A stretch of 64,000 bases of DNA from Candidatus Magasanikbacteria bacterium GW2011_GWC2_37_14 (GTDB lineage Bacteria; Patescibacteriota; Patescibacteriia; Magasanikbacterales; UBA922): assembly GCA_000990355.1 (NCBI GenBank), contig LBSX01000002.1, forward strand, positions 6,000-69,999, written 5' to 3'. The notes under the pieces were generated by a model. It ran no database searches. It was not told the DNA's origin and saw only the letters and a list, made by a program, of their open reading frames with translations. How positions within the stretch are numbered: position 1 is the first letter of the stretch; each line of letters begins with the position of its first letter. This document shows positions 1-64,000 of the stretch, in pieces. The position numbers and the translations under genes were made by a program.

Positions 1-2
1 CT

Positions 3-572
3 TTGTTAAAAAAAGAATTCGATATTCATCGAGCCAAAAATCAACAACATCCTTTGCAAGAAAAATATGGCATAGATGCTGTACCAGCACAACACGAAAA
101 ATTAAATGAATGGCGCGAGAATTTTGTAGGTATTCAGTATGAACATCCGGAATTAGGAATCACTATTACTGGGGCAATTGATGATTTATGGGTAAATTCA
201 GCTGGTGAATATATTGTGGTAGATTATAAATCTACTTCCAAGGCCGAAAAAATTGAAGCCTTGGATCAAGAGTGGCAAAATGGTTACAAAAGACAAATGG
301 AAGTTTACCAATGGCTTTTGCGAAAAAATGGTTACCAGGTTTCTAATACTGGATATTTTGTGTATTGTAATGGCGATACCGACAAAGAAGCTTTTGATGG
401 TAAATTAGAATTTGAAATTACTTTAATTGTTCACGAAGGTAATGATAGTTGGGTAGAACAAAGAATTAAAGAAGCTCATGAATGTTTAAAAATTGATAGT
501 TTGCCTAACCCGGGCAAAGCTTGTGATTATTGCGCTTATCGCCAGGGAGTGAAAGAAGTTTTGAGTGTTTAA
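3..572 (+). CDS. C-terminal fragment of a PD-(D/E)XK nuclease (RecB/Cas4-like), 5'-partial
   Basis: Motif IDDLWV...EYIVVDYKSTSK resembles the D...(D/E)XK core. C-terminal cysteines (CDYCAY) resemble the Fe-S/Zn cluster of Cas4/AddB nucleases. The ORF runs off the window start. Confidence 0.5.
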   Translation: MLKKEFDIHRAKNQQHPLQEKYGIDAVPAQHEKLNEWRENFVGIQYEHPELGITITGAIDDLWVNSAGEYIVVDYKSTSKAEKIEALDQEWQNGYKRQMEVYQWLLRKNGYQVSNTGYFVYCNGDTDKEAFDGKLEFEITLIVHEGNDSWVEQRIKEAHECLKIDSLPNPGKACDYCAYRQGVKEVLSV

Positions 573-574
573 TT

Positions 575-1072
575 ATGCAGTTACCATATAGAAAACCAGG
601 AAAATATAGTCAAATAAAAATTGATCTTCTTTTAACAGAAGAGAAATTTAATGAACTTAAAAAAGATTTAGAAAAATTAAAAAGAAAACAACCTCAGGCA
701 GCTGCCGAAGTGGTTCGTTTGGCGGAGCTTGGTGATTTTTCGGAAAATGTAGAGTACCAATTAGCCAAGGGTAAGTTAAGGGGGATAAATAATGCTATTC
801 TAAAATTGGAATATCAAATAGATCATGCAGAAATAATTAAACCAGAAAAACAAAAAAATACAGTGCAAATTGGTCACGAGGTTTGGGTGCTCGTGAGTGG
901 CCAAGAAAAAAGATTCCAAATTTTGGGTTCAAGCGAGACTAATCCCGAAAAAGGGATTGTGTCTTATTCATCACCACTTGGTTTGGCGCTTTTGGGGCAT
1001 AGAGTCGGGGAGCATGTAAGAGTGAGTTTAGGTGAGCGGGAAATAGAGTACCAGATTTTAAAAATTGAGTAA
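575..1072 (+). CDS. greA: Transcription elongation factor GreA
   Basis: N-terminal coiled coil followed by an FKBP-like C-terminal domain (VSYSSPLGLALLGHRVGEHV). Length is about 165 aa from the internal ATG at 575. Confidence 0.8.
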   Translation: MQLPYRKPGKYSQIKIDLLLTEEKFNELKKDLEKLKRKQPQAAAEVVRLAELGDFSENVEYQLAKGKLRGINNAILKLEYQIDHAEIIKPEKQKNTVQIGHEVWVLVSGQEKRFQILGSSETNPEKGIVSYSSPLGLALLGHRVGEHVRVSLGEREIEYQILKIE

Positions 1073-1075
1073 ATC

Positions 1076-1104
1076 TTGACAATTCTTTGTAAATAGTGTA
1101 TACT
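1076..1104 (+). promoter_or_regulatory. Sigma70-like promoter, TTGACA-17-TATACT, upstream of cspA with a long 5' UTR
   Basis: Consensus -35 at 1076-1081 and -10 at 1099-1104. An AT-rich leader of about 85 nt follows, typical of csp genes. Confidence 0.5.
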
Positions 1105-1188
1105 AAAAATCTACAAAATATCCTTAGAAAACTAGTCGACCTTCTTCAGTGATATATAATTTGTATTTTATTCATTACATTTCATACT

Positions 1189-1389
1189 ATGAAAGGTGCA
1201 ATTAAGACCATCGTTGCTGAAAAGCATTTTGGTTTCATCACCCCTGAGGATGGTTCTAAAGACGTTTTCTTCCATGAATCCGGTTTAGTAGACCTTCAAT
1301 TTGGTGACTTAAAAGCTGGTGATATGGTAAGTTTCGACGTTGAGCAGTCCGACAAAGGACCACGCGCTATCAACGTTGTTCGCGCTTAA
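1189..1389 (+). CDS. cspA: Cold-shock protein (CspA family, S1-like OB fold)
   Basis: 66 aa. Motifs KHFGFITPEDGSKDVFFH and RGPRAINV match RNP1/RNP2 of the Csp family. Confidence 0.9.
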   Translation: MKGAIKTIVAEKHFGFITPEDGSKDVFFHESGLVDLQFGDLKAGDMVSFDVEQSDKGPRAINVVRA

Positions 1390-1403
1390 TCATTCAGATT
1401 AAA

Positions 1404-1434
1404 AACACCCCGCATTTTGCGGGGTGTTTTTTTT
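1404..1434 (+). terminator. Rho-independent terminator after cspA
   Basis: Hairpin ACACCCCGC/GCGGGGTGT followed by a run of 8 T. Confidence 0.7.
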
Positions 1435-1442
1435 AATATTTT

Positions 1443-1497
1443 CCCTCCCCTATGAGGGGAGGGGTAGCCTGCCTGCCGGTAGGCAGGGGTGGGGTTT
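1443..1497. repeat. GC-rich palindromic element, composite of family B: CCCTCCCC/GGGGAGGG hairpin, GCCTGCC/GGCAGG hairpin, GGGGTGGGG tail
   Basis: Two perfect hairpins in an AT-rich intergenic gap. The same modules recur at 37913-37949, 38421-38447 and 61331-61340. Confidence 0.6.
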
Positions 1498-1499
1498 GT

Positions 1500-2129
1500 T
1501 TATTTCTTCTTTTTTGCAACAACTTTTTTTACAGCTGCTTTTGTTTTAGTTTTCTTTTCTTTTGTAGCTTCTTTTTCAACTACTTCTTTAACAACAGTTT
1601 CTTTGGTTTTTTTTGTTTCAGGTTTGCTTTCAGTAACAACTCCCAAAAACTTCATTAATTTATCAATTTTTACATGAAGTTGCTTGATTTGTTCTGTTAC
1701 GTCGCCATTATCTCTACTACCTCTGTTTTCGTCTTTTTTAAAGCAATTACTACAATATACAGGTTTATCAGTTGGTCGAAAAGGCACTTGGCAATTGTCG
1801 CCACATTTAGCGCAAGTAGCATCATGCATCTGGCGATCAGCACCAAAGTTTGGTCTTTCGCGACGGTCGCTGGCAAAATTACTTGGTCTACTGCCGCCAC
1901 CATTGTCTTGCTGTTTGCCAAAGCAATTACTGCAAAACACTGGACGTTCACCAGATGGTCTAAATGGTAATTCACAGTTGTCTCCACATTCACTGCAAAC
2001 AGCCTTAAAACGAGCTGGTTTATCTCCATCACGGTCAAATCTACCTCCACCGCCAAATGATTTACCGCCACCAAATTTACGGCCAAAACCACCACTAGAT
2101 TTTCGATCGTCTCTATTAAAATTTTTCAT
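1500..2129 (-). CDS. Putative nucleic-acid-binding protein: N-terminal RGG/Gly-Arg-rich region, two tandem CxxC-x-CxxC zinc ribbons (CxxCGDNCxxPFRP...PV(F/Y)CSNCF), C-terminal lysine-rich tail
   Basis: Two near-identical zinc-ribbon repeats. The GGFGRKFGGGKSFGGGGRF segment is RGG-like. The tail KKTKTKAAVKKVVAKKKK is histone H1-like. The gene is convergent with cspA. Confidence 0.6.
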   Translation of the reverse strand: MKNFNRDDRKSSGGFGRKFGGGKSFGGGGRFDRDGDKPARFKAVCSECGDNCELPFRPSGERPVFCSNCFGKQQDNGGGSRPSNFASDRRERPNFGADRQMHDATCAKCGDNCQVPFRPTDKPVYCSNCFKKDENRGSRDNGDVTEQIKQLHVKIDKLMKFLGVVTESKPETKKTKETVVKEVVEKEATKEKKTKTKAAVKKVVAKKKK

Positions 2130-2207
2130 ATTTCAATATTTTATATTAATTAAACAACAAGTGACCTAAGCTTACCACAGAATGGTATAAAAAACAAGGG
2201 GCGTGGT

Positions 2208-3380
2208 CTAAAAATGATTTGTTTGAGCTTCTTGATATAATTTTTCAAAAGCAAGAATAGTGGTAGAGACATCGTGTTTTTTAATAATTTCCAAACTTTC
2301 TTGGCCAAATTTTTGGCGTAAGTCACTATTTTCTAGTAATTGTTTAAGATAATTAGCCAATTCCAAATAGTTATTATCATTAAACAAAAAACCATTTTCA
2401 TTAGGGTAAACTAATTCTGGTAAAGCCAAAGCATTGGCAGCTACCACAGGTAAACTAGTAGCCATAGCTTCCATTGTTACCAAACTTTGTAATTCTGCAG
2501 TGCCAGCCATTACAAAAATATTTGCCAAAGGATAAACAAAAGGTAAGTCTTCGTCACTTACATATCCCAAAAATGTTACATTATTACTAATATTTAAATT
2601 TTTAGCCAAATTTTCCAAATTTTGTCTTTCATTACCATTGCCAGCAACTATAAAATGTATATCAATATTTTTTTTCAATTCTGCAACAGCGCGTAATACT
2701 GTATCAACATGTTTTTCTGGGGATAGACGATTAACTACTAAAATAGTTGGTTTGTTTGGTAAATTATGGCGTTTTTTTAAATAATCACTATTATTATTTG
2801 GATTAAATTTTTTCATGTCTATACCACAAGAGAGAGGAATAATTTCTTGAGTTAGGCCAATTTTTTTTAAAACATTAGCTGCTGTTTTGGTAGGTGTAGT
2901 AATAATGGGTAACTTGGAAAAATTTCTTTTAAAATGCCACCAGAGTAAATTATTTAAAAGTTTTTTTATTTTTTTTGGTAAAGCCACATAATGGGTTAAA
3001 TTATCTGGCATGAAGTGGTTGGTGGCCACAATTGGCAAATGATTTTTTTTGGCAATTTGTATTAAAGCATTTTCCACGAAAAAATGTCCTTGTACGTGAA
3101 TTACGTCAGGTTTAAAGTTTAAGACAACTGGTTCTAGATGTTTTAACAAACCAAAGGGTAAACTAAAACAATAATCTTTATGAAAGCCCGAGGGCCAAGA
3201 ACTAACCCCTAAAATATTAACTTGATTATGCGTAGAGTAAATGTCATTAAAACTTTTGCCAGGGGCAATTACTAGCACTTCGTGGCCTCGCAATACTAAT
3301 TGTTCGGCCAAGCGTTGCGTAAAATAAGAAGCACCGTCGATGTTTGGATAATAAGTATCTGCGCCGATAATAATTTTCAT
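2208..3380 (-). CDS. Glycosyltransferase family 4 (GT-B, group 1)
   Basis: N-terminal start MKIIIGADTYYPNIDGAS. C-terminal EAMATSLPVVAANALALPELV motif with E-x7-E-like region. 390 aa. Confidence 0.8.
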   Translation of the reverse strand: MKIIIGADTYYPNIDGASYFTQRLAEQLVLRGHEVLVIAPGKSFNDIYSTHNQVNILGVSSWPSGFHKDYCFSLPFGLLKHLEPVVLNFKPDVIHVQGHFFVENALIQIAKKNHLPIVATNHFMPDNLTHYVALPKKIKKLLNNLLWWHFKRNFSKLPIITTPTKTAANVLKKIGLTQEIIPLSCGIDMKKFNPNNNSDYLKKRHNLPNKPTILVVNRLSPEKHVDTVLRAVAELKKNIDIHFIVAGNGNERQNLENLAKNLNISNNVTFLGYVSDEDLPFVYPLANIFVMAGTAELQSLVTMEAMATSLPVVAANALALPELVYPNENGFLFNDNNYLELANYLKQLLENSDLRQKFGQESLEIIKKHDVSTTILAFEKLYQEAQTNHF

Positions 3381-3383
3381 AAT

Positions 3384-3977
3384 TTATTTGATAAGTTTTT
3401 TCTCTAAATAATTACCAATAAATAAATAGCCAATAAAGATTAAAATAATTATAACCGAAAAAATAATTGTGCCATAAGTTAAATAAGAATTAATTTTTTC
3501 TGAAAGTTGGCCAAGGTAATATCCAATGATTAAAAAAAATAAGGTTTTGGGTATGGTAGCCATTAAATCATATAAGAAAAAAAGCCACCAGTTTATTTTA
3601 ATTATACCAGCGGCTATAAGTATTGGTACTCCGGCCATGTGGGTGATTTTTCCAATGATTAGGGTTTTTCTAGGATGATTGTGAAAAATGTGTTTTAAAA
3701 AATTTAGACGTTTTTCTGACAATTTAGTAAAATTAGCATATTTTTCTGCGAGTTTTTTTCCACCCCAATAACCAGCTAAATAATAAAGACTGTCACTTAC
3801 CATTTCTGCGGCTATAATAATTACAAAAGCCAATAACCAATTAAACAAATCGTGAGCTAATAAAAAACCCACAAACATAGTTATTAGTGGGCCCTCAATA
3901 ATTACAAAAATAAAAACCAGCAAATAACGGTATATAGGTAAAAGTGTGGCAATTGTTGTTAGAGTTAAGAGGTCCAT
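3384..3977 (-). CDS. DedA/VTT-domain family membrane protein
   Basis: Multi-TM protein with the FVIIEGPLITMFVGF motif typical of DedA. Start moved to the internal Met at 3977 to limit overlap with the upstream gene. Confidence 0.55.
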   Translation of the reverse strand: MDLLTLTTIATLLPIYRYLLVFIFVIIEGPLITMFVGFLLAHDLFNWLLAFVIIIAAEMVSDSLYYLAGYWGGKKLAEKYANFTKLSEKRLNFLKHIFHNHPRKTLIIGKITHMAGVPILIAAGIIKINWWLFFLYDLMATIPKTLFFLIIGYYLGQLSEKINSYLTYGTIIFSVIIILIFIGYLFIGNYLEKKLIK

Positions 3978-3991
3978 TTTAATGTTATACA

Positions 3992-6583
3992 TTATATAGC
4001 AAATAAAAACCCATAACTCAAAGAAGTATAGGCCATATCTTGCCAAACAGTAAATTCATTCATATCCGGCATGCGGGCCCAAGGAGCATATTGTCGAAGG
4101 GCAGGAATATTTTTTGGGGTGGGATAAAAATTATTATACACCAAACAACCCCAAGCATCGGTAGGTTCACAATCGCCGTCATAATCTCGTGCATGGGGAC
4201 CATAAATAGGTAATCCAGGGACTGGTTTTTCTTGTTGGTCATACATAGAATTCAAATGTAGTGGAAATTCGGGATTTCTAATTCCTAATCCAGTTATCCA
4301 AGAAAGACCCAAAGGATTTTCTCCTAATTGATAATCAGCATTTAAAGAAATTGCGTCGATATATTTTTGATCTTTGGTAAAATAATATGCCATTGCAGTG
4401 CCAACAATACTTCTCATAGAGTTTGATCCCGAGCCCCAAGCAATTGCGTAATTAAAATTAGTAGAATTTTTATATTTATTTTCCATAATTTGTTCTACTT
4501 CGTCATTGCCAATTTCAATAATTCTATTTTTTACTTGTTCTTGAAAATCTCTGTCAACGTTGGTGCCATTGGCATTGCTATAACCCCAAAAAGAATAAAT
4601 ATTTGCAAACCAAGTAGGACCACGATAGGTTGGGTACAATTGTTTAAATACATTTTGATATTTTGTTTCATTGGTTAAAGCAAATAATTCTCCGGCGGCG
4701 TACATTTTTTCTCTTTCTAGTTCATTCAGTTTGTCTTCGTTACTTCTTTCTACAGGCGCTGTCGTGCCAAGGCTAGTTTGTTTTTCTGCCCAATCCCAAG
4801 CTTTCAAGGCTTTATTTTTTAAATCAGTGGCTTTGTTTTTTCCGGCGGGATAATTTTCCAAAATTCTCGCTAAATGTGCAGCTGCTCCGGCAAATTTATA
4901 AGAAGTCCATCTGTTTGGAGCATATGTCCAGTAGGGAAGTGTGTCACCCTCACATGTAGAAGAACCTGGGTGAGCATAACTCTCAACGCCAGCTCTTACT
5001 CCGCCGTCTGATTCTTGTAAAGTTTCCCATAATTTTATTCCCCATAAAGCTTCATCCAAAACATCTGGAATTTGGTTTCCACTTTCCGGAATATTTAATT
5101 GATTGTCTGTAAATTTATTAGGAAACATTTCTTGTAAGGTTGTTAAATCTTCGACAATTAGTAAATGCATTGGTCTTAAATCAAAATCACCAGCATCAAA
5201 CCAACCACCACTAATATTTATCGGGTTATTTTTGGAAGTATTTTTAGAAAATTTTTCACCAAAATCTTCCAATATATTTGTTTCAAATACTTGGTTCAGG
5301 CACATTTTATGAATCCAGTTGGTATATTTTGATTCTAGGGCTGTGCCAGCCCGTTGGTGGTACAAACCGCGAATTGCTGTATAAAAGGCTGTAAAAGCAG
5401 AATCTAGCCCTACGCTAAAGACAAGAGATCGACCAATTCCTTCTACCTCAAGATAATAATTACCTTCGTTTAAATCACTTAAATCTAATTCATATAAAAT
5501 TTCTCCACTTAGATTGTCCGATCCTAAGTTTGTTGATTTTCCCGAACTGACCAATTGTTTGGAACTGGCATTATACACTTGATAATTTAATTGTGTCGGC
5601 AATATTAAAGCACCGCCAGAACCTAACCAATAACCAACATAAGCATAGCGTTCTTTTGCTTTTAAAGAAAAACCATGTTGATTAATTTTAATAGCTTTGG
5701 CAATTTGCAAATCTTTGCCAGGCATTAAATTCCAAGAAGAAAATTGTTCATTGGAAAAATAACCAATTGTTCCGTTATAAACATATTTTTTACCTGTTGG
5801 GTTAATAAGTTCTACTGTATAATTTTGATCATTTTTTAATTCTTTAGGTAAAGTTAAATACAAAGTATGTCTTAAAACAACGTCGGCTTGGTTTTGGCCG
5901 TTATAATCTCTGTCTTCAGCATCTAATACTGCCGAAAATCGATCAATTTTTGTAGGATGAACAATATTTTTGTAATTTATATCACTAGTAGAAATAATAT
6001 TCCAATTGTTTGCATTCATTATAAAATTTAAATCAATTTCACCATCAAAAATTACTTCCGCTATTTTATTAGTAATTAGTCCAATTGAATTATTTTTTAT
6101 TACGACTTCAGAAGTAGTAAATTCACTGTCTGGATATATTTCCGAGTTGTTTATGGTTAATATTCTGTCCCAGCGATAGCCCAAATTATTAAAAGCAGTT
6201 TCATTAGCAATGTGTTTTTTTAATAAAATTCCTTTTTCACTGTATTCTAAGCGATAAACTTTATTACTATTAGCATATTTTATAATTGTAAATTCTGGGT
6301 GATGGTCAGTGTAATTTATTTCACCGGCAGTTTCGTATTTATTTAATAATTCGACATCAATATTTTCAATCCAATTCCAAGGGTATTTTAAAGAGTTAAA
6401 AATATTTTCAGATTTTATCCAATATTTTTTATTGTTCAATAATATATACACCTTTGGGTCGTTGGGAATTTTTACCAAAGCGCCATGCAGGGTGTTATTA
6501 ATAGAAAATGCTTTTGGCACAAACAATACAAAGGCAAAAACTAAGTTTAAAACAATTAAACTAAATATTTTTCTTTTATTCAT
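3992..6583 (-). CDS. Secreted glycoside hydrolase, GH9-like (alpha/alpha)6 catalytic domain, with N-terminal signal peptide and Ig-like/beta-sandwich region
   Basis: Signal peptide MNKRKIFSLIVLNLVFAFVLFVPKAFS. The GGWFDAGDFDLRP motif matches the GH9 signature GGWYDAGD. C-terminal YQLGENPLGLSWITGLG matches the GH9 C-terminal region. Confidence 0.6.
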   Translation of the reverse strand: MNKRKIFSLIVLNLVFAFVLFVPKAFSINNTLHGALVKIPNDPKVYILLNNKKYWIKSENIFNSLKYPWNWIENIDVELLNKYETAGEINYTDHHPEFTIIKYANSNKVYRLEYSEKGILLKKHIANETAFNNLGYRWDRILTINNSEIYPDSEFTTSEVVIKNNSIGLITNKIAEVIFDGEIDLNFIMNANNWNIISTSDINYKNIVHPTKIDRFSAVLDAEDRDYNGQNQADVVLRHTLYLTLPKELKNDQNYTVELINPTGKKYVYNGTIGYFSNEQFSSWNLMPGKDLQIAKAIKINQHGFSLKAKERYAYVGYWLGSGGALILPTQLNYQVYNASSKQLVSSGKSTNLGSDNLSGEILYELDLSDLNEGNYYLEVEGIGRSLVFSVGLDSAFTAFYTAIRGLYHQRAGTALESKYTNWIHKMCLNQVFETNILEDFGEKFSKNTSKNNPINISGGWFDAGDFDLRPMHLLIVEDLTTLQEMFPNKFTDNQLNIPESGNQIPDVLDEALWGIKLWETLQESDGGVRAGVESYAHPGSSTCEGDTLPYWTYAPNRWTSYKFAGAAAHLARILENYPAGKNKATDLKNKALKAWDWAEKQTSLGTTAPVERSNEDKLNELEREKMYAAGELFALTNETKYQNVFKQLYPTYRGPTWFANIYSFWGYSNANGTNVDRDFQEQVKNRIIEIGNDEVEQIMENKYKNSTNFNYAIAWGSGSNSMRSIVGTAMAYYFTKDQKYIDAISLNADYQLGENPLGLSWITGLGIRNPEFPLHLNSMYDQQEKPVPGLPIYGPHARDYDGDCEPTDAWGCLVYNNFYPTPKNIPALRQYAPWARMPDMNEFTVWQDMAYTSLSYGFLFAI

Positions 6584-6631
6584 ATCTTTTATTTTACTCT
6601 AATAAGTGAGTAAAAACAATTTATTTATAAG

Positions 6632-6672
6632 ATATAAAAAAATAATGGCCCAATAAAGCCATTATTTCATTT
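6632..6672 (-). terminator. Hairpin terminator (AATAATGGC/GCCATTATT) with a downstream T-run on the minus strand
   Basis: 9-bp perfect stem flanked by an A-run on + (a T-run on -). Confidence 0.4.
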
Positions 6673-6693
6673 ATTTTACAATTTTTGTAAAAT

Positions 6694-6806
6694 TATGCTT
6701 GAGGTTCAACTGGAGTTTCTTCTGGGGTAGGTTCTACTGGAGTTGCTGTTTCCTCGACTGGAGTAGTGGCTGTAGTTTCGTCTGTAGTAGGTTCGTCTTG
6801 CATCAT
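6694..6806 (-). CDS. Possible 37-aa acidic Thr/Pro/Glu-rich small protein
   Basis: ORF MMQDEPTTDETTATTPVEETATPVEPTPEETPVEPQA is followed by the hairpin terminator. It is low complexity and could be spurious. Confidence 0.2.
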
Positions 6807-6945
6807 ATGTGTGATACTTATGTATAAAGGCCAACTAGTGTTAGTCAGTGGAATCAATTATATCACGTTTTGATTATCTTGTCAATGATAAATTTTACCT
6901 TACACTACTTGGCTCGGGGTCACGAACGACGTTCGAACCAGCTTG

Positions 6946-7404
6946 TTAGAATTTTAAAAGACTGGCAATACACAAAACTACCCCAGCACCAAAAAGACAA
7001 CCAGCCATTTTACCAACCGCGGATTTAAGCATTGTCCTTTCTTCAGACACAAATTGAAGTCTTAATTTTTCGGCAGAATAGCCCTCAAAGATCCCCGCTA
7101 TTCCGTCTGTTATGGCATTTCCGACAACACCGCCAAGGATAGCCCCTGTTACCCCACCAAAATGACCGCCAAAGATTGCCATTATCGCTAGAATACCATT
7201 ATCTATCAATCCGAAGTATATATCCGGCAAAACGGATTTTATATTTATTTTAAAAGGTAAAAGAGAGAGAAGACAAAGTATGGACAATAAAATCAACACA
7301 AGACCTATCCAGTGACCGTCGTTAACAAGATATATGCTAACCGCACCGATTATAATACAAAGTGCAAGTATGTTAACGATAGCTAAAAAGAACTTCTTAT
7401 TCAT
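6946..7404 (-). CDS. Small membrane protein with glycine-zipper region
   Basis: TM helices plus GGHFGGVTGAILGGVVGNAITDGIAGIFEG. Separated by 2 nt from the upstream GT4 gene (operon). Confidence 0.5.
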   Translation of the reverse strand: MNKKFFLAIVNILALCIIIGAVSIYLVNDGHWIGLVLILLSILCLLSLLPFKINIKSVLPDIYFGLIDNGILAIMAIFGGHFGGVTGAILGGVVGNAITDGIAGIFEGYSAEKLRLQFVSEERTMLKSAVGKMAGCLFGAGVVLCIASLLKF

Positions 7405-7406
7405 AT

Positions 7407-8585
7407 TTATTTATTAATGTTTAATCTTTTTTTGTACTTGTTTGGCTTATTAGCAACAATCTCCTTGTATATCGTCATCAATTTTGTTGTCATGTTTTTT
7501 GAACTAAATTGTTTTGAGCTTGCAAGCGCTCCTGCGGACAGTTTTTTCCGCAGAACATCATCACTTAAAATAAGCTGAATTTTTTCAACCATTTCTTTTT
7601 CAGAATTAACCAAATACCCATTAACGCCATCCTTAATGATTTCCGGAGCTACTCCGACAGGGAACGTTACGGGAATAATTCCTTGTGACATGCCTTCAAC
7701 CATACTCAAACAAAACCCTTCATAACGGGAAGTAACCAATAATATACTACCACAGAGGGCACTCAATTTTTCTTTAATTTCTGGTTTATACAGGTTTGTA
7801 TAAACAGTGTGAAGATTTATAGACGATCTTAACCAAGAACTAATGTTTTTATTAGCCGTCATTAGAATGCTAAGTTTGGGCACATCTCTAAACGCTCGAT
7901 AAGCATAAATAAGACGATCTAGCCCTTTTAATTTGAGGGTAAACACATTTTGGCCGATACGTCCCAAATAAACAAGAAAAGGGGCTGTTGTGGTCGTTGT
8001 TGGACTGTTTTCAAACCAAAAATCTTCTATCGCATTATGGACTACATGAATTTTTGTTTCATCAATTCCGCTGTTTATCAAATCGTTCTTTACTATCTCC
8101 GAGGTTGCCACAATAGCCGTGACTCGTTTAGCGACTAAATTTTCGATATCCGCTATATCTCTTAGTGGTCTTCTGGTTTTTATATTAAGTTCATTAATAA
8201 TTTTGGCTTGTTTTAATTCGTTCCAAATTTTTCTTAATTTTGGTTCAGTTTGGTTTGTGTGAGGTGTTGCGTGGATAAAACCACTCGTTGTTGAACCAAA
8301 ATGAGAAACGATAGGGGTTGAAAAAGATAAGAATGCAATCGTTGTGTATGTAGTTCCTTGGATAATATCACAGCTCAAAACTTTATTTCTATGTTCTAAC
8401 AAACTAAAAAAGAATAATATATTGTTGAAACCTTTCATGTGGTGTGGAGCGTCTACCAATTTTACTTTAGGATAAAAATGTATCATTTCGACGCCCTCTC
8501 CTTCTAATTTGCAAGAAATCAGGCTGTTTATACAACCTGCCCCAGTTTTTAATTTTTTATCTTGGTGAATAAAGGCGATTTTCAT
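7407..8585 (-). CDS. Glycosyltransferase family 4
   Basis: C-terminal EGFCLSMVEGMSQGIIPVTFPVGVAPEIIKDGVNGYLV is the GT1/GT4 nucleotide-sugar-binding motif. Confidence 0.75.
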   Translation of the reverse strand: MKIAFIHQDKKLKTGAGCINSLISCKLEGEGVEMIHFYPKVKLVDAPHHMKGFNNILFFFSLLEHRNKVLSCDIIQGTTYTTIAFLSFSTPIVSHFGSTTSGFIHATPHTNQTEPKLRKIWNELKQAKIINELNIKTRRPLRDIADIENLVAKRVTAIVATSEIVKNDLINSGIDETKIHVVHNAIEDFWFENSPTTTTTAPFLVYLGRIGQNVFTLKLKGLDRLIYAYRAFRDVPKLSILMTANKNISSWLRSSINLHTVYTNLYKPEIKEKLSALCGSILLVTSRYEGFCLSMVEGMSQGIIPVTFPVGVAPEIIKDGVNGYLVNSEKEMVEKIQLILSDDVLRKKLSAGALASSKQFSSKNMTTKLMTIYKEIVANKPNKYKKRLNINK

Positions 8586-8690
8586 ATGGTAAGTCTATCA
8601 TAAAATATGATATACAACTAGGTACATTATGCCATGCAGTTTATTTTCCAGTTCAAACGTCTTGCCTCCACCTAAGGCAACTTGCATAAA

Positions 8691-9737
8691 TCAATTAGCC
8701 TTGATTTCTCCCACAATCGCTTCCAAAATATCATGAAAAGTAATAATCCCCATAATTACATCTTTATTTTTACTATTTTTATCTGTAACCAGAGCCATAT
8801 TTAGTGATGAACGTTTAAGACGTTCAATAGCCACTAATGCAGGAGTGTCAACATCAATTTTTATTGCGGGTTGGGATAAATTTCTAAGATTAATTTTTTC
8901 TTCCACATTGCCTTTAAAATAATGAGACAAAATATCTTTTACTTCTAAAATACCAATAAAATTGTCTAGAGTGTTTTCACACAGTAAAAAGATAGAACGG
9001 TCACTGGTGGATATTTTACGTTTAATCTCATCATAGGAATCATTGGTGTCTAACCATATTATCGCGTTTCGTAATGTCATAAAATCTTTAATCGGGCGAT
9101 TACCTAAATGAAAAATACTTTCCACCATTTTTTGTTCGGCTCTTTCAAATACCCCACTTTCTGCACCCTCAGCTATTAGAAGTTTAATTTCATCTTCTGT
9201 AACAATCTGTTCAGGAGCTGGCTTAATATGAAGTAACTTAAGCAATATCGTAGTTGATGAACTTAGCAGATTCACTAAAGGGGTGGCAATTTTCATTATT
9301 ATTTTTATTGGTCCAGCAACTCTTAATGATAATTTTTCAGGATTTGATAGAGCAATTTGTTTTGGCACAAGCTCGCCAATTATTAATGATAAATATGTAA
9401 TAACTATAACCACTACTGCCACGCTGATTAGCTCGCTATATCCAGTAATAGGAGGAAATACTGACAAAAATTTTTCCAAGTGTTCAGCCACAGTCGCCCC
9501 GCCAAAAGCACCAGCGAATATTCCGATAACTGTAATGCCTATTTGGATTGTAGAAAGCATTTCAGGAGATTTACGTGTCAAAAATAATGCATTTTGTGCT
9601 TTTTTGCTTCCTTGTTTAGACAAGTGTCTAAGACGGCTTTTTTTAACGCTTAACAAGGCTATTTCTGACATGGAGAAATAACCATTTAAAATAATCAAAG
9701 CAATTATTAAGAGAATTTCAATTAAGACATTTGGCAT
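8691..9737 (-). CDS. CNNM/HlyC/CorC-family transporter (DUF21 TM domain plus CBS pair)
   Basis: N-terminal ILNGYFSMSEIALLSVKKSRLRHL is the DUF21 signature. CBS-like segments follow in the C-terminal half. Confidence 0.8.
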   Translation of the reverse strand: MPNVLIEILLIIALIILNGYFSMSEIALLSVKKSRLRHLSKQGSKKAQNALFLTRKSPEMLSTIQIGITVIGIFAGAFGGATVAEHLEKFLSVFPPITGYSELISVAVVVIVITYLSLIIGELVPKQIALSNPEKLSLRVAGPIKIIMKIATPLVNLLSSSTTILLKLLHIKPAPEQIVTEDEIKLLIAEGAESGVFERAEQKMVESIFHLGNRPIKDFMTLRNAIIWLDTNDSYDEIKRKISTSDRSIFLLCENTLDNFIGILEVKDILSHYFKGNVEEKINLRNLSQPAIKIDVDTPALVAIERLKRSSLNMALVTDKNSKNKDVIMGIITFHDILEAIVGEIKAN

Positions 9738-9828
9738 ATTAATAAGTTTACCATTTACAACAAAATATAACAATTGATTTTATATTGTATCGAACTTAAT
9801 GAATTAATTTGAATCTCAGCTGTAGTCA

Positions 9829-9858
9829 ACAAAAATAAGGCTTTAATTAGGCCTTATT
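9829..9858 (-). terminator. Hairpin terminator downstream of tRNA-Asn
   Basis: AAATAAGGC/GCCTTATTT stem with a T-rich tail on the minus strand. Confidence 0.5.
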
Positions 9859-9865
9859 TTATAAG

Positions 9866-9937
9866 CTCGGGAGGTGGGGATCGAACCCACGACCATCACG
9901 TTAACAGCGTGCCGCTCTACCGCTGAGCTACTCCCGA
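9866..9937 (-). tRNA. tRNA-Asn (anticodon GTT)
   Basis: Manually folded cloverleaf. Acceptor stem TCGGGAG/CTCCCGA. D-arm GCTC-AGCGGTA-GAGC. Anticodon loop CTGTTAA (U33, GTT, A37). T-arm GTGGG-TTCGATC-CCCAC. Discriminator G. U1-A72 as in E. coli tRNA-Asn. CCA is not encoded. Confidence 0.85.
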
Positions 9938-10095
9938 ATATAAAATGTCTGTGTATTCACAGAAACTATGAACACATTAAATACCTTATACTTAAAGTGC
10001 GAAGCGGTACCACTGCCTGCCCGCCAAGCTTGCTGGTGATTGCGCCGGATGGTTGTGGTGTGAACCGAGAGGCGGGGGCTACTCCCGAATATAAA
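9927..10095. repeat. 18-bp direct repeat (GCTACTCCCGAATATAAA at 9927-9944 and 10078-10095) bracketing an insert of about 133 bp that includes a GC-rich palindromic block (9999-10077)
   Basis: Exact duplication of the tRNA-Asn 5' end plus upstream flank. Internal stem CCCGCC/GGCGGG and an AAGCTT palindrome. Confidence 0.6.
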
Positions 10096-10220
10096 TTGTT
10101 GGTATACTGTAAAATTGTGGTGAAATTATAACAAATAAAAAAACCAGTGTCAATAAGGATTATTAACAAGACGGCCAAAATTTTTGATTTATTTAAATTT
10201 AATGCTAAAATATATCTACT

Positions 10221-10778
10221 ATGTCAGACAATAAATATTTAAACATCGTAAACGAAGCTGGCCAAATTATTGGTGAAGATTCTCGGGAAAATATTCATAA
10301 AAATGGTTTGCTACATCGCGAAGTTCATGTTTGGTTTTATACCCCTCAAGGTGAGATTATTTTGCAACACCGTGGTAAAAATGCCGAGACTTTTCCTGAT
10401 TTGTTATATGTTACTGTGGGTGGTCATGTAGAAATAGGAGAGGATTTCGAGCAAGCCGCTCTAAAAGAAGTACAAGAAGAAACAGGTGTAAAATTAAAAA
10501 TTAGTGATTTAGTTTTGGTATATAAAGCTCACGCGCCAATTGATACTGACACTGTTACTCATAAAATAAATAATACCATAAGAGCAGTTTACGTTTATTG
10601 TTATCGAGGAGCAATCAAAGATTTACAAACAGAAAAAGGTGTAGGGCAAGGTTTTGAAGTATGGCCTTTGACAAGAATATTAAATATTTCAAATGAAGAC
10701 CGAATAAAATTAATTTTTAGTATTTTAAAAGAACCAGCTTTGGGAATTTTAAAAAAGATTCAAACAATGATAAAATAG
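10221..10778 (+). CDS. Nudix hydrolase (IDI/YfcD-like)
   Basis: Nudix box GGHVEIGEDFEQAALKEVQEETGV. Confidence 0.8.
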   Translation: MSDNKYLNIVNEAGQIIGEDSRENIHKNGLLHREVHVWFYTPQGEIILQHRGKNAETFPDLLYVTVGGHVEIGEDFEQAALKEVQEETGVKLKISDLVLVYKAHAPIDTDTVTHKINNTIRAVYVYCYRGAIKDLQTEKGVGQGFEVWPLTRILNISNEDRIKLIFSILKEPALGILKKIQTMIK

Positions 10779-10806
10779 ATTTAATTTAATTCATAAGTAT
10801 AAAACT

Positions 10807-11205
10807 ATGAAAGGCTACAAAAACAATATCGAAAAATTAACTCTAGAAAATGAAAATTTTCGCCAAGTGCTTTATACTGGCAAAAATTGTCAATTAGTCT
10901 TAATGACTTTAAAACCAAATGAGGAAATTGGTATGGAAGTGCATAGTGAAAACGACCAGTTTTTTCGTTTTGAAAGTGGAACTGGTAAAGTAGTAATTGA
11001 TGGCAATGAACAAGTAGTGGGCGATGGTGACGCGGTAATTGTACCAATGGGTGCAGAACACAATATTATAAATACCTCAACGACAGAAGCCTTAAAACTT
11101 TACACTATTTATGCTCCACCACACCATGCCGATGGTACAATACACCCTACCAAAGAAATAGCTTTGGCCGATGATGAAGAATTTGACGGTGTTACAACTG
11201 AGTAG
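10807..11205 (+). CDS. Cupin-domain protein
   Basis: Cupin_2-like motifs (HSENDQFFRFESGTG...GDAVIVPMGAEHNIIN). Confidence 0.65.
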   Translation: MKGYKNNIEKLTLENENFRQVLYTGKNCQLVLMTLKPNEEIGMEVHSENDQFFRFESGTGKVVIDGNEQVVGDGDAVIVPMGAEHNIINTSTTEALKLYTIYAPPHHADGTIHPTKEIALADDEEFDGVTTE

Positions 11206-11207
11206 TT

Positions 11208-11402
11208 ATGAATGGACAAAATCGTGCTGACATAAAAATTGGCTTGGCAGTGGAAATAGTTTTGAAAGCTGATCAAAGAACTGGTAAACTGACCAAGGGG
11301 ATTGTTGCAGAAATTTTAACGAGTTCAAGTTTTCACCCACATGGCATAAAAGTGAGATTGGCAGACGGTCAAGTGGGTAGGGTGGCCAAGATAATTGATT
11401 AA
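11208..11402 (+). CDS. YwbE-family small protein (DUF2196-like)
   Basis: 64 aa with the GIVAEILTSSSFHPHGIKVRLADGQVGRV pattern typical of the YwbE family. Confidence 0.55.
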   Translation: MNGQNRADIKIGLAVEIVLKADQRTGKLTKGIVAEILTSSSFHPHGIKVRLADGQVGRVAKIID

Positions 11403-11410
11403 TAATATTT

Positions 11411-12049
11411 ATGATTTATTTAATTGGCGCACCGCCCAGATGTGGCAAGACCACTTTGGCCAAAAAAATGTCTAAGCAAATGAGAATTCCTTGGCTGTCT
11501 TCTGATACTCTGGATTCCATAACCCAAGTATTAACAACAAAAGGAAAATTTGCTAAAAAATTTCCTTATTCTTTTTTGCGAAAAAAAGGCAGTGCCAAAA
11601 ACAATGATTCGTTTTATAATGTCTACTCACCAGAAAAAATAGTTAGTGTTTTAAAAAAAGAAGCCGAGGCAGTTCATTTAGCGATTGATACTGTAATTGC
11701 TTGTGAAATAGCCGACGGCAATGATTATATTATTGAAGGTTATCATTTATTGCCTGGTTTTGTTAATAAAATGATTAAAAAGTATGGTAAACAAAATATT
11801 CGGGCAGTTTTCTTAACTAAGTTTGATGCGAATAAATTTGCCGTAGATGTTCACAAAAGTACCACGCCCAATGATTGGTTACTGGTTTTAACTAAAAAGC
11901 CAGAAACTTTTATTAAAGTTGGCAAAATGGTTTCTGCTTTTAGTAAATATTTTGAGCAGGAGGCAAAAAAGTTTGGTTTACAGACTTTTAATACTGATAT
12001 AAATTTTATTAGACAGATTTTTGAAGCTATAAAATGTTTAAAAGCTTAA
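11411..12049 (+). CDS. P-loop NTPase/small-molecule kinase-like protein
   Basis: Walker A GAPPRCGKTT at the N-terminus. Size and layout resemble nucleotide/2-phosphoglycerate/chloramphenicol-type kinases. Confidence 0.5.
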   Translation: MIYLIGAPPRCGKTTLAKKMSKQMRIPWLSSDTLDSITQVLTTKGKFAKKFPYSFLRKKGSAKNNDSFYNVYSPEKIVSVLKKEAEAVHLAIDTVIACEIADGNDYIIEGYHLLPGFVNKMIKKYGKQNIRAVFLTKFDANKFAVDVHKSTTPNDWLLVLTKKPETFIKVGKMVSAFSKYFEQEAKKFGLQTFNTDINFIRQIFEAIKCLKA

Positions 12050-12052
12050 TGT

Positions 12053-12493
12053 ATGAGCGATATTATATATTCAACAATGAAAAATTCAGAAGAAATTGAA
12101 TTTTTACGAGACAGAAGATCATTTAATTATTCATTCAACAAAGTTACAATGGATTCGCTAGAAAAGCATTTTAGACTAAAAGACAGCTTGTATTTGTTGG
12201 CTAAAAAAGAAGAAAGATTTGTGGCTTTTTGCTCTATTGATCGAGGGTGGTGGGAAGAAAATTTCTTTTTTATTCGTGAAATTTTGGTAGATCCAGACTT
12301 CCATAAGAGAGGAATAGGTGAAAAATTAATGAGTATGTGTATAGAACATGCAAAAAACTGTGGTACCGTGGGCGTTGTGACTGAAACAGATTTTGTAAAT
12401 ATTCCCATGCAAAAACTTTGTGAAAAACTAGGTTTTACGAAATGGGAAAATCCGCAATGGAAAGAGGGGATAACTTATAAATTGATTTTTTAG
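12053..12493 (+). CDS. GNAT-family N-acetyltransferase
   Basis: Acetyl-CoA binding motif HKRGIGEKLM. Confidence 0.7.
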   Translation: MSDIIYSTMKNSEEIEFLRDRRSFNYSFNKVTMDSLEKHFRLKDSLYLLAKKEERFVAFCSIDRGWWEENFFFIREILVDPDFHKRGIGEKLMSMCIEHAKNCGTVGVVTETDFVNIPMQKLCEKLGFTKWENPQWKEGITYKLIF

Positions 12494-12494
12494 T

Positions 12495-13460
12495 ATGAAA
12501 ATGAACAGCAATACAATAAAAATTATCAAAGCCGAACCAAAAGATGTGTTGGGTATTGCAGAAGTAAAAAAAGTTACCTGGCTTGCAACATATCCCAATA
12601 AAAAAGCTGGGATAACAATTGAGGATTTACAAAAAAGTAATTTTTTTGATATAGAAAAAATTAAACGGCGACAAAAAGAGATAAGAGAAAATATAAATCG
12701 TCAATTTTGGGTTGCCAAAGATGATAAAAAGACAGTTGGTTTTTGTGGGGCAATGAGAGAAAAAGAAAAATATGAAATTGGTGCTATCTATGTTTTACCA
12801 GAATATCAGGGTCAGGGGATTGGTAAGATGTTCATTGATAAGGCATTTGTCTGGCTTGGTGGTAATAGAGATATTATCGTTAAAGTGGTAAGCTATAATA
12901 AACAGGCGATTAATTTTTATAAAACAGTAGGCTTTAAGTTGGCTAAAGGAGTTAAAAAGTCTGAATGGCATAAATTGGCGTGTGGCAAATTACTTCCCGA
13001 GATTGAGATGTTAAGAAAGGGTGTAAAATGCAAACTTGCAACAATAAATGATACAAAAATACTTTTGAAACTAAACAGCCTTCTTGACCTAGAAGAAAAA
13101 AATAAAAAGGAAAAAATAAGTGAAGCAGTTAAAAAGAAATTAATTTGGGTTGCTGAGTGTGATAAAAAAATTGTCGGGTATGTTCTTGTTAGACTGTTTG
13201 ATAAAATGCACGAACAACTACCAAATTCTGTTTTTCTTTCTGATTTGTGTGTGCTAGATAACTATCGCGGGCAGGGTATTGGTAGAATGTTGGTACAGAA
13301 AACATTGGATAAAAAATATCCTAAACAATATCATTATTTTTCATTAACACACGATCCAAAAGAAAAAGATTTAACTAATTTTTATAAAACTTTTGGTTTT
13401 AAAGTGAAAGGAAAAACTAAAGCTGGGAATGTTAAGTTGGTTAAAAATATAATTGTATGA
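12495..13460 (+). CDS. Tandem GNAT acetyltransferase (two GNAT domains)
   Basis: Two Q/RGQGIG motifs (QGQGIGKMF and RGQGIGRML), each in a domain of about 150 aa. Confidence 0.7.
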   Translation: MKMNSNTIKIIKAEPKDVLGIAEVKKVTWLATYPNKKAGITIEDLQKSNFFDIEKIKRRQKEIRENINRQFWVAKDDKKTVGFCGAMREKEKYEIGAIYVLPEYQGQGIGKMFIDKAFVWLGGNRDIIVKVVSYNKQAINFYKTVGFKLAKGVKKSEWHKLACGKLLPEIEMLRKGVKCKLATINDTKILLKLNSLLDLEEKNKKEKISEAVKKKLIWVAECDKKIVGYVLVRLFDKMHEQLPNSVFLSDLCVLDNYRGQGIGRMLVQKTLDKKYPKQYHYFSLTHDPKEKDLTNFYKTFGFKVKGKTKAGNVKLVKNIIV

Positions 13461-13870
13461 AAAATAATTACGACTGGGAAAGTGTTGGTTTGGATTTTGG
13501 AAATTGGGATGAAGAAAAAATATGGGCGTTAAATTTGACTGTTGTAGAAATAGACATTAATGAATTGTTGTGGCATTTTGATGCTCCTTGGTGGCCAAAT
13601 GATACCGATGAACGGTGGACTGTTACTCCTTGGGATGTGTTGAATAAAACAGTAGATAGTAAAAAACAACAAGATATTACAGATCAAGTTGATCTTTCTT
13701 ATCCTATTGATATCTTTAAGAATAAAGGTAAGTGGCTTATTTTGGATGGGATTCACCGTCTGGTAAAATCATATAAACAGGGTTTAAAGAAAGTTAAGGT
13801 ACATATCATTCCACCAGAGAGGCTTCCTGAAATTTTGTCCGGTTTACCAATTGAGTTACCTAATAGTTAA
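13457..13870 (+). CDS. Hypothetical protein with possible ParB/sulfiredoxin-like DGxHR motif
   Basis: WLILDGIHRLVKSY resembles the ParB/Srx DGHHR motif. ATGA overlap with the upstream gene. Confidence 0.35.
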   Translation: MKNNYDWESVGLDFGNWDEEKIWALNLTVVEIDINELLWHFDAPWWPNDTDERWTVTPWDVLNKTVDSKKQQDITDQVDLSYPIDIFKNKGKWLILDGIHRLVKSYKQGLKKVKVHIIPPERLPEILSGLPIELPNS

Positions 13871-13879
13871 TTTCTTTTT

Positions 13880-14464
13880 ATGAAAAAAATAATTCCAATA
13901 ATAAATTGCGCCACCCGACTGGCATTAGTAAATAGAACGGTTGGTTATCGTGACGGCCATTTTGAGAATGACGCCGAACATAGTTATCAACTAGCCTTGG
14001 CTTGTTGGGCGGCAAATAAACAATATAATCTTGGCCTAAATGATGAATTAATACTTAAATTTGCGTTGATACATGATTTGGTTGAGGTGTATGCCGGTGA
14101 TGTAGATGCTTTTGGCGATCCACAACAAATTGTTTTGAAAAAGGAAAATGAGAAAAAAGCCTTCGCGAAATTAAAAACAGAATTTGGTCAATTTGAGGAC
14201 ATCATAGGTATGATTGAAAAGTATGAAGAAAGAAAAGAAATTGAAGCCGAGCTGGTTTATGTATTTGATAAGCTGATCACGGATGTTAATATTTATAATA
14301 GCAAAGGAGATTATTATAAGAGTAGAAAAATTGGCGTAGACGGGTGGAAAAGTTGGTTTTTAAATAAAATAAATTACGATTCATTAGATCTGAAGCTTAA
14401 GCCACTAGTAGATGAATCAATAAAAGAAGTAGAGGAAAATTTTAAGAGTAGTTTTTATGGATAA
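13880..14464 (+). CDS. HD-domain phosphohydrolase (YfbR-like 5'-deoxynucleotidase family)
   Basis: H...HD motif (EHSYQLALACWAA...LIHDLVEVYAGD). Confidence 0.7.
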   Translation: MKKIIPIINCATRLALVNRTVGYRDGHFENDAEHSYQLALACWAANKQYNLGLNDELILKFALIHDLVEVYAGDVDAFGDPQQIVLKKENEKKAFAKLKTEFGQFEDIIGMIEKYEERKEIEAELVYVFDKLITDVNIYNSKGDYYKSRKIGVDGWKSWFLNKINYDSLDLKLKPLVDESIKEVEENFKSSFYG

Positions 14465-14499
14465 TACTATAATAAATGAAATTTTTTAAATAATTAACT

Positions 14500-15159
14500 A
14501 TGAAACTACTTCTTACATCCGCTGGTTGGGGAGAGAGCCCGGTGATTGGTCAGAAATTTTTGAAATTGGTTGGAAAAAAGCCTTCTGAAATTAGGATATT
14601 TTTAGTGGTGACCCCAATTAAATATCTTAAACGAAATAAATATATTTTGAACCAACTGTTGCAGTTCAAAGGAATTAAGATACCAGAGAAAAATATTACT
14701 TTTTTCAAATTAGATAGAAAACTCGCACCAGATGATTTGAAAAATATAGATGTTGTTTTTGTCTTTGGGGGAAACACTTTTGAATACTTAGACAGAATTA
14801 AAAAAACTGGCTTAGATAAAATTATTAAAAGTTTTGTTAAAAAAGGTGGTGTTTATTTGGGATTAAGTGCTGGCAGTTATGTTGCTTGTCCCACAATTGA
14901 AATGGCGACTTGGAAAAATGCTGACCCTAATTTGATTGGTCTTAAAAATTTAAAAGGTTTGGATATCGTGCCTTTTTTGGTTACCGCTCACTTTGAAGAA
15001 AAATGGCGTGAGGTCATTGAGCAGAGTGCTAAGAAAACAAAATACCAAACTATTGCCTTAACAGACAAACAAGCAATTTTGGTAAAAGGGAAAAGCATAA
15101 AGATAATTGGTAGTGGCAAGAAAAATATTTTTAATGGTAAAAAATACCAAAGTAATTAA
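14500..15159 (+). CDS. Peptidase S51 (dipeptidase E / cyanophycinase-like) family protein
   Basis: VVFVFGGNTFEYL...GVYLGLSAGSYVACPTIE (nucleophile Ser in the GLSAGS motif). Confidence 0.6.
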   Translation: MKLLLTSAGWGESPVIGQKFLKLVGKKPSEIRIFLVVTPIKYLKRNKYILNQLLQFKGIKIPEKNITFFKLDRKLAPDDLKNIDVVFVFGGNTFEYLDRIKKTGLDKIIKSFVKKGGVYLGLSAGSYVACPTIEMATWKNADPNLIGLKNLKGLDIVPFLVTAHFEEKWREVIEQSAKKTKYQTIALTDKQAILVKGKSIKIIGSGKKNIFNGKKYQSN

Positions 15160-15241
15160 AATGAAATTAATTTTATAAATTCCTTCTATCGTGCTATAAT
15201 TTATTAAACACAGTTTATTAATATAAATTAAACTAATATTT

Positions 15242-16564
15242 ATGTTAGAATCAATCGCTTTTAAACTATTTTTGTCAATACTAATTGGTGCCGCTATTGG
15301 TCTAGAAAGACAAAGTGGAGCTACACAAGAAGCACCTGGTGGTATTAGAACTTTTTCCATTGTCTCATTAATGGGTGCTTTAGGAGGAGTACTCCTTACT
15401 TCGGGTGCTAATGTGTTGTTTGCCATAATGAGCGCATTTGTGGCACTGTTAATTTTGGCTTATTATGTTATTTATTCATTAAAATCAAACAAACTTGGTT
15501 TTACCAACGAACTGGCAGTATTTTTTGCATATCTTTTGGGCTTTTTAGTAACTGCCTCTAGTCTATCATTACAAGTTGTGATTGCAATTTTTGTAGTTGT
15601 GCTTTTAATTTTATCTTTTAAACACAAAGTTAAGCACTTCATGGCTAGAGTTTCTCGGAGTGAAACAGAGTCTTTTATTAGTTATGCTATTATTGCTTTG
15701 GTAGTTATGCCATTTTTACCGAATACCGCTATTCATGTTAGTGATATTCCACTTTTACAAACTATTCTAAATGGTTATCAAATAAATTTAGGCGCTTTTG
15801 GTAGTATGGAAATATTTAATCCTCGAAATATTTGGTATATTGTAGTTTTGGTAACTGGTATTGATGTTTTTGGTTATTTATTGGGTAAATTATTTGGCAA
15901 CAAACGTAGTTTTGTTCTTACTAGTTTAATTGGTGGCTTTATTTCTTCTACTTCTACAACTATAGCGATGGCCAATAAAAGTAAAAAAGGTGGTGTGGTT
16001 AATCATTTGGTAGGGGCGACGTTAATTGCCAATATGGCCAGTATTTTTCCAATTTTTTTATTGGTTGGGCCAATAAATGGAGCCTGGTTAGCGACAATTG
16101 TTCCGACATTGGTTTTAGTTATTTTAAGTGCAGCTATTTTAGGAGCTGTTTTTCTCTTAAAAAAGACTGAAAAAAAAGATGAGGCAAATAAATTGGATAC
16201 TTCTGCAGAAAAGAAGGGTAAAGTGTTTTCATTAATGCCAGCTTTAAAATTTGCTCTTATTTTAATTGCAGTAAAATTTGTTACCAAAATTTGTTTAGTG
16301 GTTTTTGGTAACTCAGGATTTATAATTAGTTCAATGATTGCTTCGCTCGCTGGTTTAGATGCCATAGTTATAAATTTGGCAGACATGGCGGGTAAGACTA
16401 TTACTTTTCATACAGCTTTATTCACTCTTATCTTGGTAAGTGCTACCAACATGGTTGGCAAAATGGTCTATTCATTTATTCAAGGAAAAGGCTCATTTGC
16501 TCTCAAATTATCACTCTCCTTAGCTGTGGTTATTGGTGTAAGTTTTATAGGTCTATTTATTTAA
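15242..16564 (+). CDS. MgtC/SapB-family membrane protein with C-terminal DUF4010-like domain
   Basis: N-terminal ILIGAAIGLERQ MgtC signature, then a polytopic TM region. Confidence 0.6.
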   Translation: MLESIAFKLFLSILIGAAIGLERQSGATQEAPGGIRTFSIVSLMGALGGVLLTSGANVLFAIMSAFVALLILAYYVIYSLKSNKLGFTNELAVFFAYLLGFLVTASSLSLQVVIAIFVVVLLILSFKHKVKHFMARVSRSETESFISYAIIALVVMPFLPNTAIHVSDIPLLQTILNGYQINLGAFGSMEIFNPRNIWYIVVLVTGIDVFGYLLGKLFGNKRSFVLTSLIGGFISSTSTTIAMANKSKKGGVVNHLVGATLIANMASIFPIFLLVGPINGAWLATIVPTLVLVILSAAILGAVFLLKKTEKKDEANKLDTSAEKKGKVFSLMPALKFALILIAVKFVTKICLVVFGNSGFIISSMIASLAGLDAIVINLADMAGKTITFHTALFTLILVSATNMVGKMVYSFIQGKGSFALKLSLSLAVVIGVSFIGLFI

Positions 16565-16589
16565 TTGACTTTGCATTTATAAGAAAAAA

Positions 16590-16626
16590 TATTTAAACAT
16601 CTCAACCTAACTGAGATGTTTTTTAA
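16590..16626 (+). terminator. Rho-independent terminator
   Basis: AACATCTCA/TGAGATGTT stem followed by TTTTTT. Confidence 0.6.
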
Positions 16627-16654
16627 CCCTTTTATTTTCAATTAGTGCTGGGGG

Positions 16655-16683
16655 TTGACAAACAATTAAATTTTCGCTATAAT
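16655..16683 (+). promoter_or_regulatory. Sigma70-like promoter TTGACA-17-TATAAT upstream of typA
   Basis: Perfect consensus hexamers at 16655-16660 and 16678-16683, 15 nt before the typA ATG. Confidence 0.6.
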
Positions 16684-16697
16684 TAGGCAATTCTTAT

Positions 16698-18512
16698 ATG
16701 CAGATTAGAAATATTGCCATTATTGCCCACGTAGACCACGGTAAAACCAAATTAACCGATGGTTTGTTGCGTTTTACTGGCATGGTTACGGACGAAAGTG
16801 TAAGTATGGATTCTAATGCTTTGGAGCAAGAACGTGGCATTACAATTTATTCCAAAAATACTTCTGTTTTTTATAAAGGAACAAAAATTAATATTGTGGA
16901 CACTCCTGGTCACGCTGATTTTGGCTCCGAAGTAGAACGTGTACTTCGTTCCATTGATTCAGTATTATTGGTTGTTGATGCACAAGAAGGTCCGATGCCT
17001 CAAACAAAATTTGTCTTAAAAAAATCATTAGATTTGGGTTTAAAGCCGATTGTGGTGATTAACAAAATAGATAAAGCCGCCGCTCGACCCGAATGGACTC
17101 ATGATAAGGTTTTGGAATTATTTATGGATTTGGGTGCCAATGATGCACAATTAAATTTTACTACTGTTTATGCCATTGCAAAAAATGGCATTGCCAAAAG
17201 AAATTTAGCCGATGAAAGTAATGATTTAGCACCTTTACTTGATACAATTTTAGAAGTTGTTGAACCAGCCAAGGTAGACACCACATTGCCATTTACTTTT
17301 CAACCTTTTAATTTGGCTTATGATAATTACTTGGGTCGTTTAGGTATTGGCCGTATTTATCAAGGCACTTTAAAAGCTAATGACCGAGTGTTTGATAAAA
17401 AAGTTGACGGTGAAATAATTTCTGGTAGTGTAAATAAAATTTTTACTTTTGAAGGCATGGCTCGCAAAGAGGTAAGTGAAGTGATTGCTGGCGACATTGT
17501 CATGGTTGCCGGTCTTCCCGAAATTTATATTGGTGATACTGTTTGTGCCAACAAAGATCAAGAAACTTTACCAGCGATTAGTGTAGATGAACCAACCATT
17601 TGTCTTAATTTTTTGGTAAATAATTCTCCTTTTGCCGGACGTGAAGGTAAATATGTAACCAGTCGCCAAATTAAAGAACGTTTGGAAAAAGAATTAGAGG
17701 TAAATGTAGGTTTAAAAATTGATTTTTCGGCTACTGACTACTATAAAGTTTATGGTCGTGGTGAATTGCATATTGCAATTTTATTAGAAAATATGCGCCG
17801 CGAAGGTTTTGAAGTACAAGTTTCGCAACCACAGGTAATTATTAAGGAAATTCCTTCGGCAAGCTCAGGACAAGTAATTAAATGTGAACCTTTTGAAGAA
17901 ATTACCGTAGATATTCCCGATAATTGTGTGGGTGGAGTAATTGAAAAATTATCCAAACGTAAAGCGGTAATGACAGAAATGCGTCCTGAAGGTAATCATA
18001 CTCGTTTACTCTTTATTATTCCTACTCGCGGACTCTTGGGTTATCGCAATGAATTTATTGTGGATACTCGTGGTGAAGGAATTTTATGTAGTGAAATGAT
18101 TGGATTTCAACCCTATGTTGGTGAAATAGAAAAACGCGATGTAGGTTCCATGATTTCTGGTGAAACTGGTAAAGTGTTGGCTTATTCATTGGCCAATTTA
18201 CAAGATCGCGGTGTATTGTATGTAGCACCAAATGTAGATGTTTATACTGGACAAGTAATTGGCAATACTGCCAAGGGTCAAGATATGACCGTTAACCCTA
18301 TTAAAGGTAAGCATCTCACCAATATGCGTTCTTCCAATTCAGATATGGCAGTGCAATTAACTCCGCCAATGGATTTATCACTAGAAAGAGCCATGGAAGT
18401 AATGGCTGAAGATGAATTTTTGGAAATTACTCCCAAAAGTATTCGCTTGCGTAAACAATTTTTAACCGAAAATGATCGGATTCGGCAAGAAAGAAAAGAA
18501 GCTAAAGAATAA
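16698..18512 (+). CDS. typA: Translational GTPase TypA/BipA
   Basis: G1 [11 protein letters not shown]3 DTPGH, NKID. 604 aa, EF-G-like architecture. Confidence 0.9.
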
Positions 18513-18513
18513 A

Positions 18514-18542
18514 TCGCCAAAACTGGCGATTTTTTTTTATTT
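18514..18542 (+). terminator. Rho-independent terminator after typA
   Basis: ATCGCCA/TGGCGAT hairpin followed by T9. Confidence 0.7.
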
Positions 18543-18578
18543 ATGCTAAACTGTGCTAGTTATAACTAAATTTATTTT

Positions 18579-19163
18579 ATGTCAAAAGAAATCGTTTTGG
18601 ATATTGAAACCATTGGCGATATTCGTGATTTTAATAGTTTAAAAGTTACTGTTGTTTCTATTTATGAATATGAAACCGATAAATATACTAGTTTTGTAGA
18701 ATCTGAATTAGGAAATTTGTGGCCAATTTTGGAAAAAAGCGAACGGATAATTGGTTACAATAGTGAACATTTTGATTTGCCAATATTAAATAAATATTAT
18801 GCTGGGGATCTTTTAAAATTTCCCCAATTAGATATATTAAAAGTAATCAAAGAAACTAGTGGTTCACGTTTTAAATTAAATGATATTGCTAAAGCTACCT
18901 TGCAAATCGAAAAAAGTGCCGATGGTTTACAAGCCATGAAATGGTGGGAAGAGGGGAAAGTGGATGAAATCAAAAAATATTGTGAGCAAGATGTAAAAGT
19001 TACCAAAGAGATTTATGAATATGGTCGCAAAAATAAAATGTTGTATTTCTTTACTCTCACCGGCGACCTTACACCAATTGCGGTGAATTTTGAGCCAATA
19101 CCACAATCCACAACAAAAAATGGTAGTACCGTCTCCAATATCAATTTAACCCTGCCCTTGTAG
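18579..19163 (+). CDS. DEDDy-type 3'-5' exonuclease-like protein (RNase H fold, PolB-exonuclease related)
   Basis: Exo I LDIETIG, Exo II IGYNSEHFDLPIL, Exo III YCEQDVKVTKEIY. Confidence 0.5.
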   Translation: MSKEIVLDIETIGDIRDFNSLKVTVVSIYEYETDKYTSFVESELGNLWPILEKSERIIGYNSEHFDLPILNKYYAGDLLKFPQLDILKVIKETSGSRFKLNDIAKATLQIEKSADGLQAMKWWEEGKVDEIKKYCEQDVKVTKEIYEYGRKNKMLYFFTLTGDLTPIAVNFEPIPQSTTKNGSTVSNINLTLPL

Positions 19164-19193
19164 TTGACATCTCATACTTAGATAGTATATAAT
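19164..19193 (+). promoter_or_regulatory. Sigma70-like promoter (TTGACA ... TATAAT) upstream of the Rrf2/Fe-S operon
   Basis: TTGACA at 19164-19169, TATAAT at 19188-19193 (18-nt spacer). Confidence 0.4.
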
Positions 19194-19219
19194 GAATTTA
19201 CTTTTATATACTTATTTAT

Positions 19220-19630
19220 ATGTTACAATTCAACAAAGAAGTAGACTATGCTTTGCAACTGCTTTTGGCATTAAAAAGTTTACCCGAAGGCCAGCTTTTG
19301 AGTTTAAGAAATTTTTCTAAAGGTAGTAAAATTTCTTTTTTATTTTTACAGCGTATCGCCTTTAAATTAAAAAATTCAGGAATTGTTAAGTCCGTAAAGG
19401 GGGCGCAAGGGGGTTATTATTTAGCCCAAAAACCACAAAAAATTACTTTTAAGAATGTGGTTGATTCTTTGGAAGGGGAATGTGTGGTAGCCAATTGTTT
19501 GCGAGCAGGTTTTTGTTGTGAAAAACAAAAGACTTGCAAGGTGCACGATGTTTTTTTCAATATCAACACCAAAATTTTGGAATATTTAAGTGCTATAAAT
19601 CTAGGTACAATTGCTAATTATGACAAATAA
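19220..19630 (+). CDS. Rrf2-family transcriptional regulator (IscR-like)
   Basis: N-terminal wHTH (VDYALQLLLALKS) and a C-terminal Cys cluster (CLRAGFCCEKQKTC). Confidence 0.7.
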   Translation: MLQFNKEVDYALQLLLALKSLPEGQLLSLRNFSKGSKISFLFLQRIAFKLKNSGIVKSVKGAQGGYYLAQKPQKITFKNVVDSLEGECVVANCLRAGFCCEKQKTCKVHDVFFNINTKILEYLSAINLGTIANYDK

Positions 19631-20927
19631 TTTACCTAAAAAACCAAAAACAAAAAAATTAGTATATTTGGATCATGCCGCTACTACATATGTAAGTCAA
19701 GAGGTAGAAAAAGCCACAAAGCCTTTTATAACCAAGATTTTTGGGAACCCCAGTAGTTTGTATGAACTAGGTAGAATTGCTAATGGTGAATTAAATGATT
19801 GCCGACGTAAAGTGGCGGAGATTTTACACGCCCTGCCTGACAATATTATTTTTACGGGTGGTGGTAGTGAATCAGATAACTTGGCTATTTTTGGTGTTTG
19901 TAGAAAAATTGGTAAAGGTCATATTATTGCTACCAGGATAGAACATCACGCAGTGCTTTATCCTTGCCAACAATTAGAAAAAGAAGGTTTTACTGTTACT
20001 TACCTAGAACCAGATTCACAAGGTTTTATTTCACCCAAAAAAGTTTTAGCGGCAATTAAACCAGACACAATTTTGATTTCTATAATGTATGCTAATAATG
20101 AAATTGGTACTGTAGAACCAATTGCTGATATTGGTCGCGAGATTTTAAAATATCGTAAAGCCAACAATCCTTCGGCAGGCTCAGGACAAGTTCAGTATCC
20201 TATTTTTCATACCGATGCTTGCCAAGCCGGTGGAGTGCTGGAATTAGATGTAGAAAAATTACATGTGGACCTAATGACACTTAATGGTAGTAAAATTTAT
20301 GGACCAAAAGGTGTGGGTTTGCTTTACAAACGTCGTGGAGTAAATATTCAACCACTTATTTTTGGTGGTGGTCAAGAAATGAATTTGCGTAGTGGTACTG
20401 AAAATTTAGCTGGCATTGTAGGTTTTACCAAAGCTTTGGAAATTGCTCAAGAAAATCGTCACGAAGAAAATATGCGTTTAGTAGATTTGCGCAATTATTT
20501 TTTTGATCAAATACAAAAGAATATTAAAAATATTAGACTCAATGGTCCCCAACTTCACTCTGATAAAAATCAGAGTTACACTGGGCAAGCTGGTTCTGAA
20601 GTTCTAAACAGATTACCTAACAATCTAAATATTACATTTATTGATGTAGAAGGTGAGGCAATGCTTCTTTATTTAGATGCTTACGGAATTTGTTGTTCTA
20701 CTGGTTCGGCTTGTACTTCAATGTCATTAGAACCTTCACATGTTCTTACCGCTTTAGGTTTGCCCTATGAATACGCTCATGGTAGTTTAAGATTTACTTT
20801 GGGTTATTGTAATACAAAACAAGATATTGATTATGTAATGAGATACTTACCAGCAATTGTAGAAAAATTACGGGAAATGAGTCCGGTGCAGATGGGGAAA
20901 GTTCAACATGCCAAATATAAAAAATGA
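19611..20927 (+). CDS. Cysteine desulfurase (class V aminotransferase, IscS/NifS-like)
   Basis: PLP motifs, SGSKIYGPKGVG lysine region, active-site CSTGSACTS. Confidence 0.85.
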   Translation: MLIMTNNLPKKPKTKKLVYLDHAATTYVSQEVEKATKPFITKIFGNPSSLYELGRIANGELNDCRRKVAEILHALPDNIIFTGGGSESDNLAIFGVCRKIGKGHIIATRIEHHAVLYPCQQLEKEGFTVTYLEPDSQGFISPKKVLAAIKPDTILISIMYANNEIGTVEPIADIGREILKYRKANNPSAGSGQVQYPIFHTDACQAGGVLELDVEKLHVDLMTLNGSKIYGPKGVGLLYKRRGVNIQPLIFGGGQEMNLRSGTENLAGIVGFTKALEIAQENRHEENMRLVDLRNYFFDQIQKNIKNIRLNGPQLHSDKNQSYTGQAGSEVLNRLPNNLNITFIDVEGEAMLLYLDAYGICCSTGSACTSMSLEPSHVLTALGLPYEYAHGSLRFTLGYCNTKQDIDYVMRYLPAIVEKLREMSPVQMGKVQHAKYKK

Positions 20928-21024
20928 CAAATTACTAATATCTAATACCTAATGAAATGACAAATTTTAAAATTTAACATTAAGAATTTCATTAGAAATT
21001 AGTAATTAGACATTAGAAATTATT

Positions 21025-21705
21025 ATGCTTAATAAATCAATCAAAAAAGAAAATTTGGAAAACCCAGTTGACATAAGAAACACTGACGGTTCTGGTTGGT
21101 TGTATTCTGATATTGTAAAAGACCATTTTTTCAACCCGCGCAATTTTATGCAATATGGTGAGGAAGAAAAGTTTAAGTTTAATGGTCTGGGCCGAGTTGG
21201 TTCACCAGCTTGTGGTGATGAAATGGTGTTGTGGATTTTGGTAGATGAAAAAAGTGAAAAAATTATTGATTGCCGTTGGCGTACTTTTGGTTGTGGTTCA
21301 GCGATTGCTTCTACTAGTGTTTTAAGCGAAATGATTATTGAAAATGACGGAATGAAACTAGAGGAGGCTTTGAAAATCAAGCCTCAAGACATTTTAGAGC
21401 GTTTAGGTGGTTTGCCAGCGAGAAAGGTACATTGTTCGGTTTTGGGGGATAAGGCCCTTCAAGAGGCAATTAATGACTATTTTAGGCAAACTGGACAACA
21501 CAATCGCATAATTACAGCGGGTAAAAAGGTTATTGACAAAGTTTTAAATATTACGGATAATGACATTGAAGAAGCAGTTTTGGAAGGGGCACGGACTTTG
21601 GAAGATTTACAAAAAAAATTAAAAGTTGGTGTTGGTGATCCAGAAGCCATTCCTCAAATTGAAGAATTATTAAAATTTTATTTTGAAAAATATTATGAAG
21701 TGTAA
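21025..21705 (+). CDS. IscU/NifU-like Fe-S scaffold with C-terminal extension
   Basis: Three scaffold cysteines in GSPACGDEM, GCGSAIAS and HCSVLG. The C-terminal extension is about 90 aa. Confidence 0.8.
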   Translation: MLNKSIKKENLENPVDIRNTDGSGWLYSDIVKDHFFNPRNFMQYGEEEKFKFNGLGRVGSPACGDEMVLWILVDEKSEKIIDCRWRTFGCGSAIASTSVLSEMIIENDGMKLEEALKIKPQDILERLGGLPARKVHCSVLGDKALQEAINDYFRQTGQHNRIITAGKKVIDKVLNITDNDIEEAVLEGARTLEDLQKKLKVGVGDPEAIPQIEELLKFYFEKYYEV

Positions 21706-21880
21706 AGTAGACAAAGACCTGTGTATTGGCTGTGCCACTTGTACAATTTTGGCTGCCAATAGTTTTAAAATGAATGACGACAACAAAGCTGTGGAAATTA
21801 ATCCTCCAGGTGATGACGCCGAAGCTTTAAAAGATGCCAAAGATAATTGTCCGGTTGCTGCCATTACTATAGAAGAATAA
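21683..21880 (+). CDS. Small ferredoxin (single Fe-S cluster type)
   Basis: 65 aa, CIGCATC ... CP motif. Overlaps the iscU-like 3' end. Confidence 0.6.
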   Translation: MKNIMKCKVDKDLCIGCATCTILAANSFKMNDDNKAVEINPPGDDAEALKDAKDNCPVAAITIEE

Positions 21881-21886
21881 ACAACA

Positions 21887-21916
21887 AAAACAGCTTGCAA
21901 AAAAGCTGTTTTTTTG
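21887..21916 (+). terminator. Rho-independent terminator
   Basis: AACAGCTT/AAGCTGTT hairpin followed by T7. Confidence 0.65.
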
Positions 21917-21929
21917 TTAAGCTTATTAT

Positions 21930-22649
21930 ATGGAAAATATTGGAAAACTTTATATTGTTGCCACCCCAATTGGCAATTTAGGCGACATTACTTTACGCGC
22001 TTTGGAAACATTAAAAAGTGTTGATTTTGTTTTGTGTGAAGATACCAGAGTTACCCAAAATTTACTAAATCATTTTGCTATTAAAACAAAAAGTATTTCC
22101 TACCACCAACATAGCGGTGTAGAAAAAATAAGTGAAATTATTAAATTATTAGAGACCGGTAAAAATTTAGCTCTTGTAACCGATGCTGGCACTCCCGGTA
22201 TCTCTGATCCTGGGAATTATTTGATAGCTGAAATTGTCAAAAAATGTCATGCTGAATTTATTTCAGCATCTCAGGGGATCCTGAAACCAGTTCAGGATGA
22301 CAGTATTGTACCAATCCCAGGTGCTTCGGCAGTCATTACTGCTTTATCAATTTCTGGTTTTTCAACAGATAAATTTTTATTTCTGGGTTTTCCGCCACAT
22401 AAAAAGGGTCGCAAGACGTTTTTTGAAGAATTAGCAAAAGTAGAACACACAGTTTGTTTTTATGAATCAAATCATCGAATTAAAAAATGTTTAGGAGAAT
22501 TAGCCGACGTTTTGGAAGAAGATAGACAAATGTGCGTGTGCCGTGAATTAACAAAAAAATTTGAAACTATTTATCGTGGAACAATAAAAGAAATATTAAC
22601 AAAAAATATTTCCGAAAAAGGCGAATTTGTAATAGTAATTAGTAATTAA
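21930..22649 (+). CDS. rsmI: 16S rRNA (cytidine1402-2'-O)-methyltransferase RsmI (tetrapyrrole methylase fold)
   Basis: LYIVATPIGNLGDITLRALETL...VLCEDTR. Carries an in-frame palindromic insertion at 22246-22301. Confidence 0.8.
   Translation: MENIGKLYIVATPIGNLGDITLRALETLKSVDFVLCEDTRVTQNLLNHFAIKTKSISYHQHSGVEKISEIIKLLETGKNLALVTDAGTPGISDPGNYLIAEIVKKCHAEFISASQGILKPVQDDSIVPIPGASAVITALSISGFSTDKFLFLGFPPHKKGRKTFFEELAKVEHTVCFYESNHRIKKCLGELADVLEEDRQMCVCRELTKKFETIYRGTIKEILTKNISEKGEFVIVISN
22246..22301. repeat. Family A double-hairpin element (GTCAT-hp1-hp2-ATGAC), short form, inside rsmI
   Basis: GTCATGCTGAATTTATTTCAGCATC ... GATCCTGAAACCAGTTCAGGATGAC. Translated in-frame as HAEFISASQGILKPVQDD. Confidence 0.65.
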
Positions 22650-22650
22650 T

Positions 22651-24135
22651 ATGAAAAATTTTTATTTAACAACTACACTTCCATATGTAAATGCCGAACC
22701 TCACATTGGTTTTGCTTTGGAAATTATTCAAGCTGATGTAATTGCTCGTTATCATAAGTTGCTAGGTGAAGAAGTAATTTTTAATACTGGTACTGATGAG
22801 CATGGTTTAAAAATATATCGTAAAGCAATAGAACTGGGTGTTGAACTACAAAAATATTGCGACGAATATGCTGCCAAGTTCGATGCTTTAAAGCAAGCCT
22901 TAAATTTAAGTTATACTCATTTTATTCGTACTACCGACCCACATCATCTCAAAGCTGCTCAGGAATTTTGGTTACGTTGTGAAAAAAATGGTGATATTTA
23001 TAAAAAGAATTATAAAGTAAAATATTGTGTAGGTTGTGAATTAGAAAAAACTGATTCCGAATTGGTAGACGATAAATGTCCAGTGCATCCAAATTTAAAT
23101 ATTGAATTAATTGAAGAAGAAAATTATTTTTTTAAATTTTCTAAATTTCAAAAGCCATTACTGGAACTTTATAAAAAGAATCCAAAATTTGTTATTCCAG
23201 CCAATCGTCAATTAGAAATAAAAAACTTTGTGGAAAAAGGTTTGGAAGATTTTAGTATTTCTAGATTAAAAGAAAAAATGCCTTGGGGTATTCCAGTGCC
23301 AAATGATGCTGATCATGTAATGTACGTTTGGTTTGATGCTCTTATAAACTATATATCTACATTAGGTTGGCCAGAAGATGAAAATAATTTTAATAATTTT
23401 TGGCCAGGAATTCAAGTAGCCGGAAAAGATAATTTACGCCAACAATCGGCAATGTGGCAAGCAATGCTGTTGTCTGCAGGGTTGCCAACGTCAAAACAGA
23501 TATTTATTCATGGTTTTATTACCTCCGAAGGACAAAAAATGAGTAAGAGTTTCGGTAATGTTGTTGAACCTTATAAAATTGTAGATAAATATGGCACTGA
23601 TGCCACGCGTTATTTCTTGCTTGGTGGTTTGCCTTCATATGAAGATGGTGATTTTTCTATTGAACGTTTTGAAGAATTTTATACTGCTCATCTTGTAAAT
23701 GGAGTAGGGAATTTATCAAGTCGAATTTTGACGATGATTGAAAAATATTCAGAATCAAAAATACCAGCTCAAATAGCAGATAACAAATATCAGTTAACAG
23801 AATTTTGGGCAAGTTATGATAAATTTATTAATGAATATAGATTTGAATCAATTGTTGAATTGGTGAATAGTCTTGTTGGCCAACTTGATGGAATGATTTC
23901 AACAGAAAAACCATGGGAAAAAGCGAAAAAAGGTGAAGATATTTCTGGTTTACTTTATCAACTAGCTGAAGGTTTGCGTCATATTGCTGTAGCACTTTTA
24001 CCAATTATTCCCGAAACTGCAGAAAAGATTTTAAAACAATTAGGCACAGAAGATACTTCGCGCGACTGGGGAAAATTAGAAGAAGGTGGTATAATAAAAA
24101 AAGGCGTGATACTTTTCCCAAGACTGGAAAAATAA
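22651..24135 (+). CDS. metG: Methionyl-tRNA synthetase (short form without C-terminal tRNA-binding domain)
   Basis: HIGH-type motif PYVNAEPHIGF, KMSKS, zinc knuckle CVGCE...CPVH. Confidence 0.9.
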   Translation: MKNFYLTTTLPYVNAEPHIGFALEIIQADVIARYHKLLGEEVIFNTGTDEHGLKIYRKAIELGVELQKYCDEYAAKFDALKQALNLSYTHFIRTTDPHHLKAAQEFWLRCEKNGDIYKKNYKVKYCVGCELEKTDSELVDDKCPVHPNLNIELIEEENYFFKFSKFQKPLLELYKKNPKFVIPANRQLEIKNFVEKGLEDFSISRLKEKMPWGIPVPNDADHVMYVWFDALINYISTLGWPEDENNFNNFWPGIQVAGKDNLRQQSAMWQAMLLSAGLPTSKQIFIHGFITSEGQKMSKSFGNVVEPYKIVDKYGTDATRYFLLGGLPSYEDGDFSIERFEEFYTAHLVNGVGNLSSRILTMIEKYSESKIPAQIADNKYQLTEFWASYDKFINEYRFESIVELVNSLVGQLDGMISTEKPWEKAKKGEDISGLLYQLAEGLRHIAVALLPIIPETAEKILKQLGTEDTSRDWGKLEEGGIIKKGVILFPRLEK

Positions 24136-24240
24136 TTTTCATTTTACAATTTACAATTTTCAATAAATTATCAATTTTCAATTACCAATTTGGAAATTGT
24201 TTCATTGAAAATTTATTGTAAATTGATTATTGATAATTGT
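24136..24240. repeat. AT-rich intergenic repeat module (TTTACAATT / TTTTCAATAAATT units plus the 22-mer TTGAAAATTTATTGTAAATTGA)
   Basis: The 22-bp exact match and the flanking motifs recur at 31040-31172. Confidence 0.55.
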
Positions 24241-24267
24241 AAATTTTATTTTTTAATTTTTTATGTT

Positions 24268-24810
24268 ATGAGTTTATTCGACATAATATTATTAATCATC
24301 ATTGGTGGTTTTACCATGTTTGGTTTTTGGTTTGGTTTGATTCACACTCTTGGTTCACTCTTGGGTACAGTGTTTGGGGCTTATTTGGCTGCCAGATTTT
24401 ATGAACCAATGGCTGGGTGGCTGATGAATATTACCGGTTGGGGTGGTAATATTTCCAAAGTTTTAATGTTTATTATCGCCTTTATAATTATCAACCGTTT
24501 GGTTGGTTTTGCTTTTTGGATTGTGGAAAAAATTACCAATGTTATTACTTATCTACCATTTATTCAAGGAATTAATAGACTTCTTGGCATGATTTTGGGT
24601 TTGGCCGAAGGTTTAATTACTTTGGGTTTAATTTTTTATTTTATTGAACGTTTTCCTCTTTCCGATACTTTTATGCAATGGATGGCTAATTCGGTAGTAG
24701 TACCATACACACTCTCTATTGCCGCTGTTTTAATTCCACTACTCCCTGAAGCCTTAAAAATGCTAAAATCTACAGTGGATTATGTAGAGCATACGCTGAT
24801 TAAATTGTAA
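24268..24810 (+). CDS. CvpA-family membrane protein
   Basis: Four TM helices. N-terminal LFDIILLIIIGGFTMFGFWFGL is typical of CvpA. Start placed at the internal Met after the repeat. Confidence 0.6.
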   Translation: MSLFDIILLIIIGGFTMFGFWFGLIHTLGSLLGTVFGAYLAARFYEPMAGWLMNITGWGGNISKVLMFIIAFIIINRLVGFAFWIVEKITNVITYLPFIQGINRLLGMILGLAEGLITLGLIFYFIERFPLSDTFMQWMANSVVVPYTLSIAAVLIPLLPEALKMLKSTVDYVEHTLIKL

Positions 24811-24811
24811 A

Positions 24812-24840
24812 ACAAAGCTCCGTTCGCGGAGCTTTTAAAA
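24812..24840 (+). terminator. Rho-independent terminator
   Basis: AAAGCTCCG/CGGAGCTTT hairpin followed by a T-run. Confidence 0.6.
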
Positions 24841-24842
24841 TT

Positions 24843-26696
24843 ATGAGGAAATATTTACTAATGTTTATTTTATTATTTATTACTGGTTGTACCGGTGTTT
24901 CTTTAGTTAACGAACAAAACACAACAACAAATAATAAAATAAATTATCAATACAGCAAACCTTGGGATAAAGAATTGTTTGATAATTTTTATAAAAATAA
25001 ATTATCACCAACCTCAACTTTACCAAGTATTAAAGGTGGAATTATTCCTCATCATTTATTGGCAGGTAACTATATTGCCAGTTTTTTGGCTACCTTGGAA
25101 AAACAAAAACCCAGTGTCGTAGTTCTAATTGGTCCTAATCATTTTAGCGAAGGTCGGGGACAAGTAATTTCTTCAGTTTGGGATTGGCAAACTCCTTATG
25201 GTGTTTTGAAAACAAATGAAGAATTATTGAATAAATTGCACGACGAAAAATTTATAACTTTTGAAAATAATGTTTTTAAAACCGAACATAGTATTAATGG
25301 ACCAATAGCATTAATTAAAAAAATTCTACCCAAGACAACTATTATACCGCTTATTTTAAAAAATAATTTAAGCAACAAAGAATTGGATAATTTATCAATC
25401 AAATTAAAAGAAATTTTACCGGCTGACGCAGTAATTATTTCTTCCATAGATTTTTCACATTATCAAACATTAAACGCGGCTAATCTCCATGATGAATTTA
25501 GCGAAAGTGTAATCGCTAGTTTTGATTATACACGATTAAAAACTTTGGAAATTGATTCTGTACCTTCGTTATATGTGCTTTTAAAATTAATGGATAGTTA
25601 TGGTACTAAGAAAATTGTTCAGGCTTGGCACAGTAATAGTGCCGAAATTACTGGTCAACCAGATTTAGCACAATCTACTAGTTATTATTTACCACTATTT
25701 GGTAAAGGAGAAGCGAATACAGAAAAAGTTGCTAGTTTGTTATTTTTTGGCGACATGATGTTGGATAGGAACGTGGCCAAAAGAATAAGTGAAAATGGAG
25801 CAGATTATATTTTTACAAAATTAGCTGGTGAAGAAAATCGCTTTTTAAAAGGCGTGGATATTATTCATGCAAATTTGGAGGGGCCATTTGCCAATTATCG
25901 TCGACCCACGACCAAAGAAATTGCTTTTCAATTTAATCCGGAATTAATAAGTACTTTGAAAAAATATAATTTTAATTTGTTTTCAGTTGCCAATAATCAT
26001 ACTTTGGATATGGGTAGTGCCGGTTTGGCAGAATCAAAAGAAAATTTAACTAATGCTGGTTTGGAATTTTATGGTGATGGCTATGATATTGGACAGGATG
26101 CAACTCTTTTTAAAGAAATTGGAGGAGTTAAAATTGGTTTTGTGGGTTTCAATGACACCTATTTCCCACTGAGCGAAGAAAAAATTATTAATAAAATTAA
26201 ATTAGCCAAAGCCCAAAGTGACCTGGTAGTGGTAAATATTCACTGGGGATCAGAATATAAAGTTTTAAAATCCAATCAACGCCAACAATCTTTGGCGCAT
26301 TTAATGATTGATAACGGGGCTGATATAATTATTGGTCATCACCCACATGTAGTACAAGAGATGGAGATTTATAAAGATAAACCCATATTTTATTCTTTGG
26401 GAAATTTTGTTTTTGATCAGTATTTTTCCCAAGAAACCCAAGAAGAAATGGGTGTCGGTTTAGTCTGTCATTGCGAGGACGAAGGACAAAGCAATCCCAA
26501 TGATGTAAAAATAAGTCAGTGTCAGAAAAAATCTTTATCAATTTATGTCTTTCCTTTACAAAGTGTTAACAGCCAAATCAGTCAAATGCCACCTGAAAAT
26601 GGCAAAATTTGGTTTAAAAATTTTGTTGACAGTAGTCGTTTGAACGGCTATAATTTTGATACTAATAAACATTTAAATTTAATTTATGAAAAATAA
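24843..26696 (+). CDS. Lipoprotein: Memo-like (AmmeMemoRadiSam B) N-terminal domain fused to CapA/PgsA-like metallophosphatase domain
   Basis: Lipobox LFITGCTG. GGIIPHHLLAGNYIASF...VVVLIGPNHF matches the Memo fold. GDMMLDRNV...NNHTLDMG...GHHPHVVQEM...GNFVFDQ matches the CapA fold. Confidence 0.6.
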   Translation: MRKYLLMFILLFITGCTGVSLVNEQNTTTNNKINYQYSKPWDKELFDNFYKNKLSPTSTLPSIKGGIIPHHLLAGNYIASFLATLEKQKPSVVVLIGPNHFSEGRGQVISSVWDWQTPYGVLKTNEELLNKLHDEKFITFENNVFKTEHSINGPIALIKKILPKTTIIPLILKNNLSNKELDNLSIKLKEILPADAVIISSIDFSHYQTLNAANLHDEFSESVIASFDYTRLKTLEIDSVPSLYVLLKLMDSYGTKKIVQAWHSNSAEITGQPDLAQSTSYYLPLFGKGEANTEKVASLLFFGDMMLDRNVAKRISENGADYIFTKLAGEENRFLKGVDIIHANLEGPFANYRRPTTKEIAFQFNPELISTLKKYNFNLFSVANNHTLDMGSAGLAESKENLTNAGLEFYGDGYDIGQDATLFKEIGGVKIGFVGFNDTYFPLSEEKIINKIKLAKAQSDLVVVNIHWGSEYKVLKSNQRQQSLAHLMIDNGADIIIGHHPHVVQEMEIYKDKPIFYSLGNFVFDQYFSQETQEEMGVGLVCHCEDEGQSNPNDVKISQCQKKSLSIYVFPLQSVNSQISQMPPENGKIWFKNFVDSSRLNGYNFDTNKHLNLIYEK

Positions 26697-28638
26697 AATT
26701 CTCTTGGTGGCATCTCTGCTTAGTGTTGCTTTAGTGTTTTCTGGTTGCCAATTTACTGACAATTTTAAAACTTTTTTTGCCAAAAAAGAAGCACCTGTGG
26801 TGGTAATACCTAACGATCCAAACACTAACTCTATCAATGAAGTAGCTGGTGAAAGTACTGAAATGGAAGTAGTAGAAGCTGTTTGGAGTGGTAAAGCAGA
26901 AAAAGTTTCTCTTGAAGAAACTAATACCTTATTAAATAAATTATATCCCAACTATCAAAAAACTGTTGAGTGGGTTAATAACTACAAAAAACTTTGTAGT
27001 AAAAATTTAAAAAATGAAATTTGTTCGCAAGCAGTTTCTCCAGATTCAATGACTAACCCAGAAATAGTTTTGTATAAAGTTGGTAAAACGAAAGTTGGTA
27101 ATTTTGATATTTATTACCTAACAGTACCAATTTTACCAATCATGGAAATGGGAACTCCCCAACAAAGTTGGCTGGCATATTTTGACAGTGTAAATAACAA
27201 AATGGTTGGTTTGCAGGCAAATAAAGAAATGGCCTTCAGTTACCCAACTTATGGAATTGATACTTTACCAAATTACGTAACAGGACCAAACAATTTCAAT
27301 TTAGGTCCAGAATATAAAAATGTGGAAATTTTTTCAGAAAATAAATTTTTAAGTTTACAAACAGAATTTTTAACTTTAGACGAGACTACCATCGAATTAC
27401 CTGGGGGCAATGTAAAGTTGACTCCCCTTGGTTTTTATAAGACAGGCTGGTCTAGTTGGTCAAATATTGAAATGCTGGGTGATTTTGGTTTAGATGATCC
27501 TTTGATTGGAAAAACTTACGAAGATAAAATAAATTCTTCAACTGATTTTATGGATGGTAAAATTTTACCAGGATTAAAATATCAAAATGGTTGTTTTTAT
27601 CGAGTTTTGACAAATGGTTCATTATTTTTTTATAAAGTCCAACCTTATTTCTTTAAACAAACATTGGAATCAATGGCATTGCAAACATACCCAGAAAGTT
27701 TTGTGGCAACAATTGAATGGAAAAATAAAAGTAATGAAAAAGATTTTTACTTTGCTTATGGCGAGTTAGGTGGTTGTGGATCTATTGTTTTTAACTGTAA
27801 AGAAATAGTAAATAATAAACCGTGGTTTAGTGAAAATGACTTGGTAGAAATTGGTAAAACTGCGAGCGCAGAAAAAGTTTATGAATTAAAAAACAAAAAG
27901 GATAATGAGTTCTACAAAGAATTTTTTCAAAATTACGGATCTGTAGTTTATGATAATTATGGAGAGTCTGAAAAAATACCCGAGGCAACTCGTTATGCTA
28001 ACTTTCTAAGTGATCAGCCAGTATTTTTTTGGAAAGATAACTGGGGAAATTGGCGTGTTTATCAAAAAATTAAATATAGGCCAATGGCAGAATGTGGTAA
28101 GCCAGTAATTTATTTATATCCAGAAGAAACTACTGATGTAAGCGTAAAAGTAGCACCAACTGGTGGATTAACGATTACCGAACCAATGTATAATAATGGT
28201 TGGTTGGTAAAAGCCACACCAAATAGTGAATTGTTTAATTATGCTAACCAAACTAATTATCCTTATTTATTTTGGGAAGGTAAAGCTAATGATTTTGTAA
28301 CTCCAGATTATGGCTATGTAATTAAACGTGAACAAGTTGCAATGAAAATGAAGGAAATCCTTGGTAAATTGGGTTTGAACACTAAAGAAACTGCTGATTT
28401 TCTAGAATTTTGGCAACCAAAGTTGGAAGTAAAACCATATGTGTTTGTAACCTTTGTACCACAAAGAGAGTTTGATAAAATGGCACCTCTAACAATTTCA
28501 CCAAAACCGGATAAAGTTATTCGTGTGTTTATGGATTATGAACCATTAGAAAAATTTATTAATGTTCCTGAGCCACAATTTAGCACTCCAATACGCACTG
28601 GGTTTACGGTTGTGGAATGGGGTGGTAGGTTGCACTAA
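26686..28638 (+). CDS. Large hypothetical lipoprotein (650 aa)
   Basis: Signal/lipobox ALVFSGCQF. No recognisable catalytic motifs. Co-oriented with and overlapping the Memo-CapA gene. Confidence 0.55.
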   Translation: MKNKILLVASLLSVALVFSGCQFTDNFKTFFAKKEAPVVVIPNDPNTNSINEVAGESTEMEVVEAVWSGKAEKVSLEETNTLLNKLYPNYQKTVEWVNNYKKLCSKNLKNEICSQAVSPDSMTNPEIVLYKVGKTKVGNFDIYYLTVPILPIMEMGTPQQSWLAYFDSVNNKMVGLQANKEMAFSYPTYGIDTLPNYVTGPNNFNLGPEYKNVEIFSENKFLSLQTEFLTLDETTIELPGGNVKLTPLGFYKTGWSSWSNIEMLGDFGLDDPLIGKTYEDKINSSTDFMDGKILPGLKYQNGCFYRVLTNGSLFFYKVQPYFFKQTLESMALQTYPESFVATIEWKNKSNEKDFYFAYGELGGCGSIVFNCKEIVNNKPWFSENDLVEIGKTASAEKVYELKNKKDNEFYKEFFQNYGSVVYDNYGESEKIPEATRYANFLSDQPVFFWKDNWGNWRVYQKIKYRPMAECGKPVIYLYPEETTDVSVKVAPTGGLTITEPMYNNGWLVKATPNSELFNYANQTNYPYLFWEGKANDFVTPDYGYVIKREQVAMKMKEILGKLGLNTKETADFLEFWQPKLEVKPYVFVTFVPQREFDKMAPLTISPKPDKVIRVFMDYEPLEKFINVPEPQFSTPIRTGFTVVEWGGRLH

Positions 28639-28640
28639 TT

Positions 28641-37399: not shown

Positions 37400-40384
37400 A
37401 TGAAAGATCTGAATTTAGAACAAAAACAAGCAGTAGAATACACCTCTGGTCCGCTTTTGATTGTCGCCGGAGCTGGTACTGGTAAAACTACAGTAATCAC
37501 CCAAAAGATTACTTTTTTGGTTAAGCAAAATTTGGCCAAACCCGAAGAAATTTTGGCTTTAACTTTTACAGAAAAGGCAGCCGGGGAGATGCAGGAGCGC
37601 GTGGATCAACTATTGGATTTGGGTTATTCAGACATGCAGATTTCAACTTTTCATGCTTTTTGTCAAAAACTTTTAGAATTTCATGGGCTAGACATTGGCT
37701 TGTCAAATCAATTTAAATTATTAACTCCCACTGATGCTTGGCTCTTGGTACGTAAAAATTTAGATAAATTTAATTTGGATTATTATCGACCCCTGGGTAA
37801 TCCTACGCGCCATATCCATGAATTAATTAAACATTTTTCTAAGTGTAAGGATGAATTAATTACGCCAGCAGAATATTTAAAATATGCGGAAGAAGTGAGT
37901 TTGGATGATGATGCCGACCCCACCCCATCCTCCCCTACAAGGGGAGGGGAACGTAAGCGTCTCACTGAAATAGCTAATGCTTATCATACTTATAATCAAC
38001 TTTTGCTGGATAATAATTGTCTGGACTTTGGTGATCTAATTTTTTATGGCCTTAAATTGTTAAAAGAACGGCCAAATATTTTAAAATTATTGCAAAATAA
38101 ATATAAATATATTTTGGTTGACGAGTTTCAAGATGTTAATTATGCACAGTATGAATTGGTAAAATTGTTTACGACTAATGGAAATCAGTTAACAGTTGTG
38201 GGAGACGATGACCAGTCAATTTACGCCTTCCGCGGAGCATCGGTTTCCAATATCTTACGTTTTAAAGATGATTTTCCTAATGCCAAAGAAATTGTTTTAA
38301 CAGAAAATTATCGTTCAGGCCAAGAAATATTAGATTTAGCCTATAAATCAATACAAAATAATAATCCCGATCGTCTAGAGATTAAATTAAATATCAATAA
38401 ACAATTAAAGTCAGTAGTTAGTAGCCTGCCTGCCGGCGAGGCAGGTCTAAAGTCTGAAGTCGAATACAAGCATTTTAATACTTCAACTGAAGAAATTAAT
38501 TTTGTAATTAATAAAATTTGTGAGATTTGTAAAGATGAATCTGTAGTTTTGTCAGATTTTGCAATTTTAATTCGCGCCAATAGTCAGGCCGAACCGTTTA
38601 TTAATGCTTTTGAAAAAGTTGGTCTGCCTTATGAGTATCTGGCTTCGTCTGGATTATATCGCCAGCCATTAATTTTAGATTGTATTAACTTTTTAAAAGT
38701 ATTGGACAACTATCACGAATCCAGTGCTATTTTTCGTTTATTACATTTACCTTTTTTAAAATTTAATCCAGATGATTTACAAAAAATAACCTATTTTTCT
38801 AAGAAAAAAAGCATTTCTTATTATGAAACTCTAAAACGTGGATTGGAAATTAATTTATCAAAAACAGGTATTGAAATAGTCAATAAATTGTTAAATATAA
38901 TAAACAGTGGCACACAAATGGCCAAGGAAAAAAAACCTATAATAATTTTATTAGATTTTTTAGAACAAAGTGGTTATTTTAAATATCTTGCCTTGGAAGA
39001 TGAACAAGGTAATAGAGAAATAATTAAACAAATTAAAGAGCTACGAAGTTTTTTTGAAGAAGTTAAACACTACGAAGAATCAGTGCCTCAAGCACGCGTG
39101 TCAGATTTTTTGGAACATTATAATTATATTTTAGAGTCTGGTGATGAAGGGCAAATGTTTAAAAATCTAGAAGAAACAGAAGCGATAAAAATTTTAACGA
39201 TTCATTCTGCCAAGGGCTTAGAATTTAAATATGTTTTTGTTGTTAACTTGGTGGAAGAACGTTTTCCTAGTCGTAAACGTGGAGAAGCTATTGAATTGCC
39301 TGTATCATTAATTAAAGAAAATCTATCAGAAGTGGATTACCATGTTAATGAAGAAAGACGTTTATTTTATGTGGCCTGTACCAGAGCCAAAGAAAAATTA
39401 TTTTTAACTAGCGCGGATGATTATGGTGGGGTGAGAAAGAAGAAAGTTAGTAGGTTTATTGATGAATTAAATTTAAGTATGGAAGCAAGGCAACAATATA
39501 ACAATGTAACTATTGACACATTGCCACATTGTCACACTGTTGACAAAAAAGATATTAATCAGTCTAAAAGTACTACAATTTTATCTGACACCTTTTCCTA
39601 CTCCCAAATCAATTCATATCTTCGCTGTCCTTATCAGTATAAATTAGCCCATGTATTAAAAATTCCTACCACAGGCAATGCTAGTTTTAGTTTTGGTTCA
39701 ACTATACATAATACTTTACAAAAATTTTATAACCAGGTTATTGAATTAAATAGTATTAAACAAGATTCGTTGTTTGTTCAACATACTACAACTAAACAAG
39801 TTGGAGAAATAAAAGTTCCAACATTGGATAATTTACTAAAATTTTATAAAGATTCTTGGCAAGATGACTGGTATCAAAATAAACAACAACGAGAGGAATT
39901 TTACAAAAAAGGACATAAAATATTGGAAATATTTTATTCTTCAGAGCAAAAAAATGGCTGGACTGTGCCAGTTTTTCTAGAGAGCGGTTTTAAAATTAAA
40001 ATAGGAGATTATTTTATAAATGGACGCATAGATCATATTGATAAATTATCGGCTGGTGCTTTAAAGATTATTGATTATAAAACCGGTAAAGCTAAAGAAA
40101 AAGTAGTTGGCGATGATAAAAATCAACTGCTAATTTATCAAATTGCCGCGGAAATTTTACCTGAATACAAAAATATTGGCCCAGTTAGTGAATTAACTTT
40201 TTATTATTTAGAAGAAAATCTTACAACGTCTTTTGTTGGCGACGATAAAGACAAAACAAAACTACAAGAAAAAATTATCAAAACAATTGGGGAAATAAAC
40301 GATTCTAATTTTGTTGCCACACCCAGTGAACACATTTGTCAGCATTGTGATTTTAGAGACATTTGTCAGTTTAGACAATTATAA
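37400..40384 (+). CDS. UvrD/PcrA-family superfamily-1 helicase fused to C-terminal PD-(D/E)XK (RecB/Cas4-like) nuclease with Cys cluster; AddA-like
   Basis: Walker A AGAGTGKTT, VDEFQD, GDDDQSIYAFRGA. C-terminal GRIDHIDKL...IIDYKTGK and CQHCDFRDICQF. Two in-frame GC-rich inserts. Confidence 0.8.
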   Translation: MKDLNLEQKQAVEYTSGPLLIVAGAGTGKTTVITQKITFLVKQNLAKPEEILALTFTEKAAGEMQERVDQLLDLGYSDMQISTFHAFCQKLLEFHGLDIGLSNQFKLLTPTDAWLLVRKNLDKFNLDYYRPLGNPTRHIHELIKHFSKCKDELITPAEYLKYAEEVSLDDDADPTPSSPTRGGERKRLTEIANAYHTYNQLLLDNNCLDFGDLIFYGLKLLKERPNILKLLQNKYKYILVDEFQDVNYAQYELVKLFTTNGNQLTVVGDDDQSIYAFRGASVSNILRFKDDFPNAKEIVLTENYRSGQEILDLAYKSIQNNNPDRLEIKLNINKQLKSVVSSLPAGEAGLKSEVEYKHFNTSTEEINFVINKICEICKDESVVLSDFAILIRANSQAEPFINAFEKVGLPYEYLASSGLYRQPLILDCINFLKVLDNYHESSAIFRLLHLPFLKFNPDDLQKITYFSKKKSISYYETLKRGLEINLSKTGIEIVNKLLNIINSGTQMAKEKKPIIILLDFLEQSGYFKYLALEDEQGNREIIKQIKELRSFFEEVKHYEESVPQARVSDFLEHYNYILESGDEGQMFKNLEETEAIKILTIHSAKGLEFKYVFVVNLVEERFPSRKRGEAIELPVSLIKENLSEVDYHVNEERRLFYVACTRAKEKLFLTSADDYGGVRKKKVSRFIDELNLSMEARQQYNNVTIDTLPHCHTVDKKDINQSKSTTILSDTFSYSQINSYLRCPYQYKLAHVLKIPTTGNASFSFGSTIHNTLQKFYNQVIELNSIKQDSLFVQHTTTKQVGEIKVPTLDNLLKFYKDSWQDDWYQNKQQREEFYKKGHKILEIFYSSEQKNGWTVPVFLESGFKIKIGDYFINGRIDHIDKLSAGALKIIDYKTGKAKEKVVGDDKNQLLIYQIAAEILPEYKNIGPVSELTFYYLEENLTTSFVGDDKDKTKLQEKIIKTIGEINDSNFVATPSEHICQHCDFRDICQFRQL
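37913..37949. repeat. Family B element (ACCCCACCCC plus CCTCCCCT/GGGGAGG hairpin) inside the helicase gene
   Basis: Translated as ADPTPSSPTRGGE. Same hairpin as 1443-1463. Confidence 0.6.
38421..38447. repeat. Family B element (GTAGCCTGCCTGCC-GGCGA-GGCAGG hairpin) inside the helicase gene
   Basis: Translated as SSLPAGEAGL. Same module as 1465-1487. Confidence 0.6.
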
Positions 40385-40418
40385 ATAATCGTGCTAAAAT
40401 AGCCTTATAACCAAATTT

Positions 40419-40673
40419 ATGAAACAATTGAAAAATAATGCCTCAGTAAATGACGAATTGATACTTTTAGCCGAAACAATTTTAGCCGAAGTTTTGGGTT
40501 TAGAAAATGCTATTTTTGTAAAACCTTTGTTTTTAAAAAATCGTACTCTTACGGTTGCGTGCACAAAAGTTGATTTAGCCCCTAGTATTAGAGAAAAACA
40601 GCAAATAATTGTCGAGAAAATTAATGAAAAATTAGGTAAAAACGAAGTAGACAGAATTCGTTATTTGTTGTAA
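40419..40673 (+). CDS. DUF721/DciA-like small protein
   Basis: 84 aa. The pattern ...NRTLTVACTKVDLAPSIREKQQIIVEKINEKLG...VDRIRY resembles DUF721. Confidence 0.4.
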   Translation: MKQLKNNASVNDELILLAETILAEVLGLENAIFVKPLFLKNRTLTVACTKVDLAPSIREKQQIIVEKINEKLGKNEVDRIRYLL

Positions 40674-40681
40674 GATAATCT

Positions 40682-41104
40682 ATGAATTTAAGGCAATATT
40701 TTATAACTATGCTCATTGGCACAATTTTGTGCTGGCTAGCTTGGAGTATAGTAATTATCAATGTAAATCCTGCTGTTGACAGCGGATTGGGTTTTTTCTT
40801 TTTCTATCTCAGTTTGGGATTAGCCTTGTTGGGAACAATCTCTCTGTTAATTTTTGTAATATATTATTTTTTTTCAAAAAAAGAATTACCTTTATTTCGT
40901 TTTGTAAAAAAAAGTTTTCAGACAGCATTGTTTTTAACTTTTTTATTAATTATAATTTTGTATTTACAAGGTAAAGGCTATTTAAGCTGGTGGAATATAT
41001 TATTATTATTTATTATTGTTATTTTATTAGTTATTTTTAAAAAACTGAGTAAAACTTATGAAACAGAGCCAATTATTTACGAAAACAACCAAAAACATTC
41101 CTAA
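40682..41104 (+). CDS. Hypothetical membrane protein (3-4 TM)
   Basis: Hydrophobic helices. Overlaps the proS start by 47 nt. Confidence 0.4.
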   Translation: MNLRQYFITMLIGTILCWLAWSIVIINVNPAVDSGLGFFFFYLSLGLALLGTISLLIFVIYYFFSKKELPLFRFVKKSFQTALFLTFLLIIILYLQGKGYLSWWNILLLFIIVILLVIFKKLSKTYETEPIIYENNQKHS

Positions 41105-42302
41105 AGATGAACTGGCCAAAAATGCCGAACTTTTAATTCGTGCTGGTTTTATTCACAAAGAAATGGCAGGGGTTTATTCTCTTATGCCATTGGGTTTTAG
41201 GGTAATCAAAAATATTAAAAATATAGTTGCCGAAGAAATGGAAAAAATTGGTTCTGAAGAAATAATAATGTCTACTTTACAAAATAAAGAAATTTGGCAA
41301 AAAACCGACAGATGGGATGATGAAAAAGTGGATGTTTGGTTTAAATCACAATTAAAAAATGGTAACGAAGTAGGCTTTGGTTGGTCTCACGAGGAACCAA
41401 TTACCGAAATGATGAAATCATTTATAGTTAGTTACAACGACTTACCAAGATTTGTACATCAATTTCAAAATAAATTAAGGAATGAAATAAGAGCAAAAAG
41501 TGGAATTATAAGATGTCGGGAATTTATTATGAAAGACATGTATGCTTTTTGTGCTACAGACGAAGAAAACATGAATTTTTATAATAAAACCACTGAGGCT
41601 TATCTAAAAGTCTTTAAAAGAGTAGGTTTAGGTGATATTACTTATGTAACTTCAGCATCGGGGGGGCTCTTTACCGATAAATTTAGTCATGAGTTTCAAA
41701 CTATTTGTGAAACTGGTGAAGACATTATTTATATAAATAAAGAAAAAAATATTGCTGTTAACAAAGAAATTTACAACAAAGAAAATCTAGAAAAAATGAA
41801 AATGGAGATGAAAGATTTTGAGGAAAAGAAAACAGCCGAGGTAGGAAACATTTTTAATTTCGGCACTAATAAGTGCGAACAAATGGGTCTTTATTTTAAT
41901 GATAAAGATGGAAGTAAAAAACCTGTATATTTAAGTTCCTATGGGATTGGTATTACTAGACTTATGGGAGTTTTGGTGGATGTTCACCATGATGATAAAG
42001 GTATAATTTGGCCAGGCGAAGTTGCTCCATTTGATTATCATCTTATTTCTTTGGCCAAAACTGATGAAGAAAAAAAAGAAGCAGAAAAAGTATACGAAAA
42101 ATTAAAACAAATTGGCAAGGAAGTATTATTTGATGATAGAACAAATAAAACCGCTGGAGAAAAATTTGCTGACAGTGATTTAATAGGTATCCCTGTGCGT
42201 TTAATATTAAGCACTAAAACGTTGGAAGCTGGTGGTTTAGAAATTAAAAATAGAAATGAAAATGAAAGTAAAATAATTAAAATTGGTGAACTACTCCATT
42301 AA
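41058..42302 (+). CDS. proS: Prolyl-tRNA synthetase (compact class II form)
   Basis: Motif 2 IRCREFIMKDMYAF. 414 aa, shorter than canonical ProRS. Confidence 0.8.
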   Translation: MKQSQLFTKTTKNIPKDELAKNAELLIRAGFIHKEMAGVYSLMPLGFRVIKNIKNIVAEEMEKIGSEEIIMSTLQNKEIWQKTDRWDDEKVDVWFKSQLKNGNEVGFGWSHEEPITEMMKSFIVSYNDLPRFVHQFQNKLRNEIRAKSGIIRCREFIMKDMYAFCATDEENMNFYNKTTEAYLKVFKRVGLGDITYVTSASGGLFTDKFSHEFQTICETGEDIIYINKEKNIAVNKEIYNKENLEKMKMEMKDFEEKKTAEVGNIFNFGTNKCEQMGLYFNDKDGSKKPVYLSSYGIGITRLMGVLVDVHHDDKGIIWPGEVAPFDYHLISLAKTDEEKKEAEKVYEKLKQIGKEVLFDDRTNKTAGEKFADSDLIGIPVRLILSTKTLEAGGLEIKNRNENESKIIKIGELLH

Positions 42303-42305
42303 AAT

Positions 42306-43358
42306 ATGTTTTTAAATAATTTATTTAAAAAATTTAACAAAGAAATTGGAATTGATTTGGGTACTGCAAATACTTTGGTGTTTGTAAAAGACAAGGGAAT
42401 TATAATCAATGAACCCTCGGTAGTAGCTATAAATACTCGCACCGAACAAATTTTGGCCGTTGGTAATGAAGCCAAGAGTATGTTGGGTAAAACTCCACCT
42501 CATATTACAGTTACCAAACCACTAACCAATGGTATTATTTCTGATTATGAAGTAACTGAAAAAATGCTTAAATATTTTTTGGATAAGGCCAATGAAGGAA
42601 ATTATTCGTTTTTTAATCGGCCAAGAGTAATCATTTGTGTTCCTTTAGAAGTAACAGAGGTAGAAATTAAGGCTGTTGAAGATGCTACATTAGCAGCAGG
42701 TGCAGGAGAAGTGTTTGTTGTTCAGGAACCTATGGCAGCTGCTATTGGAGCACGCATGCCAATTCAAGATCCTGTGGGTAATATGATAGTTGATATTGGT
42801 GGAGGAAACTGTGAAGTAGCAGTAATTTCATTAAACGGTGTGGTAGCTTGGAAATCAATTATTATCGCTGGTGATGAAATGAATAGAAACATTACACAGT
42901 ATGCACGTGAAGTATTCAATTTATTTATTGGAGAAACACAAGCAGAACAAATAAAAATTAAAATAGGTTCTGCTATTGATGATGGAAATCCAACAGAGTT
43001 TGCTATGCGTGGTCGCGATGTTGTTACTGGATTACCAAGAGAAATAATGGTGACCGACACTCATATTCGCGAAGCTTTATCTCGCTCAGTAAACAGTATT
43101 GTTGAATCTATAAAAATGACATTGGAAATTACCCCACCAGAACTTACCGCCGATATACATGAAAGAGGCTTACTTTTAACGGGAGGTGGTTCATTATTAA
43201 AAGGTTTGGACAGAGTCATTGCCGAATCAACAGAAATACCAGTTAGAATTGCTGATGATCCATTGAGCGCTGTGGTTAGAGGTACAGGAATACTTCTAGA
43301 AGAAAAAGAATTACTAAAAGAAATTGCTTTACCTTCGGCCAGAATTAGTAAAAAATAG
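42306..43358 (+). CDS. mreB: Rod-shape protein MreB (actin homologue)
   Basis: IGIDLGTANTLVF phosphate-1 motif, 350 aa. Confidence 0.9.
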   Translation: MFLNNLFKKFNKEIGIDLGTANTLVFVKDKGIIINEPSVVAINTRTEQILAVGNEAKSMLGKTPPHITVTKPLTNGIISDYEVTEKMLKYFLDKANEGNYSFFNRPRVIICVPLEVTEVEIKAVEDATLAAGAGEVFVVQEPMAAAIGARMPIQDPVGNMIVDIGGGNCEVAVISLNGVVAWKSIIIAGDEMNRNITQYAREVFNLFIGETQAEQIKIKIGSAIDDGNPTEFAMRGRDVVTGLPREIMVTDTHIREALSRSVNSIVESIKMTLEITPPELTADIHERGLLLTGGGSLLKGLDRVIAESTEIPVRIADDPLSAVVRGTGILLEEKELLKEIALPSARISKK

Positions 43359-43363
43359 TTTTT

Positions 43364-44158
43364 ATGAAAAATAAATCTAAAACTTTTTTGGCTATAAGTG
43401 TTGTTATATTGTTAACAACATTTTTTCATTATATTGGTTTGTTAAAACCTTTGGAAAATTTAATTAGAAGTTTTATAAGTCCAGTATCCAAAGTAATGTA
43501 TGATTTAAGTTTAGAAATAAAAGGACAAAATCAAAATTTTTCAACAGTAGAAGAATTAAAAAATGCTTATATAATTTCCGAGGAGAAATTATTAGAAAAA
43601 GAAATTTTTGACTCTCAAATTAAATTAGTCTCAGCCGAAAATGAGGAGTTACGCAAAGAACTTAATTTTCTTAAAAAGAATAGTTATCAAACATTGGGAG
43701 CAGATGTAATTGGTAAAAATATTGATTCATTGGGTAATACTATCATTATAAACAGAGGGGAAGATTCAAATTTAAAAGTTGGGCAATCAGTTGTTGTTAG
43801 TGAAGGAGTTTTGATTGGAAAAATAATTAAAGTAGAAAAAAGTAATTCTGTAATACGTCTTATAAATGATAATCAAAGTAAAATTGCTGCCACAATATTA
43901 AATGAAAATAAAAGCATTGGTTTAGTTGAGGGCGGTTATGGTATAAGTATTTATCTTAATTTTGTGCCCCAAACCGAAAAAATTATTATTGGTGATGTTG
44001 TCGTTACTTCGGGGTTAGAAACCAATATACCAAAAGGATTACTGTTGGGTAAAGTAGAGGCAGTTGAAAAGGAAGCTTATCAACCTTTTCAAAAAGCTAT
44101 ACTTACACCTTTTGTTGATTTAGAAAAAATTTTTGTTGTTAGTGTTATTTTAATATAA
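43364..44158 (+). CDS. mreC: Rod-shape protein MreC
   Basis: N-terminal TM, coiled coil, beta domain (VVTSGLETNIPKGLLLGKV). Confidence 0.75.
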   Translation: MKNKSKTFLAISVVILLTTFFHYIGLLKPLENLIRSFISPVSKVMYDLSLEIKGQNQNFSTVEELKNAYIISEEKLLEKEIFDSQIKLVSAENEELRKELNFLKKNSYQTLGADVIGKNIDSLGNTIIINRGEDSNLKVGQSVVVSEGVLIGKIIKVEKSNSVIRLINDNQSKIAATILNENKSIGLVEGGYGISIYLNFVPQTEKIIIGDVVVTSGLETNIPKGLLLGKVEAVEKEAYQPFQKAILTPFVDLEKIFVVSVILI

Positions 44159-44163
44159 CAAAT

Positions 44164-44709
44164 ATGCCCAGTTGGTTAAGATTTATTTTCATAATTTTGT
44201 TTATTGTTTTTATCACAAGTTTGCACGTTGGAGCTGTTTATCTTTTACCATACCCACTATCAAAAATGAATGTTTTATTTTCTTTTTTTATTATAATGTT
44301 ATTATGGCAAAATTCTGGTAAAATTGTCTGGATGGTTTTTTTTTCACATTTTTTAATAGAACTTTTTACTGTCAGCCCTTTCGGTATAATATTGTTTTCT
44401 AGTGTAATCGCTTTTTTAATAAGTTATTGGCTGTACCAAAATGTGTTTACAAATCGATCATGGTATGCAGCTTTAGTTTTATCTGTTTTTACGTTATCTA
44501 TATACAGAATTTTATATATAACATTATTATTTTTAGGTCAATTGTTGGGATGGCAAAACAACACACCATTACGTTTGGTTTTGGTAACTTCTTTTTGGGA
44601 ATTATTAACTACAACCGGATTTTTAATAATTATTTACTTTATATTTTCTCGTTTTTCAAAAAAATTAAGTTCAGCTGTTGTAATTGAAAGTTCAATATAT
44701 GGTAGATAA
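44164..44709 (+). CDS. mreD: MreD-like polytopic membrane protein
   Basis: Position between mreC and PBP2. Five TM helices. Confidence 0.5.
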   Translation: MPSWLRFIFIILFIVFITSLHVGAVYLLPYPLSKMNVLFSFFIIMLLWQNSGKIVWMVFFSHFLIELFTVSPFGIILFSSVIAFLISYWLYQNVFTNRSWYAALVLSVFTLSIYRILYITLLFLGQLLGWQNNTPLRLVLVTSFWELLTTTGFLIIIYFIFSRFSKKLSSAVVIESSIYGR

Positions 44710-46687
44710 AAAATCATATTTTTTTGGTGAACCATTGTTTTCTGGTAAAAAATTAGAAGGTAAATTTAGAAATACATGGGTAGAAGAGTCTTTTTATTTT
44801 GAAAAGACTTTTGGTAAACAAAAAGAATTGGCTGGCACTACAAAAGAATATTTAGGAAATAACTTTACTAAAAATAAATATTTAATTAGTCTATTAACTA
44901 TAATTGCTGTATTTTTTTTAATTCTTTTCCGATTAATTTATTTACAAGTCTTTTCTGGTTCCGACTATAGAATTTTAGCAGAAAATAATCGTCAAAGAAT
45001 AATTCCTATTCCAGCTGAGAGGGGTTTAATCTACGATAGAAACAACATACCTCTTACAAAAAATATTCCAAATTTTGTTTTAACTCTTATTCCACAAACA
45101 TTACCAAAAGACGAAAACAAAAAAAATGAAATTATTAACAAATTAGCAGAATTAACAGCTATACCAAATGATGAAATTAAAATGATTATTGAAGAGTATG
45201 GTAATTATACATACGAATCTGTAGTAATAAAAGATAATATAGAATATGAAAAAGCCTTGTCAATCCTTATTGCTCTTGGAGATTTGCCTGGTATAGAAAT
45301 CAAGCAGGGTAGCAAACGTTTGTATATAAATAAAGAAGAAGTTATTTCTACCTCTACCCCAAGTTCTTTAGCCCATGTTTTGGGATATATTGGAAAATTA
45401 AACAAAAAAGAACTAGATAATTTGCACAGTAAAGGCTATTTACCATCAGATGTGATTGGAAAGGTAGGAATTGAAAAAACTTTTGAAACTTATTTACGAG
45501 GTATTTATGGTAAAAAAAGAATAGAAGTTAATGCCACGGGCAAAGAACAAAGCATTTTGGCGGAAGAAGCTCCAATACCAGGCAAACATTTAATTCTTAC
45601 CATAGACAAAAAAATTCAAAATAAACTAGAAGAAATAATTAGTAGTTATTTAAAAAATTTTCCATCCAAAAGGGCTGCTGCAGTAGCAATAAACCCACAA
45701 AATGGTGAAGTGTTAGCACTAATTAGTTTACCAGCGTTTGATAATAATGATTTTTCTGGTGGAATTAAATCAGTGGTTTATAATAATTACTTAAACGATA
45801 AAAATCAACCTCTTTACAATAGAGTAATTAGTGGTCTTTATCCATCGGGTTCTTCAATCAAGCCAGCAATCGCTGCTATAGCATTAGAAGAAGGAATTAT
45901 TACATCAGTAACTTCTTTTTTAAGTACCGGTGGTTTACAAGTGGGGGATTGGTTTTTCCCAGATTGGCAAGCCGGAGGTCATGGTAATACAAATGTTCGT
46001 AAGGCAATTGCTTGGTCAGTGAATACTTTCTTTTATTATATTGGGGGTGGTTACCGAGATTTTACTGGTTTAGGTGTAGAAAAAATTGTTGAATATTTAA
46101 AAAAGTTTGGATTTTCAACTCAAACAGGTATTGATTTACCAGCAGAAAATCAAGGTTTTTTACCTAGTAAAAAATGGAAGGAAGAAACCAAAAAAGAAAG
46201 GTGGTATGTTGGTGATACTTACAATGTTTCAATCGGACAAGGTGATATTTTAGTAACTCCATTACAAATTGCCAACATGACAGCTTTTTTTGCTAATGGT
46301 GGTGTTTTATACAAACCACAGATAATTAAATCCATTATTGACCCTGTAACAAATTTAGAAACAGAAAAAATTATTCCACAAATCATTAATAGAGATTTTA
46401 TTAAAAAAGAAAATATTAATACTGTAAAGTTAGGAATGAAAGATTGTGCCGATTATGGTTCTTGTCGTCGTTTAAGTTTGCTTCCTTTTTCGACTGCTGG
46501 AAAAACTGGCACAGCGCAATGGAACAAAAACAAACCAAACCATGCCTGGTTTACTTCCTTTGCTCCATACGAAAACCCACAAATTGTAGTAACTGTTTTA
46601 GTAGAAGAAGGTGGAGAGGGTAGTAGTATTGCTGTACCAATAGTTTATGATTTTTACAAATGGTGGGCAAACAATGGTTTAAAATAA
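44684..46687 (+). CDS. mrdA: Penicillin-binding protein 2 (class B transpeptidase)
   Basis: SxxK (SSIKPA), SxN (SVN), KTG (GKTGTA). Confidence 0.85.
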   Translation: MKVQYMVDKKSYFFGEPLFSGKKLEGKFRNTWVEESFYFEKTFGKQKELAGTTKEYLGNNFTKNKYLISLLTIIAVFFLILFRLIYLQVFSGSDYRILAENNRQRIIPIPAERGLIYDRNNIPLTKNIPNFVLTLIPQTLPKDENKKNEIINKLAELTAIPNDEIKMIIEEYGNYTYESVVIKDNIEYEKALSILIALGDLPGIEIKQGSKRLYINKEEVISTSTPSSLAHVLGYIGKLNKKELDNLHSKGYLPSDVIGKVGIEKTFETYLRGIYGKKRIEVNATGKEQSILAEEAPIPGKHLILTIDKKIQNKLEEIISSYLKNFPSKRAAAVAINPQNGEVLALISLPAFDNNDFSGGIKSVVYNNYLNDKNQPLYNRVISGLYPSGSSIKPAIAAIALEEGIITSVTSFLSTGGLQVGDWFFPDWQAGGHGNTNVRKAIAWSVNTFFYYIGGGYRDFTGLGVEKIVEYLKKFGFSTQTGIDLPAENQGFLPSKKWKEETKKERWYVGDTYNVSIGQGDILVTPLQIANMTAFFANGGVLYKPQIIKSIIDPVTNLETEKIIPQIINRDFIKKENINTVKLGMKDCADYGSCRRLSLLPFSTAGKTGTAQWNKNKPNHAWFTSFAPYENPQIVVTVLVEEGGEGSSIAVPIVYDFYKWWANNGLK

Positions 46688-46744
46688 AATGATATCCACA
46701 GTATTCTTTGCTCTTTTTTGTTTTTTTTTCTATACTACTCATTA

Positions 46745-46772
46745 TCCGCAAGTTGCGGTTTATTTTATTAAG
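46745..46772 (+). terminator. Hairpin terminator (CCGCAA/TTGCGG) followed by a T-run
   Basis: Sits between mrdA and greA-2. Confidence 0.4.
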
Positions 46773-46779
46773 ATTTTAT

Positions 46780-47244
46780 ATGCAAGATGATATTCAATAC
46801 ATGTCCGAAGAAAAATTAGCAGAATTAAAAAAAGAACTAATTTATTTAAAAAATGAAAAATCAATACAATTACGTAAACGTATAGATGAAGCTCGACAAA
46901 TGGGTGATTTATCAGAAAATGCTGAATATCACCAAGCTCGAGAAGATTTGTCTTGGGCATTATCACGAGTAAATGAAATCCAGTCAATTTTAGGTAATGC
47001 CCAGATCATTGTTAACACTGTTGGCAAGGGCGTTTCTCTTGGCTCTTTTGTAAAAGTAGAAGATAAAAGTGGTAAAGAAAAAGAATTTACTATTGTAGGT
47101 GCGCAAGAAGCAAACCCTTTAATTGGTAAAATTTCCAATGAATCACCACTTGGTAACGCTCTTTTAGGTAAGAACAAAGGTGACAAAGTAGAAATAAATA
47201 CTCCAGGTGGTATCCAGATATACAAAATCCTAAAAGTTGGCTAA
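46780..47244 (+). CDS. greA: Transcription elongation factor GreA (second paralog)
   Basis: MSEEKLAELKKEL...GDLSENAEYHQARE...SPLGNALLGKNKGD. Start at 46780 or 46801. Confidence 0.85.
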   Translation: MQDDIQYMSEEKLAELKKELIYLKNEKSIQLRKRIDEARQMGDLSENAEYHQAREDLSWALSRVNEIQSILGNAQIIVNTVGKGVSLGSFVKVEDKSGKEKEFTIVGAQEANPLIGKISNESPLGNALLGKNKGDKVEINTPGGIQIYKILKVG

Positions 47245-47396
47245 AATTAGTCTACCTACTGGCAGGCAGGCTAAATATTCTACAAATACCTCAAAAAAAT
47301 GGGGTATTTGTGTTTTTTGTGGTTTTTTGCTAAAATAAAAGATAATAAATCCCTGTAAAAAGGATCTTTTTTCACTACAAATAACTAGCTAATTTT

Positions 47397-49484
47397 ATGG
47401 AAAAAATAACAAACATCAACGACGAAAAAACTATTAGAATTGGTAAATTAAACGATTTAAAAAAACTTGGAGTAAATCCTTATCCAGCCAAAGCGCATAA
47501 AAAAAATACTTTAGAAGAAGCATTAAGCATGACCGATGGTGAGAAAGTTTGTTGTGCTGGTAGAATTATTACTTTTAGAGAAATGGGTAAATTAACTTTT
47601 TGTCATTTACAAGATGCTAGTGCAAAAATGCAAATTGCCTTAAAAGATGGTGAGATTGATAAAGAAAGTTATCATTTGTTTTTAAAGAAAATTGATTCTG
47701 GTGATATTATTCAAGTAGAAGGAGAAAGATTTACTACCCACAAAGGCGAAGCTTCTATTTTAGTTAAAAAATGGACCTTGCTTAGCAAATCACTTCTACC
47801 TTTACCAGATAAATTTCATGGATTACAAGATGAAGAGATTCGTTTGCGTAAACGATATTTAGAAATGATTGACAATCCCGAAGTAAAAGATATTTTTATT
47901 CGTAAAAGTAAATTTTGGAATAGTACTCGTCAATTTTTATTAAAAGAAGGATTTTTGGAAGTCGAAACCCCAGCCTTGGAAGTAACTGCTGGTGGAGCCA
48001 GTGCTACTCCATTTGTTACACATCACAATGCCCTAGATATTGATGTTTATTTACGAATTTCTATGGGTGAACTTTGGCAAAAAAGATTAATGGTTGCTGG
48101 TTTTGAAAAAACATTTGAAATTGGTAGACAATTTAGAAATGAAGGCATGAGTCGTGAGCATTTGCAAGATTATACACAAATGGAATTTTATTGGGCCTAT
48201 GCGGATTACAACATGGGTATGGAATTAGTAGAAAAATTAATTAAATATATTGCCAAAGAAACATATAACACACTAAAATTTACGATTGGTGATTTTGGTG
48301 AAATTGATTTAGGTGAAAAATGGGAGCGTTATGATTATGTTTCTATAATTAAAGAAAAAACTGGCGTAGATGTTTTAAAGACTAATGATAAGGAATTGAA
48401 AATTGAACTTAAAAAATTAAAAGTAGCCTATGAAGAAACCGAGGGTCGTAGTAGTTTAATTGATGCTTTATGGAAATTTTGTCGCCGGTCATTAAAAGGT
48501 CCTGGTTTTTTAATTAATGTACCTGTAGCTGTGTCTCCTTTAGCCAAAAGAAAAACCGATAACCCAGAATTAACCGAAAGATTTCAAATTATTATTGCTG
48601 GTTCTGAATTGGGCAATGGTTATTCCGAATTAAATGATCCAATCGATCAAGCAGAAAGATTTAAAGAGCAGGCCAGCATGCGTGAAGCCGGGGATAATGA
48701 AGCACAAATGCATGACACAGACTTTGTAGAAGCTTTGGAACATGGTATGCCACCAACCTGTGGTTTTGGTTTTTCCGAACGTTTATTTTCGTTTTTAGAG
48801 AACAAACCAATTCGCGAGTGTGTAATTTTTCCTTTGATGAGACCAGAAAAGGGTGATTTAGAAAAAATCAGTGTTGTCAGTAAAAAAAACAATGATGTTT
48901 TATTAAAACTTCCAATTACTCGTGAGGAGGCGTTATGTGCTATAAAAAAGTATACTAAAAAACCAGCAAATTTAAATCATTACCTAGAATCAGAAGTGGT
49001 AATGCGTGCTCTAGCAACACATTTAAAACAAAACGTGGAATATTGGGGTATGCTTGGGTTACTTCATGATATTGATTGGGAAATGACTGAGGATGACTCT
49101 ATAAAACATTTGACTAAAGCTCCAGAATTGTTAAAAGGATTAGGTTTTGATGATTATTTTATTGAAATTATTTTGTCTCATGGTTATGGTTGTAATTGTG
49201 CTGGGTTGAATGATAAAAAACGTTCAAAACAATTAGAATTTGCTTTGGCCTGTGCTGAGACAGTAACTGGGTTAATTTACAGTGTATCTTTAATGAGACC
49301 GGATAAAATTGCTACTTTAGATGCTAAATCGGTAATGAAGAAATTTAAGGATAAGAAATTTGCGGCTAAAGTAGATCGTGAGGTAATTAAAGAATGTGAA
49401 AAGATCGGTTTGGGTGTTGAGGAATTTTTACAATTATCAATCGAAGCTATTCGTTCGATTGCTGGTCAAATTGGTTTAAAATAA
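47397..49484 (+). CDS. lysS: Lysyl-tRNA synthetase (class II) fused to a C-terminal YqeK-like HD phosphohydrolase domain
   Basis: The LysRS core ends at the canonical ...CVIFPLMRP. A further 210 aa follow with the HD motifs H-x-LESEVVMRALATHL...GLLHDI, ILSHGYG and FALACAETV. Confidence 0.85.
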   Translation: MEKITNINDEKTIRIGKLNDLKKLGVNPYPAKAHKKNTLEEALSMTDGEKVCCAGRIITFREMGKLTFCHLQDASAKMQIALKDGEIDKESYHLFLKKIDSGDIIQVEGERFTTHKGEASILVKKWTLLSKSLLPLPDKFHGLQDEEIRLRKRYLEMIDNPEVKDIFIRKSKFWNSTRQFLLKEGFLEVETPALEVTAGGASATPFVTHHNALDIDVYLRISMGELWQKRLMVAGFEKTFEIGRQFRNEGMSREHLQDYTQMEFYWAYADYNMGMELVEKLIKYIAKETYNTLKFTIGDFGEIDLGEKWERYDYVSIIKEKTGVDVLKTNDKELKIELKKLKVAYEETEGRSSLIDALWKFCRRSLKGPGFLINVPVAVSPLAKRKTDNPELTERFQIIIAGSELGNGYSELNDPIDQAERFKEQASMREAGDNEAQMHDTDFVEALEHGMPPTCGFGFSERLFSFLENKPIRECVIFPLMRPEKGDLEKISVVSKKNNDVLLKLPITREEALCAIKKYTKKPANLNHYLESEVVMRALATHLKQNVEYWGMLGLLHDIDWEMTEDDSIKHLTKAPELLKGLGFDDYFIEIILSHGYGCNCAGLNDKKRSKQLEFALACAETVTGLIYSVSLMRPDKIATLDAKSVMKKFKDKKFAAKVDREVIKECEKIGLGVEEFLQLSIEAIRSIAGQIGLK

Positions 49485-49489
49485 AAATT

Positions 49490-49909
49490 ATGAAAACCGT
49501 AATGATCTTTGGCACTTTTGATATTGTCCATGCTGGACATTTGCATATGTTTAAAGAAGCCAAGAAATATGGTGATTTTTTAGTCGTTGTGGTTGCACGT
49601 GATCAAAATGTAGAAATAATTAAGGGTTTAGGGTCATTACATAGTGAAGAAGAAAGATTGTTGTTTTTAGAAAATATTAAATTAATTGATCAGGTTTTGT
49701 TGGGAGACAAAACTGATGTTTATAAAGTCGTAAATGAAATTAAACCAAATATAATTGCTTTAGGTTATGATCAAAAAATTTATGTAGACAATCTTGAAAA
49801 GGCTATCACCAATTTCGGGTTGAATACTAGAATAGTACGATTAGCACCTTATCAAGAAAATCGTTTAAAAAGTAATAAAATTCGTAAATATATTGAACGT
49901 TTAGTATAG
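49490..49909 (+). CDS. Cytidylyltransferase-like nucleotidyltransferase (RibL/TagD-like, HxGH superfamily)
   Basis: IFGTFDIVHAGHLHMFKEAKKYGDFLVVVVARDQNV. Confidence 0.65.
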   Translation: MKTVMIFGTFDIVHAGHLHMFKEAKKYGDFLVVVVARDQNVEIIKGLGSLHSEEERLLFLENIKLIDQVLLGDKTDVYKVVNEIKPNIIALGYDQKIYVDNLEKAITNFGLNTRIVRLAPYQENRLKSNKIRKYIERLV

Positions 49910-49912
49910 ATT

Positions 49913-50941
49913 ATGCAAAAAGTTTTAATTGCGACAACCAACCAAGGAAAATTTAATGAAACCAAGGAATTTTTGAGTGATTTGGCTTTTAATTTTATTA
50001 GTTTAAATGATTTGAACAAAAAAATTTCTCCACCAGAAGAAAACGAAGATAATTTGGAAAAAAATGCCATGTCTAAAGCGGTTTATTATGGAGAAAAAAC
50101 CGGTTTAATTACACTTTGTGATGATTCTGGTTTGTTTGTTAAAACTTTAAAAAACTTTCCCGGTATTTATTCAGCGCGAATTGCAAAAACCGATAAAGAG
50201 CGTTGTAAAATTATTTTAGAAAAATTAAAAAATAAAAAAAGCCGTTCTGCTATTTTTGCTTTAGTTTATGCACTCTATAACCCCAGCAATCAGGATCTAT
50301 ATTTAGCCAGTGGTATGACCAAGGGCAAAATTACCGAAAAGGAAATTGGCAAAAATGGTTTTGGTTATGACCAAATTTTTTATGTAAATGAAAAAAAGAA
50401 AACTTACGCTCAAATGAAAATTCAAGAAAAAAATTCTTGTTCGCATCGAGCTAAGGCCTTAAACAAAGTAAAATATTTTTTATTAAATCAGTTTGACCCA
50501 AAACATATTGTCGTTCCTTTTGGTATTATTGTAAAAGAAGGCAAAATGTTAATATCTCTACGTAATGATCCTCATCGTCCAAAATCCCACAAAAAATGGG
50601 AAATGCCTGGTGGGGGAGTAGATTTTGGAGATAATGTAGAATCTACATTATTAAAAGAAGTAAAAGAAGAAACAGGTTATAAAATAAAAATTATTAAGCA
50701 ATTGCAAGGAATTACTGTTAAAAGTGTTGCATACCCAAATTACAAATATCAAGTTTTTTTAGTTCCTTTTGTTTGTAAAATTATTAGTGGTAAATTAGCA
50801 TTGAACAGTAATGAAGTTTTGACTACAAAATGGATTAAACCAAATGATTACAAAAATTACAAATTTTTAGAAGGTAATAATATCATGTTAAAAAAATTAT
50901 TACCGCAATTAAAACAAGTTATTAAAGATTTTAAATTATAA
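49913..50941 (+). CDS. Ham1/RdgB-type dITP/XTP pyrophosphatase fused to a C-terminal Nudix hydrolase domain
   Basis: ATTNQGKFNE, DDSGL, FGYDQIF, SHR. C-terminal Nudix box GGGVDFGDNVESTLLKEVKEETGY. Confidence 0.75.
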   Translation: MQKVLIATTNQGKFNETKEFLSDLAFNFISLNDLNKKISPPEENEDNLEKNAMSKAVYYGEKTGLITLCDDSGLFVKTLKNFPGIYSARIAKTDKERCKIILEKLKNKKSRSAIFALVYALYNPSNQDLYLASGMTKGKITEKEIGKNGFGYDQIFYVNEKKKTYAQMKIQEKNSCSHRAKALNKVKYFLLNQFDPKHIVVPFGIIVKEGKMLISLRNDPHRPKSHKKWEMPGGGVDFGDNVESTLLKEVKEETGYKIKIIKQLQGITVKSVAYPNYKYQVFLVPFVCKIISGKLALNSNEVLTTKWIKPNDYKNYKFLEGNNIMLKKLLPQLKQVIKDFKL

Positions 50942-50944
50942 AAT

Positions 50945-52183
50945 ATGCTAGATATTAAATTCATTCGTGAAAATGTGGAATTAATCAAAACTAACTGCGC
51001 TAATCGACATGTAAAAGTTGATATTGAAAAATTAGTAGAATTTGACGACAAAAGACGAGGGATGCTAAAAAGAATTGAAGATTTAAGAGCTAGTAGAAAT
51101 CAAAATTCCAAGCAAAAACCAAGTGAAGAAGAAATTGCTAAAATGAAGATTGTTGGAGAAGGCATAAAAGCCTTGGAAGTGGAAATGCAGACAATTGACG
51201 CTGAATATTTAAATTTGTTAAAACAAATTCCAAATTTATCCCATCCAGAGAGTCCAATTGGCGGTGAAGCAGATTATAAAGTAATTTGTGAAAGTGGTAA
51301 GCCACCTAAATTTGACTTTGTACCCAAAGATCATGAAACCCTAATGACAAGTTTAGATTTAATTGATTTTGAACGAGGAGCTAAAGTGTCGGGTTCTAAG
51401 TTTTATTTCGTAAAAAATGACGCTGTACGGCTCAATTTTGCCCTTTTGAGCTATGGTATGGATATTGTGAATAAATATGGCTACACCCTAATGGAAACCC
51501 CGGATTTGGCCAAAAATGAGATTTTGAGCGGTACTGGTTATAACCCTAGGGGTAATGAAACAGCAATTTATTCTGTCGAAAATACTGACCTAAGTTTAAT
51601 AGCCACTGCCGAAATCACTGTTGGTGGTTATCATGCCAATGAAGTTTTGGATTTGTCTAGTGGACCAAAAAAATATGTTGCCTTATCACATTGTTTTCGT
51701 ACCGAAGCAGGGTCCTATGGCCAGGAATCCAAAGGCCTGTATCGCGTTCATCAATTTACTAAATTAGAAATGTTTGTTTTTTGTAAACCAGAAGAAAGTG
51801 AAAAATATCACGAAGAAATATTAAATATTGAAAAAGAAATTTGTGATGGCTTAAAATTAAATTATCGCGTGATTGATATTCCGACAGGCGATTTGGGCGG
51901 GCCCGCTTATCGCAAATTTGATCTAGAAGCTTGGATGGTGATGAAAGACGGCTATGGTGAAATTACTTCTACTTCCAATTGTACAGATTATCAAGCACGA
52001 CGATTAAATATTAAATACAAAAATGAACAAGGCAATAATGAATATGTTCATACTTTAAATGGTACTGCTGTAGTCTTGAGCCGTTTTCCTCTGTCAATAG
52101 TTGAACAATACCAGCAAGCTGATGGGAGTGTTAAAATTCCTGCAGTGTTGGTAAAATATTTGGGTAAAAAAATTATTAAATAA
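50945..52183 (+). CDS. serS: Seryl-tRNA synthetase
   Basis: N-terminal coiled-coil arm. Class II motifs (FRTEAGSYG, GGPAYRKFDLEAW). Confidence 0.9.
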   Translation: MLDIKFIRENVELIKTNCANRHVKVDIEKLVEFDDKRRGMLKRIEDLRASRNQNSKQKPSEEEIAKMKIVGEGIKALEVEMQTIDAEYLNLLKQIPNLSHPESPIGGEADYKVICESGKPPKFDFVPKDHETLMTSLDLIDFERGAKVSGSKFYFVKNDAVRLNFALLSYGMDIVNKYGYTLMETPDLAKNEILSGTGYNPRGNETAIYSVENTDLSLIATAEITVGGYHANEVLDLSSGPKKYVALSHCFRTEAGSYGQESKGLYRVHQFTKLEMFVFCKPEESEKYHEEILNIEKEICDGLKLNYRVIDIPTGDLGGPAYRKFDLEAWMVMKDGYGEITSTSNCTDYQARRLNIKYKNEQGNNEYVHTLNGTAVVLSRFPLSIVEQYQQADGSVKIPAVLVKYLGKKIIK

Positions 52184-52184
52184 A

Positions 52185-52955
52185 ATGACTAAAAAAACTT
52201 TGATAATTCTACCTGGATGGGGTGGAAACAAAGAAACGTGGAAAAATTTTGCAGAACTTGCGAGCAAAGATTTTGACGTACATATTATTGAATTGCCGTG
52301 TTTTGGCGATGAACCCTGCCCAAAAACAGTTTGGGATATTGAAGATTATGTTGAGTTTGTTAAAAATAAACTTCTTGAGCGTCATTCCCGCGAAGGCGGG
52401 AATCTTAAATTGGTGAAAGATCCCCGTTTTCACGGGGATGACGCAGTGCTATTAGGTCACTCATTTGGTGGACAAGTAGCCACGGTCTTTGCTTCCAAAT
52501 ACCCAGAGATGATTGAAAAACTTATTTTAACAGCACCGGCTGTTTTCCGCCCTAAAAAAACTTTTCGACGAGTAGTTTTCAATATTGGAGCAAAATTTGG
52601 TAAATTAATTTTTAAAATTCCTTGGATAGAAAATGGTTCCCTCTGGGCCGAAAAAATTTATCACCAAGCAATTGGTGCCAAAGATTATCATGATAGTTCG
52701 GGCATTAAACGAGAAATTTTTAAAAATATTATTCGTCAAGACAGGGGAGTGGAAGCTAGTAAAATTACTATACCAACTCTAATTGTTTGGGGTACAATGG
52801 ATGGTTATCTACCAGTTGCTGATGCTAATCAATTGAATAAATTAATAAAAAACTCTAAACTTGAAATAGTTAATGGTGGAAGACATGGATTACACCTACA
52901 AATACCAGAAAAACTTTTATATTTAATAAAATCTTTTCTTGAAAAAAATATATGA
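52185..52955 (+). CDS. Alpha/beta-hydrolase fold protein with in-frame palindromic insert
   Basis: Nucleophile elbow GHSFGG. C-terminal GGRHGLHLQ His. Confidence 0.6.
   Translation: MTKKTLIILPGWGGNKETWKNFAELASKDFDVHIIELPCFGDEPCPKTVWDIEDYVEFVKNKLLERHSREGGNLKLVKDPRFHGDDAVLLGHSFGGQVATVFASKYPEMIEKLILTAPAVFRPKKTFRRVVFNIGAKFGKLIFKIPWIENGSLWAEKIYHQAIGAKDYHDSSGIKREIFKNIIRQDRGVEASKITIPTLIVWGTMDGYLPVADANQLNKLIKNSKLEIVNGGRHGLHLQIPEKLLYLIKSFLEKNI
52380..52443. repeat. Family A-like element (CGTCAT-ATTCCCGC/GCGGGAAT hairpin-ATCCCCG/CGGGGAT hairpin-ATGACG) inside the hydrolase gene
   Basis: Translated as HSREGGNLKLVKDPRFHGDD. Placed just before the GHSFGG nucleophile motif. Confidence 0.65.
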
Positions 52956-54532
52956 TTAACACCATAAACATAATTATTCTTGTTTTTTGGTTGATTAGTG
53001 CATTAGCTGATTATTTACAACTCACTTATTATTGGCAATTGAAAGAATGGCGCTGGGACAGAGCCAAAGATTTTTTATCCACTATACAAGGAAGACAATT
53101 GATTTTTCAACGACGTATCTCATTACGTATTATTTTAATTATTGTTGCACTTTTTTTACCATTCAATTTATTAATTTTTAAATTTTCTATAATTTTTATT
53201 TTGACATTAGATTTTTTAAATGCGTTTTACAAATTTTACTCTAGAAAGTTACTACATCCTGTTTTTACAAAAAAAGCCTTGTTAATTTTATTATTCACTT
53301 TCTGTTTAGAAGGTGGACTTTTCTTAAAATCACATGATTGGGAGATTCTACTCTTCTTATTAATGATAAGAGCTTTTTTACTTGGTTTTGTTATCTATTT
53401 TGTCAATTTATTTACTATTTTGGTTAAAAAATATTATATTAAAAAAGCTACAAAAAAAATAGAGAAACAAAAAAACTTAATAGTAGTTGGCATAACTGGT
53501 AGCTATGGAAAAACTACAGTAAAAAATTTCTTATATCATGTTTTAGAAAAAAAATTTAAAGTTATAAAAACGCCACGCAATATTAATACTGAAATTGGTG
53601 TAGCTAAATTTATTTTAAAAAATGATTTTAAAAATTCAGAAATTTTTATTTGTGAAATGGGTGCTTACAACGAAGGTGATATTCAAGCTATTTGCGATAT
53701 GGTACATCCGAAAATTGGTATTTTAACGGCTATAAATGAACAGCATTTATCATTATTCGGCGATATCAAAATTACACAAAAAACCAAATATGAACTTTTA
53801 AAATCTTTACCAGGAAACGGTTTGGCAATAATTAATTCGGACAACAACCTTTGTCGTGGTTTAATTCATGAATTAAATTGCGAAGTACATACTTTTGGCT
53901 ATAACGAAGAATACAAACCAACCTTTCTTCTAAAGAATATTAAATCTACAAATCAAGGAATTCTTTGTGAAGGAATTTTTTCTAATCAAACCATAATTAT
54001 TGAAGCTTCTATTGTAGGAGAACACAACTTTATGAATATAGCGCCCTGTTATTTAGTAGCAAAATTTCTAAAAATGTCCGATGATGACATAATCAAAAGT
54101 TGCAAAATTTTATCAATGCCCGATGGATCATTTCATATAAAAAATTATGGTTTGGCAATTATTATAAATGATAGTTATAATTCTAACCCAGACGGTTTTA
54201 AGGCTGCTTTGGGTGTAATGCAAAAATATTCATCACAAAAAAGAAGAATCGTAATTACTAGAGGAATGTTGGAGCTAGGTGGAAACAGTGAAGAGCTTCA
54301 TGAGTGTATTGGTGAAGAGATTTCTTTGGTAGCTGAAGAGTTAGTAATTATTACTCGTGACAATGAAGAAGCCCTGCGAAAGGGAGTTGGCACTAAATAT
54401 AAAACAGAAATAAAAAGTATTTTTGATCCAACAGATCTATTATCTTATTTTAGATCATTAAAAGACAAGGAATGTGTAATTTTATTGGAAAATCGTATGC
54501 CCATAGATATTATTAAAGAATTGGAAAAATAA
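52952..54532 (+). CDS. murF: MurF-like Mur ligase with an N-terminal polytopic membrane domain of about 170 aa
   Basis: P-loop VGITGSYGKTTVK. C-terminal IINDSYNSNPDGFKAALGVM. N-terminal region with 4-5 TM helices instead of the usual MurF N-domain. Confidence 0.7.
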   Translation: MINTINIIILVFWLISALADYLQLTYYWQLKEWRWDRAKDFLSTIQGRQLIFQRRISLRIILIIVALFLPFNLLIFKFSIIFILTLDFLNAFYKFYSRKLLHPVFTKKALLILLFTFCLEGGLFLKSHDWEILLFLLMIRAFLLGFVIYFVNLFTILVKKYYIKKATKKIEKQKNLIVVGITGSYGKTTVKNFLYHVLEKKFKVIKTPRNINTEIGVAKFILKNDFKNSEIFICEMGAYNEGDIQAICDMVHPKIGILTAINEQHLSLFGDIKITQKTKYELLKSLPGNGLAIINSDNNLCRGLIHELNCEVHTFGYNEEYKPTFLLKNIKSTNQGILCEGIFSNQTIIIEASIVGEHNFMNIAPCYLVAKFLKMSDDDIIKSCKILSMPDGSFHIKNYGLAIIINDSYNSNPDGFKAALGVMQKYSSQKRRIVITRGMLELGGNSEELHECIGEEISLVAEELVIITRDNEEALRKGVGTKYKTEIKSIFDPTDLLSYFRSLKDKECVILLENRMPIDIIKELEK

Positions 54533-54534
54533 AT

Positions 54535-55782
54535 ATGTCTTTTTTACAAAAACAAATTTTTACTGGTTTTGCCCCTAATCTTACTAAAGACGATTTAATT
54601 TTGTCTTTAAAATATTTATTTTTACCTTGGTACTGGAAAAATATTCAAAAAGGTAATGAAACAAACAAGGCCGAAGAATATTTAGAAAAATATTTAAACG
54701 TAAACAAGATCATTACTTTTGATAGTGGTCGAACAGCACTTTATTTTGTTCTACAAACACTTGGCAGTACACGGAATAGTGAAATTCTAGTCCAGGCTTA
54801 TACTTGTATGGTAGTAATCAATGCTATTCGTTGGACTGGCGCTACTCCTGTTTATGTAGATGTGAATGATGATTTTAACATGAGTGAAGATGATTTAATA
54901 AAAAAAATAACACCCAAAACCAAAATATTAATTATCCAACATACTTTTGGTAAACCAGCTAATTTAGAAAAGTTATTAATTGTTGCTAAAGAACATAATA
55001 TAAAAATTATTGAAGACTGTGCACACTCACTTGGCGCTAAATATAATAATCAATATCTGGGTACTTTTGGTGAAGCAGCTATAATTAGTTTTGGACCAGA
55101 CAAAATTATCTCATGTATTCGAGGTGGGGGAGTAATTACCAATAATAAAATATTAACAGAGAGATTAATTGAAATTCAAAAACAATTACCAAAAACCCCG
55201 CTTAAAAAAGTTATTCAACATTTGGTTTATTATCCGATATTTTATTTTTGCAAACCATTGTATAATCTTTTGCTTGGTAAAATAATTTTAAAAATTGCTA
55301 AAACCTTAAAATTTTATGGAAGAATTATTTATAACGAAGAAAAAATAGGCTTGCCCGTAACTGCTTACCCAGCACAATTGCCAAACTGTTTAGCTCAAAT
55401 TTTAAATCAACAATTAGTAAATTTGGACAATAATTTAAAACATCGCCAAACTTTGGCTAAATATTATCACGATAATTTAATTAACAATTTATTTATTAAA
55501 CCAAATTGGGATAACGATTCTGTTTGGTTGCGTTATACAATTTTAACTAATAATCCTGACAAATTACACAAGTTTTCTAAAACAAATGATATTATTTTAG
55601 GTAATTGGTACGATGCCCCGGTGGCTCCCAAAGACATTGATCTATCAATCGCTGGCTATACATTAGGAAATTGCCCTAATGATGAAAAGCTTGCTCAAAT
55701 GTCTGTAAATTTACCAACTGACCCAACAATTAGTAAAAAAGATGCTAAACGTATAGTAGACTTGTTAAATAACTATGTATAA
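54535..55782 (+). CDS. DegT/DnrJ/EryC1/StrS-family PLP-dependent sugar aminotransferase
   Basis: ISFGPDKIISCIRGGGVITN lysine region, fold-type I layout. Confidence 0.7.
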   Translation: MSFLQKQIFTGFAPNLTKDDLILSLKYLFLPWYWKNIQKGNETNKAEEYLEKYLNVNKIITFDSGRTALYFVLQTLGSTRNSEILVQAYTCMVVINAIRWTGATPVYVDVNDDFNMSEDDLIKKITPKTKILIIQHTFGKPANLEKLLIVAKEHNIKIIEDCAHSLGAKYNNQYLGTFGEAAIISFGPDKIISCIRGGGVITNNKILTERLIEIQKQLPKTPLKKVIQHLVYYPIFYFCKPLYNLLLGKIILKIAKTLKFYGRIIYNEEKIGLPVTAYPAQLPNCLAQILNQQLVNLDNNLKHRQTLAKYYHDNLINNLFIKPNWDNDSVWLRYTILTNNPDKLHKFSKTNDIILGNWYDAPVAPKDIDLSIAGYTLGNCPNDEKLAQMSVNLPTDPTISKKDAKRIVDLLNNYV

Positions 55783-56776
55783 AATAGAAAAAATAACAAA
55801 TCATGAAATTTGGGAAAATTTCAATTTACAACAACTGAACACTTTGTTTGTCCAGTCTGTCCAATATGGTAAATTTTATGAAAAAATTGGTGAACAATTT
55901 TGGATTTTTGGTATTTTTGAAAATAATATTTTAATTGGGGGGTCGTTAGTAGTAACTGTCCATGCTAGACGAGGAAATTTTCTTTACTTACCCTATGGTC
56001 CAATTGGTGAAAGGGGATTAAAAGATTTTTTTTCTTATTTAAAAGAATTTGCTAAAAAAAATAATTATGACTTTATTAGAGTTAGTCCTTTTATAGAAGA
56101 TTCAATAAAAAATAAAGAATTATACAAAAATTTGGGTTTTAGATCATCCCCAATACACGTATTAGCCGAAACAACCTGGTTATTAGATTTAGCCACAACT
56201 CAAGAAGAATTATTACAGCAAATGGACAAAACCCATCGTTATTTAATTAAGCGTTGTGAAAAAGAAGGGGTAAAAATTGAAAAATCCGATGATATTAATA
56301 AATTTAATAAATTACATGATGAAACAGCCAAAAGACATAAATTTATTAGATTTTCTAATAAATACATAACTAATGAATTCAATTCTTTTACTTTAAAAGA
56401 TCAATGTTTAATATTTAATGGTTTTTTGTCAACAAACGAATTAGATTCTTCAGCTGTAATTATTTATTATGGTAATATGGCCGCCTACAGACATGGTGCT
56501 TCATTAAATTTAAATCACAAAATTTCAACCTCGTATTTACTCCAATGGGAAGCTATAAAAGAAGCAAAAAAAAGAGGAATAAAATATTATAATTTTTGGG
56601 GTATTGCCCCAGAAAATGCTAAAAAAAACCACCCATTTAAAGGTATCACTCATTTTAAAAAAGGTTTTGGTGGTTATCAGAAAGATCTGTTACACTGTCA
56701 AGATTTACCAATTTCTTATAAATATTGCTTTGCCTGGATTATAGAAACATTGCGAAGAATTAAAAGAAGATTTTAA
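55775..56776 (+). CDS. FemAB-family peptidyltransferase (peptidoglycan interpeptide bridge formation)
   Basis: Tandem GNAT-like FemABX architecture. YGNMAAYRHGASL...YNFWGI. Confidence 0.65.
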   Translation: MYKIEKITNHEIWENFNLQQLNTLFVQSVQYGKFYEKIGEQFWIFGIFENNILIGGSLVVTVHARRGNFLYLPYGPIGERGLKDFFSYLKEFAKKNNYDFIRVSPFIEDSIKNKELYKNLGFRSSPIHVLAETTWLLDLATTQEELLQQMDKTHRYLIKRCEKEGVKIEKSDDINKFNKLHDETAKRHKFIRFSNKYITNEFNSFTLKDQCLIFNGFLSTNELDSSAVIIYYGNMAAYRHGASLNLNHKISTSYLLQWEAIKEAKKRGIKYYNFWGIAPENAKKNHPFKGITHFKKGFGGYQKDLLHCQDLPISYKYCFAWIIETLRRIKRRF

Positions 56777-56781
56777 TATTT

Positions 56782-64000: not shown

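What the first reader, a model, noticed from the sequence alone, without database searches (positions are those of the whole stretch)
1500..2129. Tandem zinc-ribbon protein with RGG box and H1-like tail, convergent with cspA
The 209-aa protein combines three features:
- A Gly/Arg-rich RGG-like N-terminus.
- Two near-identical CxxCGDNCxxPFRP-x-PV(F/Y)CSNCF zinc ribbons.
- A C-terminal Lys/Ala/Val-rich tail resembling histone H1 and nucleoid proteins.

This architecture suggests an RNA- or DNA-binding chaperone or nucleoid-associated protein. It is encoded tail-to-tail with the cold-shock protein gene.
Basis: partly seen in the sequence, partly recalled or inferred. Interest (0 to 1): 0.5.

Follow-up and report, generated by a model that had tools for sequence, protein, structure and literature searches.

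The report
CPR tandem zinc-finger, likely RNA-binding protein
This is a real, strongly conserved gene for a small, mostly disordered, very basic protein with two zinc-binding modules; it belongs to an already catalogued domain family of unknown function that is common in ultra-small bacteria and archaea, and its gene neighbours point to a role with RNA and the ribosome, not to a histone-like DNA packager.

Summary
The 209-aa ORF at 1500..2129 (-) is real. It is identical to a deposited hypothetical protein of a Candidatus Magasanikbacteria (Patescibacteria/CPR) genome. It evolves under purifying selection (dN/dS 0.10-0.16). It carries two copies of a catalogued domain: Pfam PF23477 zf_Tbcl_2 and NCBIfam TIGR04272 'CxxC-x17-CxxC', both E about 1e-29.

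The whole layout is conserved in hundreds of relatives:
- an MGNF start;
- a Gly/Arg/Phe-rich disordered N-terminus;
- two Cys4 modules;
- an amphipathic helix (EQIKxLNxKxDKLxKxL);
- a charged tail.

AlphaFold2 predicts each module as a beta-hairpin knuckle plus a helix. That is treble-clef-like, not a classical zinc ribbon. The Lys-rich tail is typical of the bacterial members, but it is acidic in DPANN archaeal homologues, so the H1-like reading is weak.

The convergent csp neighbour recurs in relatives. More broadly, the commonest neighbours are ABC-F ATPases, BipA, DEAD-box helicases, Csp and GreA. Their density falls from 0.17 per kb next to the gene to zero beyond 4 kb.

Best reading, inferred and untested: a zinc-stabilised, non-specific RNA-binding chaperone or ribosome-associated factor. 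It is a new member of a known family whose function is unknown. Interest is moderate.

The parts
1500..2129 (-). CDS of the 209-aa tandem Cys4 protein (stop codon 1500-1502). Identical to US42_C0002G0010, Candidatus Magasanikbacteria.
   Evidence: (P0001, 100% identity and coverage); dN/dS 0.10-0.16
2013..2129 (-). Residues 1-39: MKNF start, then a Gly/Phe/Arg/Lys-rich segment predicted to be disordered (net +5).
   Evidence: (pLDDT about 50)
1905..2012 (-). Residues 40-75: Cys4 module 1 (C45, C48, C66, C69; C-x2-C-x17-C-x2-C). Beta-hairpin plus helix.
   Evidence: (pLDDT 85-91)
1830..1904 (-). Residues 76-100: disordered Arg/Gly/Asn/Ser linker (net +2).
1728..1829 (-). Residues 101-134: Cys4 module 2 (C106, C109, C126, C129). 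Spacing is x16 in this copy.
1632..1709 (-). Residues 141-166: conserved amphipathic helix with heptad-like hydrophobics I148, L151, I155, L158, L162. K154, D156 and L162 are invariant in the 26-sequence alignment; in the 120-sequence alignment K154 stays invariant and D156 and L162 are nearly invariant.
   Evidence: helix 141-166, pLDDT 71-85; helix motif in 311 of 347 members
1503..1631 (-). Residues 167-209: disordered Lys/Glu/Val/Thr tail (K17, net +10), ending KKVVAKKKK.
1401..1431 (.). Perfect 14-bp hairpin flanked by an A-run and a T-run. Bidirectional intrinsic terminator shared with cspA; the closest relatives have the equivalent hairpin.
1443..1487 (.). Two extra GC-rich hairpins (1443-1463, 1468-1487) in the 3' UTR of the zinc-protein gene. 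They are absent from the closest relatives L090 and L091.
1189..1389 (+). Convergent cold-shock-domain gene (66 aa), with a TTGACA-17-TATACT promoter-like site at 1076-1104.
2130..2207 (-). 78-nt upstream intergenic region. It has no clear Shine-Dalgarno sequence and lacks the 18-mer found upstream of several relatives. The promoter is not established.

Best explanation
The gene encodes a stand-alone, zinc-stabilised, mostly disordered, strongly basic nucleic-acid-binding protein. It most likely works on RNA, as a non-specific RNA chaperone or a ribosome- or translation-associated accessory factor of Patescibacteria.

**Proposed mechanism.**
- Each Cys4 module binds one Zn2+ and folds into a small knuckle-plus-helix unit. 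This unit displays conserved aromatic and basic residues (PF[RK]P, [RK]PV[FY]C, CF).
- The Gly/Arg/Phe N-terminus, the Arg-rich linker and the Lys-rich tail add multivalent electrostatic and stacking contacts.
- The conserved amphipathic helix mediates self-association or docking to a partner.
- The protein acts alongside Csp, DEAD-box helicase, BipA and ABC-F in RNA folding, ribosome assembly or translation, possibly at low temperature.

**Shown here:** the gene is real; it belongs to the family; the architecture is conserved; the fold topology is predicted; the gene neighbourhood is enriched.

**Shown elsewhere, for the domain only:** zinc binding.

**Inferred:** RNA as the ligand, chaperone activity, the role of the helix, and the link to cold.
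For: **Family and selection.**
- PF23477 and TIGR04272, two copies each, well above the curated cut-offs.
- dN/dS 0.10-0.16.
- 4548 clusters in the representative search. The 150 best are all stand-alone proteins of 137-339 aa, and the family rows that carry precomputed Pfam annotation show no enzymatic domain.

**Zinc.** Two M. mazei proteins with this domain were shown to bind zinc by ICP-MS (PMC12704099).

**Structure.** AF2 gives two confident small modules (pLDDT about 90) and one helix; everything else is disordered. Net charge +19.

**Context.** Unbiased clustering of neighbours was done in 84 loci: 81 genome loci from different species, two further relatives, and this window.
- The five most recurrent families are ABC-F (14 loci; confirmed by NF000355), DEAD-box (8), BipA (7), Csp (7) and GreA (5).
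- 29 of 84 loci have at least one of these.
- Their density is 0.17 per kb in the first kb, then 0.06, 0.03, 0.016, 0 and 0.
- Beta-CASP RNase (3 loci) and HflX (2 loci) also recur.

**Specific arrangements.**
- L044, a complete Falkowbacteria chromosome: csp > Zn gene > ABC-F on one strand, with gaps of 116 and 5 nt.
- Woesearchaeota L060: Zn gene > csp with a 24-nt gap.
- Close relatives: ABC-F > Zn gene < csp in L089; csp, ABC-F, Zn gene in L086.
Against: - No binding or chaperone activity has been measured for any member.
- Neighbourhood association is partial: 55 of 84 loci have none of these neighbours. Some of it may reflect inherited synteny within related CPR lineages and not function.
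- In this window the csp gene is convergent, so it is not co-transcribed. The upstream neighbour is a GT4 glycosyltransferase, and no ABC-F or DEAD-box gene lies within 64 kb.
- Nothing distinguishes RNA from single- or double-stranded DNA at the sequence level.
- The archaeal members have acidic tails, so a simple polycation model does not explain the whole family.
- No solved structure resembles the module significantly.
Confidence: 0.5

Rival explanations
1. Nucleoid-associated, histone-H1-like DNA-binding protein. The Lys-rich tail and the basic N-terminus coat and compact DNA, and the zinc modules add DNA contacts.
For: Net charge +19 and a tail with 17 Lys in 43 residues ending KKVVAKKKK. 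The tail is basic in 256 of 311 family members. Pif1-type helicases (4 loci) and GIY-YIG proteins (9 loci) also occur near the gene.
Against: - Pfam reported no linker-histone or other known DNA-binding domain at E<=10.
- The tail has little Ala and one Pro, unlike Ala/Pro/Lys-rich H1-type tails (the H1 composition is from general knowledge).
- Tail charge flips to strongly acidic in DPANN and some bacterial members, while the N-terminus, zinc module and helix stay conserved.
- The dominant neighbours are translation and RNA genes.
Confidence: 0.15
2. Transcription factor that docks on RNA polymerase through its zinc modules, in the manner of small zinc-finger RNAP-binding factors, and acts together with GreA.
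For: GreA is adjacent or near in 5 loci, including this window, L005, L009, L081 and L082. Csp proteins can act as antiterminators: the best NCBIfam hit of the neighbouring csp is CspE, though below cut-off. Some archaeal single-domain members are labelled 'DNA-directed RNA polymerase' by their sources.
Against: The 'RNA polymerase' label is unsupported. No RNAP-subunit family appears in the Pfam or NCBIfam scans even at E<=10. The RNAP subunit P chain (9bct_P) is only a non-significant Foldseek hit, E 3.7. ABC-F, BipA and DEAD-box neighbours outnumber GreA.
Confidence: 0.1
3. Not primarily a nucleic-acid binder. Instead it is a zinc- or redox-responsive module (a Cys4 switch or zinc buffer), or a protein-protein adaptor that uses the helix and the conserved MGNF N-terminus to bind a partner such as the adjacent ABC-F ATPase.
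For: Ten Cys in 209 residues. The top, non-significant, structural hits are Zn(Cys)4 modules of Trx2 and PerR/Fur. The same ABC-F subfamily of about 483 aa sits directly beside the gene in many lineages, with gaps of 5-170 nt. The N-terminal MGNF and the helix are the most conserved non-Cys features.
Against: All structural matches are at chance level, E>1. The long Gly/Arg and Lys low-complexity segments are typical of nucleic-acid binders and are not needed for a zinc switch. No fusion to, or strict co-occurrence with, ABC-F was shown.
Confidence: 0.15

Closest known systems
Pfam PF23477 (zf_Tbcl_2, 'probable treble clef zinc finger') / NCBIfam TIGR04272 (cxxc_cxxc_Mbark, 'CxxC-x17-CxxC domain-containing protein')
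   Same: Both modules match over nearly the full model length (positions 1-36 of 37). Whole-protein scores are 102 bits against cut-offs of 27 and 36. Database relatives are already named this way.
   Different: These are domain models with no assigned function. They do not describe the conserved full-length CPR layout (MGNF start, Gly/Arg N-terminus, two modules, helix, charged tail). Module 2 of this copy has x16 spacing instead of x17.
[quoted passage not shown]
   Same: The same named domain. Zinc binding was shown by ICP-MS on purified protein, which supports Zn(Cys)4 sites here.
   Different: They are archaeal single-domain proteins, under 100 aa by that study's definition of small proteins; the single-domain archaeal members found here are 44-76 aa. 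They lack the Gly/Arg N-terminus, second module, helix and tail. Their function is also unknown; the authors only speculate about transcription.
Eukaryotic Gly-rich zinc-knuckle RNA chaperones: plant cold-shock-domain proteins (CSD plus Gly-rich regions interspersed with CCHC knuckles; PMC1802614, PMC3355641) and CNBP (CCHC knuckles plus an RGG box; general knowledge)
   Same: The same design logic: small zinc modules alternate with Gly/Arg-rich disordered segments, and there is a link to a cold-shock domain. Here the cold-shock domain is a neighbouring gene in several genomes.
   Different: No homology. Here the modules are about 36-residue Cys4 units with a helix, not 14-residue CCHC knuckles. 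The CSD is a separate gene. The activity is untested. This is an analogy for how the protein may work, not a membership claim.
Histone H1 and bacterial H1-like Lys-rich proteins
   Same: A Lys-rich, disordered, strongly basic C-terminal tail.
   Different: No globular linker-histone domain among the reported Pfam hits. Low Ala and Pro content. Tail charge is not conserved across the family.
Classical zinc ribbons (for example TFIIB-type or RNAP subunit P)
   Same: Four Cys arranged as two CxxC pairs about 17 residues apart. A small beta-hairpin carries the first pair.
   Different: In the AF2 models the second CxxC opens an alpha-helix instead of sitting on a second beta-hairpin. There is no sequence or significant structural match to ribbon families.

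Membership tests
PF23477 zf_Tbcl_2 / TIGR04272 CxxC-x17-CxxC domain | Score above the curated whole-protein cut-off of the family model | tested here: met
   Pfam: 102.2 bits against 27, E 1.1e-29, 2 stretches. NCBIfam: 102.7 bits against 36, E 6.1e-30, 2 stretches.
PF23477 zf_Tbcl_2 / TIGR04272 CxxC-x17-CxxC domain | Four conserved Cys as CxxC-x17-CxxC | tested here: met
   Module 1 is C45-x2-C48-x17-C66-x2-C69. Module 2 is C106-x2-C109-x16-C126-x2-C129, one residue shorter. All eight Cys except C48 (nearly invariant) are invariant in the 120-sequence alignment.
PF23477 zf_Tbcl_2 / TIGR04272 CxxC-x17-CxxC domain | Binds zinc | not testable with these tools
   Shown by ICP-MS only for two M. 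mazei members (PMC12704099). Needs metal analysis of this protein.
Treble-clef zinc finger (fold group) | First ligand pair on a beta-hairpin knuckle, second pair at the N-terminus of an alpha-helix | tested here: inconclusive
Classical zinc ribbon | Both CxxC pairs on beta-hairpin knuckles of a three-stranded sheet | tested here: not met
   The second CxxC (C66/C69 and C126/C129) starts a helix in both AF2 models.
RGG box | Clustered Arg-Gly-Gly repeats | tested here: not met
   There are zero RGG tripeptides in this protein, only GR x2, GGG x4 and FG x5. The region is Gly/Arg/Lys/Phe-rich, and many homologues do carry RGG-type repeats, so the resemblance is functional and not literal.
Histone H1 / H1-like nucleoid protein | Linker-histone globular domain, or a conserved Ala/Pro/Lys-rich basic tail | tested here: not met
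   No such Pfam family was reported at E<=10. The tail is K17, E7, V7, T6, A4 with one Pro. Tail charge varies from +10 to -32 across the family.
Cold-shock regulon member | Induced by temperature downshift, or co-transcribed with csp | not testable with these tools
   Only synteny is available. The pair is convergent here. It lies on the same strand in L044 and L060. Needs expression data.
Phage or defence-system protein | Match to PHROGs or PADLOC models | tested here: not met
   No family at E<=0.01 in either library.

The most novel reading that the evidence does not exclude
The full-length layout (MGNF start, Gly/Arg region, Cys4 module(s), amphipathic helix, charged tail) defines a functionally uncharacterised accessory factor of RNA metabolism and translation. 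It would be shared by the two groups of ultra-small, symbiotic prokaryotes, Patescibacteria and DPANN archaea. It would work with an adjacent ABC-F ATPase, BipA, DEAD-box helicases and Csp, for example as a zinc-dependent RNA chaperone in ribosome assembly or translation in the cold, and would compensate for the reduced gene sets of these organisms.
Probability: 0.3. Interest if true: 0.6.

Novelty: new member of a known kind. Interest (0 to 1): 0.38.

Why it matters
Patescibacteria and DPANN archaea make up a large part of microbial diversity, yet most of their conserved small proteins have no known role. This family is very widespread: 4548 clusters at 50% identity, and more than 588 matching genome loci in the scan of species-representative genomes. 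It is under purifying selection. It sits repeatedly beside translation and RNA-remodelling genes. If it is an RNA chaperone or ribosome-associated factor, it would add a component to the minimal translation and RNA-folding machinery of these organisms. It would also give the catalogued CxxC-x17-CxxC domain its first function. For this window alone, the result is a better annotation: member of a known domain family, probably RNA-binding, and not histone-like.

Tried and rejected
1. **Sequence search of the PDB.** The whole protein and a 22-sequence domain profile gave nothing below E 0.09, only generic CxxC matches.
3. **Search for domain fusions as a functional clue.** The domain-profile search returned only 44-76-aa single-domain proteins, the named ones archaeal. 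The exhaustive representative search returned only stand-alone proteins of 137-339 aa in its top 150. The DEAD-box neighbours have DbpA/RGG-type C-termini and no Cys4 module. No fusion was found.
4. **'DNA-directed RNA polymerase' labels on archaeal members.** No RNAP-subunit family appears in the Pfam or NCBIfam scans, so I treat the label as a mis-annotation.
5. **Phage or defence origin.** No PHROGs or PADLOC match.
6. **Structured RNA in the region.** Rfam at gathering threshold finds only a tRNA at 9866-9937 in the whole window.
7. **Artefact of the opposite strand.** Rejected on dN/dS, Pfam and the depth of conservation. The + strand ORF 1684..2169 is the shadow.
8. **Second copy in the window.** None was found in a six-frame motif scan.
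9. **Literature.** Only one relevant paper mentions the domain. Nothing was found for PF23477, TIGR04272 or zf_Tbcl_2. Searches on the Patescibacteria ribosome and on CPR cold shock were unproductive.

Full report
**1. What is there**

The minus strand of window 1500..2129 carries an ATG-initiated ORF of 209 codons. Its product is 100% identical over its full length to a deposited hypothetical protein, US42_C0002G0010, of a Candidatus Magasanikbacteria genome bin (Patescibacteria, also called CPR). The window has 32.7% G+C and the gene 38%.

The protein divides into these segments:

| Residues | Feature |
|---|---|
| 1-39 | MKNF start, then a Gly/Phe/Arg/Lys/Asp-rich segment, net +5 |
| 40-75 | Cys4 module 1 (C45, C48, C66, C69) |
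| 76-100 | Arg/Gly/Asn/Ser linker |
| 101-134 | Cys4 module 2 (C106, C109, C126, C129) |
| 141-166 | Helix |
| 167-209 | Lys/Glu/Val/Thr tail (17 Lys, net +10) |

The whole protein has net charge +19 and pI 9.6.

- There is no literal RGG tripeptide.
- The two modules share the core motif but only 19 identical positions across the domain.
- Module 2 has x16 spacing, not x17. This one-residue deletion is absent from the closest relatives.

**2. It is a real gene**

- Pfam PF23477 (zf_Tbcl_2, 'probable treble clef zinc finger') matches twice: E 1.1e-29, 102 bits against a cut-off of 27.
- NCBIfam TIGR04272 ('CxxC-x17-CxxC domain-containing protein') also matches twice: E 6.1e-30, 103 bits against 36.
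- A word-indexed search finds 1138 homologues.
- An exhaustive HMMER scan of 1.84 billion cluster representatives, using residues 36-166 as query, finds 4548 clusters at E<=1e-3 and 1145 at E<=1e-10.
- Against two relatives of 84% and 79% identity (L090, L091), Nei-Gojobori dN/dS is 0.10 and 0.16, with dS about 0.8.

The 161-aa ORF on the + strand (1684..2169) is the shadow of this gene.

**3. The architecture is conserved, not just the domain**

- Of the 120 best hits, 116 have exactly two Cys4 modules. The 40 best rows printed all show a Gly/Arg-rich N-terminus of about 25-60 residues, a linker of about 27-43 residues and a tail of about 72-115 residues with 22-34% Lys.
- In the 26- and 120-sequence alignments, almost all of the module Cys are invariant (C48 only nearly so in the larger set). 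PF in each module and K154 are also invariant. M1 is invariant; F4, D156 and L162 are invariant or nearly so in one or both alignments.
- The consensus after module 2 is EQIKxLNxKxDKLxKxL. Hydrophobic residues fall at 148, 151, 155, 158 and 162, which is a heptad-like a/d pattern.
- A simple pattern for this helix is found after the last module in 311 of 347 family members. The N-terminus starts MGNF, MKNF or a close variant in most.
- A fifth Cys (CGxxC) is nearly invariant but is replaced by Phe in some members. It is more likely a core residue than a metal ligand.

**4. Predicted structure**

AlphaFold2 with a 120-sequence alignment gives two confident small modules (pLDDT 85-92). Each has a beta-hairpin with the first CxxC at its turn, and a helix that begins at the second CxxC. 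There is also a long helix at 141-166 (pLDDT 71-85). All other residues are below pLDDT 60. A domain-only model shows the same topology.

**5. What is known about the domain**

[quoted passage not shown] Two of them, A00184 and A01980, bind zinc by ICP-MS. Their function is unknown, and the authors only suggest transcription as a starting hypothesis (PMC12704099).

A domain-profile search shows many single-domain proteins of 44-76 aa. Those that carry a source name are nearly all archaeal, and some are labelled 'DNA-directed RNA polymerase' by their sources. Neither the Pfam nor the NCBIfam scan supports that label.

**6. Distribution and variants**

They come from many Patescibacteria lineages, from DPANN archaea and from Nitrosopumilus.

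- **DPANN homologues** (L058, L060, L068, L073, L074) keep the MGNFR start, a true RGG-rich N-terminus, one module and the same helix. They end in a strongly acidic Asp/Glu tail.
- **Tail charge across the family:** among 311 members with the helix, the tail is basic (at least +5) in 256, near neutral in 44 and acidic (-5 or lower) in 11. The conserved core is therefore N-terminus, module(s) and helix. The Lys-rich tail is a lineage-typical addition. This weakens the histone-H1 analogy.
- **Nitrosopumilus versions** have two or three modules separated by RDDRYS-type repeats, plus a different Cys-containing C-terminal domain.

**7. Genomic context**

In the window, the 3' end faces cspA (1189..1389 +) across 110 nt.
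- That spacer contains a perfect 14-bp hairpin (1401-1431) flanked by A- and T-runs. It is a bidirectional terminator.
- It also contains two further GC-rich hairpins (1443-1463, 1468-1487).
- greA lies upstream of cspA, and a GT4 glycosyltransferase lies upstream of the zinc-protein gene.

The closest relatives keep the order Zn gene > < csp < greA, but have only the single terminator hairpin.

To test whether the context means anything, I called ORFs in 84 non-redundant loci: 81 of the 82 fetched loci in which the gene was detected, two further relatives, and this window. I then clustered all neighbours without prior labels. Apart from shadow ORFs, the most recurrent neighbour families were:

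| Neighbour family | Loci | Basis |
|---|---|---|
| ABC-F ATPases | 14 | confirmed by NF000355, |
| GIY-YIG proteins | 9 | |
| DEAD-box helicases | 8 | |
| BipA | 7 | |
| Csp | 7 | |
| GreA | 5 | |
| Pif1-type helicases | 4 | |
| Beta-CASP RNase | 3 | |
| HflX | 2 | |

- 29 of 84 loci have at least one of ABC-F, BipA, DEAD-box, Csp or GreA.
- As an internal control, the density of these five families falls with distance from the gene: 0.17, 0.06, 0.03, 0.016, 0 and 0 per kb in successive 1-kb bins. The two outermost bins are somewhat biased against long genes, because ORFs that run off a locus end are not called. Bins 2-4 are not affected.
- In a complete Falkowbacteria chromosome (L044), csp, the Zn gene and ABC-F lie on one strand with gaps of 116 and 5 nt.
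- In a Woesearchaeota contig (L060), csp follows the Zn gene after 24 nt.
- Closer relatives show ABC-F > Zn gene < csp (L089), csp-ABC-F-Zn gene (L086), Zn gene < ABC-F (L087, L003) and csp-Pif1-Zn gene-csp (L001).
- In the present window, BipA lies 14.5 kb away, and there is no ABC-F or DEAD-box gene.

**8. Interpretation**

- **Shown:** a real, selected gene; membership of PF23477/TIGR04272; a conserved multi-part architecture; a predicted knuckle-plus-helix module; disorder and strong positive charge; enrichment of translation, RNA and transcription genes right next to it.
- **Established elsewhere:** the domain binds zinc (PMC12704099).
- **From general knowledge of the neighbour families:** CspA-type proteins are RNA chaperones and antiterminators. 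DEAD-box helicases and BipA support ribosome assembly, notably in the cold. ABC-F proteins act on the ribosome. HflX splits ribosomes. GreA rescues stalled RNA polymerase.
- **Inferred:** the protein binds RNA non-specifically through its zinc modules and its disordered basic and aromatic segments. It would act as a chaperone or ribosome-associated accessory factor, with the helix serving for self-association or docking.

The design resembles eukaryotic Gly-rich zinc-knuckle RNA chaperones such as plant cold-shock-domain proteins (PMC1802614, PMC3355641). There is no homology, so this is an analogy only.

I put about 0.5 on this reading. The rivals are:
- a nucleoid or H1-like DNA binder, 0.15;
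- an RNA-polymerase-binding factor, 0.10;
- a zinc/redox module or protein adaptor, for example for the adjacent ABC-F, 0.15.

**9. Novelty and score**

The protein and its domain family are already in public databases and are named by NCBI's pipeline. No function is known, and no paper found here discusses the CPR full-length form.

I file it as a new member of a known kind. The 'zinc ribbon', 'RGG box' and 'H1-like' labels do not pass their tests.

Interest is moderate (0.38). The family is a widespread, uncharacterised candidate translation or RNA factor of ultra-small prokaryotes, worth a biochemical look. It is not surprising in kind.

Noticed in passing
L001 3951-3968; L003 3969-3986; L008 1063-1080; L086 3948-3965; L089 3967-3984: An 18-mer, AATTACAnTTTAAGTAAT, with inverted-repeat ends ATTAC/GTAAT, lies 15-50 nt upstream of the ATG of the zinc-protein gene in five distinct relatives. 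Where the upstream sequence was read (L001, L003, L086, L089) it follows a -35-like TTGAC/TTGAT box and an extended -10-like box (TGTGCTAAAAT and variants). No other hit with one mismatch or fewer occurs in 934 kb searched on both strands. The window copy lacks it. It could be an operator or a 5'-UTR element.
   Followed up: partly
window 1443-1487: Two GC-rich hairpins (CCCTCCCCT/AGGGGAGGG and CCTGCCTGCC/GGTAGGCAGG) sit between the stop codon and the shared terminator. They are unique in the 64-kb window and absent from the closest relatives L090 and L091, so they look like a small lineage-specific insertion of unknown role.
   Followed up: partly
L058, L060, L068, L073, L074 (match near 5870-6320, or as listed): DPANN archaeal homologues keep the MGNFR start, an RGG-rich N-terminus, one Cys4 module and the conserved helix, but end in a strongly acidic Asp/Glu tail (net -14 to -32) instead of a Lys-rich one.
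   Followed up: partly
L051 5899-6804; L053 5875-7089; L059 5854-6876: Nitrosopumilus-type homologues (301-404 aa) have two or three modules separated by RDDRYS/RDNRGS repeats. They also carry an extra C-terminal region with further CxxC pairs (CSSCGF...FCLNCN) and have a conserved local gene order.
   Followed up: no
L044 5688-8041 (Candidatus Falkowbacteria chromosome CP066698): csp (5688-5885), the zinc-protein gene (6001-6585) and an ABC-F gene (6590-8041) lie on one strand with gaps of 116 and 5 nt. This is a candidate operon.
   Followed up: partly
many loci, for example L003 4729-6180, L076 599-2050, L086 2404-3855, L089 2452-3906: The ABC-F neighbour is mostly one subfamily of about 483-490 aa with a very similar N-terminus (VVxRFxxVxFEY..KPxLDE). 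Its best NCBIfam model is 'ribosomal protection-like ABC-F', scoring below that model's cut-off. A second type (L010, L016; 493-505 aa) scores above the cut-off.
   Followed up: partly
window 1684-2169 (+): A 161-aa ORF on the opposite strand overlaps most of the gene. Equivalent antisense ORFs appeared as recurrent 'clusters' in more than 20 loci, simply because the sense gene is conserved. It is a shadow ORF, not a gene.
   Followed up: yes
window 3-572 (+): The partial ORF at the window start gives a weak Cas4-like (PD-(D/E)XK nuclease with C-terminal Cys) match, TIGR00372 at 35.8 bits, below the cut-off of 65. No CRISPR context was examined.
   Followed up: no
window 16698-18512 (+): A BipA/TypA GTPase gene, 73% identical to the BipA that neighbours the zinc-protein gene in L004, lies 14.5 kb from the gene.
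   Followed up: no
window 2130-2140 and 1178-1188: Neither the zinc-protein gene (…aatattgaaatATG) nor cspA (…catttcatactATG) has a recognisable Shine-Dalgarno sequence. Relatives of the zinc-protein gene likewise have A/T-rich leaders.
   Followed up: no

Follow-up and report, generated by a model that had tools for sequence, protein, structure and literature searches.

The 863-aa protein at the centre of a five-gene group in Candidatus Magasanikbacteria GW2011_GWC2_37_14, a groundwater CPR bacterium, is a real secreted family-9 glycoside hydrolase (GH9), whose expected activity would be the hydrolysis of beta-1,4-linked glycans. The genes packed around it do not behave as a unit. On balance we favour the view that this region is a patchwork of genes that assort independently, in which GH9 would be a stand-alone surface depolymerase, the two genes downstream of it (DedA and the glycosyltransferase GT4a) a lipid unit, and the other neighbours unrelated to either. 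Much of this is ordinary: GH9 domains are recognised automatically, Pfam matches are precomputed for this protein, and the clustering would be accidental. The enzyme is a modestly novel variant of an ordinary family. The caution it offers is that operon-like packing in streamlined CPR genomes does not amount to functional linkage.

The window (the whole stretch of 64,000 nucleotides analysed) had previously been read from sequence alone as containing a cell-envelope island of five minus-strand ORFs. All five are present exactly where that reading placed them (2208-3380, 3384-4046, 3992-6583, 6946-7404, and 7407-8585), and their features are listed in Table 1. The GC skew changes sign at about 10 kb and 58 kb of the window, in step with gene orientation.

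Table 1. Features of the GH9 gene and its neighbours (window positions; aa numbering refers to the GH9 protein)
Feature	Position	Strand	Basis
GT4a, GT4 glycosyltransferase, monoglucosyl-diacylglycerol synthase-like	2208..3380	-	Pfam, NCBIfam
DedA/VTT-domain membrane protein, ~202 aa from ATG at 3992	3384..3992	-	Pfam VTT_dom
GH9 gene, 863 aa (KKQ28058.1 / UniProt A0A0G0GAA2)	3992..6583	-	ORF, Pfam PF00759 + PF02927, PDB sequence matches, exact database identity
GH9 (alpha/alpha)6 catalytic domain, aa 394-863	3995..5404	-	Pfam PF00759 + Foldseek
NEFT motif, aa 842-845, with putative catalytic acid E843	4049..4060	-	Alignment
Variant signature PLHLNS, aa 774-779, replacing GH9 PHHRPS	4247..4264	-	85-domain alignment
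GGWFDAGD, aa 459-466, with catalytic Asp pair D463/D466	5186..5209	-	Alignment
Ig-like CelD_N domain, aa 296-392	5408..5698	-	Pfam PF02927 + AF2 beta domain
Beta-sandwich middle domain, aa ~165-290	5714..6091	-	AF2 model; kept in non-CPR relatives
Uncatalogued two-repeat module, aa ~33-160, probable wall/surface anchor	6104..6487	-	
Signal peptide or N-terminal membrane anchor, aa 1-27, MNKRKIFSLIVLNLVFAFVLFVPKAFS	6503..6583	-	Hydrophobicity
Terminator hairpin near mini-ORF, between Gly-rich protein gene and GH9	6639-6668		
Thr/Pro/Glu-rich mini-ORF, 37 codons, between Gly-rich protein gene and GH9	6693..6806	-	
Perfect sigma70-type promoter near mini-ORF, between Gly-rich protein gene and GH9	6857-6885		
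Gly-rich integral membrane protein, 152 aa, no family assignment	6946..7404	-	
GT4b, second GT4 glycosyltransferase	7407..8585	-	Pfam, NCBIfam

Conservation of the gene neighbourhood

We compared 12 GH9-clade loci (the window and 11 others: L001, L004, L006-L012, L014, and L015), using tblastn of the window island proteins against 21 loci and an annotation-free all-vs-all clustering of ORFs. The GH9-DedA-GT4a linkage is kept in only one of the 11 other loci, L006, whose GH9 is 79% identical. In the ten more distant loci (L007 and L008 at 71% identity, L009 at 56%, L001, L004, L010, and L011 at 47-50%, L012 at 42%, L014 and L015 at about 30%), neither GT4, DedA nor the Gly-rich protein is found within 8-10 kb of GH9. 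Orthologues at 71%, 50%, and 42% identity sit amid unrelated housekeeping genes, and neither tblastn nor ORF clustering detected a recurrent GH9 neighbour. Co-occurrence beyond close relatives, as expected of a functional cluster, was thus not found for the five genes. Nor does a polysaccharide utilisation locus (PUL), transporter or other CAZyme lie beside the distant members inspected (Hymenobacter L034, the 111-kb metagenomic contig L035, L007, L009, L012, L014, and L015). The rest of the window is housekeeping, with neither cellulose synthase nor sugar-uptake genes, and neither the window ORFs scanned nor the Pfam-annotated neighbourhoods of L001-L006 contain a processive GT2 cellulose synthase (BcsA).

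These data bear directly on the proposal that the five genes work together to assemble, flip, and trim a single surface glycan, GH9 being a processing endoglycanase such as BcsZ (GH8) or KORRIGAN (GH9) in cellulose synthesis. All five genes do share a strand, GH9, DedA, and GT4a follow one another with overlapping or almost abutting junctions, and the trio is retained in L006. However, L006 is a close relative, in which synteny is explicable by descent, and every other cluster member is missing from the ten more distant loci. DedA-GT4a occurs elsewhere without GH9, GT4b relatives occur without the Gly-rich protein, a promoter, a mini-gene, and a terminator stand between the GT4b/Gly-rich genes and GH9, and the window has no GT2 or BcsA-type processive synthase. 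We therefore consider this reading very improbable, and the comparative context appears largely to have refuted it already. The other possibility raised from the sequence, namely degradation of external or partner polysaccharide, is compatible with our results.

A recent horizontal acquisition of the GH9 gene was also considered and rejected, as the GC content of the gene equals that of its flanks both here and in every homologous locus.

The DedA-GT4a pair and the upstream genes

The annotation of one neighbour as a DedA protein proved correct, the 220-aa ORF matching the VTT_dom/DedA family (Pfam, 47.1 bits against a cutoff of 33.9), while the NCBIfam UptA equivalog is not reached (52.5 against 250). 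The ATG at 3992, which shares bases with the GH9 stop codon (TAATG), is probably its true start. Both flanking enzymes are GT4 glycosyltransferases as claimed, with matches to Glycos_transf_1 and Glyco_transf_4 (143.5 and 73.5 bits for GT4a, 61.0 and 30.4 bits for GT4b). The best NCBIfam match of GT4a is the alpha-monoglucosyldiacylglycerol synthase Mgs (NF049988), to which it aligns almost end to end (aa 1-385 to model positions 1-387 of 398), at 133.8 bits against an equivalog cutoff of 400; GT4a resembles Mgs without being its equivalog. Many of its 2,735 homologues (E<=1e-30) carry the JGI name '1,2-diacylglycerol 3-alpha-glucosyltransferase'.

In contrast to the five-gene group, the DedA-GT4a pair is kept in all seven independent CPR homologous loci examined, at 44-55% identity, and never with GH9. 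PAP2_C lies directly downstream in three of the seven, and PLDc_2 nearby in three. DedA paralogues are generally encoded beside the synthase of the lipid that they transport (PMC10193950). As with the DedA lipid transporters PetA of B. subtilis (with pssA/psd) and UptA, the DedA gene here abuts that of a lipid-related enzyme, and the pair is conserved across lineages. The likeness has its limits: both window proteins score far below the equivalog cutoffs, and the partner is a GT4, which does not appear in the PetA paper (PMC10193950). The conservation of the pair, often with PAP2/PLD lipid genes, suggests a glycolipid synthase and its flippase, in which the Mgs-like GT4a would probably synthesise a glycolipid at the inner leaflet, and this product or its lipid carrier would probably be flipped by the DedA protein. 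Although immediately downstream of GH9, this CPR-wide membrane-lipid unit would be separate from it, the pair being functionally untied to the hydrolase. Together with the recurrent PAP2/PLD genes, it is a testable candidate for a synthase and flippase unit.

The genes on the other side would be further unrelated neighbours. The best NCBIfam match of GT4b is an archaeal Agl16-like model, far below cutoff, and the Gly-rich gene is absent beside GT4b relatives (70-90% identity) in seven of seven loci. The 'glycine zipper' label given to the Gly-rich protein holds insofar as GxxxG runs are visible by eye, but the Pfam glycine-zipper matches (E=4.3 and 6.4) are not significant. The mini-ORF is kept in L006 at 77% nucleotide identity, with indels in multiples of 3 nt; an Rfam search of the mini-ORF and upstream leader returned no family, only sub-threshold noise.

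Family, fold and active site of the GH9 protein

KKQ28058.1 is labelled 'hypothetical' or 'uncharacterized' in databases. Its assignment to GH9 had been proposed from the GGWFDAGD motif, with the reservation that the match might be fortuitous. Pfam, PDB, and fold comparisons decisively uphold the assignment, and the motif is not a chance resemblance. Glyco_hydro_9 (PF00759) matches aa 399-799 over model positions 4-417 of 444 (108.2 bits against a cutoff of 27.7, E=8.4e-31), CelD_N (PF02927) matches aa 296-384 (E=3.3e-11), and phmmer against PDB matches the GH9 endoglucanase 3X17 (E=1.6e-37). The AF2 model has a pLDDT of 84.5 overall and above 90 over most of aa 394-863. Foldseek aligns it to 3X17, CelD, AaCel9A, and J30 with TM-scores of 0.83-0.86 (3X17: E=5.5e-32, TM 0.84), and 49 of its top 50 matches are GH9 structures. 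The more specific NCBIfam CelK equivalog NF049990 (cellulose 1,4-beta-cellobiosidase) is matched at only 83.6 bits against a cutoff of 1700.

The protein shares a two-domain core (TM 0.81-0.86) with the Ig-like GH9 endoglucanases C. thermocellum CelD (1CLC), metagenomic Cel9 (3X17), A. acidocaldarius Cel9A (3EZ8), J30 (5U0H), and the B. ovatus xyloglucanase BoGH9A (6DHT), including the CelD_N Ig-like domain, the (alpha/alpha)6 barrel, the DAGD Asp pair, and the NE acid. However, identity to them is just 19-24%, and the window protein adds the beta domain of aa 165-290 and an N-terminal CPR module. D463 and D466 are kept in at least 90% of the aligned sequences and are invariant in the CPR clade, while E843, within MNEFTVW, aligns with the NE[VI]A of canonical members. 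In the inverting mechanism of the family, D466 would act as the base with D463, and E843 as the acid. The claim of a matching C-terminal region therefore stands for this acid motif, but not for PHHR.

In our alignment of 85 GH9 catalytic domains, four active-site signature segments co-vary in a variant subclade that includes the window protein, and match those of none of the solved or characterised GH9s recovered: DAGDYG[KR]Y becomes DAGDFDLR..H, GGV[WY]HK becomes GGVRAG.E...HP, PHHRPS becomes PLHLNS, and NE[VI]A becomes NEFT. Canonical GH9s carry a PROSITE-type His/Arg signature containing P-H-x-R; the window protein reads F-P-L-H-L-N-S instead, PLHLNS is invariant within the CPR clade, and the Arg is missing throughout the subclade. 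PHHR is a subgroup signature and not a catalytic residue, leaving GH9 membership intact while placing the protein outside the canonical CelD-like subgroup. One might take the loss of the PHHR and YHK motifs to mean that the domain has lost its catalytic activity and is now a surface protein with a structural or carbohydrate-binding role. We find this scarcely credible: the Asp pair and the acid Glu do not change anywhere in the variant subclade, whose sequences diverge by at least 70% and come from several phyla, and this points to purifying selection on catalysis.

The subclade spans CPR, Cyanobacteria, Myxococcota, Bacteroidota, and Chlamydiales MAGs. No characterised or solved member was found in it, none of its members carries a CBM2/CBM3-type crystalline-cellulose module, and literature searches on GH9 or endoglucanases in CPR or Magasanikbacteria and on Slr0897/Ssglc yielded nothing specific. 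The window protein belongs to a deep uncharacterised subclade. As all four active-site signatures are changed, the label 'cellulase' is not safe, and the divergence of the subclade prevents the substrate from being named; it need not be cellulose, since none of the characterised GH9s has the same residues lining its -1/+1 subsites. A stronger version of this argument holds that the enzyme is not a cellulase and has a non-glucan specificity, acting on a beta-1,4-hexosaminide (chitosan, peptidoglycan-like), a mixed-linkage glucan or a decorated backbone (xyloglucan, xanthan). The co-varying segments and the lack of CBM2/CBM3-type modules are in keeping with it, GH9 is known to include exo-glucosaminidases, a xyloglucanase, and a xanthanase (all present among the fold matches), and the Synechocystis GH9 Ssglc (Slr0897) is reportedly a beta-1,3-1,4-glucanase. 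Nevertheless, the nearest matches in both sequence and structure are endoglucanases, similarity to exo-glucosaminidases is much lower (TM 0.61-0.64), and we regard this version as quite improbable. It touches the substrate only and is compatible with a stand-alone depolymerase. An assay of one member of the subclade would annotate the whole branch.

Export and the N-terminal module

The predicted signal peptide fits what we observe at the N-terminus: K/R residues are followed by a 19-residue hydrophobic core and then A-F-S, a pattern equally suited to an N-terminal anchor. Strong hydrophobicity is confined to residues 1-27 (Kyte-Doolittle 2.3-2.85), which resemble the N-termini of other module-bearing proteins (e.g. 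P0042). Four Cys invariant in the CPR clade also count toward export. Capture of the signal peptide from the upstream gene seen in L006 was rejected, as there is no specific similarity to it and the segment resembles the family's own signal peptides.

The module that follows (about 125 aa, two repeats) has relatives in 1,443 protein clusters, with about 55% identity across unrelated proteins. These were recovered by an exhaustive HMMER search; a word-indexed search with the module alone returned none, owing to a limitation of the index. Its usual architecture is three tandem repeats of about 55-60 aa each, of which the window copy has two, and no remnants of the missing first repeat occur upstream of the GH9 gene. 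In 121 of 147 carriers it occupies a terminal position; across the clusters its place is mostly the extreme C-terminal end, and its partner domains are exclusively of extracellular types (fn3, PG_binding_1, BNR, Big, PKD, and PEGA). Profile searches of Pfam, NCBIfam, and PDB found no match to it, and a BFVD search returned only weak matches to uncharacterised actinophage proteins. The module probably serves to anchor proteins to the wall or surface. SLH-domain and CWB2 triplets of Gram-positive bacteria have a comparable layout: they too are built of tandem repeats of that length, usually three, and sit at one extreme end or the other of many otherwise unrelated secreted proteins and enzymes. 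This is a functional analogy, as sequence similarity is lacking and SLH is helical whereas the module has a predicted beta-rich fold (beta-beta-beta-alpha-beta). At the fold level, the module is weakly similar to PlyCB, to endolysin cell-wall-binding domains, and to the periplasmic repeats of EccB(1), PlyCB and EccB1 being themselves structurally linked (PMC4769845).

Such similarity to phage-lysin domains that target the wall of another cell could indicate that GH9 is a contact-dependent weapon or feeding tool, with the module binding the host wall and the enzyme opening a beta-1,4-linked polysaccharide of the host envelope or biofilm. CPR bacteria are widely regarded as episymbionts, and the module is shared with very large surface proteins (2-4.7 kaa) and PG_binding_1 proteins. 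We nonetheless judge this unlikely. Non-CPR relatives in high-GC Deltaproteobacteria/Myxococcales MAGs share the catalytic core but lack the module, so that nothing ties the catalytic function specifically to an episymbiotic way of life, and the terminal triplet architecture is closer to self-anchoring SLH/CWB2 systems.

Under the stand-alone depolymerase reading that we prefer, the protein would be exported through its N-terminal signal or anchor and held by the module at a cell-wall or surface polymer outside the cell, where its Ig-like and (alpha/alpha)6 domains would hydrolyse a beta-1,4-linked glycan, supplying a small, fermentative CPR cell with nutrients from polysaccharide of the environment or of a partner. 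A more far-reaching proposal, possible but tentative, combines two claims: that the module is a CPR-restricted surface-display system (Magasanikbacteria, Uhrbacteria, and Falkowbacteria), in which a triplet of beta-rich repeats of about 60 aa anchors hundreds of secreted cargos of up to 4.7 kaa to the wall, analogously to SLH/CWB2; and that its GH9 cargo represents an uncharacterised subfamily in which the -1/+1 subsite has been remodelled and the substrate specificity is new. The module is very abundant and highly conserved. It is probably a marker of the surface proteins of a large group within the CPR, and its ligand, once defined, would help to show how these uncultivated bacteria organise their almost unknown cell envelope.

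Between the module and the catalytic core, the middle domain is a high-confidence beta domain in the AF2 model and has no Pfam match. It is kept in the non-CPR relatives L009, L012, and L014, whose matches to the window protein begin at aa 151-169.

A variant GH9 enzyme

The 863-aa ORF, carried by a groundwater CPR/Patescibacteria MAG, corresponds exactly to KKQ28058.1 (US42_C0002G0013; UniProt A0A0G0GAA2), a protein named hypothetical or uncharacterized in databases. All five minus-strand ORFs delimited by the sequence-only reading were found in place, and its GH9 call, which hung on an HMM match, was borne out by Pfam Glyco_hydro_9 (108 bits, E=8e-31; aa 399-799), preceded by an Ig-like CelD_N domain (aa 296-384). 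The best PDB sequence match obtained with phmmer is the metagenomic GH9 endoglucanase 3X17 (1.6e-37), followed by BoGH9A, J30, CelD, and CbhA. In the AlphaFold2 model (pLDDT 84.5, pTM 0.80), everything C-terminal of residue ~165 is confidently predicted, and Ig+GH9 structures match it at TM values of 0.81-0.86. The protein is thereby decisively placed in GH9. A dead enzyme would be a rival reading; the catalytic Asp pair within GGWFDAGD (aa 459-466) and the acid Glu within MNEFTVW (aa 841-847) are both invariant in the clade.

The enzyme is a new variant inside this well-known family. When the 85 GH9 catalytic domains recovered in this analysis were aligned, they split into a canonical, CelD/3X17-like group (DAGDYG[KR]Y, GGV[WY]HK, PHHRPSG, NE[VI]AINW) and a variant group (DA[GA]D[WF]D[RL]R..H, GG[VI]R[AG]G.E...HP, PLH[LI][ND]S, NEFT). 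The latter comprises the window GH9, its relatives in CPR, and proteins of ~30% identity from Cyanobacteria, Myxococcota, Bacteroidota, and Chlamydiales MAGs. All solved GH9s found by sequence search are of the canonical type. The Arg and His residues replaced in the variant group are those which we take, from mutagenesis of T. fusca Cel9A, to contact the sugars beside the scissile bond. Our prediction is thus a catalytically active beta-1,4-glycanase of the inverting kind, with a substrate that need not be cellulose. A non-glucan specificity is the alternative on this point; at a greater distance than the Ig+GH9 structures, the model also matches the GH9 xanthanase and the exo-glucosaminidases of Vibrio and Photobacterium.

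Under the mechanism we propose, this predicted glycanase would be exported by Sec, tethered at the envelope by its N-terminal module, and would hydrolyse, with inversion, a beta-1,4-glycan outside the cell, working stand-alone in nutrient acquisition or in a partner-directed role. The protein's sole hydrophobic segment, a 19-residue core between MNKRK and AFS at the N-terminus, and four Cys invariant across CPR orthologues both fit an exported protein.

Close full-length relatives are few: Magasanikbacteria (79% and 71%), Falkowbacteria and others (47-50%), and one Parcubacteria fragment. Two further relatives, both devoid of the N-terminal module, occur in MAGs labelled Gammaproteobacteria (L009, 56%) and Deltaproteobacteria (L012, GC 0.60, 42%). 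Outside the CPR, these two come closest to the GH9 core (middle beta domain, Ig, and GH9). Each has a composition in keeping with its contig, which points either to transfer between phyla long ago or, in the case of L009, to possible mis-binning. The base composition of the window gene is unremarkable (GC 0.331, versus 0.327 in the remaining window). As every homologue has the GC of its own host contig, over a range of 0.33-0.72, the clade is old and compositionally native in every setting where it is present.

Genomic context of the GH9 gene

The DedA ATG overlaps the GH9 stop codon (TAATG) and only 3 nt separate DedA from GT4a, so that co-transcription of the three genes is likely. Junctions just as tight link GH9 to Fpg (locus L004) and to an ABC transporter (L001), which indicates that packing is no evidence of common function in these streamlined genomes. 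The sequence-only reading had suggested a five-gene island that may build and trim a surface glycan. The comparison of homologous loci does not support it, as the linkage of GH9 with DedA-GT4a is lost outside the 79% relative and no neighbour recurs. The downstream order GH9-DedA-GT4a-zinc ribbon-GreA survives only in that relative (L006), and no GT4, DedA, or Gly-rich protein lies within 8-10 kb of GH9 in the two 71% Magasanikbacteria loci (L007 and L008) or at any more distant GH9 locus. Annotation-free clustering of all neighbouring ORFs likewise revealed no gene family recurring beside GH9. What surrounds GH9 at the other loci is housekeeping: DEAD helicase with an ABC-2 transporter; TIM with Fpg and MscS; UvrB with FtsW; and an RNase T-like exonuclease. 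Trimming of a self-made glycan is the rival that matches the island proposal; the remaining window is housekeeping, cellulose synthase and sugar transporter both being absent. A host-directed weapon is a further rival.

The anchor-like module, the DedA-GT4 pair, and the conserved mini-gene are each more novel than the GH9 finding itself. Homologues of GT4a number 2,735 at E<=1e-30; most belong to Patescibacteria, and JGI names many of them "1,2-diacylglycerol 3-alpha-glucosyltransferase". The alignment of GT4a to the NCBIfam Mgs model spans the full length, with a score under the cutoff. Seven homologues (44-55% identity; L022-L026, L036, and L037) were picked on contig size and identity only. 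In all seven of these diverse CPR loci, a ~195-aa VTT/DedA gene abuts or overlaps GT4a directly upstream, and GH9 is absent from every one. Three have PAP2_C as the next gene downstream and three have a PLD-like gene close by; the window holds no homologue of either. DedA paralogues are typically encoded beside, or fused to, the synthase of the lipid translocated (PMC10193950). DedA-GT4a (window 2208-3992) is therefore best read as a conserved pair, a candidate glycolipid synthase with its flippase.

On the other side of GH9, relatives of GT4b at 70-90% identity lack the Gly-rich neighbour, and one abuts a cupin gene; the window cupin is 2 kb off, on the opposite strand. No family matches the 152-aa Gly-rich protein significantly. 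Adjoining GT4a, in the window as in L006, is a 209-aa protein (1500-2129, minus strand) whose Gly/Arg-rich N-terminus and Lys-rich C-terminus accompany two CxxC-x17-CxxC treble-clef zinc fingers (PF23477/TIGR04272).

The N-terminal module and the upstream mini-gene

Residues ~33-160 of GH9 match nothing in Pfam, NCBIfam, or PDB sequences, and are seen in other proteins at 50-60% identity. At E<=1e-3, an exhaustive HMMER search with this module recovered 1,443 representative clusters, with about 55% identity in the module, of which 128 reach E<=1e-30; the carriers measure 147-4,666 aa. Among 147 carriers of a complete module, it ends at most 25 residues from the C-terminus in 85 (usually 2-9 residues), and starts at about residue 100, behind a signal peptide, in 36. 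Accompanying domains are all of extracellular types (fn3, PG_binding_1, BNR, Big_13, PKD, PEGA, and WG repeats). A genome scan located module-bearing MAGs in Magasanikbacteria, Uhrbacteria, and Falkowbacteria, and the module also occurs at loci L016-L021. It is mostly found at the very C-terminus of large secreted CPR proteins, and merits a family definition of its own.

Features of the N-terminal module and of the region upstream of GH9
Feature	Window position	Strand	Remark
Module, two repeats, ~125 aa	6104-6487	minus	aa ~33-160 of GH9
Mini-gene, whole	6639-6885	minus	self-contained
Promoter, perfect TTGACA-17(TG)-TATAAT	6857-6885	minus	
Mini-ORF, 37 codons, MMQDEPTTDETTATTPVEETATPVEPTPEETPVEPQA	6693-6806	minus	Thr/Pro/Glu-rich
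Terminator hairpin, 13-bp stem	6639-6668	minus	end ~55 nt ahead of GH9 ATG

The complete unit normally comprises three repeats, the first with two conserved Cys. Compared with P0002-P0004 (homologous proteins), L007, and L008, the window GH9 alone lacks this Cys-containing repeat (~78 aa), which every orthologue has. Its signal peptide joins repeat 1 directly (window 6487-6583), no remnant of the missing repeat was found upstream, and an upstream rearrangement breakpoint falls at codon ~33. The absence is a derived in-frame loss. In a focused AF2 model (pLDDT 89.5), each of the module's two repeats folds as beta-beta-beta-alpha-beta. Taking SLH and CWB2 triplets as the analogy, we infer that the module is a putative anchor to a wall or surface polymer, displaying diverse cargo of which GH9 would be one, a role for which fold evidence is weak.

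The mini-gene, its leader included, is conserved in L006 (1211-1431, 77% nucleotide identity), where indels come in multiples of 3 nt, the hairpin stem is kept, and a 396-aa LytR-like gene separates it from GH9. An Rfam search returned no match. The mini-gene could encode a small protein, or could be a leader whose read-through drives GH9. Another perfect promoter of the extended sigma70-type consensus (10125-10153, minus strand) is found upstream of tRNA-Asn (9865-9937).

Further along, the plus strand (24843-28638) carries the gene of a 617-aa protein fusing Memo-like and PGA_cap parts and, behind it, a 650-aa ORF without Pfam match. Finally, the sign of GC skew flips at ~10 kb and ~58 kb, precisely at switches of gene orientation; it seems to follow the coding strand, and not replication.

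Follow-up and report, generated by a model that had tools for sequence, protein, structure and literature searches.

A probable partial duplication of the start of tRNA-Asn in a groundwater Candidatus Magasanikbacteria genome and a recurrent GIY-YIG-linked layout at Patescibacterial tRNA-Asn genes

In a stretch of 64,000 nucleotides from a groundwater Candidatus Magasanikbacteria bacterium (Patescibacteria), hereafter the window, an 18-bp direct repeat covers the 5' boundary of the gene for tRNA-Asn and recurs a short distance upstream. Our preferred reading, which we hold with modest confidence, is that this repeat represents a tandem partial duplication of the start of tRNA-Asn, and that it is an ORF-less form of an arrangement linked to GIY-YIG nuclease genes rather than the footprint of a transposase. 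The extra DNA is absent beside an identical tRNA gene in a related locus (L043), the layout recurs at other Patescibacterial tRNA-Asn genes, and its recurrence is statistically tied to GIY-YIG genes. The arrangement is apparently undescribed, as we found no description of a pseudo-copy coupled to a GIY-YIG gene in open-access literature text.

Results

The start of tRNA-Asn is repeated upstream of the intact gene

The repeated 18-mer, GCTACTCCCGAATATAAA, occupies two sites, 9927-9944 and 10078-10095, with 133 bp between the copies and 151 bp from start to start. The match is exact, as the initial annotation had reported when it described an 18-bp direct repeat with a 133-bp gap at the 5' boundary of the tRNA. 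No third copy is present in the 64-kb window even with up to 3 mismatches tolerated. Only 0.07 matches to the 18-mer would be expected by chance and two matches were found in 0/100 shuffles. Around the 18-mer the likeness stretches imperfectly to 29 nt (25/29).

The tRNA-Asn(GTT) gene itself occupies 9865-9937 on the minus strand and is a 73-nt, uninterrupted gene with neither an intron nor an encoded CCA. Given this position, the 18-mer consists of 7 nt of 5' leader followed by tRNA nt 1-11. The sequence of the region is the same in two more independent assemblies (one JGI contig and one Logan contig), indicating that it is no assembly artefact. In the direction of transcription the tRNA-Asn unit is laid out as follows.

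10125..10153, minus strand: sigma-70 promoter, TTGACA-17 nt-TATAAT with a TG extension (TGtTATAAT), agreeing with the consensus at 12/12 positions
10096..10124, minus strand: leader before the pseudo-copy, presumably transcribed, with a 5' part, TTCACCACAATTTTA, like the entire short leader of uninterrupted relatives
10078..10095, minus strand: repeat copy 2, a pseudo-copy of the tRNA-Asn start made of leader TTTATAT and tRNA nt 1-11, TCGGGAGTAGC
10016..10077, minus strand: GC-rich insertion, an imperfect palindrome that forms the core of the block, with outer stem CCCGCC (10076-10071) pairing with GGCGGG (10025-20)
9992..10015, minus strand: possible decayed continuation of the pseudo-tRNA, CAGTGGTACCGCTTCGCACTTTAA, compared with CAGCGGTAGAGCGGCACGCTGTTAA of tRNA nt 13-37
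9945..9991, minus strand: AT-rich spacer, terminator-like in that a hairpin (GUGUUCAUAG/CUGUGAAUAC) precedes a U-rich run
9927..9944, minus strand: repeat copy 1, the true leader end TTTATAT and the first 11 nt of the functional tRNA
9865..9937, minus strand: intact tRNA-Asn(GTT) (ARAGORN; Rfam tRNA model, 67 bits)
9832..9860, minus strand: perfect inverted repeat of 10 bp, then a T run; probably terminates the tRNA unit

The promoter at 10125..10153 is the sole strong promoter upstream of tRNA-Asn, and transcription of the unit probably starts near 10118. By alignment, this promoter is homologous to the one that directly precedes an identical tRNA-Asn in L043 and L131. The pseudo-copy (10088-10078) begins exactly at tRNA +1, ~36 nt past the -10 box, and the palindrome at 10016-10077 interrupts it right behind nt 11. 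Beyond the palindrome, CAGTGGTACCGCTTCGCACTTTAA is collinear with tRNA nt 13-37 and identical at 17/25 positions, although this score was reached by 84/1000 shuffles (p ~0.08) and is not significant alone; the variant CAGTGGTA is common to this part of the window and to the pseudo-copy of L124. What had been annotated as a GC-rich block may thus be read as a pseudo-tRNA start, a ~62-nt GC-rich imperfect palindrome and a possible decayed rest of the 5' half. Between the block and the tRNA (9938-10077) there is no usable consensus promoter, so that the tRNA most likely relies on the distant promoter, whose transcripts would have to run through the entire insert, the terminator-like spacer included, for tRNA-Asn to be made.

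The GC-rich block has an unremarkable fold

Between 9981 and 10103 the GC content reaches up to 66% per 80 nt, the joint maximum of the window (mean 32.7% GC), and the block contains stems, for example CCCGCC/GGCGGG at 10020-10025 and 10071-10076. To this extent the initial annotation of a GC-rich block with stems is upheld, but as a whole the block is no more stable in folding than its shuffled versions (z = +0.67, minus strand; -0.06, plus strand).

That the block could be a structured RNA had also been suggested. We considered a functional RNA of this kind in the form of a leader element or sRNA that is co-transcribed with tRNA-Asn and freed by RNase P, which would recognize the tRNA-like 5' end together with an acceptor-like hairpin of 7 bp in the block (UCGGGAG/CUCUCGG). 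The perfect promoter upstream is consistent with this idea, as is a block of 66% GC, akin to RNA genes, in a genome of 33% GC, and long structured leaders precede tRNA-Asn in L121, L082, L103 and L095. In addition, the entire leader folds mildly better than shuffled sequence (z = -1.6; 12/200 shuffles), and the acceptor-like hairpin is accompanied by a likeness of the block to the tRNA 3' end. However, the score of that likeness was reached by 202/500 shuffles and is not significant. Moreover, a search of Rfam 15 at E <= 10, which included a 186-nt slice and was the kind of search that the annotation had proposed for the insert, returned the tRNA as its sole match and nothing credible for the block. 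We found no alignable family of homologues for the block and no conserved homologues in viral or metagenome scans, and the block is absent from L043 despite an identical tRNA. Together with the fold z-scores, these results lead us to regard a structured RNA as unlikely; today the block is probably just part of a long leader.

Other candidates for this DNA were rejected. SRP RNA, 5S rRNA, class II or selenocysteine tRNA, tmRNA, RNase P fragments and ribozymes were ruled out by Rfam at E <= 10 together with ARAGORN, and local alignments gave no significant support for the block as a decayed full tRNA copy or as a promoter copy. Rfam likewise gave no group I intron match in the extra DNA upstream of the tRNA.

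The GC-rich leaders seen elsewhere span ~90-150 nt between the promoter and tRNA-Asn in L103 (~4477-4600), L095, L082 and L121, without an Rfam match. The two ends of the L103 leader element, GGGAGUAG on the 5' side and CUACUCC on the 3' side, are complementary in the manner of a closing acceptor-type stem, and an internal motif, AAGGGACCCAA...GGACGGAGG, is common to L103 and L095.

A related locus has the uninterrupted site

Comparison with related genomes, which the initial annotation had called for, located an uninterrupted site. Locus L043 carries a tRNA-Asn that is 73/73 identical to that of the window and, ~1.5 kb away and in the same divergent orientation, a cupin gene whose protein is 90% identical to its counterpart in the window. 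Its promoter is homologous to that of the window (ATTGACA...TTTGTTATAAT), and all that separates it from the tRNA is a leader of 16 nt with TTTTATAT at its end. Since the L043 promoter runs directly into the tRNA, the window holds ~151 extra bases between promoter and gene. The same short-leader state is found in L131, L114, L062 and L034. Judged from these alignments the extra DNA appears to be the derived state, with the reading resting on one close uninterrupted relative (L043), for which gain in the lineage of the window and precise loss in L043 are indistinguishable; with direct repeats on either side, the insert could also be lost precisely.

The CNNM gene downstream was a poor guide to synteny, with no relative closer than 73% identity. 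In L006 and L114 a tRNA-Asn precedes the CNNM gene; the L114 promoter lies 12 nt from the tRNA, and nothing corresponding to the block was seen ahead of the L006 tRNA. A search for closer relatives found no tRNA near the cupin gene in P0124, P0128 or P0131.

The insert lacks the hallmarks of a transposon or an integrase-borne island

The initial annotation had interpreted the repeat as a target-site duplication made by a small non-autonomous element. A MITE-like element inserted in the start of the tRNA gene with an 18-bp duplication of its target would account for a discrete insert between direct repeats and for the uninterrupted site in a relative, yet we consider such an element very improbable. 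The ends of the insert are not inverted repeats of each other, so that it lacks terminal inverted repeats. There is no second copy of the insert in the 64 kb, the fetched loci, phages or plasmids, and BLAST of the insert against phages and plasmids returned nothing meaningful. Exact scans of viral contigs with one 27-mer and two further stretches of the block, and of metagenome contigs with one 23-mer of the block, were likewise empty. One 20-mer of the block matched two GC-rich phage contigs within a Pro/Ala-rich coding stretch; as the flanks of the match differ, we treated it as chance. Furthermore, the target duplications of transposases are typically far shorter than the 18-29 bp seen here.

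Among the Pfam hits of called genes within ~10 kb there is no integrase or transposase family, a result that bears, over that distance, on the suggestion that a cognate enzyme be sought and equally on the proposal of a relic attachment site. In one form of that proposal, the repeat would mark an integrase island of which the Nudix/cupin/GNAT cluster is what remains. The neighborhood is indeed variable, with a Nudix gene adjoining the tRNA promoter in the window and a gene for a 407-aa membrane protein in that place in L043. However, the repeat spans the tRNA 5' end and leader, whereas known tRNA-targeting integrases duplicate the 3' part of the tRNA, and the second copy lies a mere 133 bp away, with no other to be found in the 64 kb. 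We give this possibility almost no credence.

Two further observations concern the neighborhood. The best promoter-like site of the Nudix gene (10184-10221) ends just 10 nt before the ATG, with no Shine-Dalgarno sequence seen, which suggests that the Nudix mRNA may be leaderless or nearly so. Gene orientation and GC skew flip sign together at ~10000 and ~58000 of the window. We rejected a replication origin at the ~10-kb strand switch, where skew tracks gene orientation and DnaA boxes are not enriched; with no cluster of DnaA boxes the switch gives no evidence of an origin.

Partial 5' copies recur at Patescibacterial tRNA-Asn genes and accompany GIY-YIG genes

Loci were collected by a degenerate metagenome scan with the shared first 24 nt, a pattern that fits either the tRNA or the copy of its start in the block; every one of the 119 loci returned was a tRNA-Asn-type 5' half. 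A partial 5' copy beside the promoter was present in 16/98 tRNA-Asn loci that share the 5' half found in the window. The first seven tRNA bases, TCGGGAG, occur again upstream on the same strand in 15/97 non-redundant loci (permuted 7-mers, mean 1.4 loci) and downstream of the tRNA in only 2/97. The partial copies in the listed loci start with the first tRNA base, close behind a -10-like hexamer. They comprise from 4 to ~35 nt of tRNA sequence and are usually split by one or two GC-rich palindromes (within the pseudo-copies of L015, L019, L021, L023, L060, L077, L093, L109, L124, L132 and L180), and in several loci they end at or near position 35/36 in the anticodon loop.

In 12/98 loci, the tRNA is directly preceded by a GIY-YIG ORF of ~80-95 aa (Pfam PF01541, E = 6e-12 to 2e-16). 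These ORFs are predicted to encode little more than the catalytic domain. A pseudo-copy accompanies 10/12 of the GIY-YIG loci and 6/86 of the others (Fisher p = 3e-8). The full loci run in the order promoter, pseudo 5' copy with GC palindromes, GIY-YIG ORF and intact tRNA, and those with the ORF between the promoter-proximal pseudo-copy and the intact tRNA-Asn are as follows.

L015/L104, L019, L021, L023/L086, L060, L077, L093, L109, L124, L132, L053, L180

One of these, L180, is an IMG/VR contig with the same cassette at a different tRNA-Asn variant. In several loci the GIY-YIG ORF terminates within the intact tRNA, at a TAG formed by nt 8-10 or by nt 19-21, so that RNase P cleavage at the tRNA 5' end would strip the stop of the ORF from the transcript.

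Incomplete forms were also present. In L106 just the C-terminal half of the GIY-YIG ORF is left, indicating that decay intermediates exist, and a pseudo-copy stands without an ORF in L040/L066 (whose tRNA is identical to that of the window), L076, L039 and L129. Because the same layout elsewhere carries a GIY-YIG gene, selfish elements are implicated in the extra DNA of the window. Of the earlier picture of an insert flanked by a duplication, which is half right, we retain derived extra DNA, interrupted by comparison with L043, and a part played by selfish elements, and set aside the transposon, attachment-site and small-RNA readings.

Related layouts were seen at other positions. More small GIY-YIG ORFs lie just downstream of tRNAs or beside the CNNM gene (L003 2096-2386; L007 4694-4972; L093 876-1181; L109 10488-10808), indicating that the association with tRNA loci is not confined to the upstream side. 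A tRNA-Cys(GCA) upstream of tRNA-Asn in L080 (~3400-3565) and L050 (~740-900) has the same layout without an ORF, namely a promoter, a partial 5' copy (GGGCCCATAGCTCAT and a decayed rest to the anticodon loop), an AT-rich spacer and the intact tRNA-Cys. The 3' end of tRNA-Asn (..CTCCCGAGCC) is likewise partly copied downstream of intact genes in L040 (~170 nt), L017, L025, L027, L044, L045, L089, L110, L118 and L124. The flank that adjoins the end of the tRNA in L043 lies behind the displaced 3' copy in L040, which suggests that small insertions with duplication take place at the 3' end as well.

The window resembles an ORF-less member of this class

Of the features by which we define the class, the window has the partial copy from +1 behind the promoter and the GC palindrome splitting the pseudo-copy, and it lacks the GIY-YIG ORF between the pseudo-copy and the intact tRNA. 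A search of the six-frame translation with a profile built from the cassette nucleases gave nothing below E = 3.7, and no trace of a GIY-YIG ORF was detected in the insert or elsewhere in the 64 kb. By eye, the spacer has AAGTATAAGGTATTT where the start of the L124 ORF has ATGTATAAAGTTTAT; with the profile search empty, we do not claim a GIY-YIG remnant in the spacer.

The 133-bp insert also resembles part of an ORF-bearing cassette. Gapped alignment, in a set of four comparisons, paired it with the part of L093 that separates the pseudo-copy from the ORF, at a score of 69.2 (null 52.9 +/- 4.8) that was reached by 0/500 shuffles and by 3-8/1000 under more conservative block shuffling. A local alignment of the window palindrome with the hairpin in the L093 pseudo-tRNA, CCACAACC...GGCGGGCAGGCAG, is identical at 33/46 positions (13/1000 block shuffles), and the score of the insert against L109 was reached by 16/500 shuffles. 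At the level of BLAST the insert has no similarity to any fetched locus (best 27.6 bits, null mean 27.1). Taken together, these comparisons indicate that the insert is most likely a relic or miniature, ORF-less, of a recurrent insertion at the 5' end of tRNA-Asn. Whether the copy in the window once held a nuclease ORF we put at roughly even odds.

The main rival to an ORF-less form of the GIY-YIG-linked arrangement is a plain tandem duplication, produced by slippage or unequal recombination and later colonized by a GC palindrome, at a site where a nuclease was never present. The window shows no detectable ORF remnant, L039, L129 and L076 have pseudo-copies that lack an ORF and whose units measure only 44-62 nt, the tRNA-Cys genes of L080 and L050 have a partial 5' copy without an ORF, and GC mini-palindromes insert independently elsewhere in this genome. 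Set against this are the strong tie of pseudo-copies to GIY-YIG ORFs, the truncated-ORF intermediate L106 and the resemblance of the insert to the 5' part of the L093 cassette, and we therefore view plain duplication as possible but rather doubtful. Our preferred explanation, the GIY-YIG-linked one, has a difficulty of its own in that a perfect 18 nt adjoins strongly decayed sequence, a combination that calls for gene conversion, recency or selection.

The window contains scattered short GC-rich palindromes

Short GC-rich palindromes are scattered in the AT-rich window at 1443-1487, 37929-37947, 38425-38445 and 47251-47270. The sequence CCTGCCTGCCGGTAGGCAGG at 1468-1487 is identical to the hairpin that splits the L124 pseudo-tRNA. 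An ORF for a UvrD/AddA-like helicase-nuclease (37343-40384) contains, in frame, both a variant of this sequence and a palindrome of a second type, CCTCCCCTACAAGGGGAGG. Exact copies of the 20-mer CCTGCCTGCCGGTAGGCAGG were found as well in L023, L082 and L124, together with 47 IMG/VR contigs (33-70% GC), several of which have multiple copies. No RAYT-type transposase was seen in the stretches examined.

Discussion

How the duplication was generated we infer from the sequences compared here. In the explanation we favor, the promoter at 10153-10125 would be the original tRNA promoter, now standing ahead of a dead partial gene copy that consists of 7 nt of leader, tRNA nt 1-11 and possibly decayed nt 13-37, and that is split by a GC-rich imperfect palindrome of ~62 nt. 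Behind the dead copy would follow the AT-rich spacer and then the second copy of the leader with the intact tRNA. The arrangement would go back to an insertion or a repair event, associated with an endonuclease, within the 5' half of a single-copy essential tRNA gene; such an event would survive only because the leader and 5' part were duplicated and the downstream copy remained whole. The upstream stump could then serve as a safe, neutral landing place for palindromes and nuclease genes, and loss of the ORF would yield forms like that of the window. Today the promoter would drive a leader of ~180 nt that is read through, with RNase P cutting at 9937/9938.

Several known systems resemble parts of this arrangement. 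Integrative elements that target tRNA genes restore the gene with a duplicated tRNA segment, the attL/attR cores. As with those elements, a partial tRNA copy flanks the insert, the essential gene is left intact and presence varies among close relatives. Unlike those elements, the window duplicates the 5' end and leader around an insert of 133 bp, with no tyrosine or serine integrase among the Pfam hits within ~10 kb, and the enzyme in the full-length relatives is a predicted GIY-YIG nuclease. Short palindromic elements offer a second comparison: REP/BIME sequences and the Rickettsia palindromic elements, the latter of which are tolerated in frame in protein genes. The GC palindromes of the window are similarly dispersed between genes and also found in frame in the UvrD/AddA-like helicase, and one type splits pseudo-tRNAs; they differ in being much shorter (~20 nt). 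The block itself is a long, imperfect relative of these ~20-nt palindromes, with just a 6-bp outer stem.

SegB of phage T4 is encoded by a free-standing GIY-YIG homing endonuclease gene in a tRNA cluster (PMC2330249). The related loci similarly carry a small GIY-YIG gene among or against tRNAs, and their patchy spread is as expected of a selfish nuclease gene. The window differs in being without a nuclease ORF. The Patescibacterial ORFs (~80-95 aa), for their part, differ from SegB as described in that they appear to extend hardly beyond the catalytic domain, have a pseudo 5' copy of the tRNA at their flank and often run on into the intact tRNA before they stop.

A published paper describes group I introns in the tRNA-Asn of Patescibacteria, at position 35/36; it names LAGLIDADG, PD-(D/E)XK and HNH endonucleases for tRNA introns, and its text contains no words beginning 'duplicat', 'pseudogene' or 'leader' (PMC13011429). 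The target gene is the same as here, and several related pseudo-copies stop at or near the 35/36 insertion point; unlike the intron-bearing genes, however, the tRNA-Asn of the window is uninterrupted and its extra DNA lies upstream of the gene. In agreement with that paper, many of L015-L133 have group I introns (Rfam RF00028) after GGCTGT (35/36), among them L104, L023, L065, L095 and L106, and the downstream part of L023 contains, by eye, a likely HNH endonuclease ORF.

We tentatively raise the possibility, doubtful as it is, that Patescibacteria harbor an undescribed selfish system directed against single-copy tRNA-Asn. In such a system a minimal GIY-YIG gene would insert in the 5' half of the tRNA gene, duplicate the leader and 5' part as a rescue, borrow the tRNA promoter, end its frame inside the tRNA and travel with GC palindromes that its nuclease may cut or mobilize, and the window would represent a decayed or non-autonomous member.

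The functional consequence in the window is low, the feature there being most likely a harmless scar that has lengthened the tRNA-Asn leader from ~16 nt to ~180 nt. Its value is as a pointer to a recurrent layout at Patescibacterial tRNA-Asn that is worth a systematic survey. If the nuclease is a homing enzyme, the layout would represent a novel means by which a selfish gene can settle in an essential single-copy tRNA gene without lethality, and would account for partial tRNA fragments that confuse the annotation of these reduced genomes.

Follow-up and report, generated by a model that had tools for sequence, protein, structure and literature searches.

Variable regions of the Patescibacteria (CPR), the so-called genomic islets, carry small-enzyme contents that differ between close relatives, and gene flux within the Patescibacteria has been documented (PMC12455944). 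A cluster of likewise variable small-enzyme genes is found in the stretch of 64,000 nucleotides analysed here (the window), from Candidatus Magasanikbacteria GW2011_GWC2_37_14, a CPR bacterium from groundwater, but, unlike the islets, this cluster lacks an integrase, an att site, any anomaly of composition and any linkage to the 3' end of a tRNA, and, unlike recent insertions, it appears old in the family, eroding or reshuffling. The cluster consists of reshuffled ordinary CPR genes, and it does not amount to a conserved pathway, an island borne by a tRNA or an antibiotic-resistance cassette of recognisable type. The reading that we consider fairly probable is that of a lineage-specific array: nine small enzymes with independent functions, their genes co-directional, probably co-transcribed, and located where the chromosome is variable. 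The earlier note had placed nine same-strand genes here, with gaps of -4 to 35 nt, and both coordinates and gaps are confirmed exactly: the nine open reading frames, all with ATG starts, occupy positions 10221-15159 of the plus strand. The features of the cluster and its surroundings are as follows.

9865..9937, minus strand, tRNA-Asn(GTT) (ARAGORN; Rfam tRNA, 67 bits)
10184..10211, plus strand, candidate cluster promoter, TTGATT-16-TAAAAT with TG (consensus scan, 9/12 matches)
10221..10778, plus strand, g1, Nudix hydrolase, YfcD-like (PF00293, 53.6 bits)
10807..11205, plus strand, g2, single-domain cupin, Cupin_2 (PF07883, 61.2 bits; phrog_13536, E = 6e-30)
11208..11402, plus strand, g3, YwbE family protein, DUF2196 (TIGR03833)
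11411..12049, plus strand, g4, P-loop small-molecule kinase labelled 2PGK-like (outside any Pfam family; weak 2PGK-like NCBIfam matches)
12053..12493, plus strand, g5, single-domain GNAT acetyltransferase (PF00583, 62.8 bits)
12495..13460, plus strand, g6, tandem GNAT with two acetyltransferase domains (PF13508 and PF00583 over two stretches)
13457..13870, plus strand, g7, ParB/Srx-fold protein (Foldseek, AF2 model, LDGxHR alignment)
13880..14464, plus strand, g8, HD_3 phosphohydrolase, distantly YfbR-like (PF13023, 72.2 bits)
14500..15159, plus strand, g9, Peptidase_S51, PepE-like, with a type-1 glutamine-amidotransferase fold (PF03575, 88.9 bits)
15242..16564, plus strand, MgtC/DUF4010 membrane protein, downstream of g9 (Pfam)
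12034..16585, plus strand, segment holding g5-g9 and MgtC/DUF4010, absent in the sister lineage L095 (blastn of L095 against the window)

As to the layout, the strand and the gaps (28, 2, 8, 3, 1, -4, 9 and 35 nt in succession from g1 to g9) are those of an operon, but the gene order is not conserved in relatives. In the remaining window the median gap is 5 nt, 66% of the gaps do not exceed 35 nt, this limit holds throughout runs of 7 and of 13 genes, and all genes from 10221 to 57780 lie on the plus strand, so that the tight co-directional spacing of g1-g9 is no more than a genome-wide habit. Thus, of the description as a compact operon beside a tRNA locus, the packing stands, though it is ordinary for the genome, while the locus proves to be a single tRNA-Asn on the opposite strand. 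The cluster is flanked by the divergent tRNA-Asn/CNNM block on one side and by a housekeeping block beginning with BipA on the other. The genes are probably co-transcribed from one promoter, as judged from sequence: the candidate promoter ends 9 nt 5' of the ATG of g1, for which reason a near-leaderless transcript is predicted, and the sole terminator-like site found by scanning the cluster is a weak one within g4. The MgtC/DUF4010 gene has a separate promoter-like site at 15172-15200 (promoter scan).

The gene identities and the intact active-site motifs are observed directly: upon motif inspection all the catalytic motifs of g1-g9 are intact, and the domains named before (Nudix, cupin, YwbE, P-loop, GNATs, ParB/Srx with DGxHR, HD, S51), indeed an eclectic mix, are borne out by profiles, motif or fold. 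One example is g1, a member of the Nudix superfamily (PF00293 cut-off 21.1), whose Nudix box GHVEIGEDFEQAALKEVQEETGV is intact, with K where R is expected (pattern GX5EX7REUXEEXGU). It is like the YfcD-type Nudix protein of E. coli, its best relative in a PDB search (2fkb, E = 2.9e-10, versus approximately 1e-4 for IDI), yet its best NCBIfam equivalogs, IDI and YfcD, are both sub-threshold, with YfcD at 51.5 versus 152. A type-1 isopentenyl-diphosphate isomerase is rejected on the scores (53.3 versus 127 for NF002995, 38.5 versus 105.8 for TIGR02150) and on the closer YfcD match. Homologues of the cupin g2, 65-70% identical, neighbour BipA in L077 and g4 in L171. The small g3 belongs to the YwbE family, matching TIGR03833 with 112.8 bits (cut-off 63.4) over profile positions 1-61 of 62. 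Another example is g8, which is in the HD_3 superfamily (cut-off 22.5), with a PDB match to 3kh1 (E = 1e-7); its similarity to the YfbR-type HD 5'-deoxynucleotidases is weak, at 25.6 versus an equivalog cut-off of 122 (NF003009). A third example is g9, which shares PF03575 (cut-off 23.9) and the GxSAG nucleophile motif (here GLSAG) with peptidase E and other S51 peptidases, with structure matches to PepE and Lmo0363, but falls under the equivalog cut-offs for PepE (64.2 versus 156, NF003642) and cyanophycinase (40.7 versus 126.6). Its family is widespread in CPR, where over 100 homologues, about 217 amino acids long, stand alone.

The kinase g4, the cluster's conserved anchor, represents a CPR-wide family. 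The closest described proteins are archaeal 2-phosphoglycerate kinase, PRK12338 and mevalonate-3-phosphate 5-kinase, its best NCBIfam matches; members of the g4 family are annotated by JGI as 2-phosphoglycerate kinase, with which g4 shares the P-loop kinase fold. That specific assignment fails (40 bits versus 343 for NF003259, 15.3 versus 603 for NF008994), and the structural model has a generic P-loop NMP/gluconate-kinase fold. A chloramphenicol phosphotransferase is rejected in the absence of a Pfam CPT match, as is an APH, with no PF01636 match and a model of NMP-kinase fold; none of the three profile annotations proposed for the kinase (CPT, 2PGK or APH) is reached.

The g7 family is uncharacterised and mostly CPR-restricted. 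The protein, a single domain of 137 amino acids, has the DGxHR motif and shares its fold with sulfiredoxin, the N-domain of SbnI/SerK and the ParB N-domain. A sequence search of Pfam gave no match for g7, ParB_N included, and no Pfam domain is present in any of 85 homologues, while LDGxHR is invariant in 52 aligned sequences of the family. On its AF2 model (pLDDT 92.7), g7 is a member of the ParB/Srx superfamily: all top Foldseek matches are from this superfamily (best probability 1.00, E from 6e-4 to 1e-2), led by sulfiredoxin 6ky4 (E = 6e-4), followed by the ParB N-domain, SbnI, Noc and SerK. The catalytic Cys motif of sulfiredoxin is GCHR; this motif is missing from g7, which has DGIHR instead. 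Unlike ParB, g7 has no ParB_N match, HTH or DNA-binding domain, and its Trp-rich N-terminal half, of some 65 residues, is unique to it among ParB/Srx single-domain proteins. A ParB of chromosome or plasmid partition is rejected, with a single 137-aa domain and no ParA in the cluster.

The earlier note had proposed a typical island position, with enzymes of antibiotic or xenobiotic modification. A horizontally acquired tRNA island, carrying a modifying kinase and acetyltransferases along with enzymes of nucleotide repair, is in our judgement very unlikely. As a rule, genomic islands insert at a tRNA's 3' end. The single tRNA-Asn has its 5' end toward the cluster and its 3' end away, placing the cluster on the wrong side. 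The absence of mobility signatures and the native composition are direct observations: no integrase or recombinase is present near the cluster in the window, no att-like direct repeats flank it, no plasmid or phage resembling it was found in the similarity search, and its GC content (0.338) is not significantly different from that of the remaining window (0.325), with only a marginal shift in GC3 (p = 0.014) and the codon-usage index (p = 0.024). Of the criteria for a tRNA-associated genomic island, variability among relatives is the only one observed. As to modification of antibiotics, both g5 and g6 are GNATs, with Pfam Acetyltransf_1 above cut-off (111.2 bits across the two domains of g6) and the acetyl-CoA-binding motif A (QGQGIG and RGQGIG in g6), but they are under all the cut-offs for resistance acetyltransferases (Sat3, 29-36 versus 360; AAC(6'), 25-33 versus 140-265; ArsN1, 23-41 versus 170). 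Such scores, 3- to 10-fold under the cut-offs, together with the lack of a Pfam CPT or APH match for the generic kinase g4, argue against a resistance cassette. Every NCBIfam equivalog is far under cut-off for g5, which in the PDB comes closest to 3pp9 (E = 1e-6), a putative streptothricin acetyltransferase, and g6 scores 73.8 versus 86.4 for RimI. PADLOC found no defence system in the cluster, with isolated weak matches to PDC-S07 (E = 2e-4), PDC-M11A (1e-5) and mad8 (6e-3).

The unconserved gene order, also a direct observation, comes from comparing the 64-kb window with fragmentary metagenome contigs, so that presence or absence is read per locus and not for whole genomes. The sister lineage L095, the closest relative found, shares with the window only g3-g4 and the genes from BipA onward (BipA 96% and g4 91% identical, g3 89% in amino acids). 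The blocks shared in blastn are 11201-12033, at 86% nt identity, and 16586-19604, at 89%, and another gene stands before g3. In place of g5-g9 and MgtC, it has a 655-nt segment with a LysE-type translocator (by Pfam). In five further relatives, the first five listed below, g4 is 72-79% identical to that of the window. The arrangements around g4 are as follows.

L176: MFS-g4-g7-X-MgtC
L177: asparaginase-g4-APH-S51::GNAT
L097: Fic-g4-S51
L101: MTase-g4-g7-LOG
L103: g4-GNAT
L087 and L094: RluD-g4-Gmk-L19-g7-EngB (housekeeping)
L114: RluD-g4-Gmk-L19

Were this a core housekeeping operon, conserved throughout the lineage, the native composition seen here might be expected; moreover, the families of g4 and g9 are large, well conserved and spread across the CPR, and g4 and g7 are found beside housekeeping genes in some relatives (RluD-g4-Gmk-L19). 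Yet we regard such an operon as most improbable: the order is unconserved even in L095, not one of 80 species-level relatives carries a cluster gene upstream of BipA, and a census of g4 neighbours at 80 loci is almost maximally diverse, the 109 downstream genes falling into 98 Pfam families and the 112 upstream genes into 108. The finding that the earlier note named as its refutation, a core operon kept across the lineage, is not borne out. The commonest partner in this census is S51, at 5, and none of the cluster families is significantly enriched near g4 versus control loci. Homologues of g4, g6, g7 and g9 occur in numerous unrelated contexts. Elsewhere, neighbours of homologous genes include those of toxin-antitoxin or mobile type (Fic, RhuM, Bro-N, SocA, zeta toxin). 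In L176 the identities to the window are 73% for g4, 69% for g7 and 76% for MgtC; the partner genes thus track g4, which fits vertical descent with rearrangement. Judging by the outgroup loci L176 and L177, the association of g4 with g7, g9, g6 and MgtC appears to be old and to have been lost by the sister lineage. Both this and the native CPR character of the g4, g7 and g9 families, whose divergence parallels that of their neighbours, speak against the tRNA island.

A coherent module is another way to read these recurrences, with at least a core of g4 and g7 (a kinase and a ParB/Srx-like NTP-dependent protein), S51 and GNAT perhaps acting on a shared substrate, and the nucleotide products removed by Nudix and HD. 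The substrate imagined for S51 and GNAT is peptide-like or aminoacyl-nucleotide-like. We hold this to be rather unlikely. In four arrangements (the window, L101, L176 and L087/L094) g7 follows the kinase gene on the same strand within 1.5 kb, but, of 53 g4 loci whose downstream sequence spans 1.5 kb or more, only 1 has g7, L176 is a biased sample, selected through its paired g4/g7 matches, and all four cases are from related lineages and may reflect inherited linkage; g7 is present without g4 in L088, L089 and L090. S51 is directly or nearly 3' of g4 in L097, L098, L127, L154, L164 and L177, but this is not significantly enriched (4 ORFs versus 1, p = 0.07). In L177 the N-terminal domain of g6 is fused to the g9 orthologue, but this fusion was seen once, on one Logan contig, versus the many stand-alone homologues. 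The 4-nt overlap of g6 and g7 is compatible with translational coupling; on the other side, L095 retains g4 without these partners. That g4 and g7 by themselves make up an unrecognised two-protein phosphotransfer or NTP-dependent module appears quite unlikely.

In the array of independent enzymes that we favour, the stable anchor would be g3-g4, the YwbE protein and the CPR-wide kinase, and around it genes from a restricted set native to CPR (GNATs, g7 of ParB/Srx type, HD, S51 peptidase, MgtC, cupin and Nudix) would have come, gone and changed places during evolution at the family level. The enzymes most likely work singly, in the housecleaning of metabolites or nucleotides or in small-molecule modification, with Nudix and HD predicted to hydrolyse phosphorylated nucleotides or metabolites, the GNATs to acetylate amines, and S51 to cleave Asp-type dipeptides. 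As counterpoints to independence, g7 recurs near g4 in the four arrangements and S51 in five loci, in addition to GNATs and MgtC, and one contig fuses the orthologues of g9 and the N-terminal part of g6; this recurrence and the fusion could reflect functional coupling beyond shared ancestry. The possible partnership of g4 and g7, two uncharacterised, mostly CPR-restricted families without a Pfam model, is the sole mildly novel lead from the cluster. If it is true, the cluster would be the remnant of an ancestral g4-anchored module that recruited an S51 peptidase and a GNAT, a recruitment hinted at by the single S51::GNAT fusion.

The run of nine genes on one strand with tiny gaps between them, as described in the earlier note, has been reproduced: the nine ORFs (g1 through g9 in order; + strand, 10221-15159) all start with ATG, and they are separated by 28, 2, 8, 3, 1, -4, 9, and 35 nt. 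This packing is not special. The + strand carries every gene between 10221 and 57780, a block of approximately 47 kb, and outside the cluster the same-strand gaps of the window have a median of 5 nt, 66% of them are 35 nt or shorter, and further runs of seven and of 13 genes are present with gaps of no more than 35 nt. The sole distinctive trait of the cluster is the small size of its genes (a median of 185 aa versus 333 aa elsewhere). GC skew changes sign at ~10 and ~58 kb, exactly where gene orientation switches, and thus it tracks the coding strand. As the ATG of g1 is preceded, at a distance of 9 nt, by a promoter-like site (TTGATT-16-TAAAAT), and as a scan of the nine genes recognized no convincing internal terminator, it is plausible that g1-g9 would be expressed as a single transcription unit. 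Two more promoter-like sites were found by the sequence scan:

15172-15200, promoter-like site before the MgtC gene
16655-16683, promoter-like site before the BipA gene, a perfect 12/12 match

The 25 nt before the start codons of these eleven genes (g1-g9, MgtC, and BipA) contain no purine-rich Shine-Dalgarno-like motif, which is missing even before the highly conserved BipA, and, judging from these upstream regions, translation here is evidently initiated without reliance on a canonical Shine-Dalgarno sequence.

The domain assignments made earlier are upheld by Pfam and NCBIfam, and the active-site motifs (Nudix box, Walker A, GNAT motif A, DGIHR, HD, and GLSAG) are intact. The description of g1 as an IDI-like Nudix protein stands in its Nudix part; its best equivalogs, IDI and YfcD, both score far under the NCBIfam cut-offs, its nearest relative is YfcD of Escherichia coli, and IDI was dropped, based on equivalog scores and structure comparison, for a YfcD-like Nudix hydrolase. 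The second gene, g2, encodes a Cupin_2 protein (Pfam), and g3 a genuine member of the YwbE/DUF2196 family (112.8 bits versus a cut-off of 63.4), for which a literature search found no account of function. The GNAT g5 and the tandem GNAT g6 match only generic GNAT structures, g8 (HD_3) matches an HD protein from structural genomics and, weakly, YfbR, and g9 (Peptidase_S51) matches Lmo0363 and PepE in structure. The kinase g4, for which CPT, 2PGK, and APH had been named as candidates to be decided by HMM annotation, is a P-loop protein belonging to no Pfam family, with weak 2PGK-like matches; CPT and APH were ruled out by Pfam and structure comparison, the fold being that of a generic P-loop kinase. 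With this generic fold, and with none of the nine genes approaching any resistance or pathway equivalog cut-off in NCBIfam, the proposal of antibiotic or xenobiotic modification has lost its footing, and by these profile searches the cluster is without a recognizable antibiotic-modification function.

As to g7, it has no Pfam match, and the guess of a ParB/Srx-like protein was confirmed by the matches of its structural model (pLDDT 92.7), which are to ParB/Srx superfamily structures alone (sulfiredoxin, ParB N-domain, SbnI, Noc, and SerK). Its family comprises 85 clusters, almost wholly from CPR, plus one DPANN archaeon, with an invariant LDGxHR motif and a Trp-rich N-terminal half, and it is essentially missing from the IMG/VR viral contigs. 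Beyond the loci listed below, g7 homologs are found beside ArsR/ArsP, among alpha/beta-hydrolases, and beside R-M, AbiU2, and ParAB genes.

Synteny was assessed at BipA across 80 GTDB species representatives. By exact sequence matching, the window is found on contigs from groundwater metagenomes. No GTDB species representative has a BipA more than 81% identical to that of the window, the best matches all being from Magasanikbacteria/Patescibacteria, and none of the nine genes is present upstream of BipA in any of these 80 species-level relatives. The flanking genes are likewise not conserved, and so BipA synteny alone cannot tell an island from general synteny loss. The comparison that decides the matter is with L095, a metagenome contig of 5 kb that represents a sister lineage (amino acid identity of 96% for BipA, 91% for g4, and 89% for g3), which shares two blocks with the window (blastn):

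11201-12033, g3-g4, 86% nucleotide identity
16586-19604, BipA, RNase H-like, and Rrf2 genes, 89% identity

Between these blocks, a 655-nt LysE-type translocator segment stands in L095 for the 4.55 kb of g5-g9 and MgtC, and a different gene is found 5' of g3. The order of the nine genes is conserved neither at the BipA loci nor in L095, and the core operon that was to count against the earlier view was not found. Other relatives (loci denoted by L-numbers; identities to the cluster genes in parentheses) present further arrangements:

L176: MFS, g4 (73%), g7 (69%), unknown gene, MgtC (76%)
L177 (Logan SRR22388057_418), 2047-4147: asparaginase, g4 (79%), APH-fold kinase (307 aa), 390-aa S51::GNAT fusion
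L097 and L098: Fic, g4 (75%), g9 (73%)
L101: methyltransferase, g4 (75%), g7 (65%), LOG
L103: g4, GNAT
L110: g4, Bro-N, GNAT
L087, 3961-8442, and L094, 3826-8438 (two Magasanikbacteria): RluD, g4 (58-59%), Gmk, L19, g7 (70-71%), EngB, GIY-YIG
L114: RluD, g4, Gmk, L19

In the two Magasanikbacteria, the g4 and g7 families are embedded among housekeeping genes for translation and nucleotide metabolism. As the identities of the partner genes follow that of g4 in the relatives, the simplest history would be one of an old g4-anchored neighborhood, followed by differential loss, interruption, and re-ordering, with the sister lineage L095 representing a derived state. Gene flux within Patescibacteria has been documented as common (PMC12455944).

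How general these partnerships are can be judged from a census, across 80 metagenome loci, of the Pfam families of the first two genes to either side of g4. Downstream, 98 families are represented among 109 genes, S51 being the most frequent (n = 5), followed by GNAT, Fic, RhuM, and Bro-N (n = 3 each), and upstream, 112 genes yield 108 families, among them methyltransferases, HTH proteins, nucleotidyltransferases, zeta toxin, Nudix, and GNAT. When densities were compared with those in 1.14 Mb of CPR DNA from the BipA loci, no cluster family was significantly enriched near g4, the best case being S51 (4 ORFs versus 1, p = 0.07), and one g9 homolog (77% identical) follows FtsEX in another context. 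The fusion in L177, composed of a g9 ortholog (71%) and the N-terminal GNAT domain of g6 (73%), is a single case versus over 100 stand-alone S51 homologs; present on one Logan contig, it may be genuine or may have arisen in assembly, and as a Rosetta-stone link it was downgraded. The linkage of g4 followed by g7, the single lead to retain from this locus, recurs in four different arrangements, and a true functional partnership of the two seems improbable, since the cases are few, were selected with some bias, and cluster phylogenetically. The g4 family itself includes at least 489 clusters across Patescibacteria, with members of ~211 aa, a mean column identity of 67%, and an invariant N-terminal Walker A. 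Common neighbors of its homologs (L095-L174) are Fic, RhuM, Bro-N, HTH-SocA/Panacea, zeta toxin, EcoRI-type methylase, and nucleotidyltransferase genes, that is, genes of toxin-antitoxin, mobile, or defense type, which suggests that g4 is frequently located at the border of variable regions in CPR genomes.

The cluster had also been placed at a typical island position, next to a tRNA locus. This locus is a single tRNA-Asn(GTT) gene on the opposite strand (9865-9937), with the cluster on its 5' side and its 3' end facing a CNNM gene. The GC content of the nine genes (0.338) is not significantly different from that of the other 49 genes (0.325), GC3 differs marginally (0.266 versus 0.230, p = 0.014), as does a codon-adaptation index derived from the remainder of the window (0.649 versus 0.682, p = 0.024), and all the values for the cluster are inside the range of the other genes in the window, making a compositional island unconvincing. 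No integrase-like gene is present, and the repeat search recognized no att-like repeats bracketing the cluster, just short AT-rich chance repeats, with the exception of a 29-nt duplication of the tRNA-Asn 5' end, which flanks a 122-nt GC-rich spacer and not the cluster. PADLOC returned isolated weak matches and no system, PHROGs and viral contigs gave no system- or element-level match, similarity to plasmids is limited to a 120-nt stretch of YwbE, and phages gave nothing. The cluster is not a tRNA-targeted island. The sole mobile-element association seen for any of the cluster families is at L179 (1356-4080), where a g6 homolog (58% identical) is found 3.9 kb from a serine recombinase/HTH_17/Phage_rep_O cassette. 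The gap between tRNA-Asn and g1 (9956-10153, - strand) holds, in order:

10153-10125, perfect sigma70-type promoter, TTGACA-17-TATAAT
10078-10106, 29-nt copy (86% identical to 9927-9955) of the tRNA-Asn upstream region and the first 11 nt of the tRNA
9997-10092, element with a ~90-nt GC-rich stretch, in a genome of 33% GC

The last of these produced no ARAGORN call and no Rfam match (E <= 1), and its fold z-score is 0.41, leaving a structured ncRNA unsupported; the element at 9956-10153 may represent a decayed tRNA duplicate or an unrecognized small RNA. Elsewhere in the window (3992-6583, - strand), Pfam recognizes an 863-aa CelD_N plus glycoside hydrolase family 9 (endoglucanase-type) gene, adjoining genes for GT4 glycosyltransferases and a VTT-domain protein.

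In conclusion, the nine genes are best interpreted as a fluid, lineage-specific collection of small, independent enzymes, nothing out of the ordinary for a compact CPR genome, and not as a conserved pathway operon. The lesson is mainly cautionary: nearly everything in CPR genomes is packed tightly on one strand, so that closely spaced small genes resemble an operon, and adjacency to a tRNA gives them the look of an island, but neither inference is warranted. The g4 kinase and the ParB/Srx-like g7 represent two widespread CPR families without known function that are open to biochemistry, their occasional linkage being a testable lead, and the locus illustrates that, in a reduced genome, small enzymes for housecleaning or modification can come and go around an anchor that stays in place.

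Follow-up and report, generated by a model that had tools for sequence, protein, structure and literature searches.

A gene in the window (the whole 64,000-nucleotide stretch of DNA analyzed here, from Candidatus Magasanikbacteria bacterium GW2011_GWC2_37_14) encodes a lysyl-tRNA synthetase (LysRS) whose reading frame continues well beyond the synthetase. The first-pass annotation, made from the sequence alone, took this extension for a YqeK-like HD domain and saw in the gene a producer and a degrader of Ap4A joined in one chain. The locus raises the questions of whether the fusion is genuine, to which family the appended domain belongs, and what it might do beside LysRS.

A bifunctional LysRS-HD polypeptide

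The gene, its parts, and its downstream neighbor are as follows.

47397..49484, plus strand: lysS-HD fusion gene, a single ATG-initiated ORF of 695 codons plus stop
47397..48851, plus strand: class II lysyl-tRNA synthetase module, residues 1 to 485 (NF001756, TIGR00499, PF01336, PF00152)
47547-47783, plus strand: LysRS OB-fold anticodon-binding domain (PF01336)
47829-48839, plus strand: LysRS catalytic core (PF00152)
48852..48902, plus strand: linker GDLEKISVVSKKNNDVL, residues 486 to 502, 17 aa, with no homology to LysRS or HD
48903..49481, plus strand: HD/HDIG metal-dependent phosphohydrolase domain, residues 503 to 695 (HDIG/HD models), of a family made up mostly of free-standing proteins of ~185 to 195 aa
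49490-49909: CTP_transf_like/HxGH nucleotidyltransferase (PF01467, 72 bits)

The ORF listing of the window gives 47397..49484 (+) as one uninterrupted frame with a 695-aa product. The LysRS module scored 537.3 bits against NF001756 (cutoff, 468), with residues 9 to 484 covering model positions 2 to 488, and 483.7 bits against TIGR00499 (cutoff, 427.6). Pfam placed PF01336 (tRNA_anti-codon) at residues 51 to 129 (46 bits) and PF00152 (tRNA-synt_2) at residues 145 to 481 (236.5 bits), and the module has both the full-length model match and the N-terminal OB fold with a class II (D/K/N) core that define class II LysS. Because the LysRS models match end to end, spanning residues 9 to 484/485, the core ends at ...CVIFPLMRPEK. 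This agrees with the canonical C terminus (CVIFPLMRP) proposed in the first-pass annotation, and the 210 aa counted beyond it in the ORF agree with the proposed extension of about that length. The gene encodes one bifunctional polypeptide, consisting of a canonical class II LysRS, a short flexible linker, and an HD phosphohydrolase. In Rfam and tRNA scans of the whole window, the sole match was a tRNA-Asn at 9865-9937, and no leader or riboswitch was found near lysS.

A missed stop or a homopolymer frameshift might have merged lysS with a separate downstream HD gene. The linker does contain an A8 homopolymer (48882-48889), and several relatives carry lysS and HD as separate genes 9 to 51 nt apart. 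However, the exact 695-aa protein was called on 10 contigs, 9 of them 50 to 200 kb long. When a +/-1 shift was simulated in the A8 run, lysS would terminate at residue 499 to 502 and the HD frame would be without a start codon until residue 534, past the first metal ligand. A sister fusion (L090), with 71% identity to the window protein in LysRS and 70% in HD, has a different linker, as does each of dozens of independent fusions; the linkers of the other LysRS-HD fusions are 13 to 63 aa long, of low complexity, and unrelated to one another in sequence. Since the identical protein occurs on 10 contigs and independent fusions use other linkers, an assembly error has almost no chance of accounting for this ORF. 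The LysRS-HD fusion is genuine and not an assembly artifact.

The downstream gene had been described as NadD/RibL/TagD-like and as an echo of the nadD-yqeK neighborhood. Its product is an HxGH nucleotidyltransferase, but it is not NadD by HMM, as NadD models matched at E values of 0.005 to 0.06 only. The closest HD-less relatives also have this gene after lysS, most other LysRS-HD fusions are not followed by it, and it therefore belongs to the lysS synteny rather than to the HD domain. It is part of a GreA-lysS-X-Ham1/Nudix-SerRS order that is independent of HD, and the likeness to a nadD-yqeK neighborhood does not hold. In one locus (L028), a second HD type lies between lysS and the nucleotidyltransferase gene; this arrangement did not recur in other loci.

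A predicted two-metal HD domain of an uncharacterized family

The isolated extension matched the Pfam HD model (PF01966) with 23.1 bits (cutoff, 22; 21.1 bits in the full-length scan) and TIGR00277 HDIG with 34.9 bits (cutoff, 27.6), and the HDIG model was matched by 37/37 family members. HMM searches therefore support the first-pass assignment at the level of HD domains. The extension carries the H...HD...D ligands of the HD/HDIG superfamily on an all-alpha fold, and the motif set picked out earlier is complete (H528, LLH557D558IDW, SH595GYG, and the acidic E621). The principal positions, with their conservation in a family alignment of 57 sequences, are listed below.

48978..48980, plus strand: H528, first metal ligand (57/57)
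49065..49079, plus strand: H557-D558-I-D560-W561, family-specific HDxDW motif that contains the HD doublet (H and D, 57/57; D560, 55/57; W561, 42/57)
49107..49109, plus strand: H571, predicted second-metal ligand, 14 residues after HD (57/57)
49179..49181, plus strand: H595 (SHGYG), predicted second-metal ligand (57/57)
49257..49271, plus strand: E621-T-V-T-G625, last acidic ligand (E, 36/57; D, 21/57) and invariant Gly (G625, 57/57)
49338..49379, plus strand: basic C-terminal signature KKFKDKKFAAKVDR (K648...R661), conserved in the family alignment (n = 57)

All six ligands (H528, H557, D558, H571, H595, and E/D621) are kept in 57/57 sequences, and the two-metal set is kept alike in fused, lysS-adjacent, and free-standing copies. 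A six-residue H...HD...H...H...D motif is diagnostic of a dinuclear site, as in YqeK (PMC8177086). Judged from its residues, the HD domain is predicted to be catalytically intact, with a complete dinuclear ligand set. A noncatalytic accessory role, with a degenerate HD fold binding tRNA or regulating LysRS as in the GlyRS beta subunit, is very improbable. None of the six metal ligands varies among 34 fused copies, which in this respect match the free-standing enzymes, and a purely structural module is for this reason not expected. The degenerate doublet of the GlyRS-beta type was not found in the LysRS-appended domain, where the doublet and the other ligands are intact. The basic C-terminal signature (K648, 55/57; K653, 55/57; F655, 57/57; A656, 56/57; R661, 57/57) is a candidate phosphate- or nucleic-acid-binding element.

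The domain belongs to an uncharacterized family, a large set of small free-standing HDIG proteins with thousands of members in CPR bacteria, Caldisericota, and DPANN and Asgard archaea. A phmmer search of the PDB with the extension as a single sequence gave no relevant match. A defense-system or phage reading of the window HD was also considered and was rejected, as PADLOC and PHROGs scans gave no family.

The identification of the extension as YqeK by alignment was not upheld. YqeK models gave no match to the window domain at an E value of ≤1 and matched 0/37 family members at an E value of ≤0.1, and YqeK was not the nearest relative over the whole HD domain in the structural comparison. The best PDB sequence-profile matches are YqeKs (2OGI and 8JJA), but with nonsignificant E values of 0.05 to 0.09 and over residues 8 to 66 only. 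An Arg about 3 residues before the first His is strictly conserved and common to all characterized HD phosphatases (PMC8177086), and YqeK of S. pyogenes has a catalytic Lys62 three residues after the HD doublet (PMC11857287). At the first of these positions (residue 525, H-3), the window HD has Asn and the family has L, D, T, N, or S, never a conserved Arg. Literal membership in YqeK (COG1713), with the nucleotidyltransferase gene re-creating a nadD-yqeK operon, would fit the similar size, the same six-ligand dinuclear motif, the identical H-to-HD spacing, and the PDB profile matches. However, with no YqeK model matched by any of the 37 members, both the conserved Arg and the HDxxK Lys missing, the third His spaced differently, and a neighbor that is not NadD and is syntenic with lysS with or without HD, this reading is highly unlikely and membership is already largely refuted. 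The window HD domain is not a member of the YqeK family.

The nearest curated models are the RNase Y HD region (36/37 family members match; best E value, 3e-7), the HD half of PRK12703 (34/37; best E value, 7.6e-8), and TIGR00295. Their scores of ~13 to 20 bits (TIGR00295, 20 bits against a cutoff of 172; PRK12703, 13 to 15 bits against 434) lie far below every curated cutoff (172 to 454), and these HDs are therefore relatives and not the same family. To our knowledge, RNase Y is the only one of these three HD modules with a demonstrated activity. The best structural neighbors are the tRNA-binding HD of GlyRS-beta and the phosphodiesterases HD-GYP and PgpH, with the similarity to GlyRS-beta only marginally above that to many other HD proteins.

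Recurrence of the LysRS-HD pairing

The first-pass annotation had called the fusion unusual. Among relatives of the window LysRS it is in fact common, although our literature searches found no earlier description of a LysRS-HD fusion or of HDIG with LysRS, nor of LysRS with B3/B4, DUF2000, or Trm56 plus HD. We know of no hydrolytic or editing domain appended to class II LysRS. A comparison with the lysS genes of related genomes, as the annotation had suggested, found the same HD family fused in the same ORF in 11 of 80 species-representative loci, and 8 further loci had a separate HD gene just downstream of lysS. The same HD family was carried by 35/150 of the nearest LysRS clusters (50% identity), in one case (P0180) in the reversed order, HD-LysRS. 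About half of these nearest clusters, from CPR bacteria and relatives, have extra C- or N-terminal domains, and the commonest of these is HD with an intact two-metal site. Sister LysRSs have B3/4 editing-type, DUF2000, or tRNA_bind domains at the same C-terminal position, at times together with HD, and the architectures LysRS-HAD-HD, LysRS-B3_4-HD, LysRS-tRNA_bind-B3_4-HD, and LysRS-DUF2000-HD were found among relatives.

Unfused pairs, in which class II lysS is followed immediately and on the same strand by a separate HD gene, were found in CPR bacteria and in DPANN archaea. In a sample free of LysRS bias, consisting of 80 metagenome-contig loci retrieved by HD patterns, 12/80 had a class II lysS gene upstream of HD in the same orientation (2 fused and 6 at a distance of 9 to 51 nt), and lysS was the sole strongly recurrent neighbor. 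Most HD family members are not adjacent to lysS. Class II lysS is the specific partner, in archaea too, where the neighbors of lysS-HD loci include Cbf5, TrmY-family, and PriS/L genes. Free-standing members were found with pyrophosphatase, HD-NUDIX (4-nt overlap), or adenylate kinase genes or beside Maf. Where lysS and HD are separated by other genes, the intervening genes are of various kinds (IS200 transposase, NYN, NIF3 plus Maf, and DUF2283) and offer no common clue.

The window HD groups with stand-alone or adjacent HDs (58 to 66% identity) and not with most fused ones (25 to 50%), and the window LysRS is closest (71 to 82%) to unfused Magasanikbacteria enzymes; on these identities, the window's fusion looks to have arisen independently. 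Fusion or adjacency is far more frequent than expected by chance, which supports a functional link between LysRS and HD.

Possible substrates of the HD domain

From this link we infer that the substrate of the HD domain is either formed at LysRS or handled by that enzyme. The pairing across tiny-genome bacteria and archaea suggests a clean-up or repair activity tied to LysRS. Textbooks name class II LysRS as the source of Ap4A. The enzyme is a documented Ap4A producer and in vitro Np4 RNA capper, and the hydrolases ApaH and YqeK have been reported for other lineages (PMC10148737). Because LysRS is known to synthesize Ap4A, Ap4A hydrolysis stays a reasonable hypothesis even for a domain outside YqeK. 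The earlier idea of an Ap4A producer and degrader in one chain thus stands as a real fusion of LysRS with an HD hydrolase but not as a fusion with YqeK.

Our leading hypothesis, which we put forward tentatively, is that HD hydrolyzes Ap4A or another adenylylated by-product of LysRS. The LysRS active site would release adenylylated side-products such as Ap4A and related Np4N, and HD would hydrolyze them and return them to the ADP/AMP pool; Np4-capped RNA ends and stray aminoacyl-adenylate may be further substrates. HD would work like YqeK or ApaH without belonging to either family, and the fusion would keep it beside the main cellular source of Ap4A. A nucleotide substrate is also indicated by the link to class II lysS, by the location of free-standing members near pyrophosphatase, HD-NUDIX, adenylate kinase, or Maf genes, by YqeK as the best (though nonsignificant) PDB profile match, and by the identical 29-residue H-to-HD spacing. 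Against an Ap4A role stand the lack of a YqeK HMM match, of an Arg before the first His, and of an HDxxK Lys; the RNase Y and PRK12703 models and the GlyRS-beta, HD-GYP, and PgpH folds, which lean toward phosphodiesterase or RNA chemistry; the tRNA-directed modules that fill the same C-terminal slot in sister LysRSs; and the position of most family members away from lysS.

Several of these points bear on a different substrate. As B3/4, DUF2000, and tRNA-binding domains occupy the same position in sister LysRSs, some with HD, the main rival is a phosphodiesterase directed at tRNA(Lys) or RNA ends, in which case HD would be another LysRS-appended module for tRNA quality control. In bacterial CCA-adding enzymes, an HD domain removes a 2',3'-cyclic or 3'-phosphate from the 3' end of damaged tRNA; the LysRS-appended HD might do the same, or it might be a nuclease of the RNase Y type. 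The closest sequence models (RNase Y HD and the Trm56-fusion HD half of PRK12703), the absence of the phosphatase-type Arg, the conserved, strongly basic KKFKDKxFA...R motif, and the tRNA-modification genes adjoining archaeal lysS-HD pairs are consistent with such a role. However, general tRNA-end repair gives no obvious ground for pairing with class II LysRS alone, even in archaea. Free-standing members adjoin NUDIX, pyrophosphatase, adenylate kinase, and Maf rather than RNA-repair genes, neither a ligase nor a kinase turned up as a partner in the neighborhoods examined, and the GlyRS-beta HD, only marginally more similar than other HDs, is catalytically dead. We consider this role possible but rather unlikely. 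A hydrolase of signaling nucleotides (c-di-AMP, pApA, (p)ppGpp/(p)ppApp, or similar), through which the fusion would couple a signal to translation, is improbable: there was no specific family HMM match, no known tie exists between such messengers and LysRS, and the neighborhood shows no recurrent cyclase or synthetase genes.

The repeated fusion and adjacency give an orphan HD family a concrete functional partner in class II LysRS. If HD does hydrolyze Ap4A, it would be the Ap4A hydrolase so far missing from several major uncultivated lineages; if it acts on tRNA, the pairing would represent a new form of tRNA repair or quality control coupled to a synthetase. A wider proposal, which is conceivable but somewhat doubtful, is that the family forms a new class of dinucleoside-polyphosphate (Ap4A/Np4N and possibly Np4-cap) hydrolases serving CPR, DPANN, Asgard, and Caldisericota, lineages beyond the reported distributions of ApaH and YqeK. 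The fused LysRS would then be "self-cleaning," with its alarmone by-product broken down where it is made, and LysRS would here have gained a modular set of cis-acting clean-up or proofreading domains (HD, B3/4, and DUF2000), which would be new for LysRS.

Comparison with known systems

YqeK, found in Firmicutes, Thermotogae, and Deinococcus-Thermus, cleaves Ap4A symmetrically to 2 ADP, with a reported kcat/KM of ~1e6 to 1e7 M-1 s-1. It shares with the LysRS-linked HD a small, ~190-aa all-alpha HD protein, ligands in an extended H...HD...H...H...D pattern predictive of two bound metals, the H-to-HD spacing of 29 residues, and plausibly a common logic, the clearing of Ap4A made by LysRS. In contrast to YqeK, in which the first His is preceded by Arg (KRFNH or KRLTH in alignments), the LysRS-linked family has no such Arg. 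YqeK and HDIG proteins have HDxxK or HDIGK, whereas this family has HDxDW with no conserved Lys after the doublet, and the third His lies 14 residues after HD compared to ~33 in YqeK. The last ligand is E or D, unlike in YqeK, and HDxDW and KKFKDKxFA...R are the family's own signatures. The nadD/rsfS context of YqeK is likewise missing from the LysRS-linked family, which occurs in CPR, DPANN, Asgard, and Caldisericota. ApaH, the PPP-family Ap4A hydrolase and Np4-decapping enzyme of proteobacteria, would be a functional analogue if the Ap4A hypothesis is right, but its fold and metal site are unrelated to HD and it has never been reported fused to LysRS.

Other synthetases and tRNA enzymes offer partial parallels. 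The HD of the GlyRS beta subunit, in (alpha-beta)2 GlyRS, has lost its HD doublet and binds the tRNA acceptor arm; in E. coli the doublet is Ser-Lys (PMC8464048). That domain is internal, whereas the LysRS-appended HD is terminal and attached through a flexible linker, has lost none of its ligands, and is found as a free-standing enzyme as well, and the sequence identity of 8 to 11% between the two is a likeness of fold only. PRK12703, an archaeal tRNA Cm56 methyltransferase-HD fusion, likewise joins a related HD to a tRNA enzyme. In LysX (MprF-LysRS) and in PheRS with B3/4 cis-editing, too, a synthetase is covalently linked to an enzyme acting on its product, either to use it or to correct it, and the PheRS-type B3/4 domain is itself fused to sister LysRSs of the window enzyme. 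However, the known editing domains hydrolyze aminoacyl esters, whereas the HD domain is a phosphoester or phosphoanhydride hydrolase.

Organization of the fused lysS gene

Features of the lysS-HD region
47397-49484 (+): lysS-HD fusion ORF, ATG start, 695 codons
Residues 51-129: OB-fold anticodon-binding domain (Pfam)
Residues 145-481: class II catalytic core (Pfam)
Residues 486-502: interdomain linker, GDLEKISVVSKKNNDVL, with an A8 run at 48882-48889
Residues 503-695: HD domain
49490-49909: CTP_transf_like HxGH nucleotidyltransferase

LysRS models cover residues 9 to 484/485 end to end and above their cutoffs (NF001756, 537 bits, cutoff 468; TIGR00499, 484 bits, cutoff 428). Together with the Pfam boundaries, they place the end of the synthetase at ...CVIFPLMRPEK, confirming the canonical C terminus (CVIFPLMRP) of the first-pass annotation. 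Its in-frame extension of about 210 amino acids was also found, as 210 residues within the single 695-codon ORF, and its reading as an HD hydrolase was borne out by profile searches with the extension alone (TIGR00277 HDIG, 34.9 bits, cutoff 27.6; Pfam HD, 23.1 bits, cutoff 22).

Gene calls on 10 contigs, 9 of which are 50 to 200 kb long, gave the exact 695-amino-acid product; JGI contig 3300025308 Ga0209211_10000626 is identical to that of the window. When the A8 run was simulated as A7 or A9, lysS stopped at residue 499 to 502, and the HD frame had no ATG, GTG, or TTG before residue 534, i.e., past the first metal ligand, H528. A complete HD domain is thus obtained only from the fused reading. 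A sister fusion (L090) is 71% identical in LysRS and 70% identical in HD, with an unrelated linker. Among 80 species-representative genome loci, 11 encoded LysRS and HD in one uninterrupted ORF (linkers, 13 to 63 low-complexity residues), and in 8 others lysS was closely followed by a separate HD gene. This HD family was also present in 35 of the 150 nearest LysRS clusters (local profile search), drawn from 1.8 billion cluster representatives that were searched exhaustively. An assembly artefact, in which a missed stop or frameshift joined two genes, has a practically negligible probability given the identical contigs, the frameshift simulation, L090, and the recurring fusions.

The GC content of the window is low (~32%). 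Its LysRS shares 82% identity with the enzyme of a Candidatus Magasanikbacteria metagenome-assembled genome, and the PBP2-GreA-lysS-...-SerRS-MurF synteny is common to the window and that clade. These features place the source among CPR/Patescibacteria genomes. A slip at the linker A8 run would uncouple the two domains.

Active site and family assignment

When 34 fused copies were aligned with 8 lysS-adjacent and 15 free-standing ones, H528, H557, D558, H571, H595, G625, F655, and R661 were invariant, position 621 was always E or D, and D560, K648, and K653 were at least 96% conserved. A review of HD proteins takes the six-residue H...HD...H...H...D pattern as the mark of a dinuclear site such as that of YqeK (PMC8177086). 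With this pattern kept, the fused HD domain looks catalytically competent by prediction, and a non-catalytic domain is very improbable. An Arg about 3 residues before the first His is strictly conserved in all characterized HD phosphatases, including YqeK (PMC8177086); this family has L, D, T, N, or S there. Its own signatures are HDxDW at the doublet and a basic KKFKDKxFA...R motif.

The first-pass annotation had called the extension YqeK-like. However, no YqeK model matched the window domain at an E value of ≤1 or any of 37 family members at ≤0.1, and literal membership in YqeK is highly improbable. TIGR00295 was matched by all 37 members, the RNase Y HD region by 36, and the HD half of PRK12703, an archaeal tRNA Cm56 methyltransferase fusion, by 34 (best E values, 1e-7 to 3e-7). 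Against the YqeK structures 2OGI and 8JJA, the family profile gave E values of just 0.05 to 0.09, confined to residues 8 to 66. The AF2 model of the HD domain was confident (pLDDT, 94.8; pTM, 0.91). Foldseek with this model found no PDB match at an E value of ≤1e-3, and YqeK was one of many HD proteins listed (TM, 0.43 to 0.57). The top structural neighbor was the tRNA-binding HD domain of GlyRS-beta. Judged from its sequence, the extension is an intact, predicted dinuclear HD hydrolase of an uncharacterized family, not YqeK. Modeled structure and sequence both lean toward the phosphodiesterase/HDIG side of the superfamily.

Distribution and association with lysS

The extension had 3904 homologous matches, the best 120 of which were all free-standing proteins of 183 to 198 amino acids (one of 332) with 53 to 65% identity. 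Those of the 120 with a source name came from DPANN or Asgard archaea, and two of these free-standing homologues lie in clearly archaeal gene contexts. A profile built from divergent fused copies only gave 5640 matches, headed by free-standing proteins of 183 to 214 amino acids from Patescibacteria and Caldisericota. As free-standing proteins top both searches, the family consists mainly of small stand-alone enzymes, and the LysRS fusions are one part of it. One member, P0104 (332 amino acids; Nanoarchaeota), has an added N-terminal domain of ~135 amino acids that matches the PADLOC candidate defense-system model PDC-M05B (E value, 2.5e-7) and appears HEPN-like by eye.

The window HD domain clusters with free-standing and lysS-adjacent HDs (58 to 66% identity), remote from most fused HDs (25 to 50%), and the closest relatives of the window LysRS are Magasanikbacteria enzymes that carry no fusion. 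As these groupings come from a rough neighbor-joining tree, we infer, rather than conclude, that the fusion arose more than once. One LysRS cluster has the reversed order, HD-LysRS (P0180, whose N-terminal Met is natural and whose ligands are intact), and others carry the HD behind further inserted domains.

For an unbiased sample, 80 metagenome loci were found by two peptide patterns taken from the HD alone, L[LV]HD[IV]DWxxT and KK[FM]K[DE]KxFA. A same-strand class II lysS lay upstream in 12 of the 80 (2 fused, 6 at 9 to 51 nt, and 4 with one gene between), where just 50 had at least 1.5 kb of upstream sequence. The majority of the family lies away from lysS, and in flanking-ORF clustering of these loci lysS was the sole strongly recurrent neighbor (SerRS, 4 loci; NUDIX, 3; MetRS, 3). 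The pair also occurs at true archaeal loci beside Cbf5-type TruB, a TrmY-family methyltransferase, and PriS/PriL. In three DPANN-type loci (L004, 3971-6013; L068, 3875-5981; L003), the class II lysS is of bacterial type, shares ~60% identity with the CPR enzyme, and is directly followed by the HD gene. These arrangements suggest that lysS and HD were transferred together between CPR bacteria and DPANN archaea. At L049 (1178-2848), the LysRS ORF runs into the HD start (...HCRESEVIMRALAKHFGQDEEI*) and then a stop codon; the fusion may be decaying, the gene may be split, or the sequence may contain an error.

Genes downstream of lysS

The nucleotidyltransferase at 49490-49909 had been taken as an echo of the nadD-yqeK neighborhood. 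Its best subthreshold models are RfaE domain II and TagD type, with NadD models at E values of just 0.005 to 0.06. It lies directly 3' of lysS in the closest relatives without the HD domain (L002, L012, L017, L014, L020, and others) and is missing downstream of most other LysRS-HD fusions. The gene is therefore part of the clade's lysS synteny, independent of HD, and the proposed echo is unsupported.

The following gene (49913-50941, +) encodes a 342-amino-acid fusion of two nucleotide "house-cleaning" enzymes, a Ham1/RdgB noncanonical NTP pyrophosphatase (residues 4 to 187) and a NUDIX domain (residues 204 to 320), and is kept downstream of lysS in related Magasanikbacteria-type loci. In L028 (5460-6530; LysRS 80% identical), a different 356-amino-acid HD protein (Pfam HD, 38.5 bits; weak Cas3-HD-like PADLOC matches), unrelated to the window's HD family, lies between lysS and the nucleotidyltransferase; the other loci examined had none of this type. 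Farther along the window, GC skew flips from positive to negative at ~57000-59000, with a cumulative peak near 58 kb, and GC content falls to 27% at 56 to 58 kb. The skew change could be a gene-orientation switch or a replication landmark.

Added domains at LysRS termini

Examples of LysRSs with extra domains
Loci: L013 5441-5887, L016 5450-5902, L019 5438-5890, L036, L038, L063
Proteins: P0127, P0145, P0155, P0185, P0196, P0199, P0200, P0212, P0228, P0234, P0235

In CPR-type lineages, the two ends of LysRS form a hotspot of added domains. The 150 nearest clusters comprised 76 plain enzymes, 35 with HD, 17 with DUF2000, 11 with B3/4 of the PheRS-beta editing-domain family (twice N terminal), and about 15 with unidentified extensions. 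Combinations included LysRS-tRNA_bind-B3_4-HD (1072 amino acids), LysRS-B3_4-DUF2000, and LysRS-HAD-HD. DUF2000 has a solved member, 2GAX, whose fold we take to be peptidyl-tRNA-hydrolase-2-like. No editing domains are known for LysRS; the extra domains may therefore be undescribed cis-proofreading modules.

There are precedents for synthetases with appended hydrolytic domains and, in GlyRS-beta, for a synthetase that contains an HD fold. Full-text literature searches turned up no account of fusions of LysRS to HD, B3/4, or DUF2000, nor of this HD family; as most subscription journals lay outside these searches, the result counts only as absence of evidence. The LysRS-HD fusion gives clear experimental access to a large family of orphan enzymes.

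Possible roles of the HD domain

LysRS is a documented producer of Ap4A and can add Np4A caps to RNA in vitro; reports of ApaH and YqeK concern other lineages (PMC10148737). We tentatively propose, at somewhat less than an even chance, that the HD domain hydrolyzes LysRS nucleotide by-products (Ap4A/Np4N, Np4 caps, or aminoacyl-adenylate), because only this reading accounts for the specificity toward class II LysRS. The HD pairs specifically with lysS, and in archaea, too, the partner is the class II gene; such a preference is no obvious need of a general tRNA enzyme. The predicted dinuclear, YqeK-like site and the Ham1-NUDIX gene two genes downstream also count for by-product hydrolysis, as do the nucleotide housekeeping contexts of free-standing members. 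In L086 (3471-5088) and L089 (1513-5064), the HD gene shares 4 nt with the NUDIX gene that follows it, suggesting an operon; an inorganic pyrophosphatase gene lies upstream on the other strand (as the immediate neighbor in L086), and adenylate kinase is a few genes off. The order lysS-NIF3-Maf-HD is another such context. A NIF3/DUF34 gene adjoins the HD gene in two unrelated loci (L154, 2160-5555; L087, 4001-5649), the arrangements being lysS-NIF3-Maf-HD and, in Caldisericum, HD-NIF3. Hydrolysis of a signaling nucleotide is improbable.

A tRNA/RNA-end phosphodiesterase or quality-control module is rather unlikely but is the main alternative, and several observations favor it: the nearest sequence models (RNase Y and the tRNA-methyltransferase-fused HD), the top structural neighbor, the missing phosphatase-type Arg, and the conserved basic motif. 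B3/4, DUF2000, and tRNA_bind also occupy the same slot in sister LysRSs, some together with HD (LysRS-B3_4-HD, LysRS-tRNA_bind-B3_4-HD, and LysRS-DUF2000-HD).

Comparison with YqeK and GlyRS-beta

The family resembles YqeK in its predicted dinuclear six-ligand site. However, YqeK has KRFNH or KRLTH at the first His, with an Arg that this family lacks, and a catalytic Lys after the doublet (Lys62; PMC11857287), where this family has the conserved HDxDW. The third His lies 14 residues after HD, versus ~33 in YqeK. In the HD domain of GlyRS-beta, the doublet is Ser-Lys (PMC8464048), whereas the LysRS-fused HD keeps it intact.
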